From: Candidatus Woesearchaeota archaeon | GTDB lineage: Archaea; Nanobdellota; Nanobdellia; Woesearchaeales; ARS49 | Direction of reading: 5' to 3' | Assembly (NCBI GenBank): GCA_014729505.1 | Contig: WJJS01000001.1 | Span: 12,938 to 76,937 of the forward strand | DNA length: 64,000 nt | Shown: positions 1 through 64,000 of the stretch, piece by piece | How the letters are laid out: every line of letters begins with the position of its first letter | How positions within the stretch are numbered: the stretch's first letter is position 1 | Notes under the pieces: model-generated | What the model was told of the DNA's origin: nothing | The model's input: only the letters and a program-made list of their open reading frames with translations | The model's database searches: none | Program-made: the position numbers and the translations under genes

Positions 1-2013
1 AATAACAAGACGACCAGTGCATTTATTTTCCATAACCTTCTCAGCCCGTAGTAACAATTTCTCAGCAAACAACGGACAATCAATAACAAGACTTTCAAAC
101 TCCCCGCCCTCGCCAGCAACATTAAGACCTCTCTTTTCATGTAACCGCTGCAACTGTTTCACATCATCTCTGGTAATACTCCTGCCAAGCCACGACTCAT
201 CAAGACCATCACCAGCAATAGCAGTAAACCACAACACAAAACCATGATCGAGCAATTCGCGCATCTGCACCTCTTGAGGCTTATGCCACAAAGGAGAAAA
301 CATCTTGAGACCGAGCTCGTCACAAATACGCTCGATACGATCGCGCTGATATGTAGAAAACAAGGCCCCCGTTACGATACCTTGAATACCATACTGCTCT
401 TTTGCCGCACGAATAGTATGTTGCAGATCCAACAATTCCTTTTCCTTTTCACCAATAGTATTACCAATAACAAGAGGCAGACCCATTGATTGAGCCTGAA
501 GTGTTGTCAAATCAATAGTTGGCGTATGAAACATGAACGAATCAGGATTAGATGATTTCATCGTTATCAAACACGTCAACTCATAATTCTGCCTTTTCAT
601 AACATAAGCGGCATACGTACTGTCTTTACCTCCGCTAAATAGAACACCAAGCTTAACATTATGAGAAGGATAGAACTGAAGAAGATATTGTGACTTTAAG
701 AGTCCCTGTCGTTTTGCAAGTTTACCAATCGCATGATCAATTTTTGAACCGTACTGAGCAGCAATTTTCTTACGAGAAGCAAACTCCTCGGGAACACCCC
801 ATTCGCGAGCAATATCTCTTAACAATAACTTAGTAAGATCTCCAGAAATCTTATACTCGCCAGGAACACGCAACACATACTCGACAAGCGAACGATCAAG
901 AAAAGGAAGACGCAATTCAAGATGCAAAGCCATCGTAATAACATCATCACGATATAAATCACGCTCATACATCTTCAACAAACCCCACACACATTCCTTG
1001 TTCACATCCAGAGCCTTTTTATGACGTTCATACCCTGCAAAAATCTCCTCACTACCAAGACCAGAAAAAACAACCTTGCAACCATCCTCTTTAGCCAATT
1101 CACAAGCAAGAAAAAAAGTCAGTGCAACACCAACCTTCACCACATTAGAATCCTCAATAAGAGGAACAATACGAGACAAATACTGTGGAATATCATCTCT
1201 AGCAAGCTCGCGGACTTTAAGAGGTACGTCAAGAGCACGGGCAGCCCTTATAGCAGCATCAAGATCCTTAGCATTCGCATCTTTGATAGCCGCAGTGTAC
1301 AACGTGACTTCATGTCCATGATCCTTGAAATATTTAGCAAGAACAGTGCTATCCAAGCCACCACTAAACAACAATCCAATTTTTTGATGAGGAATTCGCT
1401 TTTTAATAGCCTCATCGAGCAAAGCTGCAGTTCTTGATTTAATACACTCATACGATTCAGTATGTTCGGGAAGATGCGTGACAAAAGAACGTTGTTGCCA
1501 AGAAACCGTATGAGAAGACACCTCAAAGAAAAGCAGTTGGCGAGGAATGAGTTCCTGCACATTTTCATACCCGAGATTCTCGAGCACTTTTTTTTCAGAA
1601 GCAAACGCAAAGACCTCGGTCGTATACACATACCACAATGGTTTGACACCAAACAAATCACGAGCAAGTAATAGTTGACCATCCCTTAGATACGCAAACG
1701 CAAAGACGCCGTCAAGAGAGGAGAGACACTCCTGACCGGACTCGTCGAGTACTCTGAGAAGAGCCTCCGCGTCATTTGCAGCATCAAGAACCAGTTCTTT
1801 CCAATTATAAATCTCACAATTAGCGACAAGCGTTCCACGACCAGACAAGGGCTGAGCAACATGATCAACAACAGCATGCAACGTATGACCAAGACAGCCG
1901 CCAGGCACCGGCTTCAATGCCTGTCCATCACGACCCCTCTCTTTAAGCAAACAAAGCGCTCTGCGTACCTGGGACTCTGCAGACGGGCCAAAAATACCTA
2001 CAATACCACACAT
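1..2013 (-). CDS. Asparagine synthetase (glutamine-hydrolysing, AsnB-like; N-terminal MCGIVG Ntn-glutaminase + SGGLDS PP-loop synthetase domain) fused in frame to a C-terminal MJ0570/Dph6-like PP-loop ATPase domain (LFSGGKDS...); 3' end runs off window
   Basis: Manual translation of minus strand from ATG at 2011-2013: MCGIVGIFGP...NCEIYNWKEL...LLFSGGLDSTVLAKY...KKIAAQYGSKIDHAIGKLAKRQ...VKLGVLFSGGKDSTYAAYVMK...EGGEFESLVIDCPLF, continuous frame verified block by block (481-900); no stop before position 1; not in ORF track because no stop inside window. Confidence 0.7.
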   Translation of the reverse strand, partial: MCGIVGIFGPSAESQVRRALCLLKERGRDGQALKPVPGGCLGHTLHAVVDHVAQPLSGRGTLVANCEIYNWKELVLDAANDAEALLRVLDESGQECLSSLDGVFAFAYLRDGQLLLARDLFGVKPLWYVYTTEVFAFASEKKVLENLGYENVQELIPRQLLFFEVSSHTVSWQQRSFVTHLPEHTESYECIKSRTAALLDEAIKKRIPHQKIGLLFSGGLDSTVLAKYFKDHGHEVTLYTAAIKDANAKDLDAAIRAARALDVPLKVRELARDDIPQYLSRIVPLIEDSNVVKVGVALTFFLACELAKEDGCKVVFSGLGSEEIFAGYERHKKALDVNKECVWGLLKMYERDLYRDDVITMALHLELRLPFLDRSLVEYVLRVPGEYKISGDLTKLLLRDIAREWGVPEEFASRKKIAAQYGSKIDHAIGKLAKRQGLLKSQYLLQFYPSHNVKLGVLFSGGKDSTYAAYVMKRQNYELTCLITMKSSNPDSFMFHTPTIDLTTLQAQSMGLPLVIGNTIGEKEKELLDLQHTIRAAKEQYGIQGIVTGALFSTYQRDRIERICDELGLKMFSPLWHKPQEVQMRELLDHGFVLWFTAIAGDGLDESWLGRSITRDDVKQLQRLHEKRGLNVAGEGGEFESLVIDCPLFAEKLLLRAEKVMENKCTGRLVI

Positions 2014-2054
2014 ACCACAAGAACAGAAAAAACGGTTTAAAAAACCTCTGACAA

Positions 2055-3866
2055 TTATAGATTACTGCGCTCAAGAGCAAGATTATGCGCTTTGATATAA
2101 TTCTCAACAAAATGCTTCCAATCCGCAGTCTCGGCGAGCTTTTTTGCACTAATGCGGTTCTCTGTACGTTCATGCTTTGACAAATGAGCAAAATCGTACA
2201 TGACATCAGTGAGTTTTTGAATCGCCAACTCCTCAGATTGTTTACGAGGAATCACAAAAATACCAGGAAAACGACCCTTAGCCTTGTCCTGCACGTACGA
2301 GCCAAAACCGGCCACGTCAGTAGTAACCGCGCTTACCCCAAGAGCACTAGTCTCAAGAGGAGTATAGCCCCAGGGTTCATAAAATGAGGGAAAGATACCG
2401 AGATTTCCGGCATTCAATGATTCTCGATACGTCAAATCCAACAAACCATCCGCACCCGTCAGATAAATCGGGTAGAACACGACCTTTACAGGATCATCCT
2501 CGTCATTAGCAAGACCTTCTTGACCAAGCATTGATAGAATAGGATCGGACTCTTCATGGTACAAATCATGAGTAGCCACCGGCGGTTTTCCCGACTGTTT
2601 TAGGCGACGAATCTTCACTTTCAAATCCTGCAACAAATCCTTATCAAAAATATTCTCCTTAGAAATTTGCTTTCCAGACACCAGCAAGTACGTTAAAGTA
2701 TTGCGTAACTCCTCGCCGAGATCATCAATATCATCCTTAATATCAAAAAAGTGAGAACGATTCTCCAACAATTCTGATTTAATGCTCTTCATACCGGCAG
2801 GAACCCAAAAGAACGTGATGATTGTCTTATTGGTTTTTTCCTTTTTGAGCCTCTCATTAAGACGGCTCAAGGACTTAATCAGCACATCAATACCCTTATC
2901 ATGAAACTCGTACCTTCCAGCGATAAAATAAATCAGCGTGTTTTCCAAATCAAACTCGTAATAAGGAAAAAAATAGTACATAAGAAACGTATGAATGCGT
3001 TGCTTAAAGATACGATGACGCACAGCAGATTCATCAAGAGTGGGAAACTTCGCAAAATCAAGACCATTTGTCACAATCACGTCGGGTTTTCTACCCAAAA
3101 ACTTCTCAGCCTCGGCACCAGTAATCGCACTAACAGTCGTAAACACATCAGCCTCACGAGCACAAATACGCTCCATCTGCACCTTTGCCCACAAGCCAGG
3201 ACCATGACGCTGCGCTTCACTTGGAGAAATAGAATCAAGCTGGTAAATATCCACTTTATTTGTTGCAAGAGTCCTGCCAAGCATAGTAGCATGAGTGGTG
3301 AATACGGATCCAAGAGGGACATTTCTGTCTTTACAATAGAGTAAAGCCGCACCAGACATCCATTCATGAGTATGCAACACTGTTTTTTTGTTGAAGATAC
3401 CGGTCAATTCCTCAACAACACGACCAACCGCCCAGGCCCACACGACAGGCTCATCAAAATCGTGATACTGCGTCGACAAAGAATCAAGCTTGAAACGCTC
3501 CCATAACAAGGTTTTTATCTCATTATTCTTATACTGGAAATCAGTATAATCAACAAGCATAACCTTAGGGGTGCCCTTAATCAACCATTGACCAGTATGC
3601 ACTTCAATGCCGACTTGTTTTAACCGTTCAAAGCAATCTTTGCACTGTTCGGGTACGGGGGTCTCCTCAAAAATACCGCGCAATTTATCAGGAAAATACG
3701 GTCCGATAAGGTAATAATTCTCATAATTCTCCTGCATAGAAGGAGCTTTAGACGTGACAACAGTGTAGATACCGCCAACTTTATTGCACACTTCCCACGA
3801 CACTTCAAAGAGAAGATCAGCACGAGGATCCATACGCTCATTCACGACTGCCGCGTATATAAACAT
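2055..3866 (-). CDS. Glycogen synthase, GT3 (eukaryote-like) family
   Basis: N-terminus EVSWEVCNKVGGIYTVVTSKAP...YYLIGPY closely matches the GT3 glycogen synthase signature (FEVAWEVANKVGGIYTV); 603 aa. Confidence 0.7.
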   Translation of the reverse strand: MFIYAAVVNERMDPRADLLFEVSWEVCNKVGGIYTVVTSKAPSMQENYENYYLIGPYFPDKLRGIFEETPVPEQCKDCFERLKQVGIEVHTGQWLIKGTPKVMLVDYTDFQYKNNEIKTLLWERFKLDSLSTQYHDFDEPVVWAWAVGRVVEELTGIFNKKTVLHTHEWMSGAALLYCKDRNVPLGSVFTTHATMLGRTLATNKVDIYQLDSISPSEAQRHGPGLWAKVQMERICAREADVFTTVSAITGAEAEKFLGRKPDVIVTNGLDFAKFPTLDESAVRHRIFKQRIHTFLMYYFFPYYEFDLENTLIYFIAGRYEFHDKGIDVLIKSLSRLNERLKKEKTNKTIITFFWVPAGMKSIKSELLENRSHFFDIKDDIDDLGEELRNTLTYLLVSGKQISKENIFDKDLLQDLKVKIRRLKQSGKPPVATHDLYHEESDPILSMLGQEGLANDEDDPVKVVFYPIYLTGADGLLDLTYRESLNAGNLGIFPSFYEPWGYTPLETSALGVSAVTTDVAGFGSYVQDKAKGRFPGIFVIPRKQSEELAIQKLTDVMYDFAHLSKHERTENRISAKKLAETADWKHFVENYIKAHNLALERSNL

Positions 3867-3928
3867 TTAACACTCTTTATGAGTAATAAAATATTTCTGA
3901 ACATCTTTTTGTTCATCCAAGCATCTGT

Positions 3929-6550
3929 TCAGTATTTCCTGAACAGCTTCACGATTTCGCCGAAAATCAAAACACTGGACGCTACAGCAGCAGCAATCAT
4001 CCAATCCATAAATGAAAGCGGAATCGTCTCAAAAAGAGTATTGAAAATACCAAGATGCACACTTGCAATTTGCAAACCAAAACTGAGCAACACCGCACCA
4101 ATCAACCATTTGTTAGACCATAACCCTACCGTAAAAATTGATTTCGTCTCAGAACGCTGATTAAGCACGTTAAACAACTGGAAAAGAACCAAGGTAGTAA
4201 AAGCCATCGTTTGCGCATATGTTTTATTCACCTCAGGCTCGTACCATTCAAACACAAAAAGAGTGCCAGCCATCATCAAAAGGCCAATAAACAACATAAG
4301 ACCTGCCCTGCTCTTGTTAACAATCTTTTCATCAATATCGCGAGGCTTTCGCTCCATAACTCCCGGTTCTTTAGGATCAACACTTAAACTCGTCGCAGGC
4401 AATAAATCAGTGGCAAGATTAATCCACAAAATCTGTCTTGCAGTTAACGGATCAATAAGGCCGAGAAGCGTTGCCACAAAAATAGTCAAAATCTCGCCGA
4501 CATTGCTTGATAACAAGTATATGACAAACTTCTTGATGTTATCATAAATAACGCGACCTTCTTCAACTGCACGAACAATAGTTGCAAAATTATCATCGGC
4601 AAGAATCATATCGCTGGCCTGACGAGAAACATCAGTACCAGTGATACCCATTGCAATGCCAAGATCAGCCTTCTTTAAAGCAGGAGCATCATTAGCACCG
4701 TCACCCGTCATAGCAACAATATGCCTGTTCTTACGCAGTGCATCGACAATATGCAGTTTATCCTCTGGATTAACACGGGCATAAATACTAATCTTTTCAA
4801 CATCACGCGAAAGATTGATAGACTCAAGCTCTACACCCTCAATAGCCCTGCCCTCAAGACCAATCTGTTTACCAATCGCTTTAGCAGTACCGAGATGATC
4901 GCCAGTAATCATCACCACCTTGATACCTGCAGCATTGCACGTCTTAATTGCTTTTTTAACCTCCTCTCGAGGAGGGTCAATCATGCCCTGCAACCCAATA
5001 AAGATCATGCTCTTTTCAATATCATCATGACTCAATTCATCCTTGAACTCCTTATAACAAAAACCAAGAACGCGCAAAGCCTGACTGGTAAATTCATCAT
5101 TTGTTTCAAGAATATGATCCCGATCCTCTTTAGTCAGCCGACGAACCTTTCCATCAACCAACATATGAGTACAAAAACCAAGCACCACTTCAGGAGCGCC
5201 CTTCGTATACGCCGTCTTCTTACCTTCAAAAGTGGAATGAATCGTCGTCATACACTTGCGTTCAGAACTAAAATCGATTTCATCAACGCGCGTATTATCA
5301 GAACGCACCTTGTCAAGATCAATACCTGACTTTGCTGCACTGACCAATAAAGCACCTTCAGTAGGGTCACCGACAATACTATGACGGCCCTGCTCCACAT
5401 CAAGCTGGGCATTATTGTTCAACACTCCTGCACGCAATAACGTATCAAGAGAGGATGTCTCTTTGGAAAAATCACCCTTTGGTTCATAACCAGAACCAGT
5501 TACCTGAACCACCTGTCCATCAACATACAGTTTTTTAACAGTCATCTCGTTATGCGTCAGCGTACCCGTTTTATCGGTACAAATCACCGTACACGCGCCC
5601 AGCGTTTCAACACTTGGAAGCTTGCGCATCAACGCCTTCTTCTTAGCCATGCGCTGCACGCCAAGAGCAAAAGCAATAGTAACCACTGCAGGCAAACCCT
5701 CAGGAATAGCAGCGACTGCAAGGGCAACAGCCTTTTCAAACACTTCAAGAAGATTTTTACCCAACAACACATCAACGCCAATCATCACCATAGCGATCAA
5801 GACCACCGCAGCAGTAAGCTGATATGCCAGTTTCTTGAGATCCTTTTGTATCGGCGTGGGCTCGCTTTTTGTCTTTTTGAGCATAGTTGCAATCTTACCG
5901 ATCTCAGTACGCATGCCAGTAGAAGTGACAACCGCCTTGCCGTGACCGGCAGTAACTGTCGTGCCAGAAAACACCATATTCTTCTGATCACCAATAGACA
6001 AACGATCAGCAATTCTCTTCACATCCTTTTTAACAGGAACAGATTCCCCGGTCAAAGCCGCTTCCTGCGTTTGCACATTCACCGCATCAATAAGACGAGC
6101 ATCTGCAGGCACAATATTACCTGTCTCCAGCACAATAATATCGCCCTTCACCACTTCTTCAGCAGGAATTTCGCGCCGACGACCATCACGAATAACAATG
6201 GCCTTAGGACTCACCATCTTACGCAATGCTTCAATAGATTCCTCGGCCTTATACTCCTGCCAAAAACCAAACAACGCATTAGCAATAACAACAATTGTAA
6301 TAACGTAAAAATCAATAAACTCTTGTAAAAACAAAGAAATACCCATCGCTGCCAAGAGAATCCAGACAAGAGGACTTGTAAACTGATGCAAGAAGATCAC
6401 AAACGGACTTATCTTCTTTTCACGCTCAAGAGCATTTTTACCAAACTTTTGCAAACGCTCCTTAGCCTGAGATTGTGATAATCCTTCCTTAGAAGAAGCA
6501 ACCTTATCAAATACCTTCTCCAAAGGCAGTTGATACCACTCTTTTTCCAT
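3929..6550 (-). CDS. P-type ATPase, type IIA (SERCA/PMR1-like Ca2+-transporting)
   Basis: DKTGTLT phosphorylation motif, [11 protein letters not shown] (TM4 PEGL), [49 protein letters not shown] (type II TM6 signature). Confidence 0.85.
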
Positions 6551-6648
6551 ATCCTGATGTACGCGCTAATAATTATATAATAGTTTCTATACCTGCTCTG
6601 GCAGACGACAAAAAATTTATATGCGTTGCACGTAACCGTCTAATAAAA

Positions 6649-7491
6649 ATGGTGAATGCAAGCGACCTGCTCACAACAACATACGTAACCTGTGATGTAA
6701 ACGACAGAATCTCCTCATTATTAGGAAAAATGAAACGAGCACAGGAAGGAGCTGCAGTCGTAACAAAAAAAGGAAACTATCTTGGCATTGTACATCGCAG
6801 TGCATTTCTCGTCTCGCGAGCGCATGCCAGCGATACAAAAGTAGCAAATATTTACCAACGCCGAAGCAAAGCAAAATCAAACTTTTTTGTACCAACATTA
6901 TCACGCACTTCTTCACTGCCAGTCATGTGCAAACGCATGCTGCAAAGCAATTCACGCATGCTGCCCGTCATGGAAAAAGACCGACTAATAGGAGTAGTTA
7001 AAGATATGGAGTTACTTAAGGCGATAGCTCCAGATTTCTCATCAATACCTGCATTTGAACTGGCAAGCACAGATTCAATAACGGTGAGAGAAAACAACGT
7101 TATTTATGCGGCCATGACTGCTATGAAAAAACACAAGATCGGACACATTCCTGTAGTGGATAAGAACGGAAAACTGTTAGGAATCCTCAGCGGTTATGAT
7201 TATCTGGAAATGCACTTACACTCACGATCACGAATGCATCAGTCACGCAAAGGAACACATTCTGACTACAAAAACCGAGGATTTGATACGGGCGAAAAAA
7301 TAAGTCTTGGAGACTTACCAGTACGAGATTTTATGAGCGAAAAAGTAATCACTGCAACGCCGCGCACAACAATCGCACAATGCATACAACTCATGATAGA
7401 CAATAATGCGCACAGCATTGTTCTCACACGATACGACAAGCCAGTAGGAGTACTTACCTGTCACGATATATTTATTCACGCCGCTCAATAG
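6649..7491 (+). CDS. CBS-domain pair protein (two tandem CBS pairs)
   Basis: Repeated hydrophobic-G-hhxxxD CBS-like segments (LGIVHRSAFL, LIGVVKDMELL, LLGILSGYDYL, VGVLTCHDIF); no other domain recognised. Confidence 0.55.
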   Translation: MVNASDLLTTTYVTCDVNDRISSLLGKMKRAQEGAAVVTKKGNYLGIVHRSAFLVSRAHASDTKVANIYQRRSKAKSNFFVPTLSRTSSLPVMCKRMLQSNSRMLPVMEKDRLIGVVKDMELLKAIAPDFSSIPAFELASTDSITVRENNVIYAAMTAMKKHKIGHIPVVDKNGKLLGILSGYDYLEMHLHSRSRMHQSRKGTHSDYKNRGFDTGEKISLGDLPVRDFMSEKVITATPRTTIAQCIQLMIDNNAHSIVLTRYDKPVGVLTCHDIFIHAAQ

Positions 7492-8320
7492 AAACGCCGG
7501 GAGTAAGAAGTTCCCGCGTAGATAAAGGACAGACAAACGAGGGCAACACTGGTTCTCCAGTACTTCGATTTTCAATTGTCGCGTCATGTCGTGATTGATC
7601 TCTTGAAAGAATGGCTCCGCGTGTTGCACGAAAATGAGTATACAAACGCGCAGCAAGTTCTTGCTCTGTAGGACCAACAATAGTATATTGTTGTCCATTG
7701 GACAATAAATGAACCTGCAACGGCATCTTATACGGCAAAACCAGTTCAGGACCATGAGCACTATTATCAAGATCCTGAGCAGACGCTGCAGAACCATTAG
7801 GATGCGAATGCCAGGTCAGTACATACTCGTGATTCGTTTGAGGACGACCATACGTGTGAGGCAAAATATGTTGACGAGCAACATGTTCAAGAACCTTACA
7901 ATCATCATCACTCCATTCATTTTTTGAAAGCAAAGGACGCGCTTTATCAATCGCTTCTACAACGCCAGTATTACCGGTACGCACGTGCACCCGGCGGGCG
8001 CGAGCAAACAGGCTCTTCATATTGTCAAGATGCTGTGCAGAACCCTCACGTAATTCATTGACATACTCGATCAAGTCAAGAAATTCATTACGCAAAGGAA
8101 CAACAATATAGCGTCCGTTACTCTCGCGGACAATACCGCCAGTTTCATACCCTTGTGTCAACTCGTGATTAGTCTGACTAAGCAAATCACTGCGTGTTTG
8201 ACTGTCCTCAAGCATTTGCATAACGCGAGGACGAATCTCGTCAAGAGAAATGGTGTGCTCGGGCGCGGTACAACCCGCAAGACCGGCCAGTACTATTGTT
8301 GCTAAACGTCGTCCACTCAT
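7472..8320 (-). CDS. Secreted lipoprotein, hypothetical (signal peptide + lipobox LAGC); contains HSHP...D motif
   Basis: N-terminus MSGRRLATIVLAGLAGCTAPE = signal peptide with canonical lipobox L-A-G-C; immediately downstream of lgt in same orientation. Confidence 0.5.
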   Translation of the reverse strand: MSGRRLATIVLAGLAGCTAPEHTISLDEIRPRVMQMLEDSQTRSDLLSQTNHELTQGYETGGIVRESNGRYIVVPLRNEFLDLIEYVNELREGSAQHLDNMKSLFARARRVHVRTGNTGVVEAIDKARPLLSKNEWSDDDCKVLEHVARQHILPHTYGRPQTNHEYVLTWHSHPNGSAASAQDLDNSAHGPELVLPYKMPLQVHLLSNGQQYTIVGPTEQELAARLYTHFRATRGAILSRDQSRHDATIENRSTGEPVLPSFVCPLSTRELLTPGVSIERRE

Positions 8321-8344
8321 AAAATATATATTGGGAAATATATG

Positions 8345-9133
8345 TTATAAAGGTTTCGGTGATTGGCGATACTGATAATAGAGTATTGCGCTGCCCGCGA
8401 TACACATAACGATATTGAACACCTGACCCAAGGTCAAACCAAGCAGACTTGGTTCGCCCACACGCAAAAACTCAGTACAAAAGCGAAACACTGCATATAA
8501 AATGAGCCAGATCGCAAGAAGACTTCCCGGACGAAGACCGCGATCACGCAAAAGCCACAGCACTACAAAAATAACAACATTATACGCGACTTCATACAAC
8601 TGGTTTGGATGACGAAACACCAATTGACCAAAAGCGTCAGTTTCACCACCAAAATTAACACCCCAGGGAAGCGACGTGACACGACCAAACAGTTCGCCAT
8701 TAATGAAATTACCCATCCTGCCAAAGGCTTGCCCAAGGGAAAGCGGCACAATCAAAAGATCGCCAAGCGAGAGCAACGATAAGCCAAAACGACGAGCAAG
8801 AATATACGCAGTAATAATCATCGCTACAAGAGAACCATGAAAACTAAGACCACCCTTCCAAATAGCAAGAATTTCAACAGGATGAGCAAAATAATAACCG
8901 GGCTGCCAAAACAGAACCTCAAACAGCCGCGCTCCAATAATCAACGCAACAACAAGCCAGACCATGAGCGAGTCCAACTGCTCAAGAGTAAGCGCAGTCT
9001 TTTCTTGACGAATACGACGACGAACATACCAGTACGCAAACAAAAAGGCCAAGACGTACATCACGCCATACCAATGAATCCTCAAAGGGCCAATACTAAT
9101 GAGGACCGGATCAATCGTGTGAATCCATACCAT
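8345..9133 (-). CDS. lgt: Prolipoprotein diacylglyceryl transferase (Lgt)
   Basis: IDPVLISIGPLRIHWYGVMYVLAFLFAYW N-terminus and GQAFGRMGNFINGELFGR signature align with bacterial Lgt (E. coli GAGRLGNFINGELWGR); polytopic membrane protein 262 aa. Confidence 0.85.
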   Translation of the reverse strand: MVWIHTIDPVLISIGPLRIHWYGVMYVLAFLFAYWYVRRRIRQEKTALTLEQLDSLMVWLVVALIIGARLFEVLFWQPGYYFAHPVEILAIWKGGLSFHGSLVAMIITAYILARRFGLSLLSLGDLLIVPLSLGQAFGRMGNFINGELFGRVTSLPWGVNFGGETDAFGQLVFRHPNQLYEVAYNVVIFVVLWLLRDRGLRPGSLLAIWLILYAVFRFCTEFLRVGEPSLLGLTLGQVFNIVMCIAGSAILYYQYRQSPKPL

Positions 9134-9893
9134 ATGTAGCTAATGAAAAAAGACGAATAAATGATAAGAGCGGAAACAGCGCAAGACCAACAACAAATCC
9201 TGCAAAAGGACTTAACAGATTGACGCTATAGATAATGACCTGAGCGAAAGCAAGACTGCCGGCAATCACGACCATCATAGGAACAAAGAGTTTCCAACGT
9301 CGAAGCCCGAGACGAAACGCGTAACGCACATTCAAGGAACCATACGAAATAAGAGCGAAATACACAAGAGCGACAAGCAAGATATAGAACGGAATAAAAG
9401 GCCATACAGGTTTTGTCGTCGAAGTAAGCGATGCAATAAGAGTGTAGCGCAAATCAACATAGAGCAAAGCAAAAAACAACACAAGACCGGAGATAAACCA
9501 TGGCAGATTTACCAAAAAGAAACGAAGAAAAAACCTCTTGACTTCATACATAAGCAAGCGTCTAGACAAATGCCACGCCAAACCCTGAAGAACACCATAC
9601 ACGACGTAAGCAATCAAACCCGCAAGCAGCGTATATAGCACAAACCGCAGTACAAGAGGTTGCAAAGTGCTATGAGACACTAACGTCCACACACTAAACG
9701 AGTCAAGCTGTTGCAACACTTGACCGATACCAGTAGTCAGCGTAAAGGACAATTCCAGTAAACGATCAACAACAGGAGCAGTAGCAAAACCTAGCACAAA
9801 AAGAAAAGAGACATCAATAAGACCAAGAGCAAGCACCACTAACACATTGTTTTTCATCACTCGTGCAGTATAGTAAATACTCTTTTGTAACAT
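9111..9893 (-). CDS. Polytopic membrane protein, hypothetical
   Basis: Multiple hydrophobic helices throughout 260 aa; overlaps lgt start, same strand (operon). Confidence 0.45.
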   Translation of the reverse strand: MLQKSIYYTARVMKNNVLVVLALGLIDVSFLFVLGFATAPVVDRLLELSFTLTTGIGQVLQQLDSFSVWTLVSHSTLQPLVLRFVLYTLLAGLIAYVVYGVLQGLAWHLSRRLLMYEVKRFFLRFFLVNLPWFISGLVLFFALLYVDLRYTLIASLTSTTKPVWPFIPFYILLVALVYFALISYGSLNVRYAFRLGLRRWKLFVPMMVVIAGSLAFAQVIIYSVNLLSPFAGFVVGLALFPLLSFIRLFSLATYGMDSHD

Positions 9894-9894
9894 A

Positions 9895-11898
9895 TTATTT
9901 CGAACTTTTGAGATACCAATTCCTCAAACGGACAACCTTATCAACAACAGAAGGATACATATAGAACTGACCATATTTTTTTGCAGTTTTACTCAGCAAC
10001 TTATCAAGCTCAAGCATTTTGTACATCACCTGAATAGCGTCCTTTTTGCGATCGTATCTAAACAATAATTTGACAAGTTCGACGCCATCATCAGGATGTT
10101 TGGTCAACTTGTAAAAAATCTCCGCGTGAGAAACAGCCTTATCAGGATCGCCCTTTTGCGCATACAGTATAGAGATTGCTCGATGATACTGGGCAATCCA
10201 GGGCTTCTTTTTATGAAACTCATCGAGCAACTGCATTGCCTCGTCTATTCTACCCTGCGCATGAAGAATCTCTGAGTGCGCATGAACAAGATCAAACTCG
10301 CGAGTCCAAGAAGGTGCTTTATCAAGCAAAGACAGTCCCTTTTTTGGTTTTCCAACAAACGCGAGCAACACTGCTTCCCACAAAAGAAGAAACTCATTAT
10401 GAGGCGCCCTCTTACGAGCTTGTTGTACCACTCGAAGAGCGCGATCGTGATTACCGACGTGACTTAACGCGTTTATCACATGCTCTTCATATTGAAGATC
10501 CTTCTTGTGATATGGCAATCCCCTCTCAAGATACGCCAAAGCCTTTTTTGCTTTACCGTCACTGCGAGCAATACGACTGCCAGTAAGATAGCCAGTCTGA
10601 TCCTTAGGATACCACTTGATAATTTTGTCAGCTATCGGATACGCTTTGCCAGGCTTACCGAAATGATCGAAATCTTCGAGAAGAACATACAATGCGCGAA
10701 AGTTTCTGGGAAACTTCATAAGGACTTTTTTTGCCAGATCGTAATACGAGGTCCAGTCATTGCATTTTCGCAGACACTCAAGAGCAGAAAGCCAATTATC
10801 CAGGGTAGGAGGTAAGGAAAGAAACACCTTAGCAGCTTCGCGAAACCGGCCGAGCTCACGCAAGCAGGTAGCCTTTGTTTCAAGCAACACTATTGAAGAA
10901 TACTGCTTTAACTTTTTGTTTATCTCCCGCAATTTCTCCCGTTCATTGCCCTGCGTAAACAAGACATGAGGGTACAATGATGGAAGTTTGTCAATCTCAG
11001 AAGCTCTCTTCGCATATTCATGCGCCTTTTTATTCTTGCCGATGGAGAAATACAACGCAGTCAATCGGTTACACACATCAGAATTTTCAGGTTGCAAGAC
11101 TGCAAGTTTTTCATAGTCAGCAATAGCTTTCTTGACTTGATCTGTTACCATAAACAAATCAGCTCGGGCAGTGAGAATGCCTTCATCAGGACCCATCAGA
11201 GATATTGCATGTGTAAGAAACTTCTCCGCTTCACTGAATTTTCCTTCGGCTTTAAGAGAATCCACATACACCACGTAATCATATTCTGCAAATGAAAAAT
11301 TCTCTGCAAACGCTTGAGCAAAAAACTTGTTGGCCTTTTTATGCTCATGATTGTCAAAATACCGGCGTGCAAGATCAAGAAGACTGCGTGCAAGACCAAA
11401 CTTACGATGAATTAACTTCAAGGTCTGCTTATACTTCTTGTCATTTCGAGCATAATAATACAGGTGAGCGAGATCTTCATAATGAGACACTTTAAATGGT
11501 TCGAGCTTGATGACTTTCTTCATCGCGCTAAGAGCTTTAGAACTGTTTGTTTCCCTAAACAACCAATACACACGAAGAGGCCAATACACATTATTTGGTT
11601 GCCTCCTCATATACCTACGCAAAAGCCTTTCTTCACCAACAGCGTCGTGAAGCTCCCTATAGACATCAACTTTACTTTGCATAACATCAATTTCTTCAAG
11701 ACCGCACTCTCTTGCTTTGTCAAGGATTGCCAAAGCCTCCTTTTTCTTTTTGAGCTTAGAGAGTAACTCTGCTTTTCTCTGCAAATACAAAGGATGGCGA
11801 GGATTCTTTTCCAAAGCTCTATTGACGATGCGAAGCTGTTGACTAGTTGGTAAGTACGGATTAACAAACGGGAACACGGAATAGGTACAAGTCTTCAT
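9895..11898 (-). CDS. TPR-repeat protein (start chosen at MKTCTYSVFPF..., internal to the 721-aa track ORF)
   Basis: Recurrent A/Y/L-rich 34-aa repeat pattern (AxxYYxxAxxxxxxKxxxAxxxF); upstream tttaaatagtataaaaa TATA-like box supports start at 11896-11898. Confidence 0.6.
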   Translation of the reverse strand: MKTCTYSVFPFVNPYLPTSQQLRIVNRALEKNPRHPLYLQRKAELLSKLKKKKEALAILDKARECGLEEIDVMQSKVDVYRELHDAVGEERLLRRYMRRQPNNVYWPLRVYWLFRETNSSKALSAMKKVIKLEPFKVSHYEDLAHLYYYARNDKKYKQTLKLIHRKFGLARSLLDLARRYFDNHEHKKANKFFAQAFAENFSFAEYDYVVYVDSLKAEGKFSEAEKFLTHAISLMGPDEGILTARADLFMVTDQVKKAIADYEKLAVLQPENSDVCNRLTALYFSIGKNKKAHEYAKRASEIDKLPSLYPHVLFTQGNEREKLREINKKLKQYSSIVLLETKATCLRELGRFREAAKVFLSLPPTLDNWLSALECLRKCNDWTSYYDLAKKVLMKFPRNFRALYVLLEDFDHFGKPGKAYPIADKIIKWYPKDQTGYLTGSRIARSDGKAKKALAYLERGLPYHKKDLQYEEHVINALSHVGNHDRALRVVQQARKRAPHNEFLLLWEAVLLAFVGKPKKGLSLLDKAPSWTREFDLVHAHSEILHAQGRIDEAMQLLDEFHKKKPWIAQYHRAISILYAQKGDPDKAVSHAEIFYKLTKHPDDGVELVKLLFRYDRKKDAIQVMYKMLELDKLLSKTAKKYGQFYMYPSVVDKVVRLRNWYLKSSK

Positions 11899-11953
11899 AG
11901 AGTAACACCTAAGTCGAGAAAAGTTTAAATAGTATAAAAACCATACTGTTTTC

Positions 11954-12124
11954 ATGGCCAAATTGACACTACGATGCACTTCATGCAACTGGAAATTCCG
12001 CAGAGTATACGAACCAAAACTGTGTCCTAATTGTGGCAAAGCCACCGTAGAAAAAGACAAACGTCAAGGCGCTTCTGACATTCTGCGAGAACTCGACGAG
12101 ATGCAGTCGGGTTTTGATCGCTAA
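11954..12124 (+). CDS. Small zinc-ribbon protein (56 aa, two CxxC pairs)
   Basis: MAKLTLRCTSCNWKFRRVYEPKLCPNCGKATVEKDKRQG...; below ORF-track size cutoff; divergent from TPR gene. Confidence 0.4.
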   Translation: MAKLTLRCTSCNWKFRRVYEPKLCPNCGKATVEKDKRQGASDILRELDEMQSGFDR

Positions 12125-12159
12125 CTACATTCTTGTCTATTCTTTTTCAGAACACTATT

Positions 12160-13257
12160 CTACGACACTTCGTGAGTTTTGTACACCACATTAAGCGCAT
12201 CAAGATTGCGCAGCACATACATGCCATCATTTTCTACAGTGCCAAGATCACTCCATGTCGCCTGAATACCCTGATAGTACTGAGCCTCTTTATTGAACAA
12301 CACTGTTGGCGTAACGTTAATAGCATATCTTGACATCAAACGCTGACCATCAGGACTGGACACATCATAGGACACCTGACTCAAGAACACCATACCAAAA
12401 TTATCCTCAAAAATGGAAGTTACTGCGGAAGTATCAGAACAGGTCTCACACGTTTCATCAGTAAGAATAATCATAGTCGCTAATCCTCTCACGGTCTTTT
12501 CTTCACGATCAACATAGGGAGCAGGAGTATCACGAAGCACGTATTTACCATCTGACTCCACAGAACCAATACTCTGCCAGCCAGCACGAATAAACTCATA
12601 CTCAGAAGCATCATTTGAAAGAATAAGAGAAGGCGTTCTTGTAATATTATAATGATCAAGAAGACGCTGACCGTCAGCACTGGATGATTCAATCGTTTCA
12701 ATAGCTGAAAAGACCATCCCATTCAGTTCCAACTGCGAAAGCAAACGCTGAGTATCAAAACATTCAGGACAATTCTCATCCTCAAGAACAAGAGCAGTCA
12801 CCAAACCAAATACTTCGCCATCAAGATTAGAATACGGAACAAGAGAGTCAGACAAGACATAACCACTATCACTTTTTACAAACAAAGGAATCTGATCAAG
12901 ACGAGGATCAGCACCCTCAATAACAATAGCCGGCAATTTTTCAATAGAGAACTCCTCAATCAAAGATACTGCCTGGGCTTGCGTCTTATACTCCACTTCT
13001 TCAAAGACAAGACCTGCAAGTTCCAAAGCCTGAACAATCTCAGACGCGTTTACACACTGATCACAAAACGGTTGAATAACAGTTGCACGCAGTGAGGATG
13101 ATTCACTAGGCACAATGTCAATAACCGGTTCCTCGCCAGCGCGAGAAACGTAAAAAGACAAGATCACATTAGCCAACGTTGCAATAACAATCAAAACAAC
13201 GAGCAATACATGCAGCGTCGTCCACGGTGATTGCATCTTTTTTGCTGACATAGACAA
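12160..13257 (-). CDS. Membrane-anchored protein with three tandem thioredoxin/glutaredoxin-like domains, each with a CxxC motif (CDQC, CPEC, CETC)
   Basis: N-terminal TM helix then three ~100-aa repeats beginning hhhhxxxxCxxC and ending NhTxTPohhh (Trx-fold pattern). Confidence 0.5.
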   Translation of the reverse strand: MSMSAKKMQSPWTTLHVLLVVLIVIATLANVILSFYVSRAGEEPVIDIVPSESSSLRATVIQPFCDQCVNASEIVQALELAGLVFEEVEYKTQAQAVSLIEEFSIEKLPAIVIEGADPRLDQIPLFVKSDSGYVLSDSLVPYSNLDGEVFGLVTALVLEDENCPECFDTQRLLSQLELNGMVFSAIETIESSSADGQRLLDHYNITRTPSLILSNDASEYEFIRAGWQSIGSVESDGKYVLRDTPAPYVDREEKTVRGLATMIILTDETCETCSDTSAVTSIFEDNFGMVFLSQVSYDVSSPDGQRLMSRYAINVTPTVLFNKEAQYYQGIQATWSDLGTVENDGMYVLRNLDALNVVYKTHEVS

Positions 13258-13367
13258 AAACCATTAGAGGAGATATTTAAGTATTATCGTACTGCAGGCA
13301 CACTTTGCAATACCTATAAACAACCTGTATTGAAACATTTAAATAATCTGACGGACGAGAGACTCAT

Positions 13368-15044
13368 ATGGACCTGACAGATCTCATACGGGAACTGGCA
13401 CTGCGCAATGCCGCAAAATTTGGCAAAGCAAACGCTAACGCTGTACTGGGATCAGTACTCAAAGCACGACCAGAACAAAAACAACACATCAACCTTATCA
13501 AACAACACGTACAAGGCATTGTCAATGAAATCAACACTCTTGACAGCAAGACATTACAACAAGCAATCGCCGCGTTACCAGAAAAAGAAAAAGAAACGCC
13601 AAAAGAAAAAACACTCAAAGACCTGCCAAACGTCAGTAATAGTGTCATCATGCGCTTTGCACCATCACCCTCAGGACCGCTGCACATAGCACACGCTTAT
13701 GGACTCAGTCTGAATTATCATTATGCAAAGCGATACCATGGCACATTCCTCTTTCGCATAGAAGACACGAACCCAGAAAACATCTATGCGCCTGCATATG
13801 ATATGATGGTCGAAGATGCACAATGGCTTACGAATAACGGCATAGATCATGTCATCATACAATCAGACCGGTTAGGCCGGTATTATGACATTGCAGAACA
13901 ACTAGTCGACAAAGAGAAGGCATACGTTTGTACATGCAACAGCGATGAATTTCGCACACTTCTCTTCAAAAAAACAGCCTGTCCATGCCGCACGGCAGGA
14001 GTCAAAGAGCACCTTAAACGCTACGCAGCAATGTTTTCAAGCTACAAACCAGGAGAAGCCGTCTTACGAAGCAAAACAGATATCACACACAAAAATCCGG
14101 CCATGAGAGATTTTCCACTCATGAGAATAAACGAGCATCCACATCCGCGCACAGGCACAGAACACCGCGTTTGGCCACTCATGAATCTTGCAGTATTTGT
14201 CGACGACATGGATTACCACGTCACACACATCATTCGAGCAAAAGAACACCGTGATAATGCAGCACGACAAGAATTTCTCTACAACGCGTTTGACCATCCA
14301 GTACCAGTAACGCTCTTTGTTGGACGCATCAATTTTACTGATATGAAAGTTAGCTGTAGTGCAACAAAAGCAGCAATAGAAGAAGGAAAATATACGGGAT
14401 GGGAAGATATACGATTACCTTTTCTACGACCATTACGACGACGAGGATACCAACAAGAAGCATTTATGAAATACGCCATAGAGATAGGCATCAGTCAAGC
14501 AGACAAAACAGTCAAAAAAGAAGAATACTTCAAAACACTCAATGCATTCAACAAAGATATTATCGATGCACATGCGAACCGCTACTTTTTCTTGCACGAT
14601 CCCGTACCGGTACACATTACCGACGTGGAACAAAAAACAATAACAATAGCTCTACATCCCGATGTCAAAGACCGAGGACTGCGAACCTTTAAGATTAACG
14701 GACACTTTTTACTAGAACGAAAAGATGTAGAACAATTACCAGACGGATTGCACAGGCTCATGGACTGCCTGAACTTTATCAAAAAAGGACAACAATTCAC
14801 CTTTCATTCATTTGCCTATGACGTGTTCAAACAAGAAGGACAACACATACTCCACTGGCTACCAGCACAAGACACACAACAAGTAATTGTACACCAGCCC
14901 GACGGAAAACAATTACAGGGAGTTGGAGAAACAACATTACAGGAAGTAGAAATCGGATCACTCATACAGTTTGAACGATTCGGATTTGCACGACTGGACG
15001 CTCACACAAGACAAGCACTAGAATTCTGGTATGCTCACAGATAA
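13368..15044 (+). CDS. gltX: Glutamyl-tRNA synthetase, archaeal type
   Basis: RFAPSPSGPLHIAHAYG (HIGH region) and overall class I GluRS architecture, 558 aa. Confidence 0.85.
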   Translation: MDLTDLIRELALRNAAKFGKANANAVLGSVLKARPEQKQHINLIKQHVQGIVNEINTLDSKTLQQAIAALPEKEKETPKEKTLKDLPNVSNSVIMRFAPSPSGPLHIAHAYGLSLNYHYAKRYHGTFLFRIEDTNPENIYAPAYDMMVEDAQWLTNNGIDHVIIQSDRLGRYYDIAEQLVDKEKAYVCTCNSDEFRTLLFKKTACPCRTAGVKEHLKRYAAMFSSYKPGEAVLRSKTDITHKNPAMRDFPLMRINEHPHPRTGTEHRVWPLMNLAVFVDDMDYHVTHIIRAKEHRDNAARQEFLYNAFDHPVPVTLFVGRINFTDMKVSCSATKAAIEEGKYTGWEDIRLPFLRPLRRRGYQQEAFMKYAIEIGISQADKTVKKEEYFKTLNAFNKDIIDAHANRYFFLHDPVPVHITDVEQKTITIALHPDVKDRGLRTFKINGHFLLERKDVEQLPDGLHRLMDCLNFIKKGQQFTFHSFAYDVFKQEGQHILHWLPAQDTQQVIVHQPDGKQLQGVGETTLQEVEIGSLIQFERFGFARLDAHTRQALEFWYAHR

Positions 15045-15565
15045 GATTCTTCCAATTCCTTTATTTTATCCTTTAACAACTTAATATGCTTAGCAATATC
15101 TTTCATATCCTGAGCAGAATGCTCACCGGATTTTCTCTCTTCCTTATACTGTTTTTCCAACATCTCCAAACCTTCCTTAAGCTTGACCACTTCATACTTT
15201 TTAGGTTGAGTAACGGAGAAAATCTTTTCCTCAAGTTTTTTCAAACGCTTCTCACGATTCTCGCGCGTATCAAGATATCGAGACAATTTCTCCTGCAATT
15301 TATCAATCTTCATTAACAATTCATTATGTTCGCGTTCCTCCTGCATCTGGCGCGAAAGAATCTTCTTTTCATTCTCCAACGCTTCAGAAACAGTCGCTTC
15401 AAGCTGATGAATATCCTTTTCAAAAGTTTCAGGAGAAATAGTCTTCAGACGATTAATAGCCATACGAACCTTCTCACGAGAACGCTCGCGCTCTTCAAGA
15501 CGTTTATTGGATTGTCCTAAATAATACAAAAGCGTGCGAACCTTAGAAACATCAAATGCCAACAT
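15035..15565 (-). CDS. Coiled-coil protein, hypothetical (charged E/K/R-rich)
   Basis: Heptad-like charged sequence; no catalytic motifs. Confidence 0.4.
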   Translation of the reverse strand: MLAFDVSKVRTLLYYLGQSNKRLEERERSREKVRMAINRLKTISPETFEKDIHQLEATVSEALENEKKILSRQMQEEREHNELLMKIDKLQEKLSRYLDTRENREKRLKKLEEKIFSVTQPKKYEVVKLKEGLEMLEKQYKEERKSGEHSAQDMKDIAKHIKLLKDKIKELEESYL

Positions 15566-15566
15566 A

Positions 15567-15989
15567 TCACTTAGGAGGGGGAGGAGGAATATCGTTAGTC
15601 GTTACTTCAGGTTCTGGAGGTAGCGATCCAGACATGCCACCCTGCGTAATCGACTCATGAATATCAGTCAACGTAGGAGCAATCACTTCTTGAAGTACAT
15701 CAGTCATAGCACCAACCTGCTTTTCCAATCGATCAATACGATTAACCACTGGTTTAATCTTGTCAGCGAACAATAATCCACCCTCTTCAATATGAATTTC
15801 GCGCAACGCCTCTTCAAAAATGTTCAACAATTTCTCAATATTTCGATTCAACTCCACAATAGAAATATGCAATCGCTTTGTTGGCGTGATATCCATCTCT
15901 TTTAGCGATTCCAACTCTTTTTTGAGATCTGCAATTTCCTGGTGTGGAAGAAGTTCATAATGTTCGGTATCCTTAGCCATAACAGTCAC
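15567..15989 (-). CDS. Hypothetical helical protein with Pro-rich C-terminus (PPPPPK)
   Basis: ORF with good context, 1-nt spacing to downstream gene. Confidence 0.4.
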   Translation of the reverse strand: MTVMAKDTEHYELLPHQEIADLKKELESLKEMDITPTKRLHISIVELNRNIEKLLNIFEEALREIHIEEGGLLFADKIKPVVNRIDRLEKQVGAMTDVLQEVIAPTLTDIHESITQGGMSGSLPPEPEVTTNDIPPPPPK

Positions 15990-16036
15990 CCTTTTTTTCC
16001 TTAATCAGGGGTAAACGCTATATAAACGTTTCGTCC

Positions 16037-16831
16037 CTATTTTCGCGTTGATTTCCTGCTTTTTTTCTTCGTTGCCTTCTTCTTTTTACGCGAAACAGAT
16101 TTTTTTGCGGTTTTCTTTACAGGTTTTTTTGCTTCTTTAGACCTGCCCGTTGATTTTTTAACATTTTTTTTACGCGCCTTGATCGAAGGAATAACCGGTT
16201 CTTCAGGTTCCACAAGAGGAGACTTACTGCGACGACGAGAACGCCAAGCGCCTACCATGATCATGATAAACACTCCAATGAGTACAATCATAAGAGCAGA
16301 AAAGAACGTCACGCCGGAGACTCCCTGAATGATGCCAGTAAAAAAATACCCTGTCCATGCAAGAGCAAACAGCACGTACAGTACCACCGCAATCGTCGCT
16401 ACCGCCTTGACCAAGAAGTCAGCAATCCTGCTTGACGGAAACATAAGCAAGATAGGCAACAATACCAAAACAAATGCGATAATAAGAAGAAAAAGCGATA
16501 CAATAAGAGCGACAACAAGGAAAAAAGACGTAACAGTCACATACGACCATGCAATAAGATGCTGCATATATGAAGCTTGAGCGCCAACAACGAGCGTTGT
16601 CACATACGTATATGCCGCAGCAAGAACCACACCAATAACACAGTATGACCAGCGAACTACAGCACGCGCAACAGGATGGGCAACGTCACGAAGACCTGCC
16701 TTAACAAAAGAAAACAACAACGCAGCAACAGCAATAATAATAGCGGATTCCCACAATACCGTAGAACTCACCGTTTGAGCGATATCATGAGGCCTCCACA
16801 ATAAGGAGAGAAAAGCATACCAGTCGATCAT
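16037..16831 (-). CDS. Polytopic membrane protein with C-terminal lysine-rich tail (KKxxKKxVSRKKKKATKKKSRK)
   Basis: Hydrophobic helices + highly basic 50-aa tail; ATGA overlap with upstream gene. Confidence 0.5.
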   Translation of the reverse strand: MIDWYAFLSLLWRPHDIAQTVSSTVLWESAIIIAVAALLFSFVKAGLRDVAHPVARAVVRWSYCVIGVVLAAAYTYVTTLVVGAQASYMQHLIAWSYVTVTSFFLVVALIVSLFLLIIAFVLVLLPILLMFPSSRIADFLVKAVATIAVVLYVLFALAWTGYFFTGIIQGVSGVTFFSALMIVLIGVFIMIMVGAWRSRRRSKSPLVEPEEPVIPSIKARKKNVKKSTGRSKEAKKPVKKTAKKSVSRKKKKATKKKSRKSTRK

Positions 16832-17517
16832 TTTTTATTCCTCTTTCTTACTTTACGAGTCCTGGTAGTATAAGTTTCTTTCGCTGCTGTCGCTCTACGA
16901 AAAAAACCAGAACCTCGCTCAAGAAGACGACCCCACACGCCACGAGCAGAACCGATCAGTGCTGCACCGATTACTGCAAACAATACAACAGCTGCAGAGG
17001 AAAAGCGACTGATCTCGTTTGCATGAGCAACAGAAGTAATATGAACGATCAAACCAAAAAGGAAGGAAACAAACGAAAAGATCCACGTACAAATGACGAT
17101 CCATCCAATTATTGAAGGCATTTTATCATTTTTAACTACTCCTCGATTTTCGAAGAATACATACGTCCTAAGAAACAGAAAGTAAAGACCTGCAAGGAGA
17201 ATACCATACACCCCGATAATCACTGTAACAGTCAACATTACATAGAGCAAAAAAGCCACATTGATCTGAAAATCCACCACGCCACTAAAAAGAGCGCTTG
17301 CCAGAGTGATATATACCCAGTATCCTAGAAGAAACGCTGCAGTAGCAGCAAAACGTACCGCCCTGGTCTTCAAAGAAATAAGGACTTCATGTTTGCGTTT
17401 TCCGCTGCCAAGCGCTGCAAGAGCGAGCAGAATCACCACACCAATAGAAATGGTGATGCCCTCAATAAAATGTGCGGGCGGCACAGCCACTGAAATGATA
17501 AAATCACTGAATGTCAT
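16828..17517 (-). CDS. Polytopic membrane protein, hypothetical
   Basis: Hydrophobic helices; basic C-terminal tail. Confidence 0.45.
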   Translation of the reverse strand: MTFSDFIISVAVPPAHFIEGITISIGVVILLALAALGSGKRKHEVLISLKTRAVRFAATAAFLLGYWVYITLASALFSGVVDFQINVAFLLYVMLTVTVIIGVYGILLAGLYFLFLRTYVFFENRGVVKNDKMPSIIGWIVICTWIFSFVSFLFGLIVHITSVAHANEISRFSSAAVVLFAVIGAALIGSARGVWGRLLERGSGFFRRATAAKETYTTRTRKVRKRNKK

Positions 17518-17605
17518 AGTCTCTTTTTTATTGCAGGAAAAAGTTCAAAGTTATAAACTTTTCAGCGACAATTTTTTAAAGAATCCGATGAAAAAGCATC
17601 CGTAC

Positions 17606-17640
17606 GGGCCGGTAGCTCAACCTGGTAGAGTGCTCCGTTG
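17606..17640 (+). repeat. Duplicated 5' fragment (35 nt) of tRNA-Ala(GGC)
   Basis: Identical to 17730-17764; preceded by ttttttaaag TATA-like box at about -30. Confidence 0.8.
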
Positions 17641-17696
17641 CGATGCTTTCGCCCATCGACAGCGAGGTCCGATCTCACTTGCGTGAGATCCGACAG
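17641..17696 (+). other. Conserved structured element, copy 1 (CGATG..CATCG hairpin + GGTCCGATCTCAC-TTGC-GTGAGATCCGAC hairpin)
   Basis: Shares motif with 20047-20108 and 22430-22462, with compensatory base changes in the hairpin stem. Confidence 0.5.
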
Positions 17697-17729
17697 TTTT
17701 ATGAATAGGTGTTTTTAGTATACGTTTAT

Positions 17730-17803
17730 GGGCCGGTAGCTCAACCTGGTAGAGTGCTCCGTTGGCTTCGGAGAGGCTGCGGGTTCAAATCCCGCTCGGT
17801 CCA
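17730..17803 (+). tRNA. tRNA-Ala (GGC)
   Basis: Manual cloverleaf: acceptor GGGCCGG/TCGGTCC with G3:U70, anticodon loop TTGGCTT, T-arm GCGGGTTCAAATCCCGC, discriminator A. Confidence 0.85.
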
Positions 17804-17858
17804 TGGGTGGCCTTGACGCCCTTTTTTTGATCAAACTTTTTGTAAAAGTTTGCGGTTA

Positions 17859-17879
17859 GAGGCTGCGGGTTCAAATCCC
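17859..17879 (+). repeat. Duplicated 3' fragment of tRNA-Ala (variable/T-arm)
   Basis: gaggctgcgggttcaaatccc identical to tRNA-Ala 17773-17793. Confidence 0.7.
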
Positions 17880-17893
17880 TTCAGGCTCATCTT

Positions 17894-17913
17894 GAAACTG
17901 CTCGCGCAGTTTC
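17894..17913 (+). terminator. Perfect 8-bp hairpin GAAACTGC-tcgc-GCAGTTTC followed by T-run
   Basis: Seen directly; downstream of tRNA-Ala locus. Confidence 0.35.
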
Positions 17914-18127
17914 GTGTTTTTTCACCTGCGATGAAATGCGGCACTCAACCAACTGCTGAAACCCCTCTCACACCATTCTTCAGACCAGTTCTCGACCACA
18001 CCATGGCCCGAACGGTGCGCTTGCTGCCTATAGTCGTCAACAACACGGTAGTTTTACCGGATCTTATCCTTCTTGTTTTACGATTTGTCCACAAGGTTTA
18101 TCAATGAGAGCGTGACAACACCATATT

Positions 18128-18754
18128 ATGGGGGCGTTACTCTTTGACTTTTGGGGAACATTGCTAGATCACGGCACGTACAGTCCTATTCGACAAACAT
18201 ACAAGATCATGCGACCACGCATGAGATTTGGTGATTTTGTTCCTCGATTCGAACAAGCTTTTATGACCGCCACATTCGAATCACAAGAACAGGCGTTTAA
18301 GGCGGCAGCAGAAGAACTCCACGTACGGCTCAAACCATTCATGGTTGACAAACTTATAGGTTTATGGAACAAAAGCCGTCTTCTCGCACAACCATACCCA
18401 GAAACATTTACTGTTCTTGAAGATCTCAAAAAAGAACACAAACTCGTCCTCTTGTCCAATACAGATTGTTTTGTAGAATCAGTGCTTAATAAATTTGAGA
18501 TAGAAAAATACTTCGATCTTATAGCACTATCATACCAAACCGGACTACTCAAGCAAGACGCGAAATCATTTGCATTAGTAGCAAAAAAACTGAAAATGAA
18601 AAAAAATGATCTCATCATGATTGGTGACAGCATGGAAACAGACATAAACGGAGCGGAACGCGCAGGAGTGCGAGCGATACTTGTAGATCGACGTGATCGA
18701 CGAGCACACGATCCAAAGATTGCAGATCTGACAGGACTCAAGGAGGTACTGTAA
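18128..18754 (+). CDS. HAD-superfamily hydrolase (subfamily IA-like)
   Basis: LLFDFWGTL (DxD motif I), SNT (motif II), IGDSMETDINGAERAG (motifs III/IV). Confidence 0.7.
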   Translation: MGALLFDFWGTLLDHGTYSPIRQTYKIMRPRMRFGDFVPRFEQAFMTATFESQEQAFKAAAEELHVRLKPFMVDKLIGLWNKSRLLAQPYPETFTVLEDLKKEHKLVLLSNTDCFVESVLNKFEIEKYFDLIALSYQTGLLKQDAKSFALVAKKLKMKKNDLIMIGDSMETDINGAERAGVRAILVDRRDRRAHDPKIADLTGLKEVL

Positions 18755-19161
18755 TGGACTGTTTGTTTTGCAAGATCGCGAAAAAAGAAATGCCAAGCGA
18801 AGTCCTCTACGAAGACGACGATATTTTTTGCTTCTTAGACATTAGGCCAATCAACAAAGGACACGCACTTATCATACCAAAACAACACCACGAAAACCTC
18901 TTTGATACGCCAGACGACTTGCTCAGCAAACTGATCATTACCGCCAAAAAACTAGGAAAGGTCATCCTGAACACCGTACAAGCTGACGGTCTTAATCTGG
19001 GCATGAACAACAAGCCAGCAGCAGGACAAGTAATTTTTCACACACACTTACATGTCATGCCGCGATTTGAAGATGACGGACATACACACTGGAAAGGAAA
19101 AGAAACAACAAAAACAGAGCGCGAAGCAGTAGCAGAAAAAATCAAAGAACAACTGCACTAG
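18754..19161 (+). CDS. HIT-family (histidine triad) hydrolase
   Basis: CLFCKI...GHALIIPKQH...HTHLHVMPR histidine triad. Confidence 0.75.
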   Translation: MDCLFCKIAKKEMPSEVLYEDDDIFCFLDIRPINKGHALIIPKQHHENLFDTPDDLLSKLIITAKKLGKVILNTVQADGLNLGMNNKPAAGQVIFHTHLHVMPRFEDDGHTHWKGKETTKTEREAVAEKIKEQLH

Positions 19162-19257
19162 CAAGAGCGCTATACTCCACATATTTCTTAAGTATACCTG
19201 CAGCTAAATGATAAAAATAGTCTGTGCGTTCTTTTTACTTCCATTCTTTTAAAAGAG

Positions 19258-19542
19258 GTGTTAATCGTGTCCCAAAAACAATTTACAACAGTATCGATCA
19301 TAGTCTTTCTCGTTTTGCTGAGCAGTACAGTACTCGCTATCTGCGATCAAACAATTGGAACATCAACAACGCTCAGTAGCGATATCGTGAACTGCAGCAC
19401 AACAAATGGGGTAACCATAAACTCGTCAAACGTCGTGCTGGATTGTGCAGGTCACACGATAATGAGCAATGGGACAGGTCTGCTCAATATTTACGGTGTG
19501 GAAGTAGAACCGGGATTAACAAATGTGACTATACAAAACTGA
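19258..19542 (+). CDS. Secreted N-x-T/S-rich protein fragment (signal peptide, beta-helix-like repeats), GTG start
   Basis: Hydrophobic N-terminus then NCS/NGT/NSS/NVT sequons; terminates at TGA 19540-19542. Confidence 0.3.
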   Translation: MLIVSQKQFTTVSIIVFLVLLSSTVLAICDQTIGTSTTLSSDIVNCSTTNGVTINSSNVVLDCAGHTIMSNGTGLLNIYGVEVEPGLTNVTIQN

Positions 19543-19549
19543 AACATAA

Positions 19550-19936
19550 ACGGATACTGCAGAACTACGCATTAATGGAGGAATTGTCAATATTAGACAA
19601 GGACGAAGCGTTAACGTAGATCTTGACAATGATAATAAAGCCGATCTGGTCATAACGACAACTAGCGTAGAGTACAGCACACTTGGAGTGACACTGAAAA
19701 AGTACGAAAAACCAGAACCGGTCATTACAGGAGAAGCCACGACAGAGGAACCAACAACAGAACCAGAACCTGAGCCGGTTGACGAACCAGTTGTGCAACC
19801 ACAGCCCGAACCTGAAAGCGACGAGCAAGCAGAGCCCGAACCAGAACCGCAACGTTCTGTTTTGCTTTACATCGTCATTGCAGGAGTAGGTTTAGTAGGC
19901 ATTGGCATTGTGGTGTGGTACTTATTCAAAAAATAG
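19550..19936 (+). pseudogene. Fragment encoding Pro/Glu-rich linker + C-terminal TM anchor of a surface protein; different frame from 19258-19542, no ATG
   Basis: Frame-2 ORF opens right after TAA at 19547-19549: ...KPEPVITGEATTEEPTTEPEPEPVDEP...LLYIVIAGVGLVGIGIVVWYLFKK; probable disrupted surface-protein gene. Confidence 0.3.
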
Positions 19937-20002
19937 AAGGCAGGAAAACCCCTGCTCATTTTTACTTTCTTTTTTCTCAAGAGTACAAAAACCTTTAAAA
20001 AA

Positions 20003-20012
20003 GACTTGTCTT
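20003..20012 (+). promoter_or_regulatory. TATA-like box (tttaaaaaag) about 25 nt upstream of the partial tRNA-Met copy
   Basis: Seen in sequence; archaeal promoter spacing. Confidence 0.35.
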
Positions 20013-20031
20013 CTCGAATATTCCAGAAGTA

Positions 20032-20046
20032 TGGTGGCGGAGTGGC
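20032..20046 (+). repeat. Duplicated 5' fragment of the tRNA-Met locus (4 nt flank + tRNA nt 1-11)
   Basis: tggtggcggagtggc identical to 20132-20146. Confidence 0.8.
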
Positions 20047-20108
20047 ATATTCCGATGTTTTCCGCCATCGACACGGAGGTCCGATCTCGCTTGCGCGAGA
20101 TCCGACGG
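20047..20108 (+). other. Conserved structured element, copy 2
   Basis: atattCCGATGTTTTCCGCCATCGACACGGAGGTCCGATCTCGCTTGCGCGAGATCCGACGG; matches 17641-17696 with covarying stem positions. Confidence 0.5.
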
Positions 20109-20135
20109 TAGTCAAGTAACACGAGTATCATTGGT

Positions 20136-20253
20136 GGCGGAGTGGCTTAGCCTGGTTAGAGCACCGCGCTCATAGGTCATACCTTTGAGCACTGAGCTTT
20201 CGAGCTATGACGAAGAAACGCGGGGGTCACGAGTTCAAATCTCGTCTCCGCCA
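20136..20253 (+). tRNA. tRNA-Met (CAT) with ~43-nt intron at the canonical 37/38 position
   Basis: Acceptor GGCGGAG/CTCCGCC, anticodon stem CCGCG..CGCGG, loop CTCATAG, T-arm ACGAGTTCAAATCTCGT, discriminator A; intron gtcatacctttgagcactgagctttcgagctatgacgaagaaa. Confidence 0.75.
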
Positions 20254-20396
20254 CTTTTTTATGGTGGGTGAGTGTAAGCGAACCCTCCTTTTTTTTCACA
20301 TTTTTCTCAAAAATTTGGTTTATTTTTTTGTCTTTGCCACTTTTTTTGTGCTGTTGAGCGTTAGCGAGGCGCACTTGTCATTTCACAGTACCATGC

Positions 20397-20759
20397 TCAA
20401 TCCTCAAAGGGATGAGAAAAAAGACGAAGATGCTGCTCAAGTTGGTGAGGATCCCAGATTTCAAGATGCGTAGAAAAAGGAATTATTTGACAGCGATTTG
20501 TCCACGGCCATGTTTCAGGATCGGGGAATCGCAGGTACGGATTGCAGACGACTTCATAGCGTTGCAGCACATCAAGATCAGGTGTTTGTTCAATGAGGTA
20601 TTCTTGATCTTTAGTAACAAGCAAGCCCATAACGAAAGCATCTTCAAGTACGCGGCATAACGTGTTGCGACCGTACCATCGACTGCATTCTTGAGGAAGC
20701 GCCAATTTATTATTACGATACGTGATAATGGGAGATAAGGGTATTGAGCGTCTTCGCAT
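20397..20759 (-). CDS. Hypothetical protein
   Basis: ORF only; no recognisable motif. Confidence 0.25.
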   Translation of the reverse strand: MRRRSIPLSPIITYRNNKLALPQECSRWYGRNTLCRVLEDAFVMGLLVTKDQEYLIEQTPDLDVLQRYEVVCNPYLRFPDPETWPWTNRCQIIPFSTHLEIWDPHQLEQHLRLFSHPFED

Positions 20760-20866
20760 GACAATACAGACAAAAAAACGATTTATAAATGCCGCGATAA
20801 AAGGCCATTACAACCTAAACGTTTAAATAGAAAATTTGCCTAATTGGCAAAAAAGGAGGTGAATTC

Positions 20867-21232
20867 ATGGCAAAAAAACCATCAATGTGGAAGCAAGTAG
20901 GTAATTGGGCCTTTATAGGCGGTGTTATCCTTGCAGTAGTGATTGGACTATTTTCTAGTCAAGTCGGCAATCTTGGACCTACACTCACGACAGTACTCGT
21001 CATTTTAGGATTGATCGTAGGATTGCTCAATGTCCAACCAGACGAAGCACTACACTTTTTGGCAGCTGCAGTCTCAATTGTTGTCGTCGCAGAATTTGGC
21101 GGTGCAGGATTTGAGCAAGTACAAACAGTAGGACCTGCTCTATCAGGACTATTTATGTCGCTTAAGACGTTTGTCGTTCCGGCAACAGTCGTTGTGGCAT
21201 TAGCAGCACTCTTTAGTGTAGCACGAGACTAA
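20867..21232 (+). CDS. Small membrane protein (3-4 TM helices), hypothetical
   Basis: Strong SD-like aaaaggaggtga 6 nt upstream; hydrophobic helices. Confidence 0.5.
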   Translation: MAKKPSMWKQVGNWAFIGGVILAVVIGLFSSQVGNLGPTLTTVLVILGLIVGLLNVQPDEALHFLAAAVSIVVVAEFGGAGFEQVQTVGPALSGLFMSLKTFVVPATVVVALAALFSVARD

Positions 21233-21293
21233 GTCTCGTCTTTTTCTTTTTCTTTTCATAACATTTTTAAGGAGTATATTTGACTTGCAGATC

Positions 21294-22355
21294 ATGGTTT
21301 ATTCGCTAGTCAGACCGCTGCTTTTTCGCATGGACGCAGAAAAAGTACATCATCGCCTCGTCAGGTTAGGAACGATGCTCCAACAAGTTCCCCTCGTCTT
21401 GCCGGTGCTTCGCAGTATCTTCACGTATCAGCATCCCGCACTACACGTACAAGTGGACGGCGTAGCGTATGAAAACCCGATAGGGTTAGCAGCAGGTTTT
21501 GACAAAAACGGCGAAATACCTCGATTTATGAGCAGTTTTGGTTTTGGACACGTAGAAATAGGCTCTGTGACAAGTAAACAACACACAGGCAATCCAAAAC
21601 CGCGAGTGCATCGCGTAATAGAAGAACAAGCATTAGTTATCAATTATGGACTAGCAAATCACGGTGCTGCAACAGTAAAACGACGAATAGCAGCGTATGA
21701 TGAAAAGATGCCTATTGGAATTAGCATCGCAAAGACACCCCGCGTAGGAGGAGAACAAGGGATACGCGATTACGCACAATCATTTAGAGATCTATCCATG
21801 CATGGAACGTATACGACGATAAACATCAGTTGTCCAAATGTGGCAGACGGAGAAACGTATGGAGAGAATCCCCGATTATTGCGATCTTTATTGCAAACAC
21901 TCTCAAAAGAAAAAATCGTCTCACCCGTATATCTCAAACTCAAACCAGATTATTCGCACAAACAAATCGATGACATACTCGAGGTTATCAATTCGTTTCC
22001 GTTTGTAAAAGGAGTAATCATCGGCAATCTCACAAAAGAACGAAAAGGGGCAGTCGCGAAAAGAACAGAGTCGGGCGGTATCAGCGGAAAACCAACTAGA
22101 AACAAAAGCACAGCATTAATACGATACGTCTACAAGAAAACAAATGGTCAACTCACCATTATTGGGTGCGGCGGTATCTTTACTGCCCAAGACGCGTATG
22201 ACAAAATAACATCCGGAGCAAGCATGTTACAACTCATAACGGGCATGATCTATTTAGGACCTAGCACCATAAGAAACATCAATAAAGGGCTTGTTACACT
22301 GCTCGAACAAGACGGATTTAAAAGCATCACCGAAGCAACAGGTTCGCGAGCGTGA
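21294..22355 (+). CDS. pyrD: Dihydroorotate dehydrogenase, class 2 (quinone-dependent, N-terminal membrane-association extension)
   Basis: ENPIGLAAGFDKNGE, GFGHVEIGSVT, IIGCGGI motifs; ATG at 21294 preferred over TTG at 21285. Confidence 0.8.
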   Translation: MVYSLVRPLLFRMDAEKVHHRLVRLGTMLQQVPLVLPVLRSIFTYQHPALHVQVDGVAYENPIGLAAGFDKNGEIPRFMSSFGFGHVEIGSVTSKQHTGNPKPRVHRVIEEQALVINYGLANHGAATVKRRIAAYDEKMPIGISIAKTPRVGGEQGIRDYAQSFRDLSMHGTYTTINISCPNVADGETYGENPRLLRSLLQTLSKEKIVSPVYLKLKPDYSHKQIDDILEVINSFPFVKGVIIGNLTKERKGAVAKRTESGGISGKPTRNKSTALIRYVYKKTNGQLTIIGCGGIFTAQDAYDKITSGASMLQLITGMIYLGPSTIRNINKGLVTLLEQDGFKSITEATGSRA

Positions 22356-22413
22356 AAGAAAACCACGTTCAAATCCGTAAACTTCTTAACTGGGGCATTT
22401 TATGTGCATATAT

Positions 22414-22462
22414 GCCGACGTCGCATACTCTGCGTATCGATGTTTTCCGCCATCGACACGGA
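22414..22462 (+). other. Duplicated 5' 14 nt of tRNA-Ser followed by conserved element core (CGATGTTTTCCGCCATCGACACGGA), copy 3
   Basis: gccgacgtcgcata then ctctgcgtatCGATGTTTTCCGCCATCGACACGGA; identical core to 20054-20078. Confidence 0.5.
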
Positions 22463-22539
22463 CGCGCGGCATTCGCTATTGCTCAGCCCCGCAAGACACA
22501 AATCTTAAAAGGCAGTTCCTTTGTTACTCACTTATTCTT

Positions 22540-22718
22540 GCCGACGTCGCATAATCTGGTACGCTAAAAAACGCATTAGCGTTTTTGGCGCGCCGAAAAG
22601 CTTTGCTTTTCTCGCGTTGCGCCGGTCTTGAAAACCGGTTCCCTTGGGTGCTCGAAAATCTGCGATTTTCGGCACGTACAAAAGCTGACGCTTTTGTCCG
22701 TATCCCGTTTCAAATCCG
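22540..22718 (+). pseudogene. Pseudo-tRNA-Ser: nt 1-22, ~56-nt insertion, anticodon arm + variable arm start, ~51-nt insertion, degenerate T-arm lacking 3' acceptor
   Basis: Segments 22540-22561, 22618-22649, 22701-22718 match the intact tRNA-Ser at 22756; no complementary 3' acceptor strand. Confidence 0.45.
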
Positions 22719-22755
22719 TAAACTTCTTAACTAGTGGCATTTCATGCGCATATAT

Positions 22756-22837
22756 GCCGACGTCGCATAATCTGGTATTGCGCCGGTCTTGAAAACCGGT
22801 TCCCTTGGGTATCCCGGTTCAAATCCGGGCGTCGGCG
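22756..22837 (+). tRNA. tRNA-Ser (TGA), type II with long variable arm
   Basis: Acceptor GCCGACG/CGTCGGC, 3-bp D stem, anticodon stem CCGGT/ACCGG loop CTTGAAA, variable arm TTCCCTTGGGTAT, T-arm CCCGGTTCAAATCCGGG, discriminator G. Confidence 0.85.
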
Positions 22838-22891
22838 TTTCTATGACGCGAAAGCGTCATCCCATTTTTGAAGTAGTGATTTGAACCGGGG
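22833..22891 (+). repeat. 59-nt direct repeat copy 1 (last 5 nt of tRNA-Ser + 54 nt trailer); second copy at 23751-23809
   Basis: Exact match cggcgtttctatgacgcgaaagcgtcatcccatttttgaagtagtgatttgaaccgggg. Confidence 0.8.
22841..22868 (+). terminator. Perfect hairpin ATGACGC-gaaa-GCGTCAT followed by cccattttt T-run, 3' of tRNA-Ser
   Basis: Seen directly. Confidence 0.4.
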
Positions 22892-23068
22892 CCAGTCAAG
22901 CTTTGCTTGACGTTGTCCTGGTTTCAAATCCGGGCGTCGGCGTTGTGGGCGCGTTAGCGCTCTTTTTTGTTGTTGTGATTTGAACCGGGGCCAGTCAAGC
23001 TTTGCTTGACGTTGTCCTGGTTTCAAATCCGGGTGTCGGCGTTGTGGGCGCGTTAGCGCTCTTTTTTT
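22876..23068 (+). repeat. Tandem direct repeat, 2 x ~99 nt, each containing inverted repeat GATTTGAACCGG...CCTGGTTTCAAATC and a tRNA-Ser 3'-end-like segment (cctggtttcaaatccgggcgtcggcg)
   Basis: Units 22876-22974 and 22975-23068 nearly identical (one g/t difference). Confidence 0.8.
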
Positions 23069-23135
23069 GATTGCTGCATCATTTCGAATCTAAACCATAA
23101 CCTTTATAAACTATGGCCACTATAGTAACTATAGT

Positions 23136-23336
23136 ATGCCAACAACTATCCAACTCAGCAAAGAAACCAAGAAGCTAATAAGCACGTTTGGTTCCAAAGA
23201 AGATACTTACGACACGATAATTAGAAGACTGTACAAATTAGCTGTTAAGGAGCAACTGAAAGAATTCTTGCTCTCATCAGAAGGAACAATGCCGATAGAT
23301 GAGGCGATTAAGAAAGCCAAGAAAAAATGGCAATAG
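23136..23336 (+). CDS. Putative ribbon-helix-helix (CopG-like) antitoxin
   Basis: N-terminal TIQLSKETKKLI beta-strand-then-helix pattern of RHH proteins; 66 aa; overlaps downstream gene by 10 nt. Confidence 0.35.
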   Translation: MPTTIQLSKETKKLISTFGSKEDTYDTIIRRLYKLAVKEQLKEFLLSSEGTMPIDEAIKKAKKKWQ

Positions 23337-23668
23337 TAGAGATTACGAAAACACTCTATGAACAGATAGATCGAAAATTCAAAGGAAAAAGTGTCAAAGT
23401 ATTACAACATTTGAAATCATTAGAAGAATCGCCAAAGAAAGGAAAACTCCTAGGAACCATAGGAGGAATAGTGATTAAAGAAGTAAAGTATGAAGGTTTC
23501 AGATTTTATTTCATCACCGACGGATTCAAACTCAAATATACCTCCTCTGAAGATCTTACCGACTTACTTTTGCGGGTTGTAAGAATGTCAGATAAGAAAC
23601 ATCAGCAACAGACTATCGACGAGATCAAACAGATTCTACTAACCATCGGTGTTGAAGGTTTGACTTGA
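23327..23668 (+). CDS. Putative RelE/ParE-family toxin
   Basis: KKGKLLGTIGG-IVIKEVKYEGFRFYFITDG and LLLRVVRMSDKK resemble the RelE/ParE G..L.G.L.G....R.G.YRiiY..d...i.il.i.hR pattern; 113 aa. Confidence 0.35.
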   Translation: MAIVEITKTLYEQIDRKFKGKSVKVLQHLKSLEESPKKGKLLGTIGGIVIKEVKYEGFRFYFITDGFKLKYTSSEDLTDLLLRVVRMSDKKHQQQTIDEIKQILLTIGVEGLT

Positions 23669-23750
23669 TAGCCTTCCTTGGCTTGATGTAATGCAAACCG
23701 CATGCACAGGTAAAAAATAACTCAAAAGAAGCCCAGAACCAACCATACAC

Positions 23751-23809
23751 CGGCGTTTCTATGACGCGAAAGCGTCATCCCATTTTTGAAGTAGTGATTT
23801 GAACCGGGG
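23751..23809 (+). repeat. 59-nt direct repeat copy 2
   Basis: Exact match to 22833-22891. Confidence 0.8.
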
Positions 23810-23854
23810 ATCTTTGCTTGGCAGTATGCTGATGAAAATACGGCGTTTCAAGAA

Positions 23855-24286
23855 TTATATCAAACCAGTAATTGCTGCAGAGACAAAGAAAATGATGAGG
23901 AAAAAACCAAGCATAATCACATTTGCAGCGATCATGAACCCGAGCCAGACAAGACCGACAAGAGCGCCCTTACCGTAATCAACATGCAACATCCACGAAG
24001 GCAAAAGCAAATACAACGCGAGCTGTACGATCATACCAATAGCACTGATAATGATACTTGCAAACGAGCCCACATTCATAGCAAGCAATCCTATAAGAGC
24101 ACTGAACACGCCAAGAATCAGCGCAGGCCACAACGATTGCACATACGTTCGCGGCACATGAAAAATCTTCGCACTCAACCACAACAGCAAGGCACTAAGA
24201 GGAGTAAAGATAACAAAAACAACAAGAGAGACAATAAGTGTTCCAAGAAAACTCAGGTATGGCAGCTGAGGCTCAACGATCGTCAT
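23855..24286 (-). CDS. Membrane protein (4 TM), hypothetical
   Basis: Hydrophobic helices. Confidence 0.45.
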   Translation of the reverse strand: MTIVEPQLPYLSFLGTLIVSLVVFVIFTPLSALLLWLSAKIFHVPRTYVQSLWPALILGVFSALIGLLAMNVGSFASIIISAIGMIVQLALYLLLPSWMLHVDYGKGALVGLVWLGFMIAANVIMLGFFLIIFFVSAAITGLI

Positions 24287-24382
24287 AGTAGTGGAAAGCA
24301 GACGTCACATAAAAACTTTGCTAGAGAACATTCTAGATCTATAACTATTGTACACTGCTCGAAAAACAATGAAGATCACGTT

Positions 24383-24625
24383 TCACTCGATATCCTCATC
24401 AGCTAACAACGCTGGTTCAGTAAAACCCTGCAGCATATCAAGAATCTGAATAATATAATCCTCGTCCACCTCAGTAAACTCATTACCCTGCATACTGTCA
24501 AGAAAATCCTGAAATAATTTAAAAATCTGAGCCTTTTTCATACCTTTCTCAGACAAATCAAGAACTACTTGCTGCAAAGCTTGCAGAGGGTCAGCAGAAC
24601 GAAGAGCGTTTTTTATTTGTCGCAT
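24383..24625 (-). CDS. Small acidic hypothetical protein downstream of S10
   Basis: ORF in operon context. Confidence 0.3.
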   Translation of the reverse strand: MRQIKNALRSADPLQALQQVVLDLSEKGMKKAQIFKLFQDFLDSMQGNEFTEVDEDYIIQILDMLQGFTEPALLADEDIE

Positions 24626-24939
24626 TAGACATCAATCATTTCGATTTCAATCTTTACAGATTCTGCGGGAATTTGAATACGCATAACGAGTCGCAAAGCG
24701 CGCTCATCAAGACCAAGATCGATTAATCGCTTGAAAATACGCATTTCATAGCGTTCCCACGTCGCAGTACCATCACCAGAAGTTGCCTTACGGGTAGTCA
24801 GACGAAGTTTCTTAGTAGGAAGAGGTACGGGCCCGCGCATTTCTGCACCGGTTTTTTCAGCTATATCAGAGATTGCCTTGCAGATATCGTTCAACTTGTC
24901 GATATCGATACTGGTTAGTTTTATTCGGGCCTTTTGCAT
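24625..24939 (-). CDS. rps10: Ribosomal protein uS10 (start at MQKARIKL)
   Basis: RIKLTSIDIDKLNDICKAI...GPVPLPTKKLRLTTRK...THKRLIDL pattern of S10. Confidence 0.85.
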   Translation of the reverse strand: MQKARIKLTSIDIDKLNDICKAISDIAEKTGAEMRGPVPLPTKKLRLTTRKATSGDGTATWERYEMRIFKRLIDLGLDERALRLVMRIQIPAESVKIEIEMIDV

Positions 24940-24965
24940 GGTAAACAAAAAAATAAAAGGGCTAT

Positions 24966-26255
24966 TTAAGCCTTTTTAACAAGATCAACACAGACGCCAG
25001 CAGCGACTGTCTTACCACTGTCACGAACAGCAAAGCGGGACAATTTTGGATTGTCCTTTTGCGTCTCAATGACCAACGCTTGTACCGGCTTGAACTTGAT
25101 GATCGCAATGTCTCCATTCTTGACAAAATCAGGCTTTTCCTGAAGCGTCTCACCAGTAGCAGGGTTTAGTGTCTTTACGATCTCTGTTACTCTACACGCG
25201 ACCTGAGCCGTGTGAATGTGGAACACAGGTGTGTAGCCGATAGTGATCACAGATGGGTGATCCATTACCACTACTTGACCGGTAAACTCCGTAGCAACTG
25301 TAGGCGGATTGTCTGTATGTCCTAGCACATCTCCACGAGCGATATCCTTAATACCAATACCACGAACGGAGAATCCAACATTATCGCCGGGCAGAGCCTT
25401 TTGCATTTGCTGGTGGTGCATCTCAATGGACTTACACTCTCCAGTCACTCCCTTACCTTCACGACCAGGAGTTACAATAACCTTATCACCGACCTTCATT
25501 ACTCCAGTCTCAACTTTACCAACGGGAACAACGCCAATACCCTTGATGTTATACACGTCTTGCAAAGGCAAGCGGAGAGGAAGATCCGTAGGTTTTTCAG
25601 GAACATTCAAACTGTTCAATGCGTCAAGCAGTGTCTTACCCTGGTACCAAGGCATCTTGTCAGATTTCTTGACAACATTATCGCCTTTTAGAGAAGCAAT
25701 AGCAACAAATTGTACGTCGTCAACCTTCCAACCGGCTGTCGTTAGAGTCTTCTTGACATCTTCAACAACCTTCTTGAACTTGTCTTCAGAGTACTCAACT
25801 CCGCTGATATCCATTTTGTTAACAGCAACGATAAGCTGGCTAACGCCAAGGATCTTTGACAATCGGGAATGCTCAATCGTTTGAGCATTAACACCGTCAT
25901 TAGCAGCGACAACAAGCACGGCAGCATCCGCTTGAGATGTTCCCGTAATCATGTTTTTGACAAAATCCCTGTGTCCAGGAGCGTCAATGATCGTAAAATA
26001 GAACTTGTCTGATTTGAATTCTTTGTGCGCAAGATCGATAGTTACACCGCGCTCCTGCTCTTCCTTTAATCCATCCATAACAAAAGCAAACTCAAAACCG
26101 CCCTTACCGAGCTGTTCAGCTTTCTCTTTGAGTTTACGCATTGCTTGCTCATCAATGTTTCCACTATCGAAAAGCAATCGTCCAACCGTCGTGGACTTTC
26201 CGTGGTCAACGTGTCCAATGAACACGAGATTCATGTGTGGTTTATCTTCAGCCAT
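24966..26255 (-). CDS. tuf: Translation elongation factor 1-alpha (aEF-1A)
   Basis: [28 protein letters not shown]-domain motifs; 429 aa. Confidence 0.95.
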
Positions 26256-26346
26256 TGTAAGTTACCCCCTCTTCTCTTGAGTATACCTGAAAAGATTTTA
26301 TGACCCTATATAAATGTTACTGTTAATGTGAGATGCTCTTCTCGTC

Positions 26347-28515
26347 CTATTGCGCGTCGGTCAAACCCTTTCTCTCACGGATTTGTTTGACAACCTTGTC
26401 CTGCAATTCTCCTGGGAGCCGTTCAAAGACCTGATCGACGAGAGAACTGTTTCCACGACCGCCAGTCGCACTACGCAATTCTGAACTCCATCCAAACATC
26501 TCGGCGACAGGAAGCTTTGCACGAATCATCACCATAATATTCTCCTGATTCATATCAAGCAATTGTCCGCGTTTGTTACTGATCAATTTACTGACATCGC
26601 CCATATGCTCGACGGGAGCATCGATTTGGTGAATTTGCTTAGGTTCGTAAAGCACAGGAGTTGCCGCCATGATAGCCTGACGAATACCGTCGCGAACAGC
26701 AGGATACATCTGCGCAGGACCGCGGTGGATCGCATCCTCGTGAAGCTTTGCATCCATCAAAGAAACCTTCACTTTAACACAAGGCTCTCGCGCAACAGGA
26801 CCTGCATTCATAACATCTTCAAACATGTCAAGAACCATTTCCATAATCTCGTTAATCTGCACAATTCCTCTCGTCAAATCAAGAAAGACACAACCGTTAT
26901 GGATATCCTTAACACTCAATGCAACCTTGTTATCCCAACCGCAAGCAACAAGCACGTCACGCATTTCCAGATCTTTCTTTTTAACGCGACCTTCACTAAT
27001 CTTACCTTCTCTGATAGCATCAATAACTTCTTGTTCGAGAGGTTCAACCTTGAAGTACAACTTGTTGTGCTTATTAGGAGATTTTCCTTCAAAAGTATCA
27101 GATTCTCTTGTAACATTTTCACGATACACGACGATAGGAGGACTAGTTTTTACCTCAACACCCTTCTCAGACTTAATACGATTCTCAATAATTTCAAGAT
27201 GCAATTCTCCCATGCCGTGAATCAAGTGTTCGCCTGTCTCCTCATTGATCTCGACTTTAAGCGTAGGATCCTCCTTGACAACCATTCTCAACACTTCAAT
27301 AAGTTTTGGAAGATCGCTAGGTTTTTTTGCCTCAATAGCTTTAGAGACAACAGGCTCAAAAATGTGTGTGATCTCTTCAAAAGGCTCGGTAGGTTCTGTA
27401 GTAATCGTCTCACCAGGAAACGCTTTGACGCCAGCCAAACCAATAACATTACCAGCAGGACTACTCGGCACAATATCACGCTTTGCACCATTAAAGACAA
27501 AAACCTGCTGAATACGACTGGGCATCTTGGCGCGATTCAAATATACACTATCGCCTTTACTAATAGTGCCGGAAAAAATGCGACCACAGGAAATCTCACC
27601 AGCCTGAGGATCGACGACAACCTTAGTGATACAAATAAAAGTAGGCCCTTTTGGATTTGCTGCAAGAAGAGACTTGCCCTCCTCACTTTCAAGATCTCCC
27701 TTCCACAATTTAGGAATGCGATATTTTTGAGCCTGCGTAGGACTTGGATGATGTCGAATACACATGTTAAGAATCACTTCATGAATAGGTGCTTTTTTCT
27801 GCAAGACCTTATACGCTTCACCGCCCTGTTCATATGCATCAATAATATCCTTAAACCCAATATTATTTCTTTGCATATACGGAACTGAAAGTGCCCAATT
27901 ATGAAATGCACTGCCAAAAGCAACAGTACCATTTTGTACATCAACCTGCCACTCCTTCTTATATTCTGCAGGAGCAATGTTTGCGATAAGCTTATTCACT
28001 TCACCAATCACCTTCAAAAAACGCTCCTGCATTTTGTCAGGGGCAAGCTGCAATTCCTTTATCAAACGATCAACCTTATTGATGAACAAAACAGGCTTAA
28101 CACGCTCTTTTAGAGCCTGACGCAAAACCGTCTCGGTTTGAGGCATAATACCCTCAACAGCACACACAAGAACAATCGCACCGTCAATAGCGCGCATAGC
28201 ACGCGTTACGTCACCGCCAAAATCAACGTGACCCGGCGTATCAATAAGATTAATCAAATATTCCTTGCCATCAAACTGATGCACCATTGACACTGCAGCA
28301 CTATCAATAGTAATACCACGAGCCTTTTCATCCTCATGAAAATCAAGAGCGCAAGCCTTACCAGCGAGTAACTCACTCATCATGCCAGCTCCCGCTAAGA
28401 GATTATCAGAAAATGTAGTCTTACCGTGATCAATGTGAGCACAAGTACAAATATTACGGATTTGATCGGGCTTGCTAGAAATTTCTGCAACCCTTTCTGA
28501 CATCTTTTTAGCCAT
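26347..28515 (-). CDS. fusA: Translation elongation factor 2 (aEF-2)
   Basis: AHIDHGKTTFSDNLL, DTPGHVDF, NKVDRL; diphthamide-region HRGPAQ; 722 aa. Confidence 0.95.
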   Translation of the reverse strand: MAKKMSERVAEISSKPDQIRNICTCAHIDHGKTTFSDNLLAGAGMMSELLAGKACALDFHEDEKARGITIDSAAVSMVHQFDGKEYLINLIDTPGHVDFGGDVTRAMRAIDGAIVLVCAVEGIMPQTETVLRQALKERVKPVLFINKVDRLIKELQLAPDKMQERFLKVIGEVNKLIANIAPAEYKKEWQVDVQNGTVAFGSAFHNWALSVPYMQRNNIGFKDIIDAYEQGGEAYKVLQKKAPIHEVILNMCIRHHPSPTQAQKYRIPKLWKGDLESEEGKSLLAANPKGPTFICITKVVVDPQAGEISCGRIFSGTISKGDSVYLNRAKMPSRIQQVFVFNGAKRDIVPSSPAGNVIGLAGVKAFPGETITTEPTEPFEEITHIFEPVVSKAIEAKKPSDLPKLIEVLRMVVKEDPTLKVEINEETGEHLIHGMGELHLEIIENRIKSEKGVEVKTSPPIVVYRENVTRESDTFEGKSPNKHNKLYFKVEPLEQEVIDAIREGKISEGRVKKKDLEMRDVLVACGWDNKVALSVKDIHNGCVFLDLTRGIVQINEIMEMVLDMFEDVMNAGPVAREPCVKVKVSLMDAKLHEDAIHRGPAQMYPAVRDGIRQAIMAATPVLYEPKQIHQIDAPVEHMGDVSKLISNKRGQLLDMNQENIMVMIRAKLPVAEMFGWSSELRSATGGRGNSSLVDQVFERLPGELQDKVVKQIRERKGLTDAQ

Positions 28516-28527
28516 AGTCTATCACCT

Positions 28528-28713
28528 TTACTTAGACGGTTTAAGCTTACGAGCTTCTGCCGTCCATTTAACATTACGAGGTTTGCGCTTGAGTTTTACA
28601 TGACTCTTCTCACACTTCCTTTTACAAAAGTGCAATTCCTTGCCATCGTTTTTTACAAACAACATGCCCGTTCCCGGAGGAATGGACATCCCACAAAAAG
28701 CACACGTAGCCAT
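28528..28713 (-). CDS. rpl24e: Ribosomal protein eL24 (L24e)
   Basis: CAFCGMSIPPGTGMLFVKNDGKELHFCKRKC zinc-ribbon. Confidence 0.85.
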   Translation of the reverse strand: MATCAFCGMSIPPGTGMLFVKNDGKELHFCKRKCEKSHVKLKRKPRNVKWTAEARKLKPSK

Positions 28714-28995
28714 CTACTTCCTCCCCCGACCGCCACGAGACAACGGACGAGCCTCAAGTTCAGTTTCACGAAGCATCAAAATATCATCGATTTGCACAGG
28801 ACCGCGCACATTACGACGAAGAACCTTATCCTTATCACGACCATCAAGGACACGACAACGTACTTGAATAGCCTCCCCACGAGTGCCTGTACGACCAATC
28901 ACTTCTTCAACACGTGCAGGAACAGCAGGGCTGAAGCGAACGCCGCCTTTTTTCTCTTCCTTTTGATCCTTACGCACTGGTTTTTTTGCTGCCAT
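28714..28995 (-). CDS. rps28e: Ribosomal protein eS28 (S28e)
   Basis: [21 protein letters not shown]...[25 protein letters not shown]. Confidence 0.85.
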
Positions 28996-28996
28996 T

Positions 28997-29329
28997 TTAC
29001 GCTGCCTTTAGATTTTGTTGGATTTCTTGAATAACCTTCTTAGCATCGCCCTCGGCGATAATTGCTACTGCCGCTGTAGACACCGGAAGACCGGCAGCAG
29101 TGCCAAGATCTTCCTTATTATCAATCTCGACACAAACAATATTCTTCTCCTTAGCAAGAAGAGGCAAATGCATCACAATTTCAGGTGGCGACACATTCTT
29201 TGCAAACGCTACAAGTTTAGCCGTACCACGCTCAAGAGCTTTTGTAACCTCATTTGAACCCTTCTTGAGTTTTCCTGTATTTTTTGCGATCTCAATCGCT
29301 TCCAAGACTTTATCGGTAAGTTCACTCAT
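28997..29329 (-). CDS. rpl7ae: Ribosomal protein L7Ae (eL8), start at MSELTDK
   Basis: [50 protein letters not shown]; ATG at 29327-29329 with upstream track-ORF extension rejected. Confidence 0.85.
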
Positions 29330-29463
29330 GATACCCCTCCGGAGATTAGAAACCTCCTCGGCCAAAGGCCTCATTGGATACCAATTTGAGCAAGACGGTG
29401 GTATATAAAAGTATCGTCTATAATCGAGAAGTATATAAACCAATTTTGTTTCATAAGGAACAC

Positions 29464-29703
29464 ATGGCAAAAAAGAGATGGAAAACAGTACTCATATACG
29501 TAGCATTCATATTTTTGGGACTATTGTGGGGAGTGATAGAAGAATTCTACATGGAACCAAGCAATGAAGAAAAACTCGACGAGTATATCTCTTGCGGTCT
29601 TGAAATGAACTGGTGCATAAACGACTGCTACGGAAACTTTGCATGCAAAGAAGACTGCATACAACAAAGAATTATTTGTGACAAAGAGACACTTGATCAA
29701 TGA
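29464..29703 (+). CDS. Small Cys-rich membrane-anchored protein (start at MAKKRWK)
   Basis: N-terminal TM helix + C-terminal 8-Cys region; paralogous to next gene. Confidence 0.4.
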   Translation: MAKKRWKTVLIYVAFIFLGLLWGVIEEFYMEPSNEEKLDEYISCGLEMNWCINDCYGNFACKEDCIQQRIICDKETLDQ

Positions 29704-29963
29704 AAAAAAATATCATATTCATAGCTAGCGGATTGCTTCTTTTGTTACTATTTTTTATTGGCGCAAGCATATGGGCAACACATTATTTCGCCCAGAACAT
29801 TGAAAAAGAACTCGAAGGAGCCCGAGGATGTCGCACAAGTTTTGAACGATGCTACAACGAATGCACAGACTATATGCGAGAACAATGTGTACATACTTGT
29901 TTAAGTAACAGATATTTGTGTGAAGAAAGAACATTGGGTTGGGAAGCGCCGACGCCAGGGTAA
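29700..29963 (+). CDS. Small Cys-rich membrane-anchored protein, paralogue of previous
   Basis: MKKNIIFIASGLLLLLLFFIG TM + CRTSFERCYNECTDYMREQCVHTCLSNRYLCEE; ATGA overlap. Confidence 0.45.
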   Translation: MKKNIIFIASGLLLLLLFFIGASIWATHYFAQNIEKELEGARGCRTSFERCYNECTDYMREQCVHTCLSNRYLCEERTLGWEAPTPG

Positions 29964-29974
29964 TATTTAAATAC
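29961..29974 (+). promoter_or_regulatory. TATA-like box (taatatttaaatac) about 30 nt upstream of tRNA-Gly
   Basis: Seen in sequence. Confidence 0.35.
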
Positions 29975-29999
29975 TGACACAAGACGTTCAAAGAATTAC

Positions 30000-30107
30000 G
30001 CGCAGATAGTACAATGGCTAGTATAGCGGCCTTCCACTGCACGGCAGAAGCAAGCCGTTGATCCGGGTTCGAAAATGAATCTTTCATCGAATGTCCCGGT
30101 CTGCGCA
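30000..30107 (+). tRNA. tRNA-Gly (TCC) with two introns: 16 nt at anticodon loop and ~20 nt inside the T-loop
   Basis: Acceptor GCGCAGA/TCTGCGC + A; D-arm TAGTACAATGGCTAGTAT; anticodon stem GCGGC/GCCGT loop CTTCCAC; T-stem CCGGG...CCCGG enclosing 27 nt (7-nt loop + intron). Confidence 0.65.
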
Positions 30108-30111
30108 TTTT

Positions 30112-30614
30112 TTACTTTTTACAACGAGCATTGTTTTGTCTCCAAACGCAATATGCTGCATATTTTTCCTTCTTTATGTGGTGATTAAAACCGATGAGTT
30201 GGAAAAGTAAATAGTCTTTAGCTGGAATTCGTAGAGTAAAACAATGCTTGTGTTTTGGATTGGTCGAATATCTTGTGTGCCACGTAGAACTTATGCCTTC
30301 TGCAAGAAGCATTTGTTGAACTTGACGTCTTGCATCCTCGTTGGGATTATAGGCAATGATGCTACTTCTATAAACGGCACCCTCATCATCGAAGAACGCT
30401 CTTAACCCGTCCGCCTTAGAATTTTATCTTTTGTGATTTCTTTCGAGATTGTCCAAGGGCGATCAAGAGTATATCCAAGTTCACATATCTTCTCAAAAAG
30501 AAGTCGATTAGCTACTTGAAGGCGATGTTTATTCCTTCCAAAATAGATGTAGATTCCCGGCAAAACTTTTCGAACTGCCGCGGCTGCAGAACAGTTGAAC
30601 ATAGGAGCAGACAC
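30112..30614 (-). pseudogene. LAGLIDADG-family homing endonuclease pseudogene (N-terminally truncated, one frameshift near 30402)
   Basis: Two overlapping minus-strand ORFs join as ...IYIYFGRNKHRLQVANRLLFEKICELGYTL... / LRAFFDDEGAVYRSS...RYSTNPKHKHCFTLRIPAKDYLLFQLIGF (second LAGLIDADG motif LRAFFDDEGAV). Confidence 0.5.
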
Positions 30615-30855
30615 GGGCTACTACAAGGACTATATTGCAGAACCTGAAAATGTACGAAAGAAACTTGAAAAAGAAGCCGCAGAAAGGGTCTTACTGTTTC
30701 AAATCGCGTCTGAAGATGGAGCGGACATGAACCGGATAGATGGCGGAAAAATTGTACGTTTATATCCGGAAAAACCATCTCAAGAACAAGGATTTTTCTC
30801 GCGAGTATTGCACGATGCAAACACATTAAAGCCCAAAGCTTTATATAATAATTGA
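30595..30855 (+). CDS. Hypothetical protein (uncertain)
   Basis: ORF only. Confidence 0.2.
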   Translation: MNIGADTGYYKDYIAEPENVRKKLEKEAAERVLLFQIASEDGADMNRIDGGKIVRLYPEKPSQEQGFFSRVLHDANTLKPKALYNN

Positions 30856-30889
30856 TAATTTATACCTTATAATATAGGGGGGGAATAAT

Positions 30890-31126
30890 ATGCCATACGA
30901 TAAAAGTCTTGATAAACAGCTCTTTAGTGAGTCAGTAGAATTTGAAACCACGAGACTAACAGTTAGTGTATTCTCGTACAACGACGGAACACCAAAAATC
31001 CAGATCGCCAGAGAAAATAAGAACCGCGACGGAGAATGGCAGTTTGCAAAGCTTGGCCGCATGGTCAAAGCAGAAGCTGAAGCCGTCTTACCACTACTCA
31101 AGAAAGCGGTAGAATCACTCGATTAG
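30890..31126 (+). CDS. PC4/YdbC-like ssDNA-binding domain protein
   Basis: RLTVSVFSYNDGTPKIQIARENKNRDGEWQFAKLGRMVKAEAEAVLPLL resembles PC4-like fold pattern; GGGGG SD-like upstream. Confidence 0.45.
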   Translation: MPYDKSLDKQLFSESVEFETTRLTVSVFSYNDGTPKIQIARENKNRDGEWQFAKLGRMVKAEAEAVLPLLKKAVESLD

Positions 31127-31470
31127 CGCGATAAGTGCACTTCAGTAGCATTGTCGCCAGATCCTATAACGACATAAACATCAGTACGTTCTTGATCGAA
31201 AAACACGGTGTACGGCAACGTTCCCCCATCAGATTGAAGAGCAGTCGTCGCGTAGCACATCGATTTATTCTTATATGCTGTCATACCCTGAATAACGGTT
31301 TTCACACCATCTTCAGTCGTTAATTCTCCTGCTTTACACCACTCCGTGGAAGGAGCGGATGGTGCAGTTATGACTCCAGCATTCTTGGAACTCGTCGTTT
31401 TCAGCGTTTGCTGACAAGCGCTCATCAACAATAAAGACACTAGGATCATCACTACACACAATCGTTTCAT
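31123..31470 (-). CDS. Secreted lipoprotein, hypothetical (lipobox LMSAC)
   Basis: MKRLCVVMILVSLLLMSACQQ signal peptide. Confidence 0.5.
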   Translation of the reverse strand: MKRLCVVMILVSLLLMSACQQTLKTTSSKNAGVITAPSAPSTEWCKAGELTTEDGVKTVIQGMTAYKNKSMCYATTALQSDGGTLPYTVFFDQERTDVYVVIGSGDNATEVHLSR

Positions 31471-31505
31471 GAACGAGCACCTGTATTTTCCAGTATATAA
31501 GTTTA

Positions 31506-32186
31506 ATGGCTTTGCTCATAAGGTATATAAGGGAAAGACACATCACTATAGCAAAAGAGATGGCCTTAGAAACATTTCACCACTATCAGCACCTGTATGA
31601 AGAATTCTTCAGTGTTCGATTCAAACCAATACCCATAGTTGATATTGTCGAAGACTACGACCTCGTCGCAGGAAGCGTGCGCATCCACGAAAACGCATCA
31701 CGATGGTACTTCTTCATCCCAGAACGACTCACCGAATGGGAACTCTTTGTACTGCTTGAAACAAAACAATGGCTCAGTCCCAACACAGAAAAAGTTGTTA
31801 TACGAAACAAGATAAAAGAATTGACAACAAGAAAAGGAATAGCTGAAGCGAGGGCACAACATTTGTACGACTTATTCATGCAAGTCACCTGTGGATATGG
31901 ATTACTCGAAGTATTGCTTGGCGATGCGAAACTCAAAGCCATACGCATTCACACACTCAACAAGGTAAGCACGGTAAAAGTTGACATTGAACACTACGGG
32001 GAATGTAACACGAACCTTCTATTTACCAAAGAATTTATTGACACACTCTCAAAAAAATTACGACACGAGCGATGCGCAGGACTCGAACCATGCTCTATTC
32101 GCATAGGCGATATCCCGGTTAGCGCGCACGTCAAAGACGAAGCAGGACAACACCTGCACTCAAGGACTATTAAAATAAAGAAATAG
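31506..32186 (+). CDS. Hypothetical protein
   Basis: ORF; no motif recognised. Confidence 0.35.
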   Translation: MALLIRYIRERHITIAKEMALETFHHYQHLYEEFFSVRFKPIPIVDIVEDYDLVAGSVRIHENASRWYFFIPERLTEWELFVLLETKQWLSPNTEKVVIRNKIKELTTRKGIAEARAQHLYDLFMQVTCGYGLLEVLLGDAKLKAIRIHTLNKVSTVKVDIEHYGECNTNLLFTKEFIDTLSKKLRHERCAGLEPCSIRIGDIPVSAHVKDEAGQHLHSRTIKIKK

Positions 32187-32199
32187 CAATGCTCAGCAA

Positions 32200-33807
32200 T
32201 CAGGACTCTGGCGGCATATTATGCTCGGTTTCTTGACCTGAAGCAATCACGTCATCAATGCGAAGAATCATCTGTGCCACTTCTGAAGCAGCTGTAATCG
32301 CCTGAGTCTTAATGCGCAGGGGCTCGATTACGCCAGCATCAAAACTGTTTACGATTTTACCCGCATGCACATCAATGCCAGCCTTTTTACTGCCAGCATC
32401 ATGAGCCGCTTTTAATTCGGTCAACACATCAATAGGATCAAGACCTGCATTTTCCGCAAGCGTCCGAGGAATGATTTCCAGTGATTGAGCAAAAGCCTGC
32501 ACAGCCAACTGTTCACGACCACTCAACGTTTCTGCATACACACGAAGACCTCGAGCAAGTTCTATCTCTGTAGCACCGGCACCAGTAACCACTTTACCAA
32601 GCTTGAGCGCAGCAGCAATATCACCAATAGCATCAGTCAACGCGCGTTTAGCCTCGTCAGCGATATGATCAGTTCCTCCGCGCACAAGAATAGAAACAGA
32701 CTTAGGATTAGTGCATTCAGTAACAAAAATCATCTCCTCACCAGCAATACGACGTTCAGTCACCTGGCCAGCAGCACCCAAATCCTCAGCACTCAAATCT
32801 TCAAGATTAGACACGACACGACCGCTAGTTGCAAGCGCCAACGATTCCATATCACTTTTCTTTACACGACGACAAGCAAGAATACCCTCCTTAGCAAGAA
32901 AATGCTGCGCAATATCATCAATACCCTTTTGACAAAACAACACCGACGCGCCAGTAGCCTTCACTTTAGAAACCATAGCACGGAGCATTTTCTCTTCTTG
33001 ATCAATAAACGCCTGCATCTGTGACGGATCAGTAATGGAGATCTTTGCATCGATCTCAGTATTTCGAATCTCAAAAGCTGCATCAACAAGAGCAACCTTC
33101 GCATTCTTAACAATTCTTGGCATCGACGGATGAACAGCTTCCTTTTCAATAATAATGCCTTCAATAAGTTCGCTGTCTTCAACACCGCCACCAGCCTTTT
33201 TCTCGATCTTTACATGATCATCATCAAACTCAAAAACGCCGTCTTTTTGTTCAGCAACACGAAGCACTGCACGAACGGCGATTGTAGAAAGTTTTTCCTG
33301 AGCAGATTCTGCACCCTTACCATTAATTGCAGTCATTCCAATCTTAATAAGCGTATCAGTATCATCTCGAGCAATATCATCAGCAAACTCTGCGAGCAAC
33401 TCATGAGCCTTAACCGTAGCCATGCGATAGCCACGAGCAATCACTGTTGGATGAATATCCTGATCAAGCAAATTCTCAGACTGTTTGAGCAGTTCACCAG
33501 CAATAACAACAGCAGTTGTGGTACCATCACCGATCTCCTCCTCTTGAGTTCTCGACACCTCTACAAGCATCTTCGCAGCAGGATGATTAACCTGCATCTC
33601 TTCTAGAATAGTCACACCATCATTAGTGATCGTAATCTCGCCCATACTGTCAACGAGCATCTTATCCATACCCTTAGGACCGAGTGTTGTACGAACAGCC
33701 TCAGCAAGCGCTTTAGCCGCAAGAATATTATTACGTTGTGCAGATCGTCCAGTCACACGCTGCGATCCTTCAGGCAAAATAAATATAGGTTGCATTTCTT
33801 TTGACAT
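32200..33807 (-). CDS. ths: Thermosome subunit (group II chaperonin)
   Basis: [44 protein letters not shown]; 535 aa. Confidence 0.9.
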
Positions 33808-33863
33808 ACTAATCCCCCGTGTATACCATCACTATCACTTTCTTTTAAACGTTTCGTCTGCCC

Positions 33864-35107
33864 ATGCAATGCAAAGACAATAATAAAGTTTATAGCAAAC
33901 GTCATGTTCTTACCAGTATGCGCGTTTTTGAAAGAGGGGAACTGAGACTCTTATGGCCGTTTTATGCCGATTATCTACTATCACAACTACTCTTTTTTGC
34001 ACCAGCGTTTTACATCGTGTATTTTCTGGATATTGGCCTGTCCTTGTTTCAGTTAGGACTTGTTATGGCTGCAGCACCACTGGCAGGTCTGCTCTTTGAG
34101 ATTCCAACAGGAGCCGTAGCAGATCTGTACGGGAGAAAATTTTCAGTCCTGCTAAGCTTTCTACTGGTAGCAGCAGGTTATTTGCTTCTCTTCTTCTTTA
34201 CAAGTATCCCAGCACTTATTGCCATTTTTGCGTTAATCGGATTTGCAGGAACATTCTGGTCGGGAGCAAAAGATGCGTGGGTTGTTGATCTTATAGGAAA
34301 AAGAAAAACATTACTCCAAATTATTTTGCAAAAGCAGATTTTCTCAGCAGTCTTGGACTAGTCATATCAGGCATCCTTGGAGCGTTCATTGTTGAAGTCA
34401 TTGGCCTACGATCCATATGGTTATTTGCTGCAGGTGCGTACGCGATATCATTTGTAGTTCTACTCACAGCCCCTGAACGTTATCGCAGACGACACACTTC
34501 ATTTAGTCGAGCTCTTAAAACTGTAACACAACAAAGCGGGGATGCGTTACGATACTGTCGAATGCACCACATACTTTACGCATTTTTCATTGCAAGCGCT
34601 CTTTGGCTTATCGCAGGAGCAATAGGAGGAGTCATGGCATGGACACCCTTTCTTATCGAACTTGGTTTTGCAGAACAACACTTTGGCTACTTGTGGAGTG
34701 CGATGGCCGTAGTACAAATGATGGGACTTGCCATCTCACAATTCGCTCTAAAAACGATCTCGTCTCGAAAAGTGATCATTGTTGCCCAGTCATTGTTTGC
34801 TGCAACTCTCCTTGCCGTGTATTGGGTATCTTCACTGCCGTTTGCGTTGTTACTGGTACTGTTTAGCATCTTATTTGCCTCAGCAAAAGCACCTTCATTA
34901 AACGTGTTCTTTCATCGGTTTACTCCTTCATACATGAGAGCAACCATCGGTTCAGTCAAGGCAACACTCGGCGCAGCTATAGCCATACTCATGATGCCGA
35001 TTTCAGGACATTTTATTGACACTATAGGTGCTCAAAACGCATTATTTAGCGCGGGACTTGCATTACTGCCTGCAGTAGGGATATACCTGCTAATGAAAGA
35101 ACACTAA
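33864..35107 (+). pseudogene. MFS-family transporter interrupted by a frameshift in an A-run near 34300 (track ORFs 33864-34361 and 34562-35107)
   Basis: Shifting frame at gaaaaagaaaaacatt gives continuous ...LIGKRK/NITPNYFAKADFLSSLGLVISGILGAFIVEVIGLRSIWLFAAGAYAISF...RYCRMHHILYAFF joining the second ORF; 12-TM topology overall. Confidence 0.5.
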
Positions 35108-35133
35108 ATCTTTAAATAGTTCCTTTCACTGAT

Positions 35134-36117
35134 TTGACCAAAAAGAGAATGTATGATATCATTACTATAGGATCCGGTACTGTCGACGTATTTGTAGAAA
35201 CAGAAGACAAGCAAATAGTGCCGCACAACAATCATCAAGACGTTTGCTATCACATCGGGGACAAAGTACTCATCAAACGATTGCAGCACAGCACCGGTGG
35301 CGGAGGAACAAACAGTGCTGTAGGATTCTCGCGTATGGGACTCAACACTGGCTGGATAGGTCAAGTAGGCCAAGACGCGAATATGCACTATATTATGGAA
35401 ACGCTGCAACAAGAACGCGTCACCTTTCTTGGCAACTGTTCAAAGGGTATGAGCGGTTACAGCGTTATACTCGTCGGACTGCGAAAAGACAGAACGATAC
35501 TTACCTACAAAGGAATCAACAATATGCTTGCCGTAAAGGACAAGGATCTCAAACAATTGAAAACGAAATGGTTCTATTTCTCATCAATGATGGACAAAAG
35601 CTTACGCACGCAAAAAAAGATAGCACAACACGCTAAGAAAAAAGGCATACGATATGCGTACAATCCGAGCTGTTACCTCGCAGAAAAAGGAATGAGAGTG
35701 CTCGGACCCATTGTACGAGGAGCCACAGTGCTTGTAATGAACGCACAAGAAGCAGCATACTTGCTTGACACTTCGCCACAACAAAAAGCAGAGAATGCCA
35801 GAGCACTCACCAAGTACGGCCAGTACGGTATTGTCACCGACGGGCCGCGGGAAGGCTATGCAAGCGACGGTACTCATCTGTACGTGTGGAAACCACGAAA
35901 AGCAAAAATCGTCGAAACAACAGGAGCAGGAGACAGTTTTGCTGTTGGAGTTGTCACAGGCATTATCAAAGGCATGACCCTAGCACAATCACTACAATTA
36001 GGCTATGCAAATGCAGTTTCAGTACTCGGAGAGATCGGTGCAAAAAACAACTTGCTCACATATCGTAATGCTCGACGAGAACTAAGGGAACATCCAGTGA
36101 GGGTAAAACGAATATGA
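35134..36117 (+). CDS. PfkB-family carbohydrate/nucleoside kinase
   Basis: IGSGTVDVF N-terminal GG-like motif, TTGAGDSFAVG anion-hole/DTxGAGD motif. Confidence 0.75.
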   Translation: MTKKRMYDIITIGSGTVDVFVETEDKQIVPHNNHQDVCYHIGDKVLIKRLQHSTGGGGTNSAVGFSRMGLNTGWIGQVGQDANMHYIMETLQQERVTFLGNCSKGMSGYSVILVGLRKDRTILTYKGINNMLAVKDKDLKQLKTKWFYFSSMMDKSLRTQKKIAQHAKKKGIRYAYNPSCYLAEKGMRVLGPIVRGATVLVMNAQEAAYLLDTSPQQKAENARALTKYGQYGIVTDGPREGYASDGTHLYVWKPRKAKIVETTGAGDSFAVGVVTGIIKGMTLAQSLQLGYANAVSVLGEIGAKNNLLTYRNARRELREHPVRVKRI

Positions 36118-37028
36118 TTATATCACTCAAACGTATGCTTGCACAAGCGAACAAGAAAAACTACGCTGTTGGCGCGTACAACATCAATAACATGGAATTT
36201 GTCCAAGCAGTTGTCAGCGCAAGCGAAAAAATGAACAGTCCAGCAATAATCTCGACAACAGAGGGAGCAATACGTTACGCAGGCATGCCATACCTGAAAA
36301 CGCTCGTCTACACGGCAGCAGCACACACAAAAATACCTATCACGTTTCATCTCGATCACGGAAGAGATTTTACGGTGATCAAACAAGCGATAAAAGCGGG
36401 ATACTCCTCAATAATGTATGACGGCAGTCATCTGCCTTTCAAAGAAAATGTTCGCAACACTGCAAAAGTCGTGCGATGGGCGCACAAAAAAGGAGTCAGC
36501 GTTGAAGGAGAACTAGGAACTATAGGTGGTGCAGAAGATCTCGTCAGTTCAAGAGAAATTATCTATACCGATCCAGACACTGCAAAAGAGTTCGTCGAAA
36601 AAACAGGAGTTGATGCACTCGCAATTGCTATTGGGACCAGTCACGGCGCGTACAAATTTTCAAGCACACCAACACTTGATATTGCGCGCCTCAAAACAAT
36701 AAAAAAACTCACTAAACTACCGCTCGTACTGCACGGCGCAAGTGAAGTACCACAATATCTGGTACGACAAGCGAACCGCTATGGAGCAACACTTGGCAAA
36801 GCTCGAGGAGTGCCAGACGCACAAATACGACAAGCAGTCAAGCACGGCATCAATAAAGTCAACGAGGATACGGACTTGCGCTTAGCATTTCTAGCCTCAA
36901 CTAGAAAAACACTCGTAAAACAACCAAGCGTATTTGATCCGCGAAAAATCCTTGGACCCGCACGAGATTACGTACAAAAAATCGTCGAGGATCGCATCAA
37001 ACTTTTAGGGAGTAAAGGTAAAGCATGA
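36114..37028 (+). CDS. fba: Class II fructose/tagatose-1,6-bisphosphate aldolase
   Basis: YAVGAYNINNMEF, FHLDHG, GELGTIGG, class II (metal) aldolase pattern; 304 aa. Confidence 0.8.
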   Translation: MIISLKRMLAQANKKNYAVGAYNINNMEFVQAVVSASEKMNSPAIISTTEGAIRYAGMPYLKTLVYTAAAHTKIPITFHLDHGRDFTVIKQAIKAGYSSIMYDGSHLPFKENVRNTAKVVRWAHKKGVSVEGELGTIGGAEDLVSSREIIYTDPDTAKEFVEKTGVDALAIAIGTSHGAYKFSSTPTLDIARLKTIKKLTKLPLVLHGASEVPQYLVRQANRYGATLGKARGVPDAQIRQAVKHGINKVNEDTDLRLAFLASTRKTLVKQPSVFDPRKILGPARDYVQKIVEDRIKLLGSKGKA

Positions 37029-37465
37029 AGGTTATACTAGGAGCAGATCATGCAGGATTCGCACTCAAAGAACACCTAAAAAAATACTTGAGCGCAAAAG
37101 GATACGACGTAATTGATCTTGGTGCAACAGTTCTCAAACCACGCGATGATTACCCAGACTATGCTGCTCGAGTTGCAAAACGCGTCGTAAAGCATAACGA
37201 ACCAGGCATTCTGGTGTGCGGCAGTTCTGAAGGCGTCTGCATTGCAGCAAACAAATTCAAAGGCATACGAGCAGTCTCGGCATGGTCAAAAAAAGTAGCA
37301 AAACTATCAAGAGAGCACGATAATGCAAACATACTCTGCTTATCAGGGTGGTTGCTCAGTAAAGAAAAGGCAAGCGGTATAGCTGACACGTTCTTAAGCA
37401 CGGCTTTTTCTAAGGAACCACGGCATGTCCGCCGTCTCAAAAAGATCGAAAAACTAGAACAATGA
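37025..37465 (+). CDS. rpiB: Ribose-5-phosphate isomerase B (RpiB/LacAB family)
   Basis: MKVILGADHAGFALKEHLKKYLSAKGYDVIDLG, GILVCGSSEGVCIAANK. Confidence 0.8.
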   Translation: MKVILGADHAGFALKEHLKKYLSAKGYDVIDLGATVLKPRDDYPDYAARVAKRVVKHNEPGILVCGSSEGVCIAANKFKGIRAVSAWSKKVAKLSREHDNANILCLSGWLLSKEKASGIADTFLSTAFSKEPRHVRRLKKIEKLEQ

Positions 37466-38088
37466 TACGCGTCATCCCCGCAGTCAATGCCACAACAATG
37501 CTGGCTTTACGAAAAAACATCTCAATCGCAGAAACACTCAGTCCACTTATTGACGTCGATATTTGTGATGGAAGATTCGTCGCGCGAAAAACGGTTTCCT
37601 TAACTCAATTACGAGGTCTGACAACAAAAAAGTTGAGCATTGATTATATGGGTCAACATCCAGCACGTGCGTTTGTTCGACTGCCAAAAAACACGTATCG
37701 TTTTGTGTTCCACGTCGAGGTAGCCAATGATATCGATGCTCTTATACGACGCTGTAAAGCACATAAGATCATTGCATCAATAGGATTGAATCCCGAGACT
37801 CCTGTTTCGAGTATCGCAAAGTATCTGGGTAAAGGAGTGCAGGTTCATCTCCTCACAGTACATCCAGGAAAAAGCGGACAAGAACTCATCCCTTCAGTAT
37901 TGCAAAAGGTGCGAAAGATCAAAAAGATACGGGAAGACACAAGGATTGGTATTGACGGAGGAGTAAACCTCAAGACCGCGAAACTGATCAAACGATATCC
38001 GCTCAACTATGTCTCAGCAACGTCAGCAATCTTTGGCGCAAAAGACCCAAAGAACGCGTTTAGGGAACTTAAGAAGGCGCTCAACTAG
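37462..38088 (+). CDS. rpe: Ribulose-phosphate 3-epimerase-like TIM-barrel protein
   Basis: LLTVHPGKSGQELI and GIDGGVN resemble Rpe MxVxPGFGGQ / DGG motifs; ATGA overlap with rpiB. Confidence 0.6.
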   Translation: MIRVIPAVNATTMLALRKNISIAETLSPLIDVDICDGRFVARKTVSLTQLRGLTTKKLSIDYMGQHPARAFVRLPKNTYRFVFHVEVANDIDALIRRCKAHKIIASIGLNPETPVSSIAKYLGKGVQVHLLTVHPGKSGQELIPSVLQKVRKIKKIREDTRIGIDGGVNLKTAKLIKRYPLNYVSATSAIFGAKDPKNAFRELKKALN

Positions 38089-38091
38089 ATT

Positions 38092-38134
38092 TTTTTTCCT
38101 TTTTCGTATATGTGAATGCAATTAACAGGACGAG
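38092..38134. repeat. Duplicated copy of the ferredoxin gene 3' end (direct repeat of 38219-38261)
   Basis: ttttttcctttttcgtatatgtgaatgcaattaacaggac present twice. Confidence 0.6.
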
Positions 38135-38209
38135 CATTCTGCCGCTGTTTTTGCCCAGCGGTTGCAATGCGTGACGCTCGGCTTTGCCTCGATCACGCAG
38201 TTAGAATTT

Positions 38210-38467
38210 CTAGATTCTTTTTTTTCCTTTTTCGTATATGTGAATGCAATTAACAGGACAACACTCTGCGGCGTCCATATTATCTTTGAGATCATCGAGT
38301 TCGAGATGTTCTTCAAGACCGACCTTTTTGGCTCCCTTCAAATCAACTTTGCCATCATCACTTATCGTCCAAAATTCTTCAGCAATAGCAGTACAACTAC
38401 CACAACCAATACATTCAGAACGCTCATGAACAATCCTGAACTTTTTATCTTTGTTTTTCTCAGGCAT
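38210..38467 (-). CDS. Small 4Fe-4S ferredoxin-like protein
   Basis: CIGCGSCTAIAEEF and AAECCPVNCIHIY cysteine clusters. Confidence 0.7.
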   Translation of the reverse strand: MPEKNKDKKFRIVHERSECIGCGSCTAIAEEFWTISDDGKVDLKGAKKVGLEEHLELDDLKDNMDAAECCPVNCIHIYEKGKKRI

Positions 38468-38492
38468 AGCAACACTCCCGAAATATTACTTT

Positions 38493-38732
38493 TTAATTGT
38501 TTCGCCAGACATGAGTAATGGCGCCAAGCGTATTGAGCAACAGCACAAGACTAGAGAGAAACAGCAATGCAAGAGCGATCATCAAAAACATCTCATCATC
38601 GACGTACAACCCCTGAAGAACTAAGGTTCCTTTCTTGAGCAAAAAAATAACTGCTGATGCTACTAAGGAAAGAATGCCGAGAATAAGCGAGAGTACCTCT
38701 CTAAAAATGCTGCTGTTCTGTAACAAGGTCAT
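38493..38732 (-). CDS. Small membrane protein (2 TM), hypothetical
   Basis: Hydrophobic helices. Confidence 0.4.
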   Translation of the reverse strand: MTLLQNSSIFREVLSLILGILSLVASAVIFLLKKGTLVLQGLYVDDEMFLMIALALLFLSSLVLLLNTLGAITHVWRNN

Positions 38733-38826
38733 AAGACTGAGAAGACAAGGACAACATATAAATTTTGCTTATCCTTATTGAGTAATCAACAGCAAGATTA
38801 AATACTATTATCCCATCGCGGTACGC

Positions 38827-39483
38827 ATGTGTGGCCGCTACGCAATAGTCCAACAAAAAAACGATCTTGAAACATTCTATGACGCCAACATGAAAGCAGC
38901 ATGGAAACCGCGATACAACGCAGCACCCACACAAGAATTACCACTAGTGCTTGACGCAGATCCTGCGCATATCGTAGTCGCTCGATGGGGACTTATTCCT
39001 TTTTGGGCAAAAGACGACAAGATAGGAGCACGACTCATCAACGCACGAAGCGAAACTGTGGCAGAAAAACCGACTTTTCGAACATCGTTTAAGAAACGAC
39101 GATGCCTCATTCCCGCTACACATTTTTACGAATGGAAGAAAACAACAAGCATCAAGAAACCATTTGCAATTCATCTGAAGTCAAAAGAGTTGTTTTCATT
39201 TGCAGGACTGTGGGATGAATGGAAGAGTTCTAAAGGAGAATTGATTCGCACGTTTACAATATTGACGTGCGGTCCTAACAGTGTAATGAAAAAGATCCAT
39301 GATCGCATGCCGGTCATACTCAAAAAATCTGACGAAGAGGCGTGGATGAATCCTACGAGCTCAGAGACTGCACTGCAGAAGTTGTTGAAACCTTTTTCAT
39401 CGTCGCAACTCGTCGCGTACGAGATCAGCACGCTTGTCAACTTGCCGACAAACGACAACCCTGCAGTAGTACAACCAGTCTAA
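38827..39483 (+). CDS. SOS-response-associated peptidase (SRAP/YedK/HMCES family), abasic-site processing protein
   Basis: N-terminal MCGRY (Cys2 nucleophile), LIPFWAKD, HFYEWKK motifs. Confidence 0.85.
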   Translation: MCGRYAIVQQKNDLETFYDANMKAAWKPRYNAAPTQELPLVLDADPAHIVVARWGLIPFWAKDDKIGARLINARSETVAEKPTFRTSFKKRRCLIPATHFYEWKKTTSIKKPFAIHLKSKELFSFAGLWDEWKSSKGELIRTFTILTCGPNSVMKKIHDRMPVILKKSDEEAWMNPTSSETALQKLLKPFSSSQLVAYEISTLVNLPTNDNPAVVQPV

Positions 39484-39535
39484 TCTCTACATTCTTTCTC
39501 ACAAGTCACAAGACACGACTTCGCAGCGCTTTTTA

Positions 39536-40006
39536 GTGACTACGCTTTTGTTTTTTGTCATGGGGTTATTAGGGGTGCGAGGAGAACAACGTATCATCAA
39601 TGATCATATTCTCTACTATGCCGTTTATCACACGCCGTGTTTATTGATCGACGCAGCAAACTGTGCAAACCCACACAAACTATATCCTCTGGCACGTGAA
39701 GAACAACTCTACAACATCCACGTTATTGAAGTCGAACTACTCTACGTTTTTCGCGACGTCCTACTGCGCTGTCACCGCTTTGCACAACAACGAGCAGTGC
39801 GCCACATACTCCTCACGACATTCAACCAACTCTTTCACTATCAAGACGCCAAAGAAAACGACAACATCCACGAACATGCATGGGAATTGCTGCGCACACT
39901 AGGACAACGCTATGACGTACGCGTCGGCATACATCACCGTCACGAAGCGCGCGCAAGACGATTTTGTGACGCGATCATTACGCAGCACTCTCTGGCGGGA
40001 TATTGA
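39536..40006 (+). CDS. Hypothetical protein; possible degenerate RecA/RadA-fold (inactive P-loop GLLGVRGEQR, LLIDAAN...P segment)
   Basis: Weak pattern resemblance to inactivated RecA-like proteins (ImuA/RadB-like); same operon as SRAP and PolB-like gene. Confidence 0.3.
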   Translation: MTTLLFFVMGLLGVRGEQRIINDHILYYAVYHTPCLLIDAANCANPHKLYPLAREEQLYNIHVIEVELLYVFRDVLLRCHRFAQQRAVRHILLTTFNQLFHYQDAKENDNIHEHAWELLRTLGQRYDVRVGIHHRHEARARRFCDAIITQHSLAGY

Positions 40007-40009
40007 ATT

Positions 40010-40324
40010 ATGGGACATACCGTATGGAGCCAACGGATGAATGCAGAGCGCATCATCACAGAACTACTTCGTTACAAGAAAGCATTGCGAAGCGAACAAC
40101 AAGCACTGTTTGACGAATTACTGAAACGATCCATGAATCATCTCGGTACCATAAGTTACGCAAACAGCATGCACACCTGGGCATTACTGCTCTTATCAAT
40201 ACTACTAGAACAAGAACAACGCATAAAGAAACTAGAACATGTGGTTAATAGATACCTATCAAAAAAAGAACAAGATCGTCGTGTGGCTGAAAACGAAAAC
40301 GACGAATATGCATCGAACCTATGA
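40010..40324 (+). CDS. Hypothetical helical protein
   Basis: ORF in operon; 4-nt spacing from previous gene, overlaps next. Confidence 0.35.
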   Translation: MGHTVWSQRMNAERIITELLRYKKALRSEQQALFDELLKRSMNHLGTISYANSMHTWALLLLSILLEQEQRIKKLEHVVNRYLSKKEQDRRVAENENDEYASNL

Positions 40325-42794
40325 GTACTCTGTCACACTCTACGCACACGAAGATGCACGAGAATTCCTTACAACGAACAAGATTGCTTTTACAGAACAA
40401 CTCAAAAAAGATCCTTTTCGCAACAAGAAACATGTTCTTGCCATAACGTTATCATGCGAACGACTCGCACCATTTGTAAGATGGTTTGAACTCGGCACCA
40501 AACACCGCATACCGCTTTACAATGCAGATATCACGCCGGAACAACGCTTTCTTTACGAGAACAAGCTAGTACCGTGCAGCAACGTGCGAGACGTTGATGG
40601 GAGACTTGTACACGTCAACGAATCCGCACCACCGCTAAGCACTGTTCATTTGCGATGCGCCACACAAGGACCTATTACACGATTAGAATACCAGGATCAC
40701 ACTATCGTAGGCGAGGAACGAGAAGTACTCGCGCATTTTACGCAACGCTTCAGACAGGACGATCCAGATGTACTACTTATGCGACGAGCATACAAAGCAG
40801 TACCACATCTCTTTGAACGGTTACGTGCGAACGGATTGCACGTGCCTTTTCATCGATGGGATGAGATACCGCTGCGCCACCGCGGCGGCAAGACACACTT
40901 CAGTTACGGAAGAGTATATTATCAAGATCACTCGTTTCAACTGCGAGGACGATTACTCGTTGACACGGCAAGCAGTGTAGGATCAACATGCTCTGTACCT
41001 GCAATCATCGAACTTGCACAGCTCACAGGCACTCGATTCCAACGCGTAGCAGCACGCAGTTTCGGTGCCTCATTTCAACTTCAACTCGTCAAAGAACTGC
41101 TCGCCCAAGATCTGCTTGTGCCATACAAGGAAAAACCCTTTGATGAACCGCTGCGCATGACAGAGTTATTCGACGCAGACAGAGCAGGACATACCTTTGA
41201 TCCTCAACTAGGATTTCACAATGATGTTGTAGCAATAGACTTCTCAAGCATGTATCCATGGATCATCCACAACTACAACATCAGCGCAGATACCATACTC
41301 ACAAAAAAAGGAAAGAAGACCAAGATTCCTGCAGTACCAATTGATGTAACCACACAATATCAAGGAGTGATACCAAAAGCAATCAAACCATTGTTAGATC
41401 GACGCATGTACTACAAAAAACATCCGACGCCGGAAAACAAACGACGAGCAATAGGACTAAAAACACTGCTCGTGACCTGTTATGGTTATCTGCGATTTCG
41501 CGAATTTAAAATGGGACTTGCCACATCACACATGGCAATTTGTTCATACGCGCGAGAACTCCTCCTACAATCAGCAACGCTTGCAGAAGAACAAGGCTTT
41601 CGCGTCATTCACGGCATCATCGATTCACTCTACATATCAAAAAAAGACATTACCACAACAGAAGTCGAAACATTTCGAAAAGAACTAGAACACATGAGCG
41701 GTATACCCGTTGCCTGCGATGGCATCTTCAAATGGATCGTGTTTCTTTCACGACGACATGACAACACTGTCGGAGTGCCGGCCCGTTATTTTGGCGCATA
41801 TAAAAATGGTGGCATTAAAGCAAGAGGTATTGAAGTACGACAATCGAGTGCGCCGCTACTTATACGACGATTCCAACAAAACGTGTTAGAAGAGCTCGCA
41901 GCGTTTTCAACGAAAAGAGCGATACAGGATCACTTGCCACAAGTCATGAAACGCGCACGAGCAGTCCTGCACGATCTGCCTGCGACGCCACGAGAAGAAC
42001 TGTGTTGCAGAATACGCATCAGTAAGACCACGTATTCTCGAAACATTCCACAACGGCAAGTGATACGCTTGTTAACACAACAAGGGAGAGACATTATCGC
42101 TGGACAGGTCATACGGTTCTGGTACAGTGCGAATGGACCGTTACTAGTCGATATGACTGGAAGGCCAGACTACAAAAAATATCGCGATTTGTTATTACGC
42201 GCAATACACTCAGTGTACCAGCCTTTCGGTTATACTACCAAACAACTACAACACCTCCTATTAGACGAATATCAAAGCGTTCTGCAAGATTTTGCGCGAC
42301 AACAGATCCGCTACGAATACGTGCCTATGAAAAAACACTATGCACAAAAACGAGGACTGTCAGAGAGAATCCTGCGACAACGACTGGAACGACAAGGATG
42401 GACGGTGTGGCGCGGCGGCAGCATACATATTACTCGTTATGAAGAACTGTATCCCAACGTACGACGAAAGTACGAATTACTCATCCGTCTGCTTGACGAT
42501 CATAAGCCAGACACAAAAGAAATACTGCAATATTATTGCATGATACAGCACGGCATGCCAGATTTTCTCTGCTACAAAAATGGACGATTCAAATTTGTTG
42601 AATGCAAATTGCAATACGAGCAATTAAGTCATCGACAAAAACGCTGCATTATGAAGCTACAAGACCTGGGATTTGATGTGGAAGTTCACAAACTCGTTGA
42701 CAAACGCACAAAAATGAGAGAGGCACTAGTTGACATGTTTACCAATTGCAAAATAGTACGAGAACGACAACTAGCCCTACTCTCAACATGGTGA
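40239..42794 (+). CDS. Family-B DNA polymerase-like protein lacking recognisable 3'-5' exonuclease motifs, motif C variant IIDS, fused to C-terminal VRR-NUC nuclease domain (start uncertain, 40239 or 40306)
   Basis: Motif A AIDFSSMYPWII, motif B KTLLVTCYGYLRF, motif C region RVIHGIIDSLYI (DTD replaced by IID), KxY KKYRDL; C-terminus GMPDFLCYKNGRFKFVECK...LSHRQKRCIMKLQDLGFDVEV = VRR-NUC (PD-(D/E)xK) pattern; no DxE/YxxxD exo motifs found. Confidence 0.7.
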   Translation: MWLIDTYQKKNKIVVWLKTKTTNMHRTYEYSVTLYAHEDAREFLTTNKIAFTEQLKKDPFRNKKHVLAITLSCERLAPFVRWFELGTKHRIPLYNADITPEQRFLYENKLVPCSNVRDVDGRLVHVNESAPPLSTVHLRCATQGPITRLEYQDHTIVGEEREVLAHFTQRFRQDDPDVLLMRRAYKAVPHLFERLRANGLHVPFHRWDEIPLRHRGGKTHFSYGRVYYQDHSFQLRGRLLVDTASSVGSTCSVPAIIELAQLTGTRFQRVAARSFGASFQLQLVKELLAQDLLVPYKEKPFDEPLRMTELFDADRAGHTFDPQLGFHNDVVAIDFSSMYPWIIHNYNISADTILTKKGKKTKIPAVPIDVTTQYQGVIPKAIKPLLDRRMYYKKHPTPENKRRAIGLKTLLVTCYGYLRFREFKMGLATSHMAICSYARELLLQSATLAEEQGFRVIHGIIDSLYISKKDITTTEVETFRKELEHMSGIPVACDGIFKWIVFLSRRHDNTVGVPARYFGAYKNGGIKARGIEVRQSSAPLLIRRFQQNVLEELAAFSTKRAIQDHLPQVMKRARAVLHDLPATPREELCCRIRISKTTYSRNIPQRQVIRLLTQQGRDIIAGQVIRFWYSANGPLLVDMTGRPDYKKYRDLLLRAIHSVYQPFGYTTKQLQHLLLDEYQSVLQDFARQQIRYEYVPMKKHYAQKRGLSERILRQRLERQGWTVWRGGSIHITRYEELYPNVRRKYELLIRLLDDHKPDTKEILQYYCMIQHGMPDFLCYKNGRFKFVECKLQYEQLSHRQKRCIMKLQDLGFDVEVHKLVDKRTKMREALVDMFTNCKIVRERQLALLSTW

Positions 42795-42882
42795 TTTTTA
42801 TCACCGAACGGTGTCGGCCTACTCGTGTCTTTCTTACGAATTCTTTTTATAGAAAGAATGATTTAGATACGGTGGGGGTATA

Positions 42883-43659
42883 ATGCACAAAGCATTAACG
42901 ATAGTATTGCTAGGAATTCTTCTAGTTGGATGCTCAACAACACTAGACACGTCGTCGACAAATCCGCCAACAGCGCCGCACTCAACTTCAAGTCCTCCAA
43001 CAACACAACACCCCGCAACAGAGAACAATTCACAACACACCACAACACAAAATGATTCACAATATCCGACAACGCAGAACGATTCACAACACACGGCAAC
43101 CAATGACTACGTTGCGGGACGAGAACTCTTCAAACTACAACGGGATTCAGACAGTGCACTGGGACAACGAGTAACAGACTTTTTCCCACTTCCTGCAGGA
43201 GCAGTTCTTGTCGAGACAAGACATTTTGGAGCGCAACAATTCAAAGCAAATCTTGTATCAAAAACAGGAGACATATTTCCTTTAGTCAATGATGAAGGAT
43301 ACATTCTTACCACTACGCTGCACTCTTTTGCGGCAGGCCAGTACCTGCTAGACATGATCATCAATGGCGAAGTTACCTTTATCATACGAACACCGGACAT
43401 AGAAGAAGCAACATCATGGAGCGGAGCCGGCAAGAAGTTCACCCCCTTCTTTACACTTTCAGGAACCAACACCTTTGAGATGTCGTTTCAAGGAAATGGA
43501 TTATACATCGTGTCACTATACAATCAAGCAGGAGAACGCATCGCCGTACTTGCACAAGGCGACACCACAGAAAAAACAAACACTGACGTAACCGTACCAC
43601 AAGGACTCTATCTGTTAGGTATAGAATCAACAGGAGTCTGGGACATACAACTCAAATAA
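42883..43659 (+). CDS. Secreted lipoprotein with Thr/Ser/Gln-rich linker (lipobox LLVGCS), hypothetical
   Basis: MHKALTIVLLGILLVGCSTT signal peptide; repeated NDSQ(H/Y)(T/P)TTQ units. Confidence 0.55.
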   Translation: MHKALTIVLLGILLVGCSTTLDTSSTNPPTAPHSTSSPPTTQHPATENNSQHTTTQNDSQYPTTQNDSQHTATNDYVAGRELFKLQRDSDSALGQRVTDFFPLPAGAVLVETRHFGAQQFKANLVSKTGDIFPLVNDEGYILTTTLHSFAAGQYLLDMIINGEVTFIIRTPDIEEATSWSGAGKKFTPFFTLSGTNTFEMSFQGNGLYIVSLYNQAGERIAVLAQGDTTEKTNTDVTVPQGLYLLGIESTGVWDIQLK

Positions 43660-43671
43660 TTCCAACTACTT

Positions 43672-44157
43672 CTAATTAAGAGCGACAATCGCCGTATTAA
43701 GAAGAGTGGCAAACAAAACCCAGAACGCATAAGGAAGCAACAACCACAACGTGACCTTATTCACACGATAAAATGCGCTTATCATACCAACAATCGCGCC
43801 GTTGAGCAGAATAATGTCAACCAGCGCCGCCAAAGGATTCTGCAAACCAAAAAATAAGATACTCCATAACATATTAAGAACCCAATGAGCTGCAAACCAG
43901 TACGACGCGTTCTTATCAGGCCAGACAAGATAGAGTGCAATACCAATAAGCGTGAATAAGGTAAGCCACACCGGGCCAAACAACCATGAAGGAGGTTGAA
44001 ATGCGGGAAAGGTCAATGTCAAATACCACGTTCTCACACTACTCGCGGTAAAAAAACTTCCAATAAATCCCGCTGCATGGGAGATAAGCAAGCACAGAGC
44101 AAGAGTACGCCATCGCATACGTATAAGAAAGCTCCAGAGTTTTTTAAGATTATGCAA
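43672..44157 (-). CDS. tspO: TspO/MBR family tryptophan-rich sensory protein
   Basis: PSWLFGPVWLTLFTLIGIALYLVW, 5 TM, Trp-rich. Confidence 0.8.
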   Translation of the reverse strand: MHNLKKLWSFLIRMRWRTLALCLLISHAAGFIGSFFTASSVRTWYLTLTFPAFQPPSWLFGPVWLTLFTLIGIALYLVWPDKNASYWFAAHWVLNMLWSILFFGLQNPLAALVDIILLNGAIVGMISAFYRVNKVTLWLLLPYAFWVLFATLLNTAIVALN

Positions 44158-44209
44158 CAGTAGATTTTTATGTACAAAGACGCTTTACCACCAAAAAAAA
44201 GAGGAAGTC

Positions 44210-44617
44210 ATGGCGTACAACATTATTTACAGAGGATCCCCATCGTTTCGAGGATACCTCGTCTGGTTTATCGTAGCGTTCTCGCTCATTGCGCTAGGCT
44301 ATGTCGTACACCCGTTACTCATACTCTTATCCCTGCCCTTCTTCATGATACCCCTCATCGACAAATTACGACACACCTACATCATTGCCACAAACGAAAT
44401 AGTGCAACGCACAGGCATAATCCGCACGGTTACACAATCAGCAACATTTAAACACATTACAGGCTTAACAGTACACCAAGGAATAGCGGGAAAAATACTT
44501 GGTTATGCAACAATAACGATCGACACTTCAGGCGGAGCAACAAACAAAGAATTCAGCTGGAAATTCGTAAGAAAAGCACACGATATCAGCATGATGATAC
44601 GCAAAAAAATACAATAA
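44210..44617 (+). CDS. Membrane protein with bacterial PH (bPH_2/YdbT-like) domain
   Basis: Two N-terminal TM helices then YIIATNEIVQRTGIIRTVTQSATFKHITGLTVHQGIAGKILGYATITIDTSGG pattern. Confidence 0.55.
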   Translation: MAYNIIYRGSPSFRGYLVWFIVAFSLIALGYVVHPLLILLSLPFFMIPLIDKLRHTYIIATNEIVQRTGIIRTVTQSATFKHITGLTVHQGIAGKILGYATITIDTSGGATNKEFSWKFVRKAHDISMMIRKKIQ

Positions 44618-44659
44618 TATTTTATACTGAGACAGTACCAAAAATTTTGAGGTGATACC

Positions 44660-44854
44660 GTGTTAGAAAACCATGTCTATAATCTAATGCAGCAACTCGT
44701 TGAAGAACACAAAAGTCTGTGGCGCATCAAGAAATTCTACACCAAAGATGCGGGAAAGTGCAAAGATTGCAAAGCGTTTTGGGCAAAAATGAAAAAAGAC
44801 AAAGAAGACCATATCAAAGAACTGCGAGGCCTTATAAAGAAACACCTGAAATGA
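44660..44854 (+). CDS. Small hypothetical protein (CKDCK motif)
   Basis: ORF only. Confidence 0.3.
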   Translation: MLENHVYNLMQQLVEEHKSLWRIKKFYTKDAGKCKDCKAFWAKMKKDKEDHIKELRGLIKKHLK

Positions 44855-45369
44855 TTGATTTTTCGCGAGTACCGGATCTGGCACGAGATCCATCGTACTC
44901 CTTTTTACTTCTCACGACACAACAGTCATCACTGCAACTTCCAAAACAACGTACCGCATATCTAGGACTACTCATTCCAGTAACAGGAAATGCCATACGC
45001 GTTGAAGAAACACTCGTCGGTATTTTATACCTGGGGCCAGAAGACGTGCGCATCAAAAAACTCTTACCATCAAACGAAAAAGAAGAACAACAACTGCAGG
45101 AAATAACACACGCCATAGAAGAAACACTAAACGAAAACAAGACGTTAACTATACCACAGGACCTGCTGCTTTTTCTCACAACACAAGAAGCACAAGCAGG
45201 ATATCCTATGAACCGAGTAGGAGAAGAACTACAGTACGAAGGGACGTTTCCTACGAGATTATGGTACGTGGCAAAAGAAGAAAAAAATCCGCCAGTATAC
45301 ATAGCCATACAAAGCACCATTGGTGGAGAATACGTAGGAATATTTATTGCAACGCGACCACGAACCTAG
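44851..45369 (+). CDS. Hypothetical protein (start at MIDFSRVPDL, ATGA overlap with previous)
   Basis: Track ORF 44719-45369 trimmed to internal ATG that overlaps previous stop. Confidence 0.4.
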   Translation: MIDFSRVPDLARDPSYSFLLLTTQQSSLQLPKQRTAYLGLLIPVTGNAIRVEETLVGILYLGPEDVRIKKLLPSNEKEEQQLQEITHAIEETLNENKTLTIPQDLLLFLTTQEAQAGYPMNRVGEELQYEGTFPTRLWYVAKEEKNPPVYIAIQSTIGGEYVGIFIATRPRT

Positions 45370-45794
45370 AGAAAACGCGTAATACGATCAATCAAACGCT
45401 TCATAACCTTCTCAGAAAGAACACGATTACTCTCCTTAGGCAAACCCTTGAACTGTTCATCAACAAAAGATTCACCTTCAAAAGACACTTCATTCTTATA
45501 GCGAGGAATAATATGAAAATGAAAATGACGCACACTATTGTTAGTCTGCATGTAATTAAACCAATCAGGATGAAACGCTTGTTGTAACGCAGATTCAATC
45601 CTTTTAAGAATGCGAAACGCTTCAATCAGCTCTTCTTCACAAAGAGAAGTGAACCCTTCCTTATGCTCCTTATGAACCAAAACACTAGCCCCGGGAAGAA
45701 ACTGACTAAGATTTAAACGAAACACCCAATTACCAAAATCCTTGACAAAAGTAATATCTTGCTTGTTTCTCAATTGACAAAAGATGCAGGTCAT
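45366..45794 (-). CDS. HIT-family protein (second copy in window)
   Basis: MTCIFCQL..., HFHFHIIPR histidine triad. Confidence 0.7.
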   Translation of the reverse strand: MTCIFCQLRNKQDITFVKDFGNWVFRLNLSQFLPGASVLVHKEHKEGFTSLCEEELIEAFRILKRIESALQQAFHPDWFNYMQTNNSVRHFHFHIIPRYKNEVSFEGESFVDEQFKGLPKESNRVLSEKVMKRLIDRITRFL

Positions 45795-46024
45795 GGGATA
45801 GTAGAAAGAGAAAAACAATAAATAAGTTTTGAATTCATTTTAGCGCAGTAGTACCTATGAGATCTACTTCCATATACAATTCTTCCTGTCTACCGATTAC
45901 AGAAATCGTCTTTTTCTCTATACTACTCATTTTGCTACAGTACTGCCAATGCAGGACTACTTTCGAAAGCCCAAGGTATGTTCAACGGGATTGCAGTACT
46001 AACGTTATTATCGTTGAATAAGAA

Positions 46025-46040
46025 TCCCCGCCCCCGGACT
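46025..46040. repeat. Duplicated 16-nt fragment of the tRNA-Tyr 3' end/T-arm
   Basis: tccccgcccccggact identical to 46146-46161; adjacent palindromes ctgcagaaaacacttcgtgtttttgcag and gaaccaggaacctggttc. Confidence 0.7.
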
Positions 46041-46145
46041 CAGCGTTAACCTGCGGTTAACTGGCTGCAGAAAACACTTCGTGTTTTTGCAGTGAACCAG
46101 GAACCTGGTTCAAGCCTTGTAAGATATTGTTTCCAAAAAGAAAAG

Positions 46146-46269
46146 TCCCCGCCCCCGGACTTGAACCAGGAACCTCGCGGTGACGGCTGACTCGCCTTCA
46201 CGTCTCGAGCGTTGCTCGGAATCAGTTGAGTTTCTACAGCCGCGCGCTCTACCATTGAGCTAGGCGGGG
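46146..46269 (-). tRNA. tRNA-Tyr (GTA) with ~52-nt intron at canonical position
   Basis: Reverse complement: CCCCGCC TA GCTCAATGGTAGAGC G CGCGG CTGTAGA [intron] CCGCG AGGTT CCTGGTTCAAGTCCGGG GGCGGGG A; C1:G72 as expected for archaeal Tyr. Confidence 0.8.
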
Positions 46270-46346
46270 ATAGACGAGAAAAAAAACTACGGGGTTTAAA
46301 AGGGTTTTGGACGAAAAGACATAAATATCCCTTGCTTTGAGCCTTT

Positions 46347-46664
46347 TTGATCATGACACCTCTCGATTATCTGGCAGTCTTTGAAGAACTTCGACGATAC
46401 GACGATGATCTTCCTAATAGAGAATTTGATGACTGGCATCCGTCATGGCCCAAACTGAAAGGCAGAGGCAATTCAATAGTGGGGTTACTACTCTATTTGC
46501 ATTTAGGACAAAGGCAGGGTTTGTTTGGAGATGAAGTAGAAGGTTGCCTTAGGCACGAATGGAGTGTGAAATCAGGACGTTATACGACGCCAGAAGAGAT
46601 AAAGTTGATCAACAGAACCTTAGACTATGTTATAGAGTATCTGCGAGAAACTACTTCACGATAA
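46347..46664 (+). CDS. Hypothetical protein
   Basis: ORF only. Confidence 0.3.
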   Translation: MIMTPLDYLAVFEELRRYDDDLPNREFDDWHPSWPKLKGRGNSIVGLLLYLHLGQRQGLFGDEVEGCLRHEWSVKSGRYTTPEEIKLINRTLDYVIEYLRETTSR

Positions 46665-48057
46665 ACTGCGCTTTATTTGACTGTACAGAGCCCTTCTTGT
46701 CACCAGCACTGAAATGAACAATGATAGGATCGAGCGTGATTGTTCCAATCATTTGCACACGACTGCGAATCTTATACGTGACAAAGACTTCTTGACGACC
46801 TTCAACATTTTTGAATTCCCACTTAATACGAGTGCCAAGCGTGTCATGAGTGGACTTACTCTTCAAGGTCGCAACAGCAGAGGGTTTAACATGTCCAGGA
46901 CCGAATTCGCTTAGCACTTCAAAGACCTTTGGCACTTTTTCCACCAAGGAAATATCAACAGGAGAACGCGATCTATTGCGCACCTGTACATGAATAGAGA
47001 GCTCCTTACCACCATGATGGCGACGAATATTCTTCTTGACGACAACAGGAGCGCGAAACATATAATACGCTCCAAGCGCCAGTAACGCGATAATAATGAA
47101 AATAAGAATAGGCCAGTAATTTTTTGAGACCACAATAGTCTTGGATTCTTCAGGATCTAACTGAACAGTCCACACATACACACCGTCTTCTCGCTCAACT
47201 GAAGGCTCAGTCGATGAAAATAAGTTATCAAACCAGCTAACATCAAAACGATACGTATGACGCTTCACATCATTACCATTGTTTGTAAGCGTCACCACAT
47301 CGCGTGTTCGCAAAAATGATGAAGAGGATTGCAACTCTTCGGCTACCTCGCCGTATTCTGCCACTCTAAAAGCAACAGGCGAAGCTTCCATGCGAATCGT
47401 ACGATTCTCGTGTTCAGTAACCAGTGTTGCGCGCAGTTCATCCTCTTGAGGACGAAGGTCAGGATCGAGATCTGCAGTAAACGTGACTGTTTTTGTCTCG
47501 TCAGGACCCAACGTTACCGCGTGCTGGGCATTAATCAAATTACTGCGCACGTACAAGGTCATTTCAGTGATGTTACGTGGGTTCAAGTTTTCCATTTCAA
47601 GAGAATATGTTATGGGTTGTCGAGGATCAACAGACTCGGCAATATGTACTGTGGAACGCACTGAAGGCGTATACAAACGAGGAGTATCCACTAGCGGTTT
47701 CAAACCGACTAGAGGAGTCTCTTTTTTGACAACGCCAAATTGTCGGGCACTAAACGTGATAGGAATAAGATAAAATGCAGGATCATCAACATGCACTTGA
47801 CGAATACGCAATTTTGTAGTTAAACCCTGCGGCGGAACCCGAAGAACGTCTTTTGTAGAGACATCCCAGCGAATGTCAAGGGTGTACATAGTAATATAGA
47901 CCGTTTCACTCGAGTCATGAGTAATAGTCATATCAAATTCTGCAGTTTCATTCATGCGGATCGAGCGTTCATCAGGAGAAATCTGCACATCAAAAGAAAA
48001 CGCAGCAACACCAAACGCGCACAACAACAAGATGACCAATACAGTAATTCGTTTCAC
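46651..48057 (-). CDS. Secreted/surface protein with N-terminal signal peptide and C-terminal TM anchor, hypothetical
   Basis: MKRITVLVILLLCAFGVAAF signal; ILIFIIIALLALGAYYMF near C-terminus. Confidence 0.5.
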   Translation of the reverse strand: MKRITVLVILLLCAFGVAAFSFDVQISPDERSIRMNETAEFDMTITHDSSETVYITMYTLDIRWDVSTKDVLRVPPQGLTTKLRIRQVHVDDPAFYLIPITFSARQFGVVKKETPLVGLKPLVDTPRLYTPSVRSTVHIAESVDPRQPITYSLEMENLNPRNITEMTLYVRSNLINAQHAVTLGPDETKTVTFTADLDPDLRPQEDELRATLVTEHENRTIRMEASPVAFRVAEYGEVAEELQSSSSFLRTRDVVTLTNNGNDVKRHTYRFDVSWFDNLFSSTEPSVEREDGVYVWTVQLDPEESKTIVVSKNYWPILIFIIIALLALGAYYMFRAPVVVKKNIRRHHGGKELSIHVQVRNRSRSPVDISLVEKVPKVFEVLSEFGPGHVKPSAVATLKSKSTHDTLGTRIKWEFKNVEGRQEVFVTYKIRSRVQMIGTITLDPIIVHFSAGDKKGSVQSNKAQFIVK

Positions 48058-48106
48058 AAGACTACCTCTTTACTGTTAGGTACATGATTCATTTATATAA
48101 ACATTT

Positions 48107-50236
48107 CTACTGTAAGCGACTGACATTCTCATATTTCGAGATGGACACTACATGATCTGCAAAACTCTCAATCTTTCGCTCATGACTTACAATAATTACT
48201 TGGTCAAGCTCAAGAGAGTCAAGGACCTCGCGCAAACGATCAAGCTGCTGGGACGAAAAACCATCGGTGGGCTCGTCAAGAATCAGCACATCCCTCGTCT
48301 TAATAGTAGTAATCAAGTTATTAATGACCTTAGTTAGCGCAAGACGATACGCGAGCGCACAAGCGGTACGCTCACCGCCACTCAAATTATCAATCGTTGT
48401 CTCATAACCATTTTGCTCAATAATAGGTGTGAACTCATCATCAAGACGTGCAGAAAACAAATCATCATCAACAAGAGCCGCAAACCACTCGGCAAACAAA
48501 TCATTAAAATTGTGATAAATACGCGCTAACACCTGCTTTTCAATATCCTGCATGAGCGGAATAAAATAACGCGACAACCAGTCACGCGTTTGAGAAACAT
48601 AACGCATCTTCTTTTGAGCCTTCACCTTTTCCTCGATCTCCTTATCAAGCGAATCAATTGTTTGAGAGAGAAGATCAGCTCGCTGAGCAAGCGCCGCAAC
48701 ACGCGCATGCAATTCCTGAAACGCACTAAGAGCAGTATCAAGACGTTTTTTCACCTCCTGCATCGCTTCAGGAACACCAGGAGTAATACGTTGACGCAAA
48801 AGTGCCAGTTCGTTCTTATGATCTTTTTCCAAGGTCATGAACTTCTCCAAGCGGGACTTCAATGTGAGAAGTTCCTTTTCTTGCTCTTGGCGCTGCGCAA
48901 CCTTTGCACGAACTTGCGCTTGAGCCTTTTCCTTTTCAAACATTTCTTGCAGCGCGGACCGAATATCCGAACACCTTTTTTCCAACTGTTCTTTTTGCTC
49001 CTTTTGCGACAATATCTTATCCTGCATACGCTGCAATTTTTGAGACTCCCGCTCAGCAATATTTTGCTTATGCTCTACAGACACGTTCTGCAAACAAGTC
49101 GGGCACTGAGACAAATTATTAATCGCCTGCTTCAACTCCTCGCTCTGCGAGATATGAGTACTACACACGGTGAGTCGCTCACGCACAGATGTTAATTCCT
49201 GCTCGACACTCTTTTGCTCCTCTTCGATCTTTTTGCGCTGCTCAGCAAGCTTCTCCTCGGTCAAGTGAGGCTCCAAAGGCACAGACACTGCCTGTGTCAA
49301 CACCGCGATACGAGAACGAAGATCCTCAGAAAATTGCGAAGTCTGAACGCATTTCTCTTCGAGAAGACGAATTTTTGTAATAAGTTCTTGTTGTTCTTTT
49401 GCAACGCGTTCCCTTTCTGCCACTTCCTTTTTTATCGTCTCAACCACTTGAAACGCAGAATCCTTTTGCGCCTTGACATCACGAAGCGATGCGATAGTGT
49501 GCGCATGATCCTTCTTCTTTTCTTGGAGTCCTTGTTGTTTTACAACAATATCCTTTGTAAACCCTTCAAGGTTGCGCTGCTTGTCACGAAGCGTGCGCAG
49601 GTAAGGCTGCGCATTATCACAAATACGCTTATACTTGTCAATATCAAAGATCTTTCGAAGCACATTAATCCTTGTCTCAGCACTCTCAGTCAAAATCCGC
49701 TTCATCTGCTCTTGAGGAGTATAAACCGTATACCGGTAAATCAACGTTTTACTCTTTGTCAGCATATCTTGAGGGTAGCCAAGCAAGTCAAGAATGCGCA
49801 CCTTGAGTTCAGTAGGAGTCAAATTATGCACGACACCATCAATAATAAGCACGCCTTCATCTTGATCAACAGTTCCTCGAGACGCTTTTAGAGATCGCTT
49901 GATAAACACATGCTGACCGTTCACGTTGAACTCGAGCGTCACAGATCCCTTTTTTGTACCATGACGAAGCAAAGCATTACCTGATAACATACCCCGAAGA
50001 ATGCCAAACAATGAAAACTCAATTGCGAGAAGAACCGTAGATTTGCCAGCACCAATATCGCCCTGCAACAATACCTTTCCTTGAGAAAATGATAACTTCT
50101 CATTAACATAAGAACGGATATTTTCCAGTTGTAAAGAGAGCAATCGCATAGTAAGAGGAAGAGGCAAAAGAGTATATAAGCACTGTTGGCGAGAACTATA
50201 TATCTTTTGGCACCACAAACTGTCTATGGTGTTCAA
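48107..50236 (-). CDS. rad50: Rad50-like SMC-family DNA repair ATPase
   Basis: Walker A GDIGAGKST, long coiled coil with zinc hook QCPTC, signature/Walker B LSGGER...LILDEPT, D-loop, H-loop SHE. Confidence 0.8.
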   Translation of the reverse strand: MNTIDSLWCQKIYSSRQQCLYTLLPLPLTMRLLSLQLENIRSYVNEKLSFSQGKVLLQGDIGAGKSTVLLAIEFSLFGILRGMLSGNALLRHGTKKGSVTLEFNVNGQHVFIKRSLKASRGTVDQDEGVLIIDGVVHNLTPTELKVRILDLLGYPQDMLTKSKTLIYRYTVYTPQEQMKRILTESAETRINVLRKIFDIDKYKRICDNAQPYLRTLRDKQRNLEGFTKDIVVKQQGLQEKKKDHAHTIASLRDVKAQKDSAFQVVETIKKEVAERERVAKEQQELITKIRLLEEKCVQTSQFSEDLRSRIAVLTQAVSVPLEPHLTEEKLAEQRKKIEEEQKSVEQELTSVRERLTVCSTHISQSEELKQAINNLSQCPTCLQNVSVEHKQNIAERESQKLQRMQDKILSQKEQKEQLEKRCSDIRSALQEMFEKEKAQAQVRAKVAQRQEQEKELLTLKSRLEKFMTLEKDHKNELALLRQRITPGVPEAMQEVKKRLDTALSAFQELHARVAALAQRADLLSQTIDSLDKEIEEKVKAQKKMRYVSQTRDWLSRYFIPLMQDIEKQVLARIYHNFNDLFAEWFAALVDDDLFSARLDDEFTPIIEQNGYETTIDNLSGGERTACALAYRLALTKVINNLITTIKTRDVLILDEPTDGFSSQQLDRLREVLDSLELDQVIIVSHERKIESFADHVVSISKYENVSRLQ

Positions 50237-51122
50237 GAGCAGTAATGAAGCGTTTTATTCTGTCAATACTAAGGTCTGATTGTCCAAACTGTCGACGAAG
50301 AGTCACCGACAAGACCGTGCCGCGCTCGTAACGACAGGTACTAGTATCAGTGAAAAAATAGTACTTGCCGTTAATCTTTTTTAGAGCGATAAGATGATGA
50401 TGTGCGCCATCCTTACAAAGCCATATCGGTCTTTTATGATTAAGATCAGAATACCACTGCGTAATTGAATCAACAACAACGTCGAGCTTCACTTTTTGAA
50501 CCTGTTGCAGGGTCTTAAAGAATTTTGGAGCGTGCTTTCTAATAGCTGCACGATTTCTTGTGTTCATGGCCCTAGAAAGAGCACAGGCAGCAGAACAAGG
50601 AGTGTGAGAGATAAAAGGAAATTTTCTCATCAGTTTCTCACGACGGGAAAAATACTCGTAATACGAATATTTCTTTTCAAGATACTTCTCTTCTTGCTCA
50701 CGAATAAACTCCCGAACACAACAAGCAGGATACCCATACAGTTTGCCAGCAATTTTATGAGCTGCTGTTTGACGGCCGCGCTTTATTTCAGACAAATAGT
50801 TCTCAAAAAGCTTTTTCTGCTTTTTTGAAGAAAAAACGTCAAAACCGTACCACGTACCTGCCATTTCCCACTCAATAATATTCTTATGAATACGCGCAAT
50901 CTGTTCAAACGATTTAGGATGGCTCACAGAGAAAAGACAGTTATTTTCCTGCAGATGAAACTGGAAATGCCTGCGCTCATCCAAAGTTGTGGGCGTGATA
51001 CGAAACTGAAGATAGGTAGCAGGCTTTAAACCTGCGGCAAAAAGAAGCAAACGCATACGCGCAGCAGTATCAAGGGCAGGCGTATCCTCTGCAAAGTCAA
51101 GAAACCTCCTCTTTTTATCCAT
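50196..51122 (-). CDS. Hypothetical Cys-rich protein (YGYPACCV, HTPCSAAC motifs), co-oriented upstream of rad50
   Basis: ORF overlapping rad50 start; no phosphoesterase motifs (not Mre11). Confidence 0.4.
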   Translation of the reverse strand: MDKKRRFLDFAEDTPALDTAARMRLLLFAAGLKPATYLQFRITPTTLDERRHFQFHLQENNCLFSVSHPKSFEQIARIHKNIIEWEMAGTWYGFDVFSSKKQKKLFENYLSEIKRGRQTAAHKIAGKLYGYPACCVREFIREQEEKYLEKKYSYYEYFSRREKLMRKFPFISHTPCSAACALSRAMNTRNRAAIRKHAPKFFKTLQQVQKVKLDVVVDSITQWYSDLNHKRPIWLCKDGAHHHLIALKKINGKYYFFTDTSTCRYERGTVLSVTLRRQFGQSDLSIDRIKRFITALEHHRQFVVPKDI

Positions 51123-51199
51123 GATCAGTGGTACGACAACGCAGTATATATTTGTTTTGGACCAAAAAGTTTAAGAATCCATTAAAAATCAATTGTCAC

Positions 51200-52063
51200 A
51201 TGAAATTTCTCGCCATCGGTGATCTGCACGGCGCCATACCAAAGATTCACTTCAAGAATTTTCAGGCGGTTATTGCGCCAGGAGACTTTTGTTCAGATGC
51301 ACCACGACAATACATGTTTCAAGCATTACAATATAATTTGTCACATCCCACAAAAAAAGAAAAACAATGGTATGATATTGTAGGCAAACGCAAAGCAAAA
51401 GCAATGATTGAACAAAGCCTTGCAGACGGCAGAGTCATAGTAGAACGACTCAACGCTCTGAACGTACCTGTATATGTCGTACCAGGAAACTGGGACTGGA
51501 CACCAAAAGATGACAGCGATTGGCATTATTACAGAAAGCATCACTGGACAGCACTTCTTGAAGGATTAGAAAATATAATCGATTGCCATCATCGCCTCGT
51601 CGATGCAGGAACATTTGATATCATAGGACACGGCATTATTTCAGGACCGGAATATCCGCAACACAAAAAAGATCAACAACAACTCACTGCAAAACAACGA
51701 AAAGAAAAACGACGCGAGTACGACAGACAATATCGCAAACTGGACCGTTTATTTCAGCAATCACAAAAACCAGTACTTTTTATTTCTCACAATGTGCCTT
51801 ATGGCACGCCATTTGACAAGATCAACAATCCGTCCTCGCCACGAGACGGAGAACACGTAGGGTCAGTACTTGCAAGAAGAATGAGTCTCAAATATTCGCC
51901 GCTGCTAGGCATCGCAGGACACATGCACGAATATTTTGGCAAGTGCAGACTTGGAAAAACAACGTGGATTGATACCGGTTTTGGCTCAGATGTCAATGTA
52001 GCAATTGACGCAGCACCGCGAAAAATCCGTAAGATAGTTTTCAAAGGGAACACTGCAGTATAA
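51200..52063 (+). CDS. Calcineurin-like metallophosphoesterase (start at MKFLAIGDLHG)
   Basis: GDLHG, GDF, GNWD, ISHNVP, GHMHE motifs. Confidence 0.65.
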   Translation: MKFLAIGDLHGAIPKIHFKNFQAVIAPGDFCSDAPRQYMFQALQYNLSHPTKKEKQWYDIVGKRKAKAMIEQSLADGRVIVERLNALNVPVYVVPGNWDWTPKDDSDWHYYRKHHWTALLEGLENIIDCHHRLVDAGTFDIIGHGIISGPEYPQHKKDQQQLTAKQRKEKRREYDRQYRKLDRLFQQSQKPVLFISHNVPYGTPFDKINNPSSPRDGEHVGSVLARRMSLKYSPLLGIAGHMHEYFGKCRLGKTTWIDTGFGSDVNVAIDAAPRKIRKIVFKGNTAV

Positions 52064-52123
52064 AACGCCCCAACTTTTTTATAGATCCAGACCTCCAAAG
52101 AAAAATAAGATAAAAAAACACAG

Positions 52124-52525
52124 GTGAAGCTAATGAAACTCGATAAGAAACACGAAATTGCACTTCAAGAAGTCGCAGACGCGCATTTTGCTCTTCAACA
52201 GCGATTAAACGAAATCGTCTTTTTAGAAGGTGCAAAACTCTTTGAACCAATAAAAGACATGAGTCTTGATCCGGGCGACATCGTCAAGATTGAAAACCAA
52301 CTCTTTAAACTCCTCGAACAGTACCCTGAATTCAACGGATACCTTGATGCAAGAAAAAAAGCACTGCCCGCCATGCTCGATTTAATGACTAAAATGAAAA
52401 AGGCAAAAAAAGACGATTGGAAACAACTTGTCGAGACAGAACTGGGATTGGAGATTTCTAAAGGAGTACGACTCATGGCAAGCAAAATGGGCATCTCCTA
52501 CGGTTCAAAAGTGTACATCCAGTGA
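52124..52525 (+). CDS. Hypothetical protein
   Basis: ORF only. Confidence 0.35.
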   Translation: MKLMKLDKKHEIALQEVADAHFALQQRLNEIVFLEGAKLFEPIKDMSLDPGDIVKIENQLFKLLEQYPEFNGYLDARKKALPAMLDLMTKMKKAKKDDWKQLVETELGLEISKGVRLMASKMGISYGSKVYIQ

Positions 52526-53574
52526 AACGAATCGTAGTTGTTGGCGGCGGATTTGCAGGAGCATATATCTGCAAAAAACTCGAAAACGCATTCGATGTCA
52601 CACTCATCGATACAAAAAACTATTTCGAATTTACGCCTTCCATTCTGCGATGTTTAGTTGAACCAGACCATCTACGAAAAATACAAGCACTGCACAGAGA
52701 GTATCTTGCAAAAACCACTGTATTGCAGGACACGGTTATTTCCATACCTCAACTGGAATGCAAAAAAAACCGTGAAGTACGTACAAACTCACAAACGTAC
52801 GGTTACGATTATCTCGTACTCTGCACAGGATCATCGTATAGTCTGCCAATAAAAGACCGAGAAGTCATAGCGGCAACGAGAGCAGAAGAACTAACACGTT
52901 ATCATCGCAGGCTTGAAAAATCAAAAAGTGTTCTTGTCATTGGAGGAGGACTTGCAGGTGTTGAAATGGCAGCAGAACTCTGCACTGTCTTTGCAGATAA
53001 AGCAATTATTCTGGCAGACTCCCATAACGTCCTAATGAGTCGCGCACCAAAAAAAGCACAACAATACGCACAACGATTTTTAGAAAAATACGACGTAGAA
53101 CTTATCTTTGGAGAACGAGTAAAGGAACACAAAAAAGGAGCATTCATCTGTGAGAGCGGCCGCCGCATTAGCGCAGACTTTGCCATACTCTGTACAGGCA
53201 TCAAGCCAAACTTTGATTATCTAAAAGAACACAAAAAAGTGCTGAGCAAACGAAAATATGTCAACGTCAAAGACACACTACAAATCAAAGGACACCCATG
53301 TATTTTTGCAGCAGGCGATATTACGGCAATAAAAGAAGAAAAAACAGCACAAAACGCAGAAGAACACGCAAAAATTGTGGTCAAAAATATTATGAACCTG
53401 GAAAAAGGCGAAACATTACAGCACTACGAGTCCAAGAAGCGCACAATGGTCATCAGTCTTGGAAAACATAATGGAATACTGATCAAGAAAAAATGCGTCT
53501 GGACAGGACTACTGCCAGGACTTCTCAAACGAGCAATAGAGAAAAAAACAATGTGGCGTTATCGATATTTGTAG
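52522..53574 (+). CDS. FAD-dependent pyridine nucleotide-disulfide oxidoreductase, NDH-2 (type II NADH:quinone oxidoreductase)-like
   Basis: Two Rossmann GxGxxG motifs: VVVGGGFAGAY and VLVIGGGLAGVEMAAEL; AAGDIT. Confidence 0.7.
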   Translation: MKRIVVVGGGFAGAYICKKLENAFDVTLIDTKNYFEFTPSILRCLVEPDHLRKIQALHREYLAKTTVLQDTVISIPQLECKKNREVRTNSQTYGYDYLVLCTGSSYSLPIKDREVIAATRAEELTRYHRRLEKSKSVLVIGGGLAGVEMAAELCTVFADKAIILADSHNVLMSRAPKKAQQYAQRFLEKYDVELIFGERVKEHKKGAFICESGRRISADFAILCTGIKPNFDYLKEHKKVLSKRKYVNVKDTLQIKGHPCIFAAGDITAIKEEKTAQNAEEHAKIVVKNIMNLEKGETLQHYESKKRTMVISLGKHNGILIKKKCVWTGLLPGLLKRAIEKKTMWRYRYL

Positions 53575-53780
53575 TAACAGTAGTTTTTTTTTTCGAGAAT
53601 ACAGGTTGTTGCGTTACAGGTTATACCTCAAGCCAGTACCAGAATTTTCTACCGTAGCGCTTATCGCAGCCCTGATGGTAGTTGTTGGAGGTTTCTTGAT
53701 AGTAAGGCGGCAAGCTTAAGGATTTTGGCCTAATCCGCTCAATTTTGGCCCGTTATCACCAACTAGGCCTTAAAAAGGGT

Positions 53781-53790
53781 AAGATTTATA
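53781..53790 (+). promoter_or_regulatory. TATA-like box (tttataaacc) in the intergenic leader upstream of tRNA-Asp/tRNA-Lys/rpoH
   Basis: Seen in sequence; about 110 nt upstream of tRNA-Asp. Confidence 0.25.
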
Positions 53791-53901
53791 AACCCCCTCA
53801 AGTTTTTTTGGAAAAAATGGCGGGTAGACATAATTCTCACTGAACTGCAAACTATGTGAGTGAGACGTCTATCACACGTGAGGAGTCATAATGACCCTTG
53901 C

Positions 53902-54025
53902 GCCCTGGTAGTGTAGTGGCCTATCATGAAGCCCTGTCGAGACGAAAACCGTCGCATAAAGGCTTCGACCCGGGTTCAAAGACGGCGTCGGGTTAACCGA
54001 TCCGCTGAAATTCCCGGCCAGGGCG
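53902..54025 (+). tRNA. tRNA-Asp (GTC) with two introns (20 nt at anticodon loop, ~31 nt in T-loop)
   Basis: Acceptor GCCCTGG/CCAGGGC + G; anticodon stem AAGCC/GGCTT loop CTGTCGA; T-stem CCGGG...CCCGG enclosing 38 nt. Confidence 0.65.
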
Positions 54026-54063
54026 TGTGCTCAGCATCCAGCATGCTGGGAGTATACAACAAA

Positions 54064-54179
54064 GGGCCGGTAGCTCAGCCTGGTAGAGCACCTGACTTTT
54101 ATGAAAGTCAAGGACATCAGGTGGTCGCGAGTTCAAAACGATCCCGCGTATGCGGTTCGTGAACGTCTCGTCCGGCCCA
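54064..54179 (+). tRNA. tRNA-Lys (TTT) with two introns (~14 nt at anticodon loop, ~28 nt in T-loop)
   Basis: Acceptor GGGCCGG/CCGGCCC + A; D-arm TAGCTCAGCCTGGTAGAGC; anticodon stem CCTGA/TCAGG loop CTTTTAT; T-stem GCGAG...CTCGT enclosing 35 nt. Confidence 0.65.
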
Positions 54180-54187
54180 TTTTTACT

Positions 54188-54433
54188 ATGGCAAAAACAA
54201 CCTTCGACGTATCCAAACACGTGCTTGTACCAAAGCACAAAAAGGTGAGTGAAAAGGAGAAAAAAGAATTACAAGAGCGATACTCCCCCTCACTAAAAGA
54301 ACTGCCGCGCATCCTACAAAACGATCCTGCAATACAACATCTCGACATCAAAGAGAACGACGTTATCAAGATCGAACGCAAAAGCATGACTGCAGGAACG
54401 ATCACTTTCTATCGGAGGGTATCGAATGGTTGA
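54188..54433 (+). CDS. rpoH: DNA-directed RNA polymerase subunit H (Rpo5)
   Basis: MAKTTFDVSKHVLVPKHKKVSEKEKKELQERYSPSLKELPRILQNDPAI...TAGTITFYRRV; track ORF start 54101 rejected because it overlaps tRNA-Lys. Confidence 0.85.
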   Translation: MAKTTFDVSKHVLVPKHKKVSEKEKKELQERYSPSLKELPRILQNDPAIQHLDIKENDVIKIERKSMTAGTITFYRRVSNG

Positions 54434-55910
54434 TCAAACACGACTCATTTTACAAAAATTCTTTGAAGAACACAGCTTTGTAGAAAGCGATATTGAATCA
54501 TTCAACCAATTCGTTGACCAACAATTACAGGAAATCATTGACGAAAACAGAGTAATTGAACCTGCGATTATCCCACCGAACGTTGAAAGCTTCAAAATAC
54601 GACTCGACAAAGTATGGGTAACAAAACCAGAAATTACCGAAGCAGACGGCTCGAAACGAATGGTTTATCCGCAAGAAGCAAGACTTCGAAAACTCAGTTA
54701 CGCAGCACCCATCTATCTGGAGATAAGTTCTCACATCAATGACGTACAACGAGAAACGTTTACGACACAAATAGGCAACCTGCCCATTATGCTCAAGAGC
54801 AATTACTGCCACCTCAATAGGTTAAACAGAGACGAACTCTTTGCCAAAGGAGAAGATCCTGATGATCCTGGCGGATACTTCATTATCAACGGTACAGAAA
54901 GAGTACTCGTCAATATTGAAGACCTGGGAGCAAACCGTTTTCTCGTCGAGCGTACGGGAGGAGTATCAAAATACACCGGCAAACTATTCAGTGAAGCGGG
55001 ATCGTACAAAATACCTCACATGATCGAAAGACTCAAAGACGGCATCTTCTACCTCTCATTTACACGAGTAAAACGCATACCGCTGATACTCGTACTCAAA
55101 GCTCTTGGTTTGACAAAAGATGAAGATATCGTACGAACAGTCTCAGACAAAAAACAATACGATGAAGTCCTCATTAACATTTTCGAATACGTCGGTGTAA
55201 AAAATGCAGAAGACGCAATCGATACAATGGCCAAAAAAATTGGCATCACACAAACAAAGGACATACGATTACAACGCATGAGCGAAATCATCGATCGATT
55301 CCTCTTGCCACACCTAGGAACAGAAAAAAGCGACCGCATCAAAAAAGCACATAACTTATGCAAAATGGTGCGCAAGTTTATCGATGTATCAAATGGCAAA
55401 ATGCGAACAGATGACAAAGATCATTATCTCAATAAACGAGTAAAAATGAGCGGCGATCTCCTGGCAGATCTATTGCGCACAAACATCAAAGTACTCATCA
55501 GCGATCTGCTTTACAACTTTCAGCGCATCGTCAAAAGAGGAAAATTTCCAAGCATCAAAGTAATCATCAGAGACCAACTACTCACCATGAGAATATACGG
55601 AGCGATGGCTACAGGAAACTGGGTTGGGGGACGAAAAGGAATAAGCCAACGAATACAACGAACAAACCATCTCAACACCATCAGCTATCTTCAAAAGGTA
55701 GTATCACCACTTTCAACATCACAGGAAAACTTCCTAGCACGTGAACTTCATGCTACACATTTAGGACGACTCTGTCCAAGTGAAACGCCGGAAGGAACAA
55801 ACATCGGGCTACGAAAGAATCTAGCACTACTTGCTTCTGTAAGTAAAGAAGGCAATGAAGAAGAAGTGCACAAAGCATTGCAAGGATTAGGGCTGCGAGG
55901 TTTTGAGTAA
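54426..55910 (+). CDS. rpoB2: DNA-directed RNA polymerase subunit B'' (Rpo2 N-terminal part)
   Basis: N-terminal half of Rpo2; 494 aa; operon position H-B''-B'-A'-A''. Confidence 0.9.
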   Translation: MVDQTRLILQKFFEEHSFVESDIESFNQFVDQQLQEIIDENRVIEPAIIPPNVESFKIRLDKVWVTKPEITEADGSKRMVYPQEARLRKLSYAAPIYLEISSHINDVQRETFTTQIGNLPIMLKSNYCHLNRLNRDELFAKGEDPDDPGGYFIINGTERVLVNIEDLGANRFLVERTGGVSKYTGKLFSEAGSYKIPHMIERLKDGIFYLSFTRVKRIPLILVLKALGLTKDEDIVRTVSDKKQYDEVLINIFEYVGVKNAEDAIDTMAKKIGITQTKDIRLQRMSEIIDRFLLPHLGTEKSDRIKKAHNLCKMVRKFIDVSNGKMRTDDKDHYLNKRVKMSGDLLADLLRTNIKVLISDLLYNFQRIVKRGKFPSIKVIIRDQLLTMRIYGAMATGNWVGGRKGISQRIQRTNHLNTISYLQKVVSPLSTSQENFLARELHATHLGRLCPSETPEGTNIGLRKNLALLASVSKEGNEEEVHKALQGLGLRGFE

Positions 55911-57716
55911 ATGGCAACAGAAGTATTTCTCAACGGAAAATATGTCGGTACCGTCGACAATCACAGGGATTTTTTAGACTCGCTCAAGACAGAACGACGA
56001 CGAGGAGCAATCAGTAACAACGTCAATGTACAATACGAAGAACACCTTGATCGCATCCATGTGGAAACCACCAGAGGTCGAACGAGACGACCACTCATCG
56101 TTGTACAAGACGGAAAAAGTCTTATCACCGATGAGATAATCCAACAACTGCAAAAAGGAGAACTCACCTGGAATAATCTAGTGGAGAAAGGTATTATCGA
56201 ATACCTTGATGCAGCAGAAGAAGAAAACGCACTCGTAGCGTTTTACGAAAGAGAACTCACACCATCACACACCCACCTGGAAGTCTCACCATTAGCAATG
56301 TTTGGACTTGTCACATCAATGGTTCCCTACGGCAATTTCAGTCAATCAGCACGATTACTCATTGGAGCAAAAAATCAAAAATACGGAATAGGACTGTACA
56401 CGGCAAACTATCTTCACCGTCTAGATATGGATGTCAATATTCTTCACTACCCGCAAATGCCCATAGTACAATCACTCACACATGGCATATCACGAAATGA
56501 AAAACACCCTGCAGGGCAAAACGTTGTCGTCGCAGTCATGAGCTACAAAGGATACAACATTGAAGACGCAATAATCATCAACAAAGGCAGTGTCGATTTC
56601 GGCTTTGCACGATCTACCTATTTTCGACCGGCAGTTGCAGAAGAACTACGCTACAGCGGAGGACTCACAGACCAGGTCAGTGTGCCGGACAAAGAAGTCA
56701 AAGGCTACAAGTCAGAACGCGATTATCGACATTTAGAAGATGATGGAATAGTATATCCAGAAGCGGTTGTCGGACCAGAAGATGTCATTATCGGAAAAAC
56801 AAGTCCGCCACGATTCCTTTCCTCGCTCGACGAGTACAGCCTTGCAGGAAACATACGACGTGAAAGCTCAGTAGGTCTTAAACACGGAGAAAACGGCGTG
56901 GTCGACTTTGTTGTGCTTACAGAAAACGGAGAAGGAAACAAACTCGTACAAGTCAGACTGCGCGATCAACGATTGCCAGAAATCGGTGACAAATTCACAA
57001 GCCGCGCAGGACAAAAAGGAATAGTCGGACTCATTGTTCCAGAAGCGGATCTTCCTTTCACATCAAACGGTATGACGCCAGACATTATCTTCAGTCCACA
57101 CTCCATACCCGGACGTATGACCGTATCACACTTACTGGAAATGCTCGGCGGAAAAACAGGAGCTCTTGGAGCGCGAAAAGTTGATGCAACATCCTTTAGT
57201 CCAGAACCGGAAGAGCGCATACGACAAGAACTGCTCAGTTTAGGATTCCGTGAAGACGGCACAGAAACACTCTACAATGGTCAGACAGGAGAACGCATAC
57301 AAGCAAAAATCTATGTCGGCTCCATGTACTACCTAAAACTACGACACCTCGTCGCAAACAGAATACAATCACGTGCAAGAGGACCAATACAACTCCTTAC
57401 AAGACAACCAACAGAAGGACGTGCAAAAGAAGGAGGACTTCGACTGGGAGAAATGGAAAAGGACACGCTTGTTGCTCACGGTGCATCACTACTCCTCAAA
57501 GAACGATTTGACTCTGACCAAACACTTGTACCAGTCTGTGAAAGCTGCGGAGTCATAGCAATTCATGACAGTGTAAAAAACAAACGACATTGCCCAATCT
57601 GCGGAGAAGGAGTCGAAGTCTCAGATATCGAGATAAGCTATGCATTCAAACTCATACTGGACGAATTCAAAAGCCTAGGATTATATCCAAAAATGATATT
57701 GGAGAGTAAATACTAA
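55911..57716 (+). CDS. rpoB1: DNA-directed RNA polymerase subunit B' (Rpo2 C-terminal part)
   Basis: GDKFTSRAGQKG, zinc-ribbon CESCG...CPICG at C-terminus; 601 aa. Confidence 0.9.
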   Translation: MATEVFLNGKYVGTVDNHRDFLDSLKTERRRGAISNNVNVQYEEHLDRIHVETTRGRTRRPLIVVQDGKSLITDEIIQQLQKGELTWNNLVEKGIIEYLDAAEEENALVAFYERELTPSHTHLEVSPLAMFGLVTSMVPYGNFSQSARLLIGAKNQKYGIGLYTANYLHRLDMDVNILHYPQMPIVQSLTHGISRNEKHPAGQNVVVAVMSYKGYNIEDAIIINKGSVDFGFARSTYFRPAVAEELRYSGGLTDQVSVPDKEVKGYKSERDYRHLEDDGIVYPEAVVGPEDVIIGKTSPPRFLSSLDEYSLAGNIRRESSVGLKHGENGVVDFVVLTENGEGNKLVQVRLRDQRLPEIGDKFTSRAGQKGIVGLIVPEADLPFTSNGMTPDIIFSPHSIPGRMTVSHLLEMLGGKTGALGARKVDATSFSPEPEERIRQELLSLGFREDGTETLYNGQTGERIQAKIYVGSMYYLKLRHLVANRIQSRARGPIQLLTRQPTEGRAKEGGLRLGEMEKDTLVAHGASLLLKERFDSDQTLVPVCESCGVIAIHDSVKNKRHCPICGEGVEVSDIEISYAFKLILDEFKSLGLYPKMILESKY

Positions 57717-60406
57717 TGCCAGAAGAAGTCAAACCGGACGAAGAAGTAAAAACTGAAGACACTGAAGACTCAGAGGTTGATGACGAAGAACAAAAAAACA
57801 TCCTTCGAGAATCACTCTCACGAGAACGAATGGAAGGACTGCAGCGTCACGTCTCAAAGAAAGTTAACAGCATAGTCTTTGGGATACTCAGTCCGAAAAT
57901 GATTCGAAAAATGGCAAGTGTCAAAGTAGTCACACCAGAACTCTACGACAAAGAAGGATATCCTGTCGACGGCGGACTCATGGACGTGCGTTTAGGAGTC
58001 ATTGATCCTGGACTGCGCTGCAAAACCTGCGGCAGCAAACTCAAGGAATGTATCGGACACTTCGGATACATAGAACTGGCACGACCGGTCATACACATCA
58101 GTTACATCAAAATCGTCTATTTACTATTACGAAGCACCTGCGGCGACTGTGGACGAGTCCTCATACCAGAAGATAAGATCCGCAAATACTCGAAATATCT
58201 CGAACGCATCGAACAACAAGAAGGAATCGCTGCAAAACGAAACGCCGTCAAGGAAATCGTCGACACATTCAAAAAAGTCAACAAATGCCCGCACTGCAGT
58301 GCAAAACAAGAAAAAATCGTTTTAGAAAAACCAAGCACATTTATCGAAGGAGAAAAAAGACTCACGCCAATAGATGTACGCAGTCGCTTAGAAAAAATAC
58401 CTGATGAGGATCTGCCACTTTTTGCAATCAACCCTGAAATGGGACGGCCAGAATGGTTAGTACTAACAATACTTGCAATACCTCCAGTAACAGTGCGCCC
58501 GTCAATAACACTGGAGAGCGGGGAGCGAAGCGAAGACGATCTCACACACAAATTAGGAGATATCGTCCGTATAAATCAACGATTATTTGAAAACATCAAT
58601 GCAGGAGCGCCGGAAATCATTATCGAAGACCTATGGGATCTATTACAGTATCACGTGACAACATTCTTTGATAACGGCGTAGCACAACTACCTCCGGCAC
58701 GTCACAGAAACGGACAACCACTCAAAACAATAACGGAGCGTATTAAGAGTAAAGAAGGACGAATACGCCGAAACCTTGCAGGTAAGAGAACTAATTTCTG
58801 TGCAAGAACTGTCATCAGCCCGGATCCAATGCTTAAGATCAACGAAGTAGGAGTGCCAAAAATCATGGCTAAAAAACTCACAGTTCCAGAAGTGATCAAT
58901 GAATGGAACATGGCGTACCTCAAGAAATTCGTTGAAAACGGTCCAGACAAATACCCAGGATCAAACTATATCATCAGACCTGACGGTAAACGAAAAAAGA
59001 TTACAGACGAAACAAAAGAAGCAGCACTAGAAGAATTGCAACCGGGTTACATCGTTGAACGACATCTTCTCGACGGTGATGTTGCGTTATTTAACCGCCA
59101 ACCTTCACTGCACAGAATGTCAATGATGTGCCACAAAATAAAAGTGCTGCCTTACAAAACATTGCGATTAAATCCTGCAGTATGTGCACCATACAACGCA
59201 GACTTCGACGGGGATGAGATGAACCTGCACGTACCACAAACAGAAGAAGCACGAGCCGAAGCAGAAATACTCATGGATGTACAAACACAACTCATCAGTC
59301 CGGGTTATGGACGAAGTGCTGTTGGCTGTATTCATGACGGAATTTCAGGAAACTATGTGCTAACAAAAGATCTGGAATTTGATCGACAAACAGCAATAGA
59401 CATTCTCAGTTCCATTGGATACTTTGACTTTTCAAAATTACCACACAAGAAAAAAATAAGCGGAAAAGAAATATTCAGCGCACTTTTACCAAAAGATTTC
59501 AATTATGTAGGAACAACAAAACAAGGAGAAAAAGTGACGGTACGCGACGGACAAATCATTGAAGGAGTAATGGACATAAAAGCAATCGGCGGAGAAGGAA
59601 ACGGAGATCTTCTGCGACTATTGCACAAACAATATGGTCCGGCAGCAACAGTAGAAATGTTGCACTACATCTTTAAGCTTGGCATCGAAGTACTTCTTCG
59701 CACCGGTCTCACAAGTGCTATCGGCGATGTTGATCTGCCACCATCAGCTCGAAAAGAGATCAATGAACTGCTTACAAAAGCAGAAGAGGAAGTGCAAGGT
59801 TTTATCGACGCATACGAAGCAGGAACACTCGAAGCATTTCCAGGACGAACAGTCAAACAAACACTGGAATTAAAGATCATCCAGGTTCTCAACAAAGCAA
59901 GAAACGGCTGCGGTAATGTAATAAAGAATAATGTGCATGAAAACTTCAACAGTCACGTTCTTATCAATAGCGGAGCTCGAGGAAACATACTCAACGTTGT
60001 ACAAATGTCTGCTTGTGTAGGACAGCAGGCACTGCGAGGAAGCAGAATAGACAAAGGCTACTCGGGACGAACACTGTCGTGCTTTAAAAAAGGAGATCTC
60101 TCGCCGGCAGCAAGAGGTTTTGTACGCACAGGATTCAAAAACGGACTCAACCCAAAGGAATTCTTTTTCCACGCGATTACAGGAAGAGATGCACTGATGG
60201 ATACTGCGCTTAGAACGCCAAAATCCGGATACCTTTATCGACGATTAGCAAATGCCCTGCAAGATCTACGGGTTGAATATGATAATACCGTACGCGATGC
60301 AAACGGCATGATTATCCAATTCGAATACGGTGAAGACGGCATTGACGTTTCGCGAAGCGAAAGCGGAACAATAGATGTTAAACGCATAGTGGAGTTGATC
60401 AAATAA
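57716..60406 (+). CDS. rpoA1: DNA-directed RNA polymerase subunit A' (Rpo1N)
   Basis: Zn-finger CKTCGSKLKECIGHFG, NADFDGDEMN catalytic motif; 896 aa. Confidence 0.95.
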   Translation: MPEEVKPDEEVKTEDTEDSEVDDEEQKNILRESLSRERMEGLQRHVSKKVNSIVFGILSPKMIRKMASVKVVTPELYDKEGYPVDGGLMDVRLGVIDPGLRCKTCGSKLKECIGHFGYIELARPVIHISYIKIVYLLLRSTCGDCGRVLIPEDKIRKYSKYLERIEQQEGIAAKRNAVKEIVDTFKKVNKCPHCSAKQEKIVLEKPSTFIEGEKRLTPIDVRSRLEKIPDEDLPLFAINPEMGRPEWLVLTILAIPPVTVRPSITLESGERSEDDLTHKLGDIVRINQRLFENINAGAPEIIIEDLWDLLQYHVTTFFDNGVAQLPPARHRNGQPLKTITERIKSKEGRIRRNLAGKRTNFCARTVISPDPMLKINEVGVPKIMAKKLTVPEVINEWNMAYLKKFVENGPDKYPGSNYIIRPDGKRKKITDETKEAALEELQPGYIVERHLLDGDVALFNRQPSLHRMSMMCHKIKVLPYKTLRLNPAVCAPYNADFDGDEMNLHVPQTEEARAEAEILMDVQTQLISPGYGRSAVGCIHDGISGNYVLTKDLEFDRQTAIDILSSIGYFDFSKLPHKKKISGKEIFSALLPKDFNYVGTTKQGEKVTVRDGQIIEGVMDIKAIGGEGNGDLLRLLHKQYGPAATVEMLHYIFKLGIEVLLRTGLTSAIGDVDLPPSARKEINELLTKAEEEVQGFIDAYEAGTLEAFPGRTVKQTLELKIIQVLNKARNGCGNVIKNNVHENFNSHVLINSGARGNILNVVQMSACVGQQALRGSRIDKGYSGRTLSCFKKGDLSPAARGFVRTGFKNGLNPKEFFFHAITGRDALMDTALRTPKSGYLYRRLANALQDLRVEYDNTVRDANGMIIQFEYGEDGIDVSRSESGTIDVKRIVELIK

Positions 60407-61533
60407 TGGTACATAAAGATCTCGAAGAATACGCAGGCGTATTACCGCCAAAACTCCTAGAAGAGATTGAAGAACAGGCGCCTGCAAGCAAGCGAAAAAA
60501 AGTCGGACAAATCGTTTACGATGAGTACATGAAAGCGCGAGTAGATGCAGGAGAAAGCGTAGGTCTTATCAGTGCTGAATCAATAGGAGAGCAGGCAACA
60601 CAGATGACGCTTAACACCTTCCACTTTGCAGGAGTCGCAGAAATGAACGTCACCATGGGATTGCCTCGAATCATTGAAATCCTTGACGCGAGAAAAGCAA
60701 TCAAAACACCAAAAATGGAAATTTATCTTAACAGTCCTTACAACAAAGGAAAGGACATCAGACAAATAGCGCTCTCAATCAAAGATACCAGACTGGGAGA
60801 ACTGGTCAGCGAGTATGCAATCAACATCTTTGAATTCGTCATCGACATCCATCTCAATGCAGAAAAGATGCAACTGCTAAGCCTAACACCTGCAAAAATA
60901 AGCAAGCTCCTTGACAAAGCACTGGGAAAAGTCACCAAAATAACAGATGCAGGAGAAAACAAAATTTCACTGCAACTCAAGGCAAAAGAAGACCGCAATC
61001 TCAACACACTCTACAAACTCAAAGAAAAAATAAAGGATGTACACGTAAAAGGAATCAAAGGCATACGACAAGTCCTGCCAGTACGACGACAAGATGAATT
61101 CATCATCATCACCGCAGGAACAAACCTGAAAAAAGTCCTCGCCCTTGAATTTGTTGATCCAACACGAACTATCACCAATGACGTTCACGAATTTGCAAAA
61201 GTGATGGGCATCGAAGCTGCACGACATTTGATCATTGAAGAAGTCTACCGCGTAATCGAAGCACAAGGATTGAGCGTGGATATCCGCCACATCATGCTTG
61301 TTGCAGATACCATGTGCGTGACAGGAGAGATCAAAGGAATAACGCGATACGGTGTTGTAAGCGAAAAATCAAGCGTGCTTGCACGAGCATCCTTTGAAAC
61401 GCCAATAAGACACCTCATCAATGCAGCATTACTCGGAGAAGTCGATAAGCTTAATAGTGTTGTTGAAAATGTCATGCTGAACCAGCCAGTACCCATAGGA
61501 ACTGGACTACCACAACTACGAGTCAAGGAATAA
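60406..61533 (+). CDS. rpoA2: DNA-directed RNA polymerase subunit A'' (Rpo1C)
   Basis: 375 aa, ATGA overlap with A'; trigger-loop region. Confidence 0.9.
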   Translation: MVHKDLEEYAGVLPPKLLEEIEEQAPASKRKKVGQIVYDEYMKARVDAGESVGLISAESIGEQATQMTLNTFHFAGVAEMNVTMGLPRIIEILDARKAIKTPKMEIYLNSPYNKGKDIRQIALSIKDTRLGELVSEYAINIFEFVIDIHLNAEKMQLLSLTPAKISKLLDKALGKVTKITDAGENKISLQLKAKEDRNLNTLYKLKEKIKDVHVKGIKGIRQVLPVRRQDEFIIITAGTNLKKVLALEFVDPTRTITNDVHEFAKVMGIEAARHLIIEEVYRVIEAQGLSVDIRHIMLVADTMCVTGEIKGITRYGVVSEKSSVLARASFETPIRHLINAALLGEVDKLNSVVENVMLNQPVPIGTGLPQLRVKE

Positions 61534-61793
61534 TGGATAACGAAGAAATACGAAACCTGTTTAAAGACGGCAAACTCGTTATAGGCACTGATAGAGTACT
61601 CAAAGGAGTGCGCGAAGGTACCATAACAAAAGTCATTGCTGCAAAAAACTGTCCAGAAGAAACGCTCAAAGAACTTGCACATTACAAAAAGCTAACTACT
61701 ATCGATATAGAACACTCAGACCTTACAAACGAACAACTTGGCGTACTGTGCAAGAAACGCTTTTCTATAGCTCTTATCGGCGTACTTGCATGA
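61533..61793 (+). CDS. rpl30e: Ribosomal protein eL30 (L30e)
   Basis: GKLVIGTDRVLKGVREGTITKVIAAKNCPEE. Confidence 0.85.
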   Translation: MDNEEIRNLFKDGKLVIGTDRVLKGVREGTITKVIAAKNCPEETLKELAHYKKLTTIDIEHSDLTNEQLGVLCKKRFSIALIGVLA

Positions 61794-62227
61794 AACGCAT
61801 ATTCGACACCCAAACCATGCAAGTAATGCGTATGTTTGAACAGATAACACACGCGAATCTCAAAGACTGTTTCACCGAAGACGAGATACAATATTTTATC
61901 GTCGAAGAACACCAAATAGGCAAAGCAGTTGGAAAACAAGGGCGCAACCTCAAAAAATTAGAGAAAGCTTTAAAAAGGAAAGTCAAAATCGTTGAATACA
62001 GTAGCGATCTTGCGACATTTGTTCGCAATCTCTATTATCCTACCAAGATAGAAGATATCGTCGTGGAGGAAGAGACAGTAACCATCATGCCAGCAGATCT
62101 GCAGGCGCGAGGATACCTGATCGGGCGTGGCGCAAACACGCTTAGACGAATCGAACGGATCGTACAACGCTACTTTGATATTAAAGAAATTAAAATCGCA
62201 CCATGGTCAAAAAAGCAAGAGGCTTAA
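61790..62227 (+). CDS. nusA: Transcription termination/antitermination factor NusA (archaeal KH-domain type), start at MKRIFDTQ
   Basis: KH motifs [19 protein letters not shown] and [16 protein letters not shown]; ATGA overlap with L30e. Confidence 0.8.
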
Positions 62228-62640
62228 ACGCAGGCAGCAAATTACGACAGCGACGAGAACGATTCCGCTGGAGTCAAAAAACATGGGTACGAAAATTTTT
62301 GGACCTGAAACGAAAATCCGACCCTCTGGAAGCTGCACATCAAGCTAAAGGTATTGTTCTTAAAAAAGTGCAAGTAGAAGCAAAACAACCAAACTCAGGT
62401 CTTCGAAAATGTGTCAGAGTACAATTGACGAAAAACAGCCGACAAGTCACTGCAATGCTTCCAGGAGACAAAGCAAAAGATTTTGTTGACGAGCACGACG
62501 AAGTCATCATCCAATGTATTGGAGGAGCAAAAGGTCGGGCAAAAGGAGATCTTGGAGGAGTGCGCTGGGAAGTAACACATGTTAACGGACAAAGCCTCAA
62601 GGATTTGCGCAAAGGAAAGATAGAGAAGGCAAGAAAATAA
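62203..62640 (+). CDS. rps12: Ribosomal protein uS12
   Basis: [27 protein letters not shown]..., canonical position after nusA. Confidence 0.9.
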
Positions 62641-63236
62641 TGGATATACTCGTGTTTGACAAATGGAGTGCAAAAGATCTGGCAGTTGAAGATCCAGGTC
62701 TGCAACGATATATCACACTTGATCCTGCGTATCGAAGCAAGACAGGAGCGCGATACGGCGGCCGACGATTCTACAAATCAAAAATCTTTATTGTAGAACG
62801 CTTAATCAACAAACTCATGGTACCGGGACATCGGGGGAAAAAACACAAAATCACGAGCGGACATGTCACAGGCAAAGCAGCAAATGCACGACGCATCGTC
62901 GAAGAAGCATTCGAACTCGTTGAAAAACGCACAAAAAAGAACCCTGTCGAAGTCTTTGTCAAAGCACTGGAAAACGGAGCTCCACGAGAAGAAATACTCA
63001 CGATCGAGTACGGTGGTGCCAGATATCCAAAAGCAGTAGATGTAGCACCACAACGACGCGTTGATTATGTACTGCGACTCCTCGTCCATGGATCGTTTGA
63101 CCGCTCCTTTAACAAAAAGAAAAGCATGGCACAAGCACTGGCAGACGAAATCGTCGCAGCATATTCTATGAGTGCAGACAGTACTGCTATTTCCAAAAAA
63201 AACGACGTCGAACGACAAGCAGACAGCAGCAGGTAG
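62640..63236 (+). CDS. rps7: Ribosomal protein uS7
   Basis: 198 aa, ATGG overlap with S12 stop; LINKLMVPGHRGKKHK... Confidence 0.9.
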   Translation: MDILVFDKWSAKDLAVEDPGLQRYITLDPAYRSKTGARYGGRRFYKSKIFIVERLINKLMVPGHRGKKHKITSGHVTGKAANARRIVEEAFELVEKRTKKNPVEVFVKALENGAPREEILTIEYGGARYPKAVDVAPQRRVDYVLRLLVHGSFDRSFNKKKSMAQALADEIVAAYSMSADSTAISKKNDVERQADSSR

Positions 63237-63282
63237 TTGTCCGATCAGTAGTTTTTTATAACACAGAATACTCAATGCACAT

Positions 63283-64000
63283 ATGAAAAGAGGTCTTATA
63301 CTGGTAGTATTGCTCTGCGTTCTCAATATTGTTATAGCCGAGACTACAGGCGGCACTACAGAAACAGGCCACTTCAGTCAATCAGGACAACTCCTCAACA
63401 TCAATGATCAAGATAATGACGGGGTAGTTGATAGCAGCGATCGTTGCCAAAACACGAGAGAAGAATCAGTAACCCTGCAAGGATGCGCAGAAGAACAACT
63501 CCTTGAAGAAGCACGCTTTACCGTTCCCCTCACAGAAGGAGTAAACGAGATCGCACCAGAAGACACCATTGGTACGGTTCCAGAAGATTTCACCGTTATC
63601 ATCATCAAAGAAGGAGACTTCTACACCCTACACGTTGACAGTCTGGACAATGAACCACTACTGCTAGAAGAAGGAAAAACCATACGAGTACACAGTGTCA
63701 CACATACCGTTGCATCCATTGCTGAAAATGCAGTAGAATTTTCATGGGAATACGCGCCGGACTTCACCCCACATTCATTGTGTCAACAAGTGTATCTCAC
63801 CTACTTGCCCATTTCAACAACAGAAGTACTGGCGCATCCCACCTGCTACGTTCAAGATGGAAAGGAACTCATCGTATACACTACAAAAATCACGTGCACG
63901 CACCGCGTTACTGACACGGTTATTCTCAGTGATGATCGGGCATGCGAACTTGCAGGACTAGGAACTGCATGCATGCGAAACGAACAATGCAGTACAGGTT
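63283..64000 (+). CDS. Secreted protein with signal peptide, hypothetical; 3' end beyond window
   Basis: MKRGLILVVLLCVLNIVIAETTGG...; open frame to window end. Confidence 0.4.
   Translation, partial: MKRGLILVVLLCVLNIVIAETTGGTTETGHFSQSGQLLNINDQDNDGVVDSSDRCQNTREESVTLQGCAEEQLLEEARFTVPLTEGVNEIAPEDTIGTVPEDFTVIIIKEGDFYTLHVDSLDNEPLLLEEGKTIRVHSVTHTVASIAENAVEFSWEYAPDFTPHSLCQQVYLTYLPISTTEVLAHPTCYVQDGKELIVYTTKITCTHRVTDTVILSDDRACELAGLGTACMRNEQCSTG

Follow-up and report, generated by a model that had tools for sequence, protein, structure and literature searches.

Partial tRNA-Ser copies around an intact tRNA-Ser(UGA) gene in a woesearchaeote: possible decay of an inherited disrupted gene

The origin of intron-rich, split and permuted tRNA genes in archaea is a long-standing question, and to our knowledge few natural intermediates of tRNA-gene disruption have been described. 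Split and tri-split tRNA genes occur in Nanoarchaeum equitans and Caldivirga maquilingensis, "recently split" tRNAs occur in Thermoproteales, and the tRNA sets of DPANN archaea are often reported to be incomplete. DPANN archaea have also been found to possess disrupted tRNA genes and endonucleases with a broad specificity (PMC5829648). Mobile elements are another source of tRNA fragments: pTN3-like integrases use the 5' half of a tRNA as attB, archaeal att sites may reach outside the tRNA, and relatives of pT26-2 target tRNA-Ser(TGA) (PMC8371274), while a model based on the tRNA-Thr of Caldiarchaeum ties integration to the scattering of fragments and the gain of introns (PMC3293823).

In the present study, we analyzed a tRNA-Ser locus in a 64,000-nucleotide stretch of woesearchaeal DNA (the window), in which all of the features located below lie on the forward strand. 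The sole intact tRNA-Ser of the locus is an intron-less tRNA-Ser(UGA) with the anticodon TGA (22756-22837; ARAGORN; Rfam tRNA, 58.5 bits). This gene, copy B, is the functional tRNA-Ser gene of the locus, and Rfam matched only tRNAs across the region. The initial annotation regarded the region as an integration hotspot, an interpretation that is partly supported by the present results. The mosaic of partial tRNA-Ser copies that it described is real, and its upstream unit, disrupted copy, 59-nt repeats and 99-nt repeats were all recovered in place. The evidence discussed below bears on how these pieces arose.

The 5' start of tRNA-Ser occurs three times, at 22414, 22540 and 22756 (family D3). 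Together with such a start, an upstream unit, TTCAAATCCGTAAACTTCTTAACT...GCATATAT, is duplicated at 22368-22432 and 22709-22774 with approximately 92% identity (families D6 and D8), and its 18-mer seed had two matches against 0.08 expected. The first copy of the unit (22368-22413) comprises the T-loop-like TTCAAATCCG and a 36-nt spacer, U, which also precedes the intact tRNA, its second copy (22719-22755; D6 and D8) being placed immediately 5' of gene B. A permuted-tRNA reading of the order "T-loop, spacer, 5' start" was rejected because the T-loop piece has no downstream 3' acceptor strand. The first 5' start belongs to a fragment (22414-22436) that covers tRNA positions 1 to ~21 with 83% identity in the self-copy scan and terminates at the D-loop 21/22 intron site. 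Further downstream, a TATA-like box, TCTTAAAAGG (22503-22512), lies ~30 nt upstream of a truncated copy, A5', and is collinear with AAA.TTTAAAAG of two related metagenome loci, L101 and L103 (alignment A7). This box may act as a promoter.

Copy A5' (22540-22718; self-copy scan) is an older tRNA-Ser gene without its 3' end. Its exon 1 (22540-22561, 22 nt) and exon 2 (22617-22649, 33 nt) are both 100% identical to the intact gene, which amounts to 55 of 55 positions; they are separated by insertion 1 (22562-22616, 55 nt) and followed by insertion 2 (22650-22701, ~52 nt, with two hairpins) and a mutated half of the T-arm with a G53 to T change (22702-22718). The copy breaks off within the T-loop, where spacer U follows, and the cloverleaf is incomplete since the 3' acceptor strand is missing; its fold z-score was -5.2. 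The initial annotation described a pseudo-tRNA with two insertions and proposed an examination for BHB motifs, for which we required, at each exon-intron junction, two 3-nt bulges that flank a central helix of 4 bp; canonical introns, on which the script was validated, scored 4/4 for the central helix and 5/5 for the outer helix. Both insertions are present; however, the first is not the insertion of an element, but an old D-loop intron common to relatives. It scored 3/4, and its counterparts scored 4/4 in A5' of L101 and formed a perfect BHB in the complete gene B of L103; in sequence comparisons, insertion 1 is the orthologue of a genuine BHB D-loop intron in related metagenome loci. Insertion 2 scored 2/4 and was ruled out as a BHB intron, as was a 52-nt insertion in the tRNA-Tyr 3' fragment of the window (2/4). 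The position of insertion 1 at D-loop 21/22 and its canonical orthologues in L101 and L103 resemble the BHB introns at non-canonical positions of archaeal multi-intron tRNAs and of the DPANN survey in PMC5829648, whereas the host copy in the window lacks its 3' end, has a weakened BHB (3/4) and carries a second insertion without a BHB.

The two related loci share a nested order: promoter, A5', a trailer of 20-23 nt, a complete tRNA-Ser B, a complementary leader, a hairpin and A3'. Since L101 and L103 were recovered with the 5' 22-mer of A5' itself, these observations carry an ascertainment bias, and the nested architecture was found at three loci only. A5' ends after the variable arm in both relatives, and the A5' and A3' boundaries meet exactly at position 47/48. 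The acceptor stem of gene B differs from that of A and is compensated (GCCAGYG/CRCTGGC), while A5' and A3' retain a matching pair of their own (GCCGACG/CGTCGGC), and the A3' pieces have perfect acceptor strands. The T-loop introns in A3', which are 49 nt in L101 and 81 nt in L103, are unrelated in sequence, and both are canonical BHB introns with TTCA/TGAA and 3-nt bulges. The complementarity of trailer and leader was equalled by 0 of 500 shuffled controls in L101 and 1 of 500 in L103; in the window, it extends over 13 nt (1 mismatch) plus 5 nt (22704-22726 against 22870-22890). The neighbors of L103 are housekeeping genes only (pyrF, TFB and a P-type ATPase), and neither L101 nor L103 has mobile-element genes. 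A search for a syntenic relative with a pyrD scan of genome contigs found none (best identity 43%).

This arrangement is similar in several respects to the split tRNA genes of N. equitans, C. maquilingensis and Thermoproteales. In the window, L101 and L103, a tRNA can be reconstituted in silico from a trailer-bearing 5' piece and a 3' piece whose leader is complementary to the trailer; moreover, the two acceptor halves match, there are additional BHB introns and the host belongs to DPANN. In contrast to split genes, the adjacent pieces here bracket a complete tRNA-Ser(UGA) of the same anticodon, small structural defects are present and the junction has no BHB: BHB-mediated joining of A5' and A3' had no solution above the background in the window, L101 or L103.

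We consider it improbable that A5' and the 3' units are expressed and make up a split or nested tRNA-Ser, or that the mini-tRNA-like units serve as processing, decoy or regulatory RNAs. In a split or nested gene, the trailer would pair with the leader, B would be freed either by the splicing endonuclease or by RNase P together with tRNase Z, and joining of the A exons would follow. The joined A exons of the window, L101 and L103 were called as tRNA-Ser by ARAGORN in silico; trailer/leader complementarity is kept at each locus even though the sequences differ, the A acceptor halves in L101 and L103 match one another rather than B, and two unrelated A3' introns keep a canonical BHB. The conservation of A3' in L101 and L103 exceeds the expectation for simple relics, B has no promoter of its own at these loci, its spacers being 20-23 nt, and tandem mini-tRNA-like units with paired acceptor strands are present in L091 and L095; disrupted tRNA genes and broad-specificity endonucleases in DPANN archaea (PMC5829648) also fit this possibility. 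On the other hand, besides the missing A5'-A3' BHB, the non-BHB insertion 2 and the intact gene of the same anticodon, none of the A copies is structurally sound (positions 31-39 are mismatched in L101 and 52-62 in L103, while the window has G53 to T or an 8-nt T-loop), B is separated from the 3' pieces by T-runs, and these pieces are not preceded by an obvious TATA box.

The broader proposition that woesearchaeal tRNA genes are organized as functional nested or fragmented units and not as scars, with a tRNA-Ser within a second tRNA-Ser, is likewise unlikely. According to it, the 5' and 3' parts of the outer gene retain acceptor strands that match, introns with a canonical BHB and a trailer/leader helix that covaries, and other tRNAs may have mini-tRNA-like arrays or a conserved 60-nt element attached to a duplicate of their 5' end. 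If true, this would represent split genes of a new type, "tRNA-within-tRNA", or a new class of tRNA-locus elements with a role in processing, as decoys or in regulation.

Downstream of gene B, the initial annotation had proposed that 59-nt direct repeats flank a ~0.86-kb remnant. These repeats are exact (22833-22891 and 23751-23809; 859 bp apart; family D2); however, they share just 5 nt with the tRNA and lie almost wholly outside it. Each is the beginning of a ~100-nt unit that is present in four copies (alignment A4) and contains a tRNA 3' end, an inverted T-arm and two hairpins, one of them with a T-run. Both 59-nt repeats belong to this four-copy unit family and are probably not att sites that delimit an element of 0.86 kb. 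Copy 1 is composed of the last nucleotides of the intact tRNA (22833-22837) and the segment at 22838-22891, in which a terminator-like hairpin with T5 (22843-22870) is followed by an inverted T-arm copy, GTGATTTGAACCGGGG (22876-22891). Two ~99-nt units (22892-23068) then follow, each with a hairpin, Y, CAAGCTTTGCTTG, the T-arm and 3' acceptor end of tRNA-Ser (22916-22942 and 23015-23041, with an 8-nt T-loop) and a terminator-like hairpin with a T-run, a feature that follows each of the four 3'-end copies; a further inverted T-arm copy (22975-22990) lies 5' of the second unit. Hairpin Y is also found in the T-loop intron of L103 by sequence comparison. Scored as a tandem repeat, these units span 22865-23067 (2.1 copies, 96% identity), and each copy contains TTCAAATCCGGG(C/T)GTCGGCG as well as GATTTGAACCGGG in inverted orientation, with 13 of 13 positions complementary to the T-arm (I3-I5). 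The fourth unit (23751-23855; D2 and D7, alignment A4) begins with the second 59-nt copy, continues into a decayed hairpin Y and T-arm remnant, has a terminator-like site at 23761 and reaches the stop codon of the membrane-protein gene.

Repeats of this kind raise the question of a mis-joined or collapsed metagenome assembly over near-identical tRNA-flanking sequences from different strains. The contig is metagenome-assembled, ORF113 (described below) is 100% identical to GF342_00205 of a 79-kb contig, and the exact 59-nt repeats are able to form loops in an assembly graph. Nevertheless, the 99-nt copies differ at four positions, the decay of the fragments is graded (83%, 92%, 96% and 100%), contigs that were assembled independently from other samples show this architecture as well (L100, L101 and L103), and similar partial copies are present at other tRNA loci of the window, so that we regard an artefact as very improbable.

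The segment between the 59-nt copies contains two small genes, ORF66 (23136-23336, 66 aa) and ORF113 (23327-23668, 113 aa), which overlap by 10 nt. They had been proposed as an RHH/RelE-like pair, which holds for ORF113, a RelE/ParE-fold protein with an extra C-terminal helical extension, while the RHH-type, antitoxin-like ORF66 has only a weak match to DUF7557; neither had a direct Pfam match. A TATA-like box and repeated ACTATAG palindromes precede the pair (23103-23135; palindrome I2, 9-nt tandem repeat), are conserved upstream of it in L081 and L082, and, judging from their sequence, the palindromes would represent an operator. Gene order, the 10-nt overlap, the RelE/ParE-like and putative RHH-like folds and promoter palindromes are as in the type II toxin-antitoxin (TA) systems RelBE and ParDE; the differences are the ~40-aa C-terminal helical extension of the putative toxin, an unusual degree of conservation, the occurrence among housekeeping genes and the lack of a direct Pfam match. 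The pair is lineage-wide (>1500 clusters, 65-78% identity), and in other Woesearchaeota it occurs in unrelated housekeeping contexts without flanking repeats, with a single pair per locus in the four to five contexts that were inspected. The ORF113 family had no match in IMG/VR. The proposal that the ~0.86-kb segment is the remnant of an element is not supported by these findings. Being far more conserved than ordinary TA modules, this RelE-fold pair may be a domesticated ribosome-associated factor.

The remaining evidence on mobile elements concerns the other tRNA loci. Partial self-copies flank all four tRNA genes of the window (Ala, CAU, Ser and Tyr), and a conserved 60-nt element, CGATGYTTTC..CCATCGACA..GTCCGATCTC, abuts the 5' fragments of three different tRNAs, its CCATCGACA part having three matches against 0.49 expected. 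At the tRNA-Ser locus, its first half, TCGATGTTTTCCGCCATCGACACGGACG, follows the first 5' fragment (22437-22465), and the same half-element is found after the 5' fragments at the tRNA-Ala and tRNA(CAU) loci (alignment A3). The extents of the 5' fragments (1-21; 1-35 at Ala) and of the 3'-end copies are att-like. The junction of this element to three tRNA 5' fragments looks like the site-specific delivery of a replacement tRNA 5' part and hints at an ancient origin by integration into the 5' halves or 3' ends of tRNAs (PMC8371274, PMC3293823); partial self-copies at four tRNA loci and the element at three therefore make an old origin driven by mobile elements possible. It is also hard to derive the presence of the element on the 5' fragments of three tRNAs by local unequal recombination. 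As a candidate remnant of an integrase ORF read through an att site, the element was rejected; its frame is interrupted by a TAG within the fragment of tRNA-Ala, and no Pfam match was obtained for the peptides.

The locus shares with integration-driven tRNA fragments (PMC3293823, PMC8371274) partial 5' and 3' copies beside an intact gene, intron-containing and intron-free versions at one locus, and ends in tRNA loops. It differs from them in that the copies are separated by spacers of only 20-900 bp that contain neither a recombinase gene nor an element body, diverged relatives have the nested order in common, and the sole cargo is a lineage-wide chromosomal pair. We regard as possible, but rather doubtful, a history in which integrated elements were later deleted to 90-900 bp; the 59-nt sequence would then be the att core of the most recent integration, by which the TA pair arrived. 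Such scars would be expected to leave the conserved end of an element family with diversified targets, as the 60-nt element at three tRNA 5' fragments, and recombination of a circular DNA would likewise leave identical 59-nt copies on both sides of a segment with genes; the precedents of pTN3-like attB sites, att sites beyond the tRNA and pT26-2 relatives at tRNA-Ser(TGA) (PMC8371274), the published model of integration, fragment scattering and intron gain (PMC3293823), the self-copies at all four tRNA genes and an rve-type transposase ~200 nt from the tRNA-Ser of L091 point in the same direction. However, as stated in the initial annotation, an integrase is absent: no integrase or transposase (Phage_integrase, rve and transposase families) was found in ~45 ORFs over 1-53.5 kb of the window, nor was an integrase found around L103. 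The only match, to Integrase_2 in an 80-aa ORF, was at the chance level (E = 0.036). In IMG/VR viral contigs, the 5' 22-mer of the tRNA, the 60-nt element and the inverted T-arm plus hairpin motif had no match, and the tRNA 3' end matched unrelated tRNA arrays only. Three independent elements would need to have been deleted to an identical remnant, the 59-nt repeat belongs to a four-copy family with 5 nt in the tRNA, the cargo is lineage-wide in non-mobile contexts, and the exact abutment of A5' and A3' at 47/48 fits one insertion or disruption better than two att duplications. L101 and L103 have the same nested layout without element genes, an observation that the initial annotation itself had named as refuting its reading.

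Since relatives have the nested layout and no mobile-element genes, the locus is better viewed as an inherited, decaying disrupted tRNA gene than as a fresh virus or plasmid scar. At about even probability, we propose that this woesearchaeote inherited such a gene and that its tRNA-Ser(UGA) locus is now a composite in which some parts are dead. The order A5', gene B, complementary leader and A3' would be inherited because it is also present in related Woesearchaeota. In the lineage of the window, B would have become an intron-less copy with exons identical to those of A, while the A pieces would have decayed (G53 to T, a weakened BHB and an 8-nt T-loop) and then been amplified and shuffled via unequal or illegitimate recombination between repeated tRNA pieces, which may also have brought the TA-like module to its position between two units and homogenized the 59-nt copies. 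Transcription of gene B probably starts from spacer U or from the promoter that precedes A5', and would end at the hairpin with T5 at 22843-22870; the RHH and RelE/ParE-fold module (23136-23668) is predicted to be autoregulated through its own TATA box and palindromic operator; and the 5' fragment at 22414, A5' (22540-22718) and the four ~100-nt units with their intron-derived hairpin would be relics.

An interrupted, intron-bearing copy, a nested complete copy, an intron-less replacement and amplified 3'-end units are thus found side by side in this locus and its relatives. Such loci mislead tRNA counts as well as genomic-island predictors that are based on duplicated tRNA ends. If the pieces are relics, they would represent a route of tRNA-gene disruption and repair without a visible mobile element; if they are in use, they would represent a new gene architecture.

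Between pyrD (21285-22355; PF01180, E = 3.8e-68), for which the closest relative found is only 43% identical, and a membrane-protein gene on the minus strand (23855-24286), all of the features listed in the initial annotation were present as described. Regarding tRNA-Ser, 5' starts occur three times (22414, 22540, and 22756), and the sole intact copy at the locus is a tRNA-Ser(TGA) gene at 22756-22837 (B), which has no intron and bears the acceptor stem of A, the gene to which the truncated, interrupted copy A5' (22540-22718) belongs. The exons of this disrupted copy (22 and 33 nt) are 100% identical to the intact tRNA-Ser and are broken by inserts of 55 nt (insertion 1, 22562-22616) and about 52 nt (insertion 2, 22650-22701). 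There are two copies, at 22368 and 22709, of a 65-nt block composed of the T-loop-like TTCAAATCCG, a 36-37-nt spacer, and a tRNA 5' start, and an 18-mer from this upstream block has two matches against 0.08 expected. The locus also contains exact 59-nt repeats (22833-22891 and 23751-23809) and a tandem repeat with a 99-nt period (2.1 copies, 96% identity), each copy of which includes a tRNA 3' end together with an inverted 13-nt sequence perfectly complementary to the T-arm; 3' of this tandem repeat lie two ORFs that overlap each other (66 and 113 aa; 23136-23668).

A metagenome scan using the 5' 22-mer of tRNA-Ser as a query returned 18 loci. In alignment A7, the window is collinear with the related loci L101 and L103. 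An artefact of assembly is considered very improbable. In both relatives, a putative TATA-like promoter is followed by A5', which starts with GCCGACG, is interrupted at D-loop position 21/22 by an insertion, and stops after the variable arm; a trailer of 20-23 nt; a complete tRNA-Ser B, spaced too closely to have its own promoter; a leader complementary to the trailer; a hairpin; and A3', the 3' part of A, which consists of ATCCCGGTTCAAA, a T-loop insertion, and then TCCGGGCGTCGGCG. The acceptor halves of A5' and A3' match each other, and the acceptor stem of B differs from that of A in a compensated manner (GCCAGCG/CGCTGGC in L103 and GCCAGTG/CACTGGC in L101). The trailer/leader pair of L101 (AAAATCCGCC/GGCGGATTTT) was equaled by 0 of 500 shuffles and that of L103 by 1 of 500; the inverted T-arm copy in the window, which is complementary to the A5' end (over 13 nt with a single mismatch and additionally through ACTTC/GAAGT), corresponds to these pairs. 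The nested layout is represented by three loci only, two of which were ascertained via the A5' sequence. We assign roughly an even chance to the best-supported reading, in which a 'disrupted tRNA-Ser' locus would have been inherited: the older gene A, which bore an intron, would have been interrupted after the variable arm, with the complete gene B nested inside it, and in the window genome B would be an intron-less version of A, the pieces of which are decaying.

The test for the BHB (bulge-helix-bulge) splicing motif required a central helix of 4 bp flanked by two 3-nt bulges and placed the cut after the second nucleotide of the bulge; canonical introns of anticodon loops were recovered with 4/4 for the central and 5/5 for the outer helix. 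In L103, the complete gene B carries a 21/22 insertion that forms a perfect BHB; its homologue in A5' of L101 scored 4/4, and both T-loop insertions of A3', which measure 49 and 81 nt and have unrelated sequences, are canonical BHBs (TTCA/TGAA). The initial annotation had suggested checking the inserts of the pseudo-tRNA for BHB splice motifs. Insertion 1 scored 3/4 and aligns with the L101 intron, and, therefore, is on sequence grounds an old intron. Insertion 2, composed of two A/T-stem hairpins, scored 2/4, as did the similar 52-nt insert in a tRNA-Tyr 3' fragment, and was ruled out as a BHB intron. The retention of BHB introns and matching acceptor halves in the relatives favors an explanation in which a split or nested tRNA, or the mini-tRNA units, are functional; we regard this as improbable. 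ARAGORN called a tRNA-Ser from the A exons when these were joined in silico. Among all plausible junctions scanned, no BHB joining A5' to A3' exceeded the background, and BHB-mediated joining was rejected. Each copy of A has one defect in L101 (a 31-39 mismatch) and L103 (a 52-62 mismatch), and in the window G53 of A5' is changed to T and the A3' units have an 8-nt T-loop.

The alignment of sequences 3' of every tRNA 3'-end copy defined a unit of ~100 nt, comprising CGGCG, a hairpin with a T-run, GTGATTTGAACCGGGG, hairpin Y, and the T-arm with the acceptor 3' strand. Units start at 22833, 22938, 23037 (cut off by the gene pair), and 23751 (Y and T-arm decayed), and the hairpin and T-run sites of all four were predicted to be terminator-like; CAAGCTTTGCTTG is common to hairpin Y and the first hairpin in the T-loop intron of L103. 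The 59-nt repeats proposed to bracket a remnant are indeed exact, and what were taken as the boundaries of this remnant are the opening 59 nt of units 1 and 4 in a four-copy family. According to the disrupted-locus reading, 3'-end units would have been amplified and recombined, leaving a chromosomal RHH/RelE-like module between two of them.

Partial self-copies accompany 4/4 tRNA genes in the window. The 5' end of the tRNA-Ala(GGC) gene (17730-17803) is repeated exactly over 35 nt upstream of the gene (17606-17640), and this copy is itself preceded by a putative TATA-like box; 54 nt downstream of the gene is a 22-nt copy of the T-arm region with a decayed acceptor end (17858-17879). About 100 nt upstream of the intron-containing tRNA(CAU) (20136-20253, plus strand; Rfam 55 bits, missed by ARAGORN in the default mode) is a fragment (20033-20049, plus strand) of its first roughly 14-17 nt and 3 leader nt. 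The tRNA-Tyr(GUA) gene (46146-46269, minus strand; 52-nt canonical intron) has a second copy of its 3' third (46025-46114, minus strand), the T-loop of which is interrupted by a 52-nt two-hairpin non-BHB insertion, with an inverted T-arm complement directly 5'. A conserved element of ~60 nt lies directly 3' of the 5' fragments of three different tRNAs, Ala (17641-17700), CAU (20050-20108), and Ser (22437-22465, half only). It contains CGATGYTTTC..CCATCGACA..GAGG plus the hairpin GTCCGATCTCRC-TTGC-GYGAGATCCGAC, and its TTCCGCCATC can pair with the tRNA(CAU) fragment to form a 16-bp hairpin. Its Ala and CAU copies differ in ways that would be compatible with either a hairpin containing one compensatory pair or an ORF of 18-22 codons (candidate M(F/L)S(A/P)ID(T/S)EVRS(R/H)LREIR(R/Q)). 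Nothing matching the element was present in Pfam, IMG/VR, or the loci examined, and no description was found in the literature searched.

Tandem arrays of 5' fragments or mini-tRNA-like units were also present in other Woesearchaeal loci (L091, L095, and L100), with a period of 62-70 nt for the 5'-fragment arrays. In L091, three ~90-nt units follow tRNA-Phe (12740-13090, minus strand; GGGAAC.., hairpin, ..CTGCGTTCCCA, T-run), and in L095, GCCGACG-hairpin-CGTCGGC minihelix-like units lie on each side of tRNA-Ser. Among the DPANN loci examined, a self-copy of 11 nt or longer was located within 500 nt of 12 of 33 tRNAs; some of these copies represent cross-matching of T-loops in adjacent tRNAs, and the bacterial control was too small to be informative. 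The joining of the ~60-nt element to 5' fragments of different tRNAs, together with published precedents (PMC8371274, PMC3293823), argues for scars of integrase activity, an explanation that we consider possible and rather unlikely. The absence of an integrase was borne out, with no mobile-element genes among about 45 window ORFs, and none were found around L103. An ORF for an rve-type (DDE) transposase (2032-2925) is located about 200 nt downstream of the L091 tRNA-Ser, indicating that IS elements adjoin such loci in some relatives. There are precedents for partial copies beside tRNA genes, for non-canonical BHB introns, for split tRNAs, and for RelE/ParE modules, and DPANN archaea are known to carry disrupted tRNA genes (PMC5829648). 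In the literature searched, we found no account of a complete tRNA between two parts of a same-anticodon tRNA, common to relatives, without element genes.

The window is archaeal and from a Woesearchaeote, with EF-1alpha, EF-2, S10, and L7Ae encoded nearby. It also contains an 851-aa ORF (40239-42794) with an unusual fusion of a family-B DNA polymerase domain to a C-terminal VRR-NUC nuclease domain, and two neighbouring ORFs (33864-34361 and 34562-35107) with matches to the N-terminal and C-terminal portions of an MFS transporter; these may reflect a split gene, a frameshift, or a pseudogene.

ORF66 (23136-23336) and ORF113 (23327-23668) are 100% identical to GF342_00200 and GF342_00205, respectively, on a 79-kb contig of 'Candidatus Woesearchaeota archaeon'. 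At the fold level, with protein models of moderate confidence, the proposed resemblance of ORF113 to a RelE/ParE toxin is supported and that of ORF66 to an RHH antitoxin is tentative, because 5 of 23 distant members from a profile search matched Pfam ParE_toxin (best E = 4.5e-9) and a TATA-like box and ACTATAG palindromes lie upstream of the pair in the window and other genomes. The suggestion that a decayed or mobilisable remnant carries the pair was not upheld. More than 1500 clusters contain the pair at 65-78% identity (133 clusters only at 50% identity), all Woesearchaeota or Nanoarchaeota, its neighbourhoods consist of housekeeping genes that differ between genomes, no flanking repeats were seen around it in other genomes, and it was not found in IMG/VR; it does not behave like mobile cargo. 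The pair and its homologues (P0001-P0240) are conserved to an unusual degree for a toxin-antitoxin module (65-85% identity in hundreds to thousands of clusters from Woesearchaeota/Nanoarchaeota), and a conserved helical extension at the C-terminus of the toxin-like protein contains an invariant S-D-K..QQ motif. The pair of RHH-like and RelE-fold proteins may be a domesticated factor.

Follow-up and report, generated by a model that had tools for sequence, protein, structure and literature searches.

Two inserts interrupt a short stretch at positions 30000–30107 of the DNA studied here (the entire 64,000-nucleotide stretch, hereafter the window), which had been proposed from its letters to be a tRNA-Gly(TCC) gene with two introns, one of them inside the T-loop. 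Are these inserts introns that the archaeal tRNA splicing machinery could remove from a working gene, or do they mark a gene that has been lost?

A tRNA-Gly(TCC) gene in three exons

On the raw sequence, neither ARAGORN (default or -i) nor the Rfam tRNA model at its gathering threshold called the tRNA-Gly gene, and in E-value mode the unspliced Rfam score was 13.5 bits (25.4 bits for the tRNA-Lys gene described below). When 30037–30052 and 30074–30093 were taken out, ARAGORN called a 72-nt tRNA-Gly(tcc) with a regular cloverleaf, and with the T-loop insert alone taken out, ARAGORN -i called tRNA-Gly(tcc) i(37,16). The proposed two-intron structure is thus borne out by a complete ARAGORN tRNA, and splice-aware calling returns a full tRNA instead of a pseudogene. 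On sequence grounds, 30000–30107 is very probably a tRNA-Gly(UCC) gene that functions in a Woesearchaeota-like DPANN archaeon and contains two predicted protein-spliced BHB introns. Its parts are as follows.

29966–29973, plus strand: TATA-box-like element TTTAAATA, a putative archaeal promoter centred ~30 nt upstream of the tRNA 5' end (read from the letters)
30000–30107, plus strand: complete tRNA-Gly(TCC) gene, 108 nt, spliced product called by ARAGORN
30000–30036, plus strand: exon 1, tRNA positions 1–37, anticodon TCC at 30033–30035 (manual parse, ARAGORN and BHB enumeration)
30037–30052, plus strand: intron 1, 16 nt, at the canonical 37/38 site (strict hBHBh' with h' of 3 bp; ARAGORN i(37,16))
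30053–30073, plus strand: exon 2, tRNA positions 38–59, comprising the anticodon stem 3' strand, variable loop TGAT, T-stem CCGGG and T-loop TTCGAA (manual parse, ARAGORN and BHB enumeration)
30074–30093, plus strand: intron 2, 20 nt, at the non-canonical 59/60 site in the T-loop (strict hBHBh'; central helix backed by covariation)
30094–30107, plus strand: exon 3, comprising T60, T-stem CCCGG, acceptor TCTGCGC and discriminator A (manual parse, ARAGORN and BHB enumeration)
30108–30113, plus strand: run of six T just 3' of the discriminator, a putative archaeal terminator (read from the letters)

The 5' part of the gene reads GCGCAGA TA GTAC AATGGCTA GTAT A GCGGC CTTCCA, followed by intron 1 (CTGCACGGCAGAAGCA), and the 3' part reads A GCCGT TGAT CCGGG TTCGAA, intron 2 (AATGAATCTTTCATCGAATG), T CCCGG TCTGCGC A. 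The 72 nt of the mature form include discriminator A73, and CCA is not encoded. The identity elements of tRNA-Gly(UCC) that we used as criteria belong to general tRNA biology. The spliced letters contain G1:C72, C2:G71, G3:C70, A73, G18G19 and a 4-nt variable loop; the anticodon TCC lies in a 7-nt loop (CTTCCAA) with T33 and a purine at position 37, and the T-loop, also of 7 nt (TTCGAAT), fits TTCRAAT.

Reading the gene in this way reproduces the initial annotation in two respects, namely a 16-nt anticodon-loop insert, which follows CTTCCA at 30037–30052, and a T-stem, CCGGG (30063–30067)/CCCGG (30095–30099), that encloses 27 nt and not 7. The T-loop insert that it described is also present, but its division into TTCGAAA, 17 nt and TGT missed the 5' junction by one nucleotide and the 3' junction by two; BHB geometry gives TTCGAA, 20 nt and T.

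A mechanically called ORF of 117 aa (29755–30108, minus strand) overlaps the tRNA-Gly gene and is probably spurious. Likewise, one of 110 aa (54101–54433, plus strand) overlaps the tRNA-Lys gene, and its start is probably mis-set. Gene callers blind to the two tRNAs could annotate these overlapping 117-aa and 110-aa ORFs as proteins.

BHB motifs at both predicted splice sites

Candidate introns were enumerated with a strict BHB script (outer helix of at least 2 bp, 4-bp helix, 3-nt bulge, inner helix, and the mirrored arrangement on the 3' side), spliced after the second bulge nucleotide, and kept only if the product was a full-length ARAGORN tRNA. Applied to the tRNA-Gly gene, this procedure returned exactly two hBHBh' introns, 30037–30052 (37/38) and 30074–30093 (59/60), each with two opposite-strand 3-nt bulges, a 4-bp helix and flanking helices of at least 2 bp. 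In the intron 1 motif, the anticodon stem is the outer helix, the central helix is CUUC:GAAG (C32-U33-U34-C35 with intron GAAG), CA|C and CA|A form the bulges, and UGC:GCA (3 bp) forms the inner helix. In the intron 2 motif, the T-stem is the outer helix, the central helix joins U54-U55-C56-G57 with CGAA at the intron 3' end, the bulges are AA|A (A58-A59|A) and UG|U (U-G|U60), and the inner helix is AUGA:UCAU (4–5 bp).

MFE folds, computed for the complete precursor and for the T-arm alone, gave the same succession of helix, 3-nt bulge, helix and 3-nt bulge. In the T-arm, the MFE fold favours a 5-bp central helix, UUCGA:UCGAA, formed by a one-A slip along the A-run, and cutting in that register would leave an 8-nt T-loop. 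A relaxed alternative, a 22-nt intron at 30073–30094, is still accepted by ARAGORN as tRNA-Gly, with a 5-nt T-loop. Splicing in either of these other registers has folding energy or ARAGORN acceptance in its favour. Nonetheless, we regard it as very improbable, given that 30074–30093 alone meets the strict BHB rule and gives the universal UUCGAAU loop, and that 25 of 29 homologous junctions accommodate this register with all four central pairs (see below). We infer that the 4-bp register is the functional one for intron 2, because it alone obeys the BHB rule and yields UUCGAAU, and not on grounds of energy.

Could the T-loop insert instead be removed by a ribozyme, for instance as a group I-type self-splicing intron, without being an EndA substrate? 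Group I introns are indeed known from archaea, among them Woesearchaeota and Pacearchaeota (PMC6125680), and Patescibacteria have them in tRNA genes (PMC13011429). However, 20 nt is too short for a group I or group II core, Rfam shows no intron family at the tRNA-Gly gene, and the junctions fit the BHB rule exactly, so that we give this explanation next to no credence. Membership of group I or II was likewise rejected for both introns, which measure 16 and 20 nt against a core of well over 100 nt and have no Rfam match.

The same layout in tRNA-Asp and tRNA-Lys

The architecture had been said to recur in tRNA-Asp and tRNA-Lys, with T-stems enclosing 38 and 35 nt, respectively, and BHB/T-arm searches recovered it in both genes with those spacings.

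53902–54025, plus strand: tRNA-Asp(GTC) with 37/38 and 59/60 introns (BHB/T-arm searches and manual parse)
53940–53959, plus strand: tRNA-Asp intron at 37/38, 20 nt, with a C.U mismatch in the central helix
53981–54011, plus strand: tRNA-Asp intron at 59/60, 31 nt, with an A.C mismatch at the first inner (h') pair
54064–54179, plus strand: tRNA-Lys(TTT) with 37/38 and 59/60 introns (BHB/T-arm searches)
54102–54115, plus strand: tRNA-Lys intron at 37/38, 14 nt, strict BHB
54138–54165, plus strand: tRNA-Lys intron at 59/60, 28 nt, strict BHB

The 59/60 placement is TTCGAA|intron|T in tRNA-Gly and TTCAAA|intron|T in tRNA-Asp and tRNA-Lys, with the T-stem as outer helix. BHB structures, on which the T-loop reading depended, are therefore found at these junctions as strict 3-4-3 motifs in tRNA-Gly and tRNA-Lys, and with one mismatch in each of the two tRNA-Asp motifs. 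Both additional genes were also missed on the raw window by ARAGORN (default and -i) and by Rfam at the gathering threshold, which leaves three of the seven window tRNA genes invisible to ARAGORN and the Rfam tRNA model. The other four are Ala(GGC) and Ser(TGA), which are intron-free, and Ser(CGA) and Tyr(GTA), with one canonical intron each.

Recurrence in Gly, Asp and Lys is not due to chance, because the discovery pipeline returned three matches in the real window and none in any of 30 dinucleotide-preserving window shuffles. Strict-BHB and relaxed sweeps over the entire window yielded no further credible hidden tRNAs; their only extras, from ~108,000 trial splices, were two weak matches within coding regions. 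Resemblance among the three 59/60 introns of the window did not exceed the null.

Prevalence and covariation of 59/60 introns in relatives

The related set comprised 80 loci from an EF-2 search (1.2 Mb in total), in which ARAGORN -i found 52 tRNA genes, 28 having a canonical intron. Another 24 genes, which became full tRNAs once a 59/60 insert was removed, came from a T-arm search in which no pairing between T-loop and insert was demanded. Introns at 59/60 thus occur in 24 of 76 tRNA genes (32%), in 13 of 35 tRNA-bearing loci and in many isotypes. Introns elsewhere in hidden genes of the relatives number only about three, all in the D-arm; these hidden tRNAs, each with a strict-BHB intron after approximately nt 16–22, are the following.

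L018, 574–682, plus strand: hidden tRNA with D-arm intron
L028, 6358–6466, minus strand: hidden tRNA with D-arm intron
L053, 13949–14092, plus strand: hidden tRNA with D-arm intron

The 59/60 junction cores of 29 distinct genes were aligned in a fixed register (alignment A1), with central-helix pairing not required in their selection; T-stem pairs, which the search had imposed, were excluded as evidence. Pairing in the central helix reached 96.6% of cells across these junctions. Position 57 formed A-U with the intron in 19 genes, G-C in five and G-U in one, and was unpaired in four (n = 29). Twenty-five junctions had 4/4 central pairs, and the remaining four had 3/4, with AGAA, making them mildly relaxed. 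The covariation score was reached by none of 500 shuffles, and the true register beat every slid register. The intron 3' end YGAA pairs with T-loop nt 54–57 and covaries with position 57. The inner helix h' was paired in only 56% of cases in the fixed-register count, in which its offsets vary, and is unusable for covariation.

A scan of metagenomes, in which only the exons flanking the Gly T-loop insert were fixed, returned three contigs representing two distinct tRNA-Gly(TCC) genes with exons near-identical to those of the window. One (L081) carries introns of 26 nt at 37/38 and 33 nt at 59/60; the other (L082/L083), whose anticodon loop is uninterrupted, has one of 21 nt at 59/60 and is also preceded by a TATA-like element (TTTATAAA) ~30 nt upstream. 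The 59/60 introns of both are unrelated in sequence to that of the window and retain the YGAA-AG|T junction. These contigs (32–53% GC) have no genes in common with the window; they represent homologous genes, not the same locus.

The metagenomic genes also bear on whether the tRNA likeness arose by chance, or whether the region belongs instead to the 117-aa minus-strand ORF, which does overlap the locus. The presence of the same exons in three independent contigs, a cloverleaf that is complete once spliced, and shuffles in which no match appeared in 30 trials leave this reading with a vanishingly small probability, and we retain the interpretation as a spliced tRNA-Gly gene.

Within the relatives, L008 (6247–6583, minus strand) holds an orthologous Asp-Lys pair with 59/60 introns at the same positions and of different sequence. 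Three introns are apparently present in its tRNA-Lys(TTT), at ~21/22 (~38 nt), 37/38 (20 nt) and 59/60 (25 nt). In the Woesearchaeota MAG L011, the 59/60 introns of tRNA-Ala(GGC) (8101–8252, plus strand) and tRNA-Glu(CTC) (14131–14283, plus strand) are 83% identical, compared with a shuffled maximum of 69%; this similarity indicates that a 59/60 intron was duplicated or transposed between isotypes.

Damaged tRNA copies and a hairpin module

The window contains other tRNA-derived sequences. In a nest at 22371–22838 (plus strand), a leader/promoter region of ~44 nt is duplicated (22371–22414 and 22711–22754), and an intact tRNA-Ser(TGA) gene (22755–22838) is accompanied by a second copy (22541–22720) that has all exon blocks, two inserts of ~50 nt, and a truncation after the T-loop. 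BHB introns were ruled out in this copy, whose inserts lack BHB geometry; we regard it as a probable pseudogene or scar of recombination, and used it as an internal negative control for BHB geometry.

Such damaged copies, together with the silence of standard tools on tRNA-Gly, count in favour of the latter also being a pseudogene, inactivated by two inserts that are never removed. We judge this to be highly unlikely. In contrast to those of the Ser copy, the Gly inserts have exact 3-4-3 geometry and their excision restores 7-nt loops; every exon feature is intact, and the TATA box and T-run flank the gene. Moreover, a 59/60 intron is retained in related genes with its junction conserved, although its sequence is unrelated. 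A functional gene with removable introns remains our reading.

Elsewhere, duplicates of the 5' parts of tRNA-Ala(GGC), tRNA-Ser(CGA) and tRNA-Ser(TGA) lie upstream of these genes (35, 11 and 14 nt identical, respectively), and each is followed by a shared module of ~55 nt, CGATGYTTTCSSCCATCGACASSGAGGTCC-GATCTCRC-TTGC-GYGAGATC-CGACRG.

17606–17700, plus strand: duplicate and module region
20036–20110, plus strand: duplicate and module region
22415–22462, plus strand: duplicate and module region

Copies of the module differ in its 8-bp hairpin by a compensatory change from A:T to G:C, and the third breaks off after 25 nt. In the fold of the Ser(CGA) copy, a 12-bp minihelix-like hairpin precedes that of the module. 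There was no copy of the module in the 83 related loci and no Rfam match over its coordinates. These elements may have been left behind by tRNA-targeted recombination or integration, or may constitute a small structured RNA.

Host lineage and splicing endonuclease

The EF-2 encoded in the window is 67–77% identical to proteins of MAGs labelled Candidatus Woesearchaeota, Nanoarchaeota or Nanobdellota, and on the basis of this similarity the window genome is a Woesearchaeota-like DPANN archaeon. This placement agrees with the DPANN-type lineage that had been suggested from the tRNA introns. The window has a GC content of ~43%, and the neighbours of the tRNA genes are archaeal housekeeping genes (S10, EF-1alpha, EF-2, S28e, L7Ae and a thermosome subunit), with what is apparently an RNA polymerase subunit cluster at ~54.4–61.5 kb, judged from ORF order and sizes. 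In an ORF of 851 aa (40239–42794, plus strand), Pfam shows a family-B DNA polymerase domain and, at the C-terminus, a VRR-NUC nuclease domain. The EF-2 match spans 2.7–3.0 kb in many relatives (L001, L003, L005, L007, L008 and others) compared to 2.17 kb in the window, which suggests that EF-2 carries an insertion, e.g., an intein, in many Woesearchaeota but not in the window genome.

No EndA gene was found in the window or the 83 related loci by tblastn with a M. jannaschii EndA probe identical to PDB 1A79, nor among 6376 ORFs scanned with a catalytic-domain HMM derived from five PDB sequences, and Pfam revealed none in 20 ORFs of the window. Nor did the window or the related loci contain a splicing ligase gene. 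The initial annotation took the T-loop introns to imply an endonuclease of relaxed specificity. Such an enzyme in the window genome is plausible; the motifs alone do not demand broad specificity, because those of tRNA-Gly and tRNA-Lys are strict 3-4-3. Both tRNA-Asp motifs and four of the 29 aligned junctions are mildly relaxed. According to two studies (PMC3239211, PMC5829648), alpha4 and alpha'2 EndAs need strict motifs, and increased tRNA disruption goes with (alpha-beta)2 and epsilon2 EndAs and apparently with DPANN alpha4 enzymes that have an 'L3' insert; many DPANN have alpha4 EndAs with this extra 'L3' loop, as the latter of the two reports.

Proposed processing of the precursor

The pre-tRNA would probably be transcribed from the TATA box ~30 nt upstream and end at the T-run. 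In the precursor, each intron is predicted to pair with the adjacent exon, forming a 4-bp helix between two 3-nt bulges. Anticodon-loop nt 32–35 would pair with the 3' end of intron 1, the anticodon stem being the outer helix, and T-loop nt 54–57 (UUCG) would pair with the 3' end of intron 2 (CGAA), with the T-stem as outer helix. An archaeal EndA could recognise each BHB and cut after the second bulge nucleotide; an RtcB-type ligase may then join the three exons, restoring the 7-nt loops CUUCCAA and UUCGAAU, and CCA would be added enzymatically. We infer all of these steps, from transcription through cleavage and ligation to the addition of CCA, from what is established for tRNA splicing in archaea. 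Because the T-loop is sequestered in the precursor, the D-loop/T-loop tertiary contact would form only after removal of intron 2. A BHB/hBH intron at 59/60 is an experimentally cleaved substrate in ARMAN-2 (PMC3239211, PMC5829648).

Significance and comparison with known systems

The tRNA-Gly gene with two introns is a clean example of a known phenomenon and not a new one, and the known splicing mechanism is unchanged by it. Two aspects are modestly new, namely the concrete members that a Woesearchaeota-like genome supplies (Gly, Asp and Lys) and the indication that 59/60 dominates among non-canonical sites in the lineage. Tentatively, and with slightly less than even confidence, we propose that the 59/60 intron is the dominant lineage-wide non-canonical class in Woesearchaeota (about one-third of sampled tRNA genes), that it could spread between isotypes, and that it explains much of the 'missing tRNA' in DPANN MAG annotations. 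Spread between isotypes is conceivable because the docking site (T54-R57 and the T-stem) is universal to tRNAs; if this holds, every tRNA could form a BHB with any intron that ends in YGAA-NN. Since three of the seven window genes and ~32% of those sampled in relatives are invisible to ARAGORN and Rfam, tRNA sets of Woesearchaeota MAGs will be undercounted without BHB-aware splicing at 59/60. The data add a densely sampled DPANN lineage to the co-evolution of tRNA introns and splicing endonucleases and point to 59/60 as a preferred site, where the exon partner is the universally conserved T-loop. No description of the prevalence of 59/60 introns in Woesearchaeota was found in the literature searched.

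Compared with the canonical 37/38 intron of archaea and eukaryotes, intron 1 is an ordinary member, with a strict BHB and nt 32–35 in the central helix; nothing sets it apart except its short length of 16 nt. tRNAscan-SE 2.0 BHB models were trained on Crenarchaeota/Euryarchaeota and on Thaumarchaeota (PMC8450103). In the survey by Kaneta et al. 2018 (PMC5829648), a marked rise in tRNA gene disruption is described for DPANN lineages with L3-loop alpha4 EndAs, and incomplete DPANN tRNA sets are said to need manual curation. That survey covered one Woesearchaeota genome, and the text consulted gives no per-position account for this group, whereas the hidden genes are identified here as 59/60-intron genes.

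Thermoproteales resemble the present case in having up to three BHB introns per tRNA and non-canonical positions (Sugahara et al. 2008 and Fujishima et al. 2010, as cited in PMC4033280 and PMC8450103), and in having paralogous introns in different tRNAs of one genome, comparable to the Ala/Glu pair (83%) of L011. They differ in being Crenarchaeota with an (alpha-beta)2 EndA and many insertion positions, whereas a single non-canonical site dominates the Woesearchaeota sample (59/60, with 24 genes compared to about three with D-arm introns).

The closest parallel is ARMAN-2 (Ca. Micrarchaeum), in which pre-tRNA-Pro(GGG) and pre-tRNA-Cys(GCA) have 59/60 introns (Fujishima et al. 2011, PMC3239211), and its 59/60 substrate was reused in PMC5829648. 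Insertion positions in ARMAN-2 overlap the major sites of species with (alpha-beta)2 endonucleases (PMC3239211). The two systems share a DPANN host, the T-loop site at 59/60, a BHB-type motif (strict hBHBh' in ARMAN-2 tRNA-Pro) and several introns per gene. The differences are that the host here is Woesearchaeota-like and not a member of Micrarchaeota, that the isotypes are Gly, Asp and Lys, and that the 59/60 intron is joined with one at 37/38, not 53/54. Finally, tRNA-Cys of ARMAN-2, whose enzyme is epsilon2, uses a relaxed hBH motif, whereas tRNA-Gly and tRNA-Lys have strict ones.

Follow-up and report, generated by a model that had tools for sequence, protein, structure and literature searches.

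The locus lies within a window of 64,000 nucleotides of Candidatus Woesearchaeota DNA, the whole stretch analyzed here, and comprises four co-directional genes that are tightly spaced or overlapping. A preliminary description of this DNA had reported the same layout together with a set of protein motifs, and the list of open reading frames and the motif positions agree with it.

38827-39483, + strand: SRAP gene, 218 aa, starting MCGRY in the list of open reading frames
39536-40006, + strand: ORF2 (iRadA), 156 aa from a GTG start
39560-40006 (extendable to the GTG at 39536), + strand: iRadA, inactivated RadA/Rad51 core, 148 aa
40010-40324, + strand: ORF3 (PPB2), 104 aa
40239-42794, + strand: PolB-like gene, 851 aa

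The ORF3 and polymerase genes share 86 nt. For ORF2, the ATG at 39560 is the probable start codon, with a predicted product of 148 aa (MGLLGV...); this start agrees with the family alignment and with the protein length in the NCBI deposit. The four-gene observation is not a product of chance, since an identical polymerase is deposited at NCBI (GF342_00350, from a Candidatus Woesearchaeota MAG) and hundreds of homologues exist at 40-50% identity. We conclude that this Candidatus Woesearchaeota locus is very probably a chromosomal iRadA-PPB2-PolB2 operon, the translesion-synthesis operon of archaeal PolB2, with an SRAP gene upstream; the identities and folds of its components, the conservation of their catalytic residues and the conserved synteny are shown by the present analysis.

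Small subunits and conserved gene order

The first gene (38827-39483) encodes an abasic-site protein of the SRAP/HMCES/YedK family, as the preliminary description had proposed from its MCGRY start. The Pfam SRAP profile matches over positions 1-205 of 214 (E 2.8e-74), the catalytic Cys2 directly follows the initiator Met, and the motifs INARSET, HFYEW and HDRMP stand at residues 71, 99 and 158, respectively. Of 51 related Woesearchaeota-type loci, 19 have an SRAP homologue adjoining the PolB2 operon, and SRAP is the sole recurrent neighbor of the operon across the clade. Enrichment of SRAP near polB2, and an SRAP-iRadA-PPB2-PolB2 order in haloarchaea, have been described (PMC11791011); compared with the published operons, of which 134 out of 1823 show this linkage in a table of the same paper, it is far commoner in this clade.

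The ORF2 product, previously suspected to be a degenerate RecA/RadA-like protein, has a predicted structure with the Rad51/RadA ATPase-core fold. Its P-loop position reads GVRGEQR, without GK[ST], its Walker B position is an ILLTT strand without the Asp, and LLIDAAN occupies the strand equivalent to the 'IDTE'-like strand of RadA. Only G5, N14, A21, D31, E59, F64 and E99 are invariant in the family, and, judging from the sequence, the residues for ATP binding and hydrolysis are lost. Plain HMM searches (iterated hmmsearch) found no bridge from ORF2 to RadA or to canonical iRadA. The link is made solely by fold comparison and by profile-profile comparison, in which the 41-member ORF2 family matched 20 positional iRadAs of canonical operons (hhalign probability 96%, E 4.8e-9). 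Like published iRadA, ORF2 is a RadA core that lacks both the N-terminal helical domain and the ATPase residues, but at 148 aa it is smaller than usual, and its sequence has diverged from those of its canonical counterparts.

The third gene (40010-40324), whose product had been noted as a helical protein, encodes PPB2, the helical accessory subunit of arCOG07300 type. An iterated HMM built from ORF3 recovered PPB2-position genes in 62 loci, canonical operons among them, and ties ORF3 to the genes that occupy the PPB2 position in Thaum/Bathy/Chloroflexi operons; ORF3 homologues also bear the precomputed Pfam family PF26485. The clade has a conserved N-terminal arm that resembles the arm of published PPB2. 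It reads MGHTVWSQR here, with Arg9 present, and the pattern MGHTxxSQR is strictly conserved in the clade alignment, with His replacing Arg3 of the published 'MGRT' arm (PMC11791011).

The preliminary description had proposed comparing gene order across related genomes, and the iRadA-PPB2-PolB2 triad recurs in ~40 of 51 related Woesearchaeota-type loci. In a set of 80 related loci, homologues of ORF2 (41 loci) and ORF3 (~55 loci) immediately precede the polymerase gene in the same orientation, and natural ORF2-ORF3 fusions occur in nine loci. The more distant Thaum/Bathy/Chloroflexi loci carry PPB2 together with a positional iRadA. The order ORF2-ORF3-polymerase matches the published iRadA-PPB2-PolB2 pattern and supports the identity of the operon. 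Orc1/Cdc6 and DUF72 neighbors are absent from the clade loci, which sets them apart from published PolB2 operons.

A role outside host damage tolerance, with the cassette acting as a mobile element or as an anti-phage defense system with a polymerase-nuclease effector, would fit the variation of flanking genes between genomes, the frequency of VRR-NUC domains in phages and the presence of an IS481 transposase near the operon in one locus (L024). However, PADLOC returned no meaningful defense matches beyond a spurious one of 16 bits, and the flanks in the window are housekeeping genes (pentose-phosphate and glycolysis genes, ferredoxin, TspO and HIT). No recurrent integrase, terminal repeats or capsid genes lie near the operon in the clade loci, where the only gene to recur alongside it encodes a repair protein. 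The defense role, raised earlier as an alternative, thus finds no support, and we consider this reading extremely unlikely.

The PolB2 polymerase body

The fourth gene encodes a protein whose N-terminal part carries the following features.

40239-42272, + strand: PolB2 body, residues 1-678, with a decayed exonuclease domain and the polymerase motifs
41172-41192, + strand: D314-R315 loop motif within DADRAGH
41238-41267, + strand: motif A, DFSSMYPWII, residues 334-343
41460-41489, + strand: motif B, KTLLVTCYGY, residues 408-417
41610-41627, + strand: motif C, HGIIDS, residues 458-463
41817-41843, + strand: KARGIEVRQ

The protein matches Pfam DNA_pol_B (E 7e-14, residues 280-632), NCBIfam NF004416 'type B DNA polymerase' (E 3e-94, residues 1-666; score of 316, below the curated cutoff of 516) and PolB structures in the PDB (down to E 6e-21). 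Across 38 homologues, D314, D334, K408, D462 and K527 show no variation and R315 reaches at least 90% conservation. The family-B palm, fingers and thumb are present, and the motifs A, B and KxY described previously are intact. The D314-R315 loop, with the consensus LLKxDRAGHTFDP in the same homologues, is the D(K/R) loop motif described for PolB2 (PMC11791011), and is predicted to be preceded by an iRadA-binding segment. Full-length identity to the PolB2 genes of canonical operons is 27-33%, and the stretch from motif B to motif C closely resembles that of one haloarchaeal PolB2 in the supplement of PMC11791011.

The absence of Exo motifs also held up on closer comparison. Pfam gave no exonuclease-domain match in the polymerase (DNA_pol_B_exo1 at E<=1), the Exo II position NGDSFD aligns with RRAYKAV, and the homologue alignment contains no invariant DxE within the N-terminal 250 residues. 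On these sequence grounds, the polymerase is a PolB2 with a dead exonuclease domain. For motif C, a HMMER alignment to a solved PolB pairs IHGIIDSLYI with IYGDTDSLFV, in agreement with the IIDS reading of the preliminary description; the family consensus is HGIVDS, in which the first Asp of DxD is substituted and the second (D462) kept, and PolB2 motif C is published as IID or IVD (PMC11791011).

Because this first Asp is replaced, PolB2 enzymes were for a long time expected to lack activity (the view before 2020), and the polymerase moiety could then be a catalytically dead scaffold that binds DNA and PCNA and delivers the VRR-NUC domain described below, with iRadA and PPB2 as regulators. However, Dpo2 of S. 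islandicus carries the same motif (401-IID-403) yet polymerizes DNA robustly (PMC8764526), so that, by analogy, IIDS is no sign of inactivity; Dpo2 of S. solfataricus, with the same IID, is robust as well. The invariance of D334, K408, D462 and K527 across the clade suggests selection on catalysis, and more than half of the clade has no nuclease to deliver. We therefore consider a dead polymerase very unlikely. The alternative that we favor, an active PolB2, has its precedent in S. islandicus Dpo2, an exonuclease-free enzyme that extends past mismatches and lesions; such extension has been shown for Sulfolobus Dpo2 only and would apply to clade members by homology.

A FAN1-like nuclease domain behind the polymerase thumb

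Downstream of the PolB2 body, the same protein carries a nuclease domain between two short clamp-binding-like motifs.

42273-42296, + strand: putative PIP-box-like motif 1 (Q679-SVL-QDF-A), at the end of the thumb
42300-42767, + strand: FAN1-like VRR-NUC nuclease domain, residues ~688-843
42768-42791, + strand: putative PIP-box-like motif 2 (Q844-LAL-LSTW), at the extreme C-terminus

The C-terminal VRR-NUC signature recognized in the preliminary description scores above the Pfam cutoff of 23.8 bits (29.8 bits, E 6.6e-7; VRR_NUC scores span 29.8-33.1 bits). The catalytic set consists of E709 (GLSE), D775 (GMPDF, 772-776), E788 and K790 (FVECK, 786-790), plus Q800. All five residues are invariant in 43 fused proteins, and also in 31 fused and standalone proteins, and they make up a complete PD-(D/E)xK site. 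FAN1 is the best match of the domain both by structure and by profile. Beta1 and beta2 are separated by a helical insertion, at the place where FAN1 has its dimer-blocking insertion, and this predicts a monomeric nuclease. In contrast, minimal phage and bacterial VRR-NUC proteins and archaeal Hjc, all of them dimeric Holliday-junction resolvases that cleave four-way junctions (PMC4103454), have no such insertion; the domain here also differs in residing on the polymerase subunit, which is single-copy in the published model of the complex.

The domain is FAN1-like rather than a FAN1 orthologue. Compared with human and P. aeruginosa FAN1, it lacks SAP, TPR and UBZ domains, spans ~160 aa, and is either free-standing or fused to the polymerase, where it directly follows the thumb with no SAP or TPR N-terminal to it. 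Without the SAP and TPR DNA-binding domains of FAN1, it may prefer other substrates. The C-terminal nuclease, together with the second PIP-like motif, is present in about 40% of the clade. Standalone homologues of 160-230 aa also exist. One of them (L037, 11662-12156) adjoins SRAP, at a distance of 3.5 kb from a PolB2 that lacks the fusion; a standalone nuclease occurs within 6 kb in one of ~25 unfused loci, and another homologue is found in an unrelated gene context.

Both PIP-like motifs are conserved. Q679 of motif 1 reaches at least 90% conservation across 38 homologues, and both Q679 and Q844 are invariant in the 43 fused proteins. In unfused relatives, motif 1 sits at or near the C-terminus, and homologue tails follow the pattern (E/D)RQxx[LIV]x[DE][FYW]; an ERQxxL...[FYW] tail is also found on standalone nuclease homologues, including the L037 protein. 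We infer a clamp-binding function for both motifs.

These motifs, the very wide spread of the family in Woesearchaeota/Nanoarchaeota MAGs and the resemblance of a polymerase bearing a FAN1-like 5' flap nuclease to Pol I-type 5' nuclease fusions would also fit a main or sole family-B replicase of reduced genomes, whose nuclease takes the place of flap processing as Okazaki fragments mature, rather than a specialized translesion enzyme. Yet proofreading is missing, and the tight linkage to iRadA, PPB2 and SRAP is a mark of the damage-inducible PolB2 system. Moreover, characterized PolB2 enzymes are dispensable repair polymerases (PMC8100216, PMC7785828). We regard the replicase reading as extremely unlikely, and keep that of a translesion PolB2 operon.

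Proposed activity and relation to known systems

Complex formation, PCNA binding, extender activity and the nuclease substrate are proposed here by homology to characterized relatives. At stalled forks, SRAP would bond covalently through Cys2 to abasic sites in single-stranded DNA and shield them. PolB2, devoid of proofreading but retaining the motif A catalytic Asp and, in motif C, the second of the two Asp residues, would assemble with one iRadA and a PPB2 trimer, and the PIP-like motifs would tether this complex to PCNA. The complex could then extend mispaired or lesion-opposed primer ends, as S. islandicus Dpo2 does, while the fused VRR-NUC domain would make a structure-specific cut beside the bypass site, either by processing the downstream strand, at a 5' flap or in the 5'-3' direction, or by incising the DNA adjoining the lesion. 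Bypass and clean-up would thereby be carried out by one PCNA-bound machine.

A more specific version, which we offer tentatively and consider rather unlikely, joins the PolB2::FAN1-like fusion, iRadA, PPB2 and SRAP in a single PCNA-docked 'incise-and-extend' machine, in which a monomeric FAN1-type nuclease cuts beside a blocking lesion and a Pol zeta-like extender then continues synthesis past it. Candidate lesions would be an abasic-site-derived interstrand crosslink, an SRAP-DNA crosslink intermediate or a displaced 5' flap. If this were true, archaea would have in this operon a counterpart to the eukaryotic pairing of FAN1 with Pol zeta in crosslink repair, and no prokaryotic relative would stand closer to the FAN1 catalytic module than the small DPANN nuclease family.

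The operon resembles the bacterial ImuA-ImuB-DnaE2 and Pol V (UmuD'2C-RecA) systems in combining a damage-tolerance polymerase with a RecA-family partner (the inactive ImuA in the former, RecA in the latter) and small accessory subunits, and SRAP genes are often found near bacterial mutasomes, as here. Pol zeta, too, is a family-B extender with a dead exonuclease. In contrast, the bacterial polymerases belong to the C and Y families, and the operon, which holds solely SRAP, iRadA, PPB2 and PolB2, contains no ImuB (Y-family-like), DnaE2 (C-family) or UmuD; none of ImuA-ImuB-DnaE2, Pol V and Pol zeta has a fused nuclease. We read these likenesses as analogy, not as homology of systems. The mutasome-like damage-tolerance function put forward in the preliminary description stands, and the same analogy is drawn in the PolB2 literature (PMC11791011), whereas its view of the arrangement as undescribed does not. 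The operon of PolB2, inactive RadA and arCOG07300 was reported in 2013-2014 (Makarova, PMC4104785), and the 'PolB2 mutasome', with S. islandicus Dpo2 as the PolB2 prototype (Feng 2020/2022, PMC7390963, PMC8764526), was modeled as a heteropentamer in 2025 (Timinskas, PMC11791011), in the paper that also lists the haloarchaeal order with SRAP. The present operon shares with it the iRadA-PPB2-PolB2 order (group '1a'), the dead exonuclease domain, the IxD motif C, the D(K/R) loop motif, iRadA-PPB2 fusions in relatives, the SRAP neighbor and putative C-terminal clamp-binding motifs. A VRR-NUC fusion to PolB2 is not described in the searchable portions of the PolB2 literature, including PMC11791011 and its supplements. 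What appears to be new here is the FAN1-like domain fused to PolB2 in Woesearchaeota, added to an iRadA-PPB2-PolB2 core and an SRAP neighbor that were already known.

Four-gene locus and its chromosomal setting

The preliminary description had proposed an operon of four co-directional genes, and the ORF listing for the window places all of them on the same strand, with gene and motif coordinates confirmed:

38827-39483, + strand: SRAP protein, 218 aa, N-terminus MCGRY... (Pfam SRAP, E 2.8e-74)
39536-40006, + strand: ORF2 (iRadA, inactivated RadA), 156 aa counted from GTG
40010-40324, + strand: ORF3 (PPB2), 104 aa
40239-42794, + strand: PolB2 polymerase fused to a VRR-NUC nuclease domain, 851 aa

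To judge by the family alignment and by how long the protein deposited at NCBI is, ORF2 probably starts instead at an ATG at 39560, giving 148 aa. The 3′ end of ORF3 and the 5′ end of the polymerase gene overlap by 86 nt (40239-40324); overlaps of roughly 16-110 nt between PPB2 and PolB2 genes recur in related loci, and the C-terminal tails of PPB2 show no conservation. A Candidatus Woesearchaeota MAG encodes a protein identical to the window polymerase, GF342_00350. An AT-rich TTAAATACTATTAT element (38798-38826), ~25 nt 5′ of the SRAP ATG, is a candidate archaeal TATA box that could give rise to a leaderless transcript. Because the 76-nt spacer between SRAP and iRadA (39484-39559) has no obvious TATA-like equivalent, SRAP, iRadA, PPB2 and PolB2 may be co-transcribed.

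The flanking genes have housekeeping functions (PfkB kinase, class II aldolase, RpiB, Rpe, ferredoxin, TspO and HIT). Directly upstream lies a compact sugar-phosphate cluster (35134-38088; PfkB-family kinase, class II fructose-bisphosphate aldolase, RpiB and ribulose-phosphate 3-epimerase), which indicates an ordinary chromosomal context. Downstream, a 258-aa ORF (42883-43659) has a lipoprotein-like N-terminus (…LLVGCST) and imperfect Thr/Gln/Pro-rich repeats (TTQNDSQ...) and belongs to no Pfam family. The possibility that the cassette is a defense system or mobile element, the former having been raised at the outset as an alternative, is unsupported: the flanks are those of a housekeeping region, and a PADLOC scan gave no real match, so we dropped the defense reading.

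The polymerase and its operon partners

Pfam DNA_pol_B aligns to residues 280-632 of the polymerase (E 7e-14), and NCBIfam type-B polymerase models extend over residues 1-666 (E 3e-94), yet score under the curated cutoff. Pfam returned no match for an exonuclease domain, which is unrecognizable; in a HMMER alignment with solved archaeal PolBs, RRAYKAV stands at the Exo II position NGDSFD. The same alignment sets IHGIIDSLYI opposite IYGDTDSLFV, so that motif C reads IID. The initial view of the protein as an exonuclease-less PolB with an altered motif C is thus borne out. Among 38 homologues D314, D334, K408, D462 and K527 do not vary, and conservation of R315 is at least 90%.

Substitution of the first DxD aspartate is a published property of PolB2 (401-IID-403 in Sulfolobus islandicus), as are a conserved D(K/R) loop motif and C-terminal clamp-binding motifs (PMC11791011). 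The idea that the polymerase is an inactive scaffold is contradicted both by its invariant catalytic residues and by Dpo2, the S. islandicus PolB2 prototype, which is active with the identical IID motif. Dpo2 is a robust polymerase that lacks exonuclease and is specialized for the extension of termini that are mismatched or lie opposite a lesion (Feng et al. 2022, PMC8764526).

Makarova et al. (2014) linked PolB2 to a small helical protein (arCOG07300, ~90 aa) and to RadA-family proteins with destroyed ATPase motifs, the RadA similarity of some being seen by HHpred only (PMC4104785). Timinskas et al. (2025) named these partners PPB2 and iRadA, respectively, modeled a PolB2-iRadA-(PPB2)3 'mutasome', and described an N-terminal 'MGRT' arm in PPB2 as well as iRadA-PPB2 fusions (PMC11791011). 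Neither ORF2 nor ORF3 had any match in a Pfam scan with a copy that omitted PF26485, the precomputed family borne by ORF3 homologues. An ORF2 profile found nothing significant among PDB sequences (KaiC at E 1.2), and four hmmbuild/hmmsearch rounds on the ORF2 family held at 41 loci and never reached the canonical iRadAs. Only a fold search and hhalign bridged this gap, the latter aligning the 41-member ORF2 family with 20 positional iRadAs at 96% probability (E 4.8e-9). GVRGEQR occupies the P-loop position and the Walker B strand has lost its Asp; the decayed Walker A and RadA-like LLIDAAN segment originally noticed in ORF2 had been read correctly. The iRadA tail QHSLAGY was considered as a PIP box and not adopted; it is not conserved across the family. 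ORF3 begins MGHTVWSQR, and the family alignment shows MGHT to be conserved across the clade of Woesearchaeota/Nanoarchaeota-type loci, a variant in which His replaces the Arg of the arm as published.

ORF2, ORF3 and the polymerase are the published PolB2 operon. The mutasome-like role suggested in the preliminary description was a good functional insight; the core arrangement that it took to be novel was already in print, and novelty is possible for the nuclease fusion.

Conservation and linkage to SRAP

Scanning a single genome from each species yielded 80 loci with relatives of the window polymerase. About 51 come from Woesearchaeota/Nanoarchaeota-type MAGs (33-53% identity, best segment), and the remainder from Thaumarchaeota, Bathyarchaeota, Thermoplasmata and Asgard-type (Heimdall-/Kariarchaeota) MAGs and a few bacteria (26-33%). 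Searching the window proteins against six-frame ORFs of these loci identified ORF2 homologues in 41, nearly always immediately upstream of the polymerase and on the same strand, and ORF3 homologues in the same position in ~55 (62 with an iterated profile); nine loci carry natural ORF2-ORF3 fusions. This approach was far more informative than a word-indexed homologue search, which returned only 2 proteins for ORF2 alone and 24, mostly PPB2, with a 69-sequence alignment. Of the 51 close loci, 19 (37%) have an adjacent SRAP gene, in most cases immediately downstream and in either orientation. By these counts the gene order is conserved, and clustering of all neighboring ORFs revealed no recurrent clade neighbor besides SRAP, with neither DUF72 nor Orc1/Cdc6 recurring.

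The distant loci look canonical: their iRadA is longer, PPB2 is duplicated, and DUF72 genes lie next to the operon. Thaumarchaeota/Bathyarchaeota operons of this group (within L052-L080; L054:3702-4502, L057:2885-4616) have duplicated PPB2 and adjacent DUF72, as published. SRAP and DUF72 genes are enriched near PolB2 operons, and a supplement gives the haloarchaeal order 'orc1/cdc6 SRAP iRadA PPB2 PolB2' with motif HGIVDS (PMC11791011). With PolB2 operons and SRAP neighbors already described, the core finding adds little. That the enzyme is the main replicase of these genomes is unlikely, as far as one window can show; this reading is at odds with the absence of proofreading and with the linkage to iRadA, PPB2 and SRAP.

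Seven loci (L024 on JACKFL010000005.1, 2.0 Mb; L025, L029, L038, L040, L044 and L009) contain Woesearchaeota-type iRadA-PPB2-PolB2 operons, ~43% identical to the window polymerase, on contigs labeled Omnitrophota, Brocadia or Acidobacteriota, others being labeled 'uncultured Methanosarcinales'. Either these bins are mislabeled or a second archaea-to-bacteria transfer took place; a single such transfer has been proposed (PMC11791011).

The fused FAN1-like nuclease

The VRR-NUC domain spans residues ~688-843 (Pfam VRR_NUC, E 6.6e-7, above the gathering score). No variation occurs at E709, D775, E788, K790 or Q800 across 43 fused proteins, nor when standalone homologues are included, which upholds the C-terminal nuclease assignment made at first reading. 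In the nuclease model, three helices are inserted between beta1 and beta2, the identical point at which FAN1 carries an insertion that prevents dimerization, so that a junction-resolvase fold becomes that of a 5′ flap nuclease acting as a monomer (Pennell et al. 2014, PMC4103454). Unlike FAN1, the window nuclease has no SAP or TPR domains; it is therefore FAN1-like, not a FAN1 orthologue.

When 1.84 billion representative proteins were searched exhaustively, only 119 clusters came up at E ≤ 1e-3, a mix of standalone proteins of 160-230 aa and PolB2 fusions of roughly 830-860 aa. The fusion occurs in 20-21 of the 51 clade loci and in none of the distant PolB2 genes among the fetched loci. Judged by identity in the polymerase region, fused and unfused forms are intermixed (one fused/unfused pair is 70% identical), and this pattern suggests repeated fusion or fission. 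In a test for a single origin of the fusion, a neighbor-joining tree of the polymerase region gave 28 parsimony changes, and nearest neighbors share the same state in only 69% of cases; being crude, with one truncated protein misclassified, this tree shows no more than the intermixing. One clade locus (L037:5905-12156) encodes an unfused PolB2 (5905-8115), SRAP (9293-9865, minus strand) and a standalone FAN1-like VRR-NUC of 164 aa with a PIP-like tail, EKQERLKLHY (11662-12156), within 6 kb. The neighbors of another standalone nuclease, P0147, are unrelated (EF-1alpha, S10).

Two PCNA-box-like motifs bracket the nuclease domain. Relatives of both kinds, fused and unfused, conserve Q679-SVL-QDF, which lies at or near the C-terminus of the unfused ones; Q844-LAL-LSTW, at the extreme C-terminus, is shared with standalone nucleases. 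This has the appearance of two proteins joined, each of which had a PIP-like tail, and the motifs would bind PCNA. Full-text searches over an incomplete part of the literature, on VRR-NUC together with PolB, PolB2 or archaea, turned up no report of the fusion, and PMC11791011 and its supplements, as far as covered, contain none of the terms 'VRR', 'nuclease', 'DPANN' or 'Woesearchaeota'.

The identities and folds of the components, the conservation of catalytic residues and the synteny are direct observations, around which a mechanism can be proposed. By homology to characterized relatives, Cys2 of SRAP would shield abasic sites in single-stranded DNA, and a PCNA-tethered PolB2-iRadA-(PPB2)3 complex would extend distorted primer ends; the FAN1-type nuclease, predicted to be monomeric, might process 5′ flaps or the adjacent strand at the bypass site.

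As a natural 'Rosetta stone', the fused nuclease implies that PolB2 lesion-bypass synthesis is physically coupled to structure-specific DNA cutting in one lineage of archaea, a concrete and testable hint at events around the PolB2 bypass site in vivo. It also offers a compact FAN1-type nuclease (~160 aa) suited to biochemical study, and the SRAP linkage in 37% of clade loci makes a good system for the cooperation between abasic-site shielding and translesion extension. The locus departs from the known PolB2 system in its FAN1-like fusion, its duplicated PIP-like motif and its unusually strong SRAP linkage, and it extends the published parallel between PolB2 and Pol zeta towards the FAN1 pathway.
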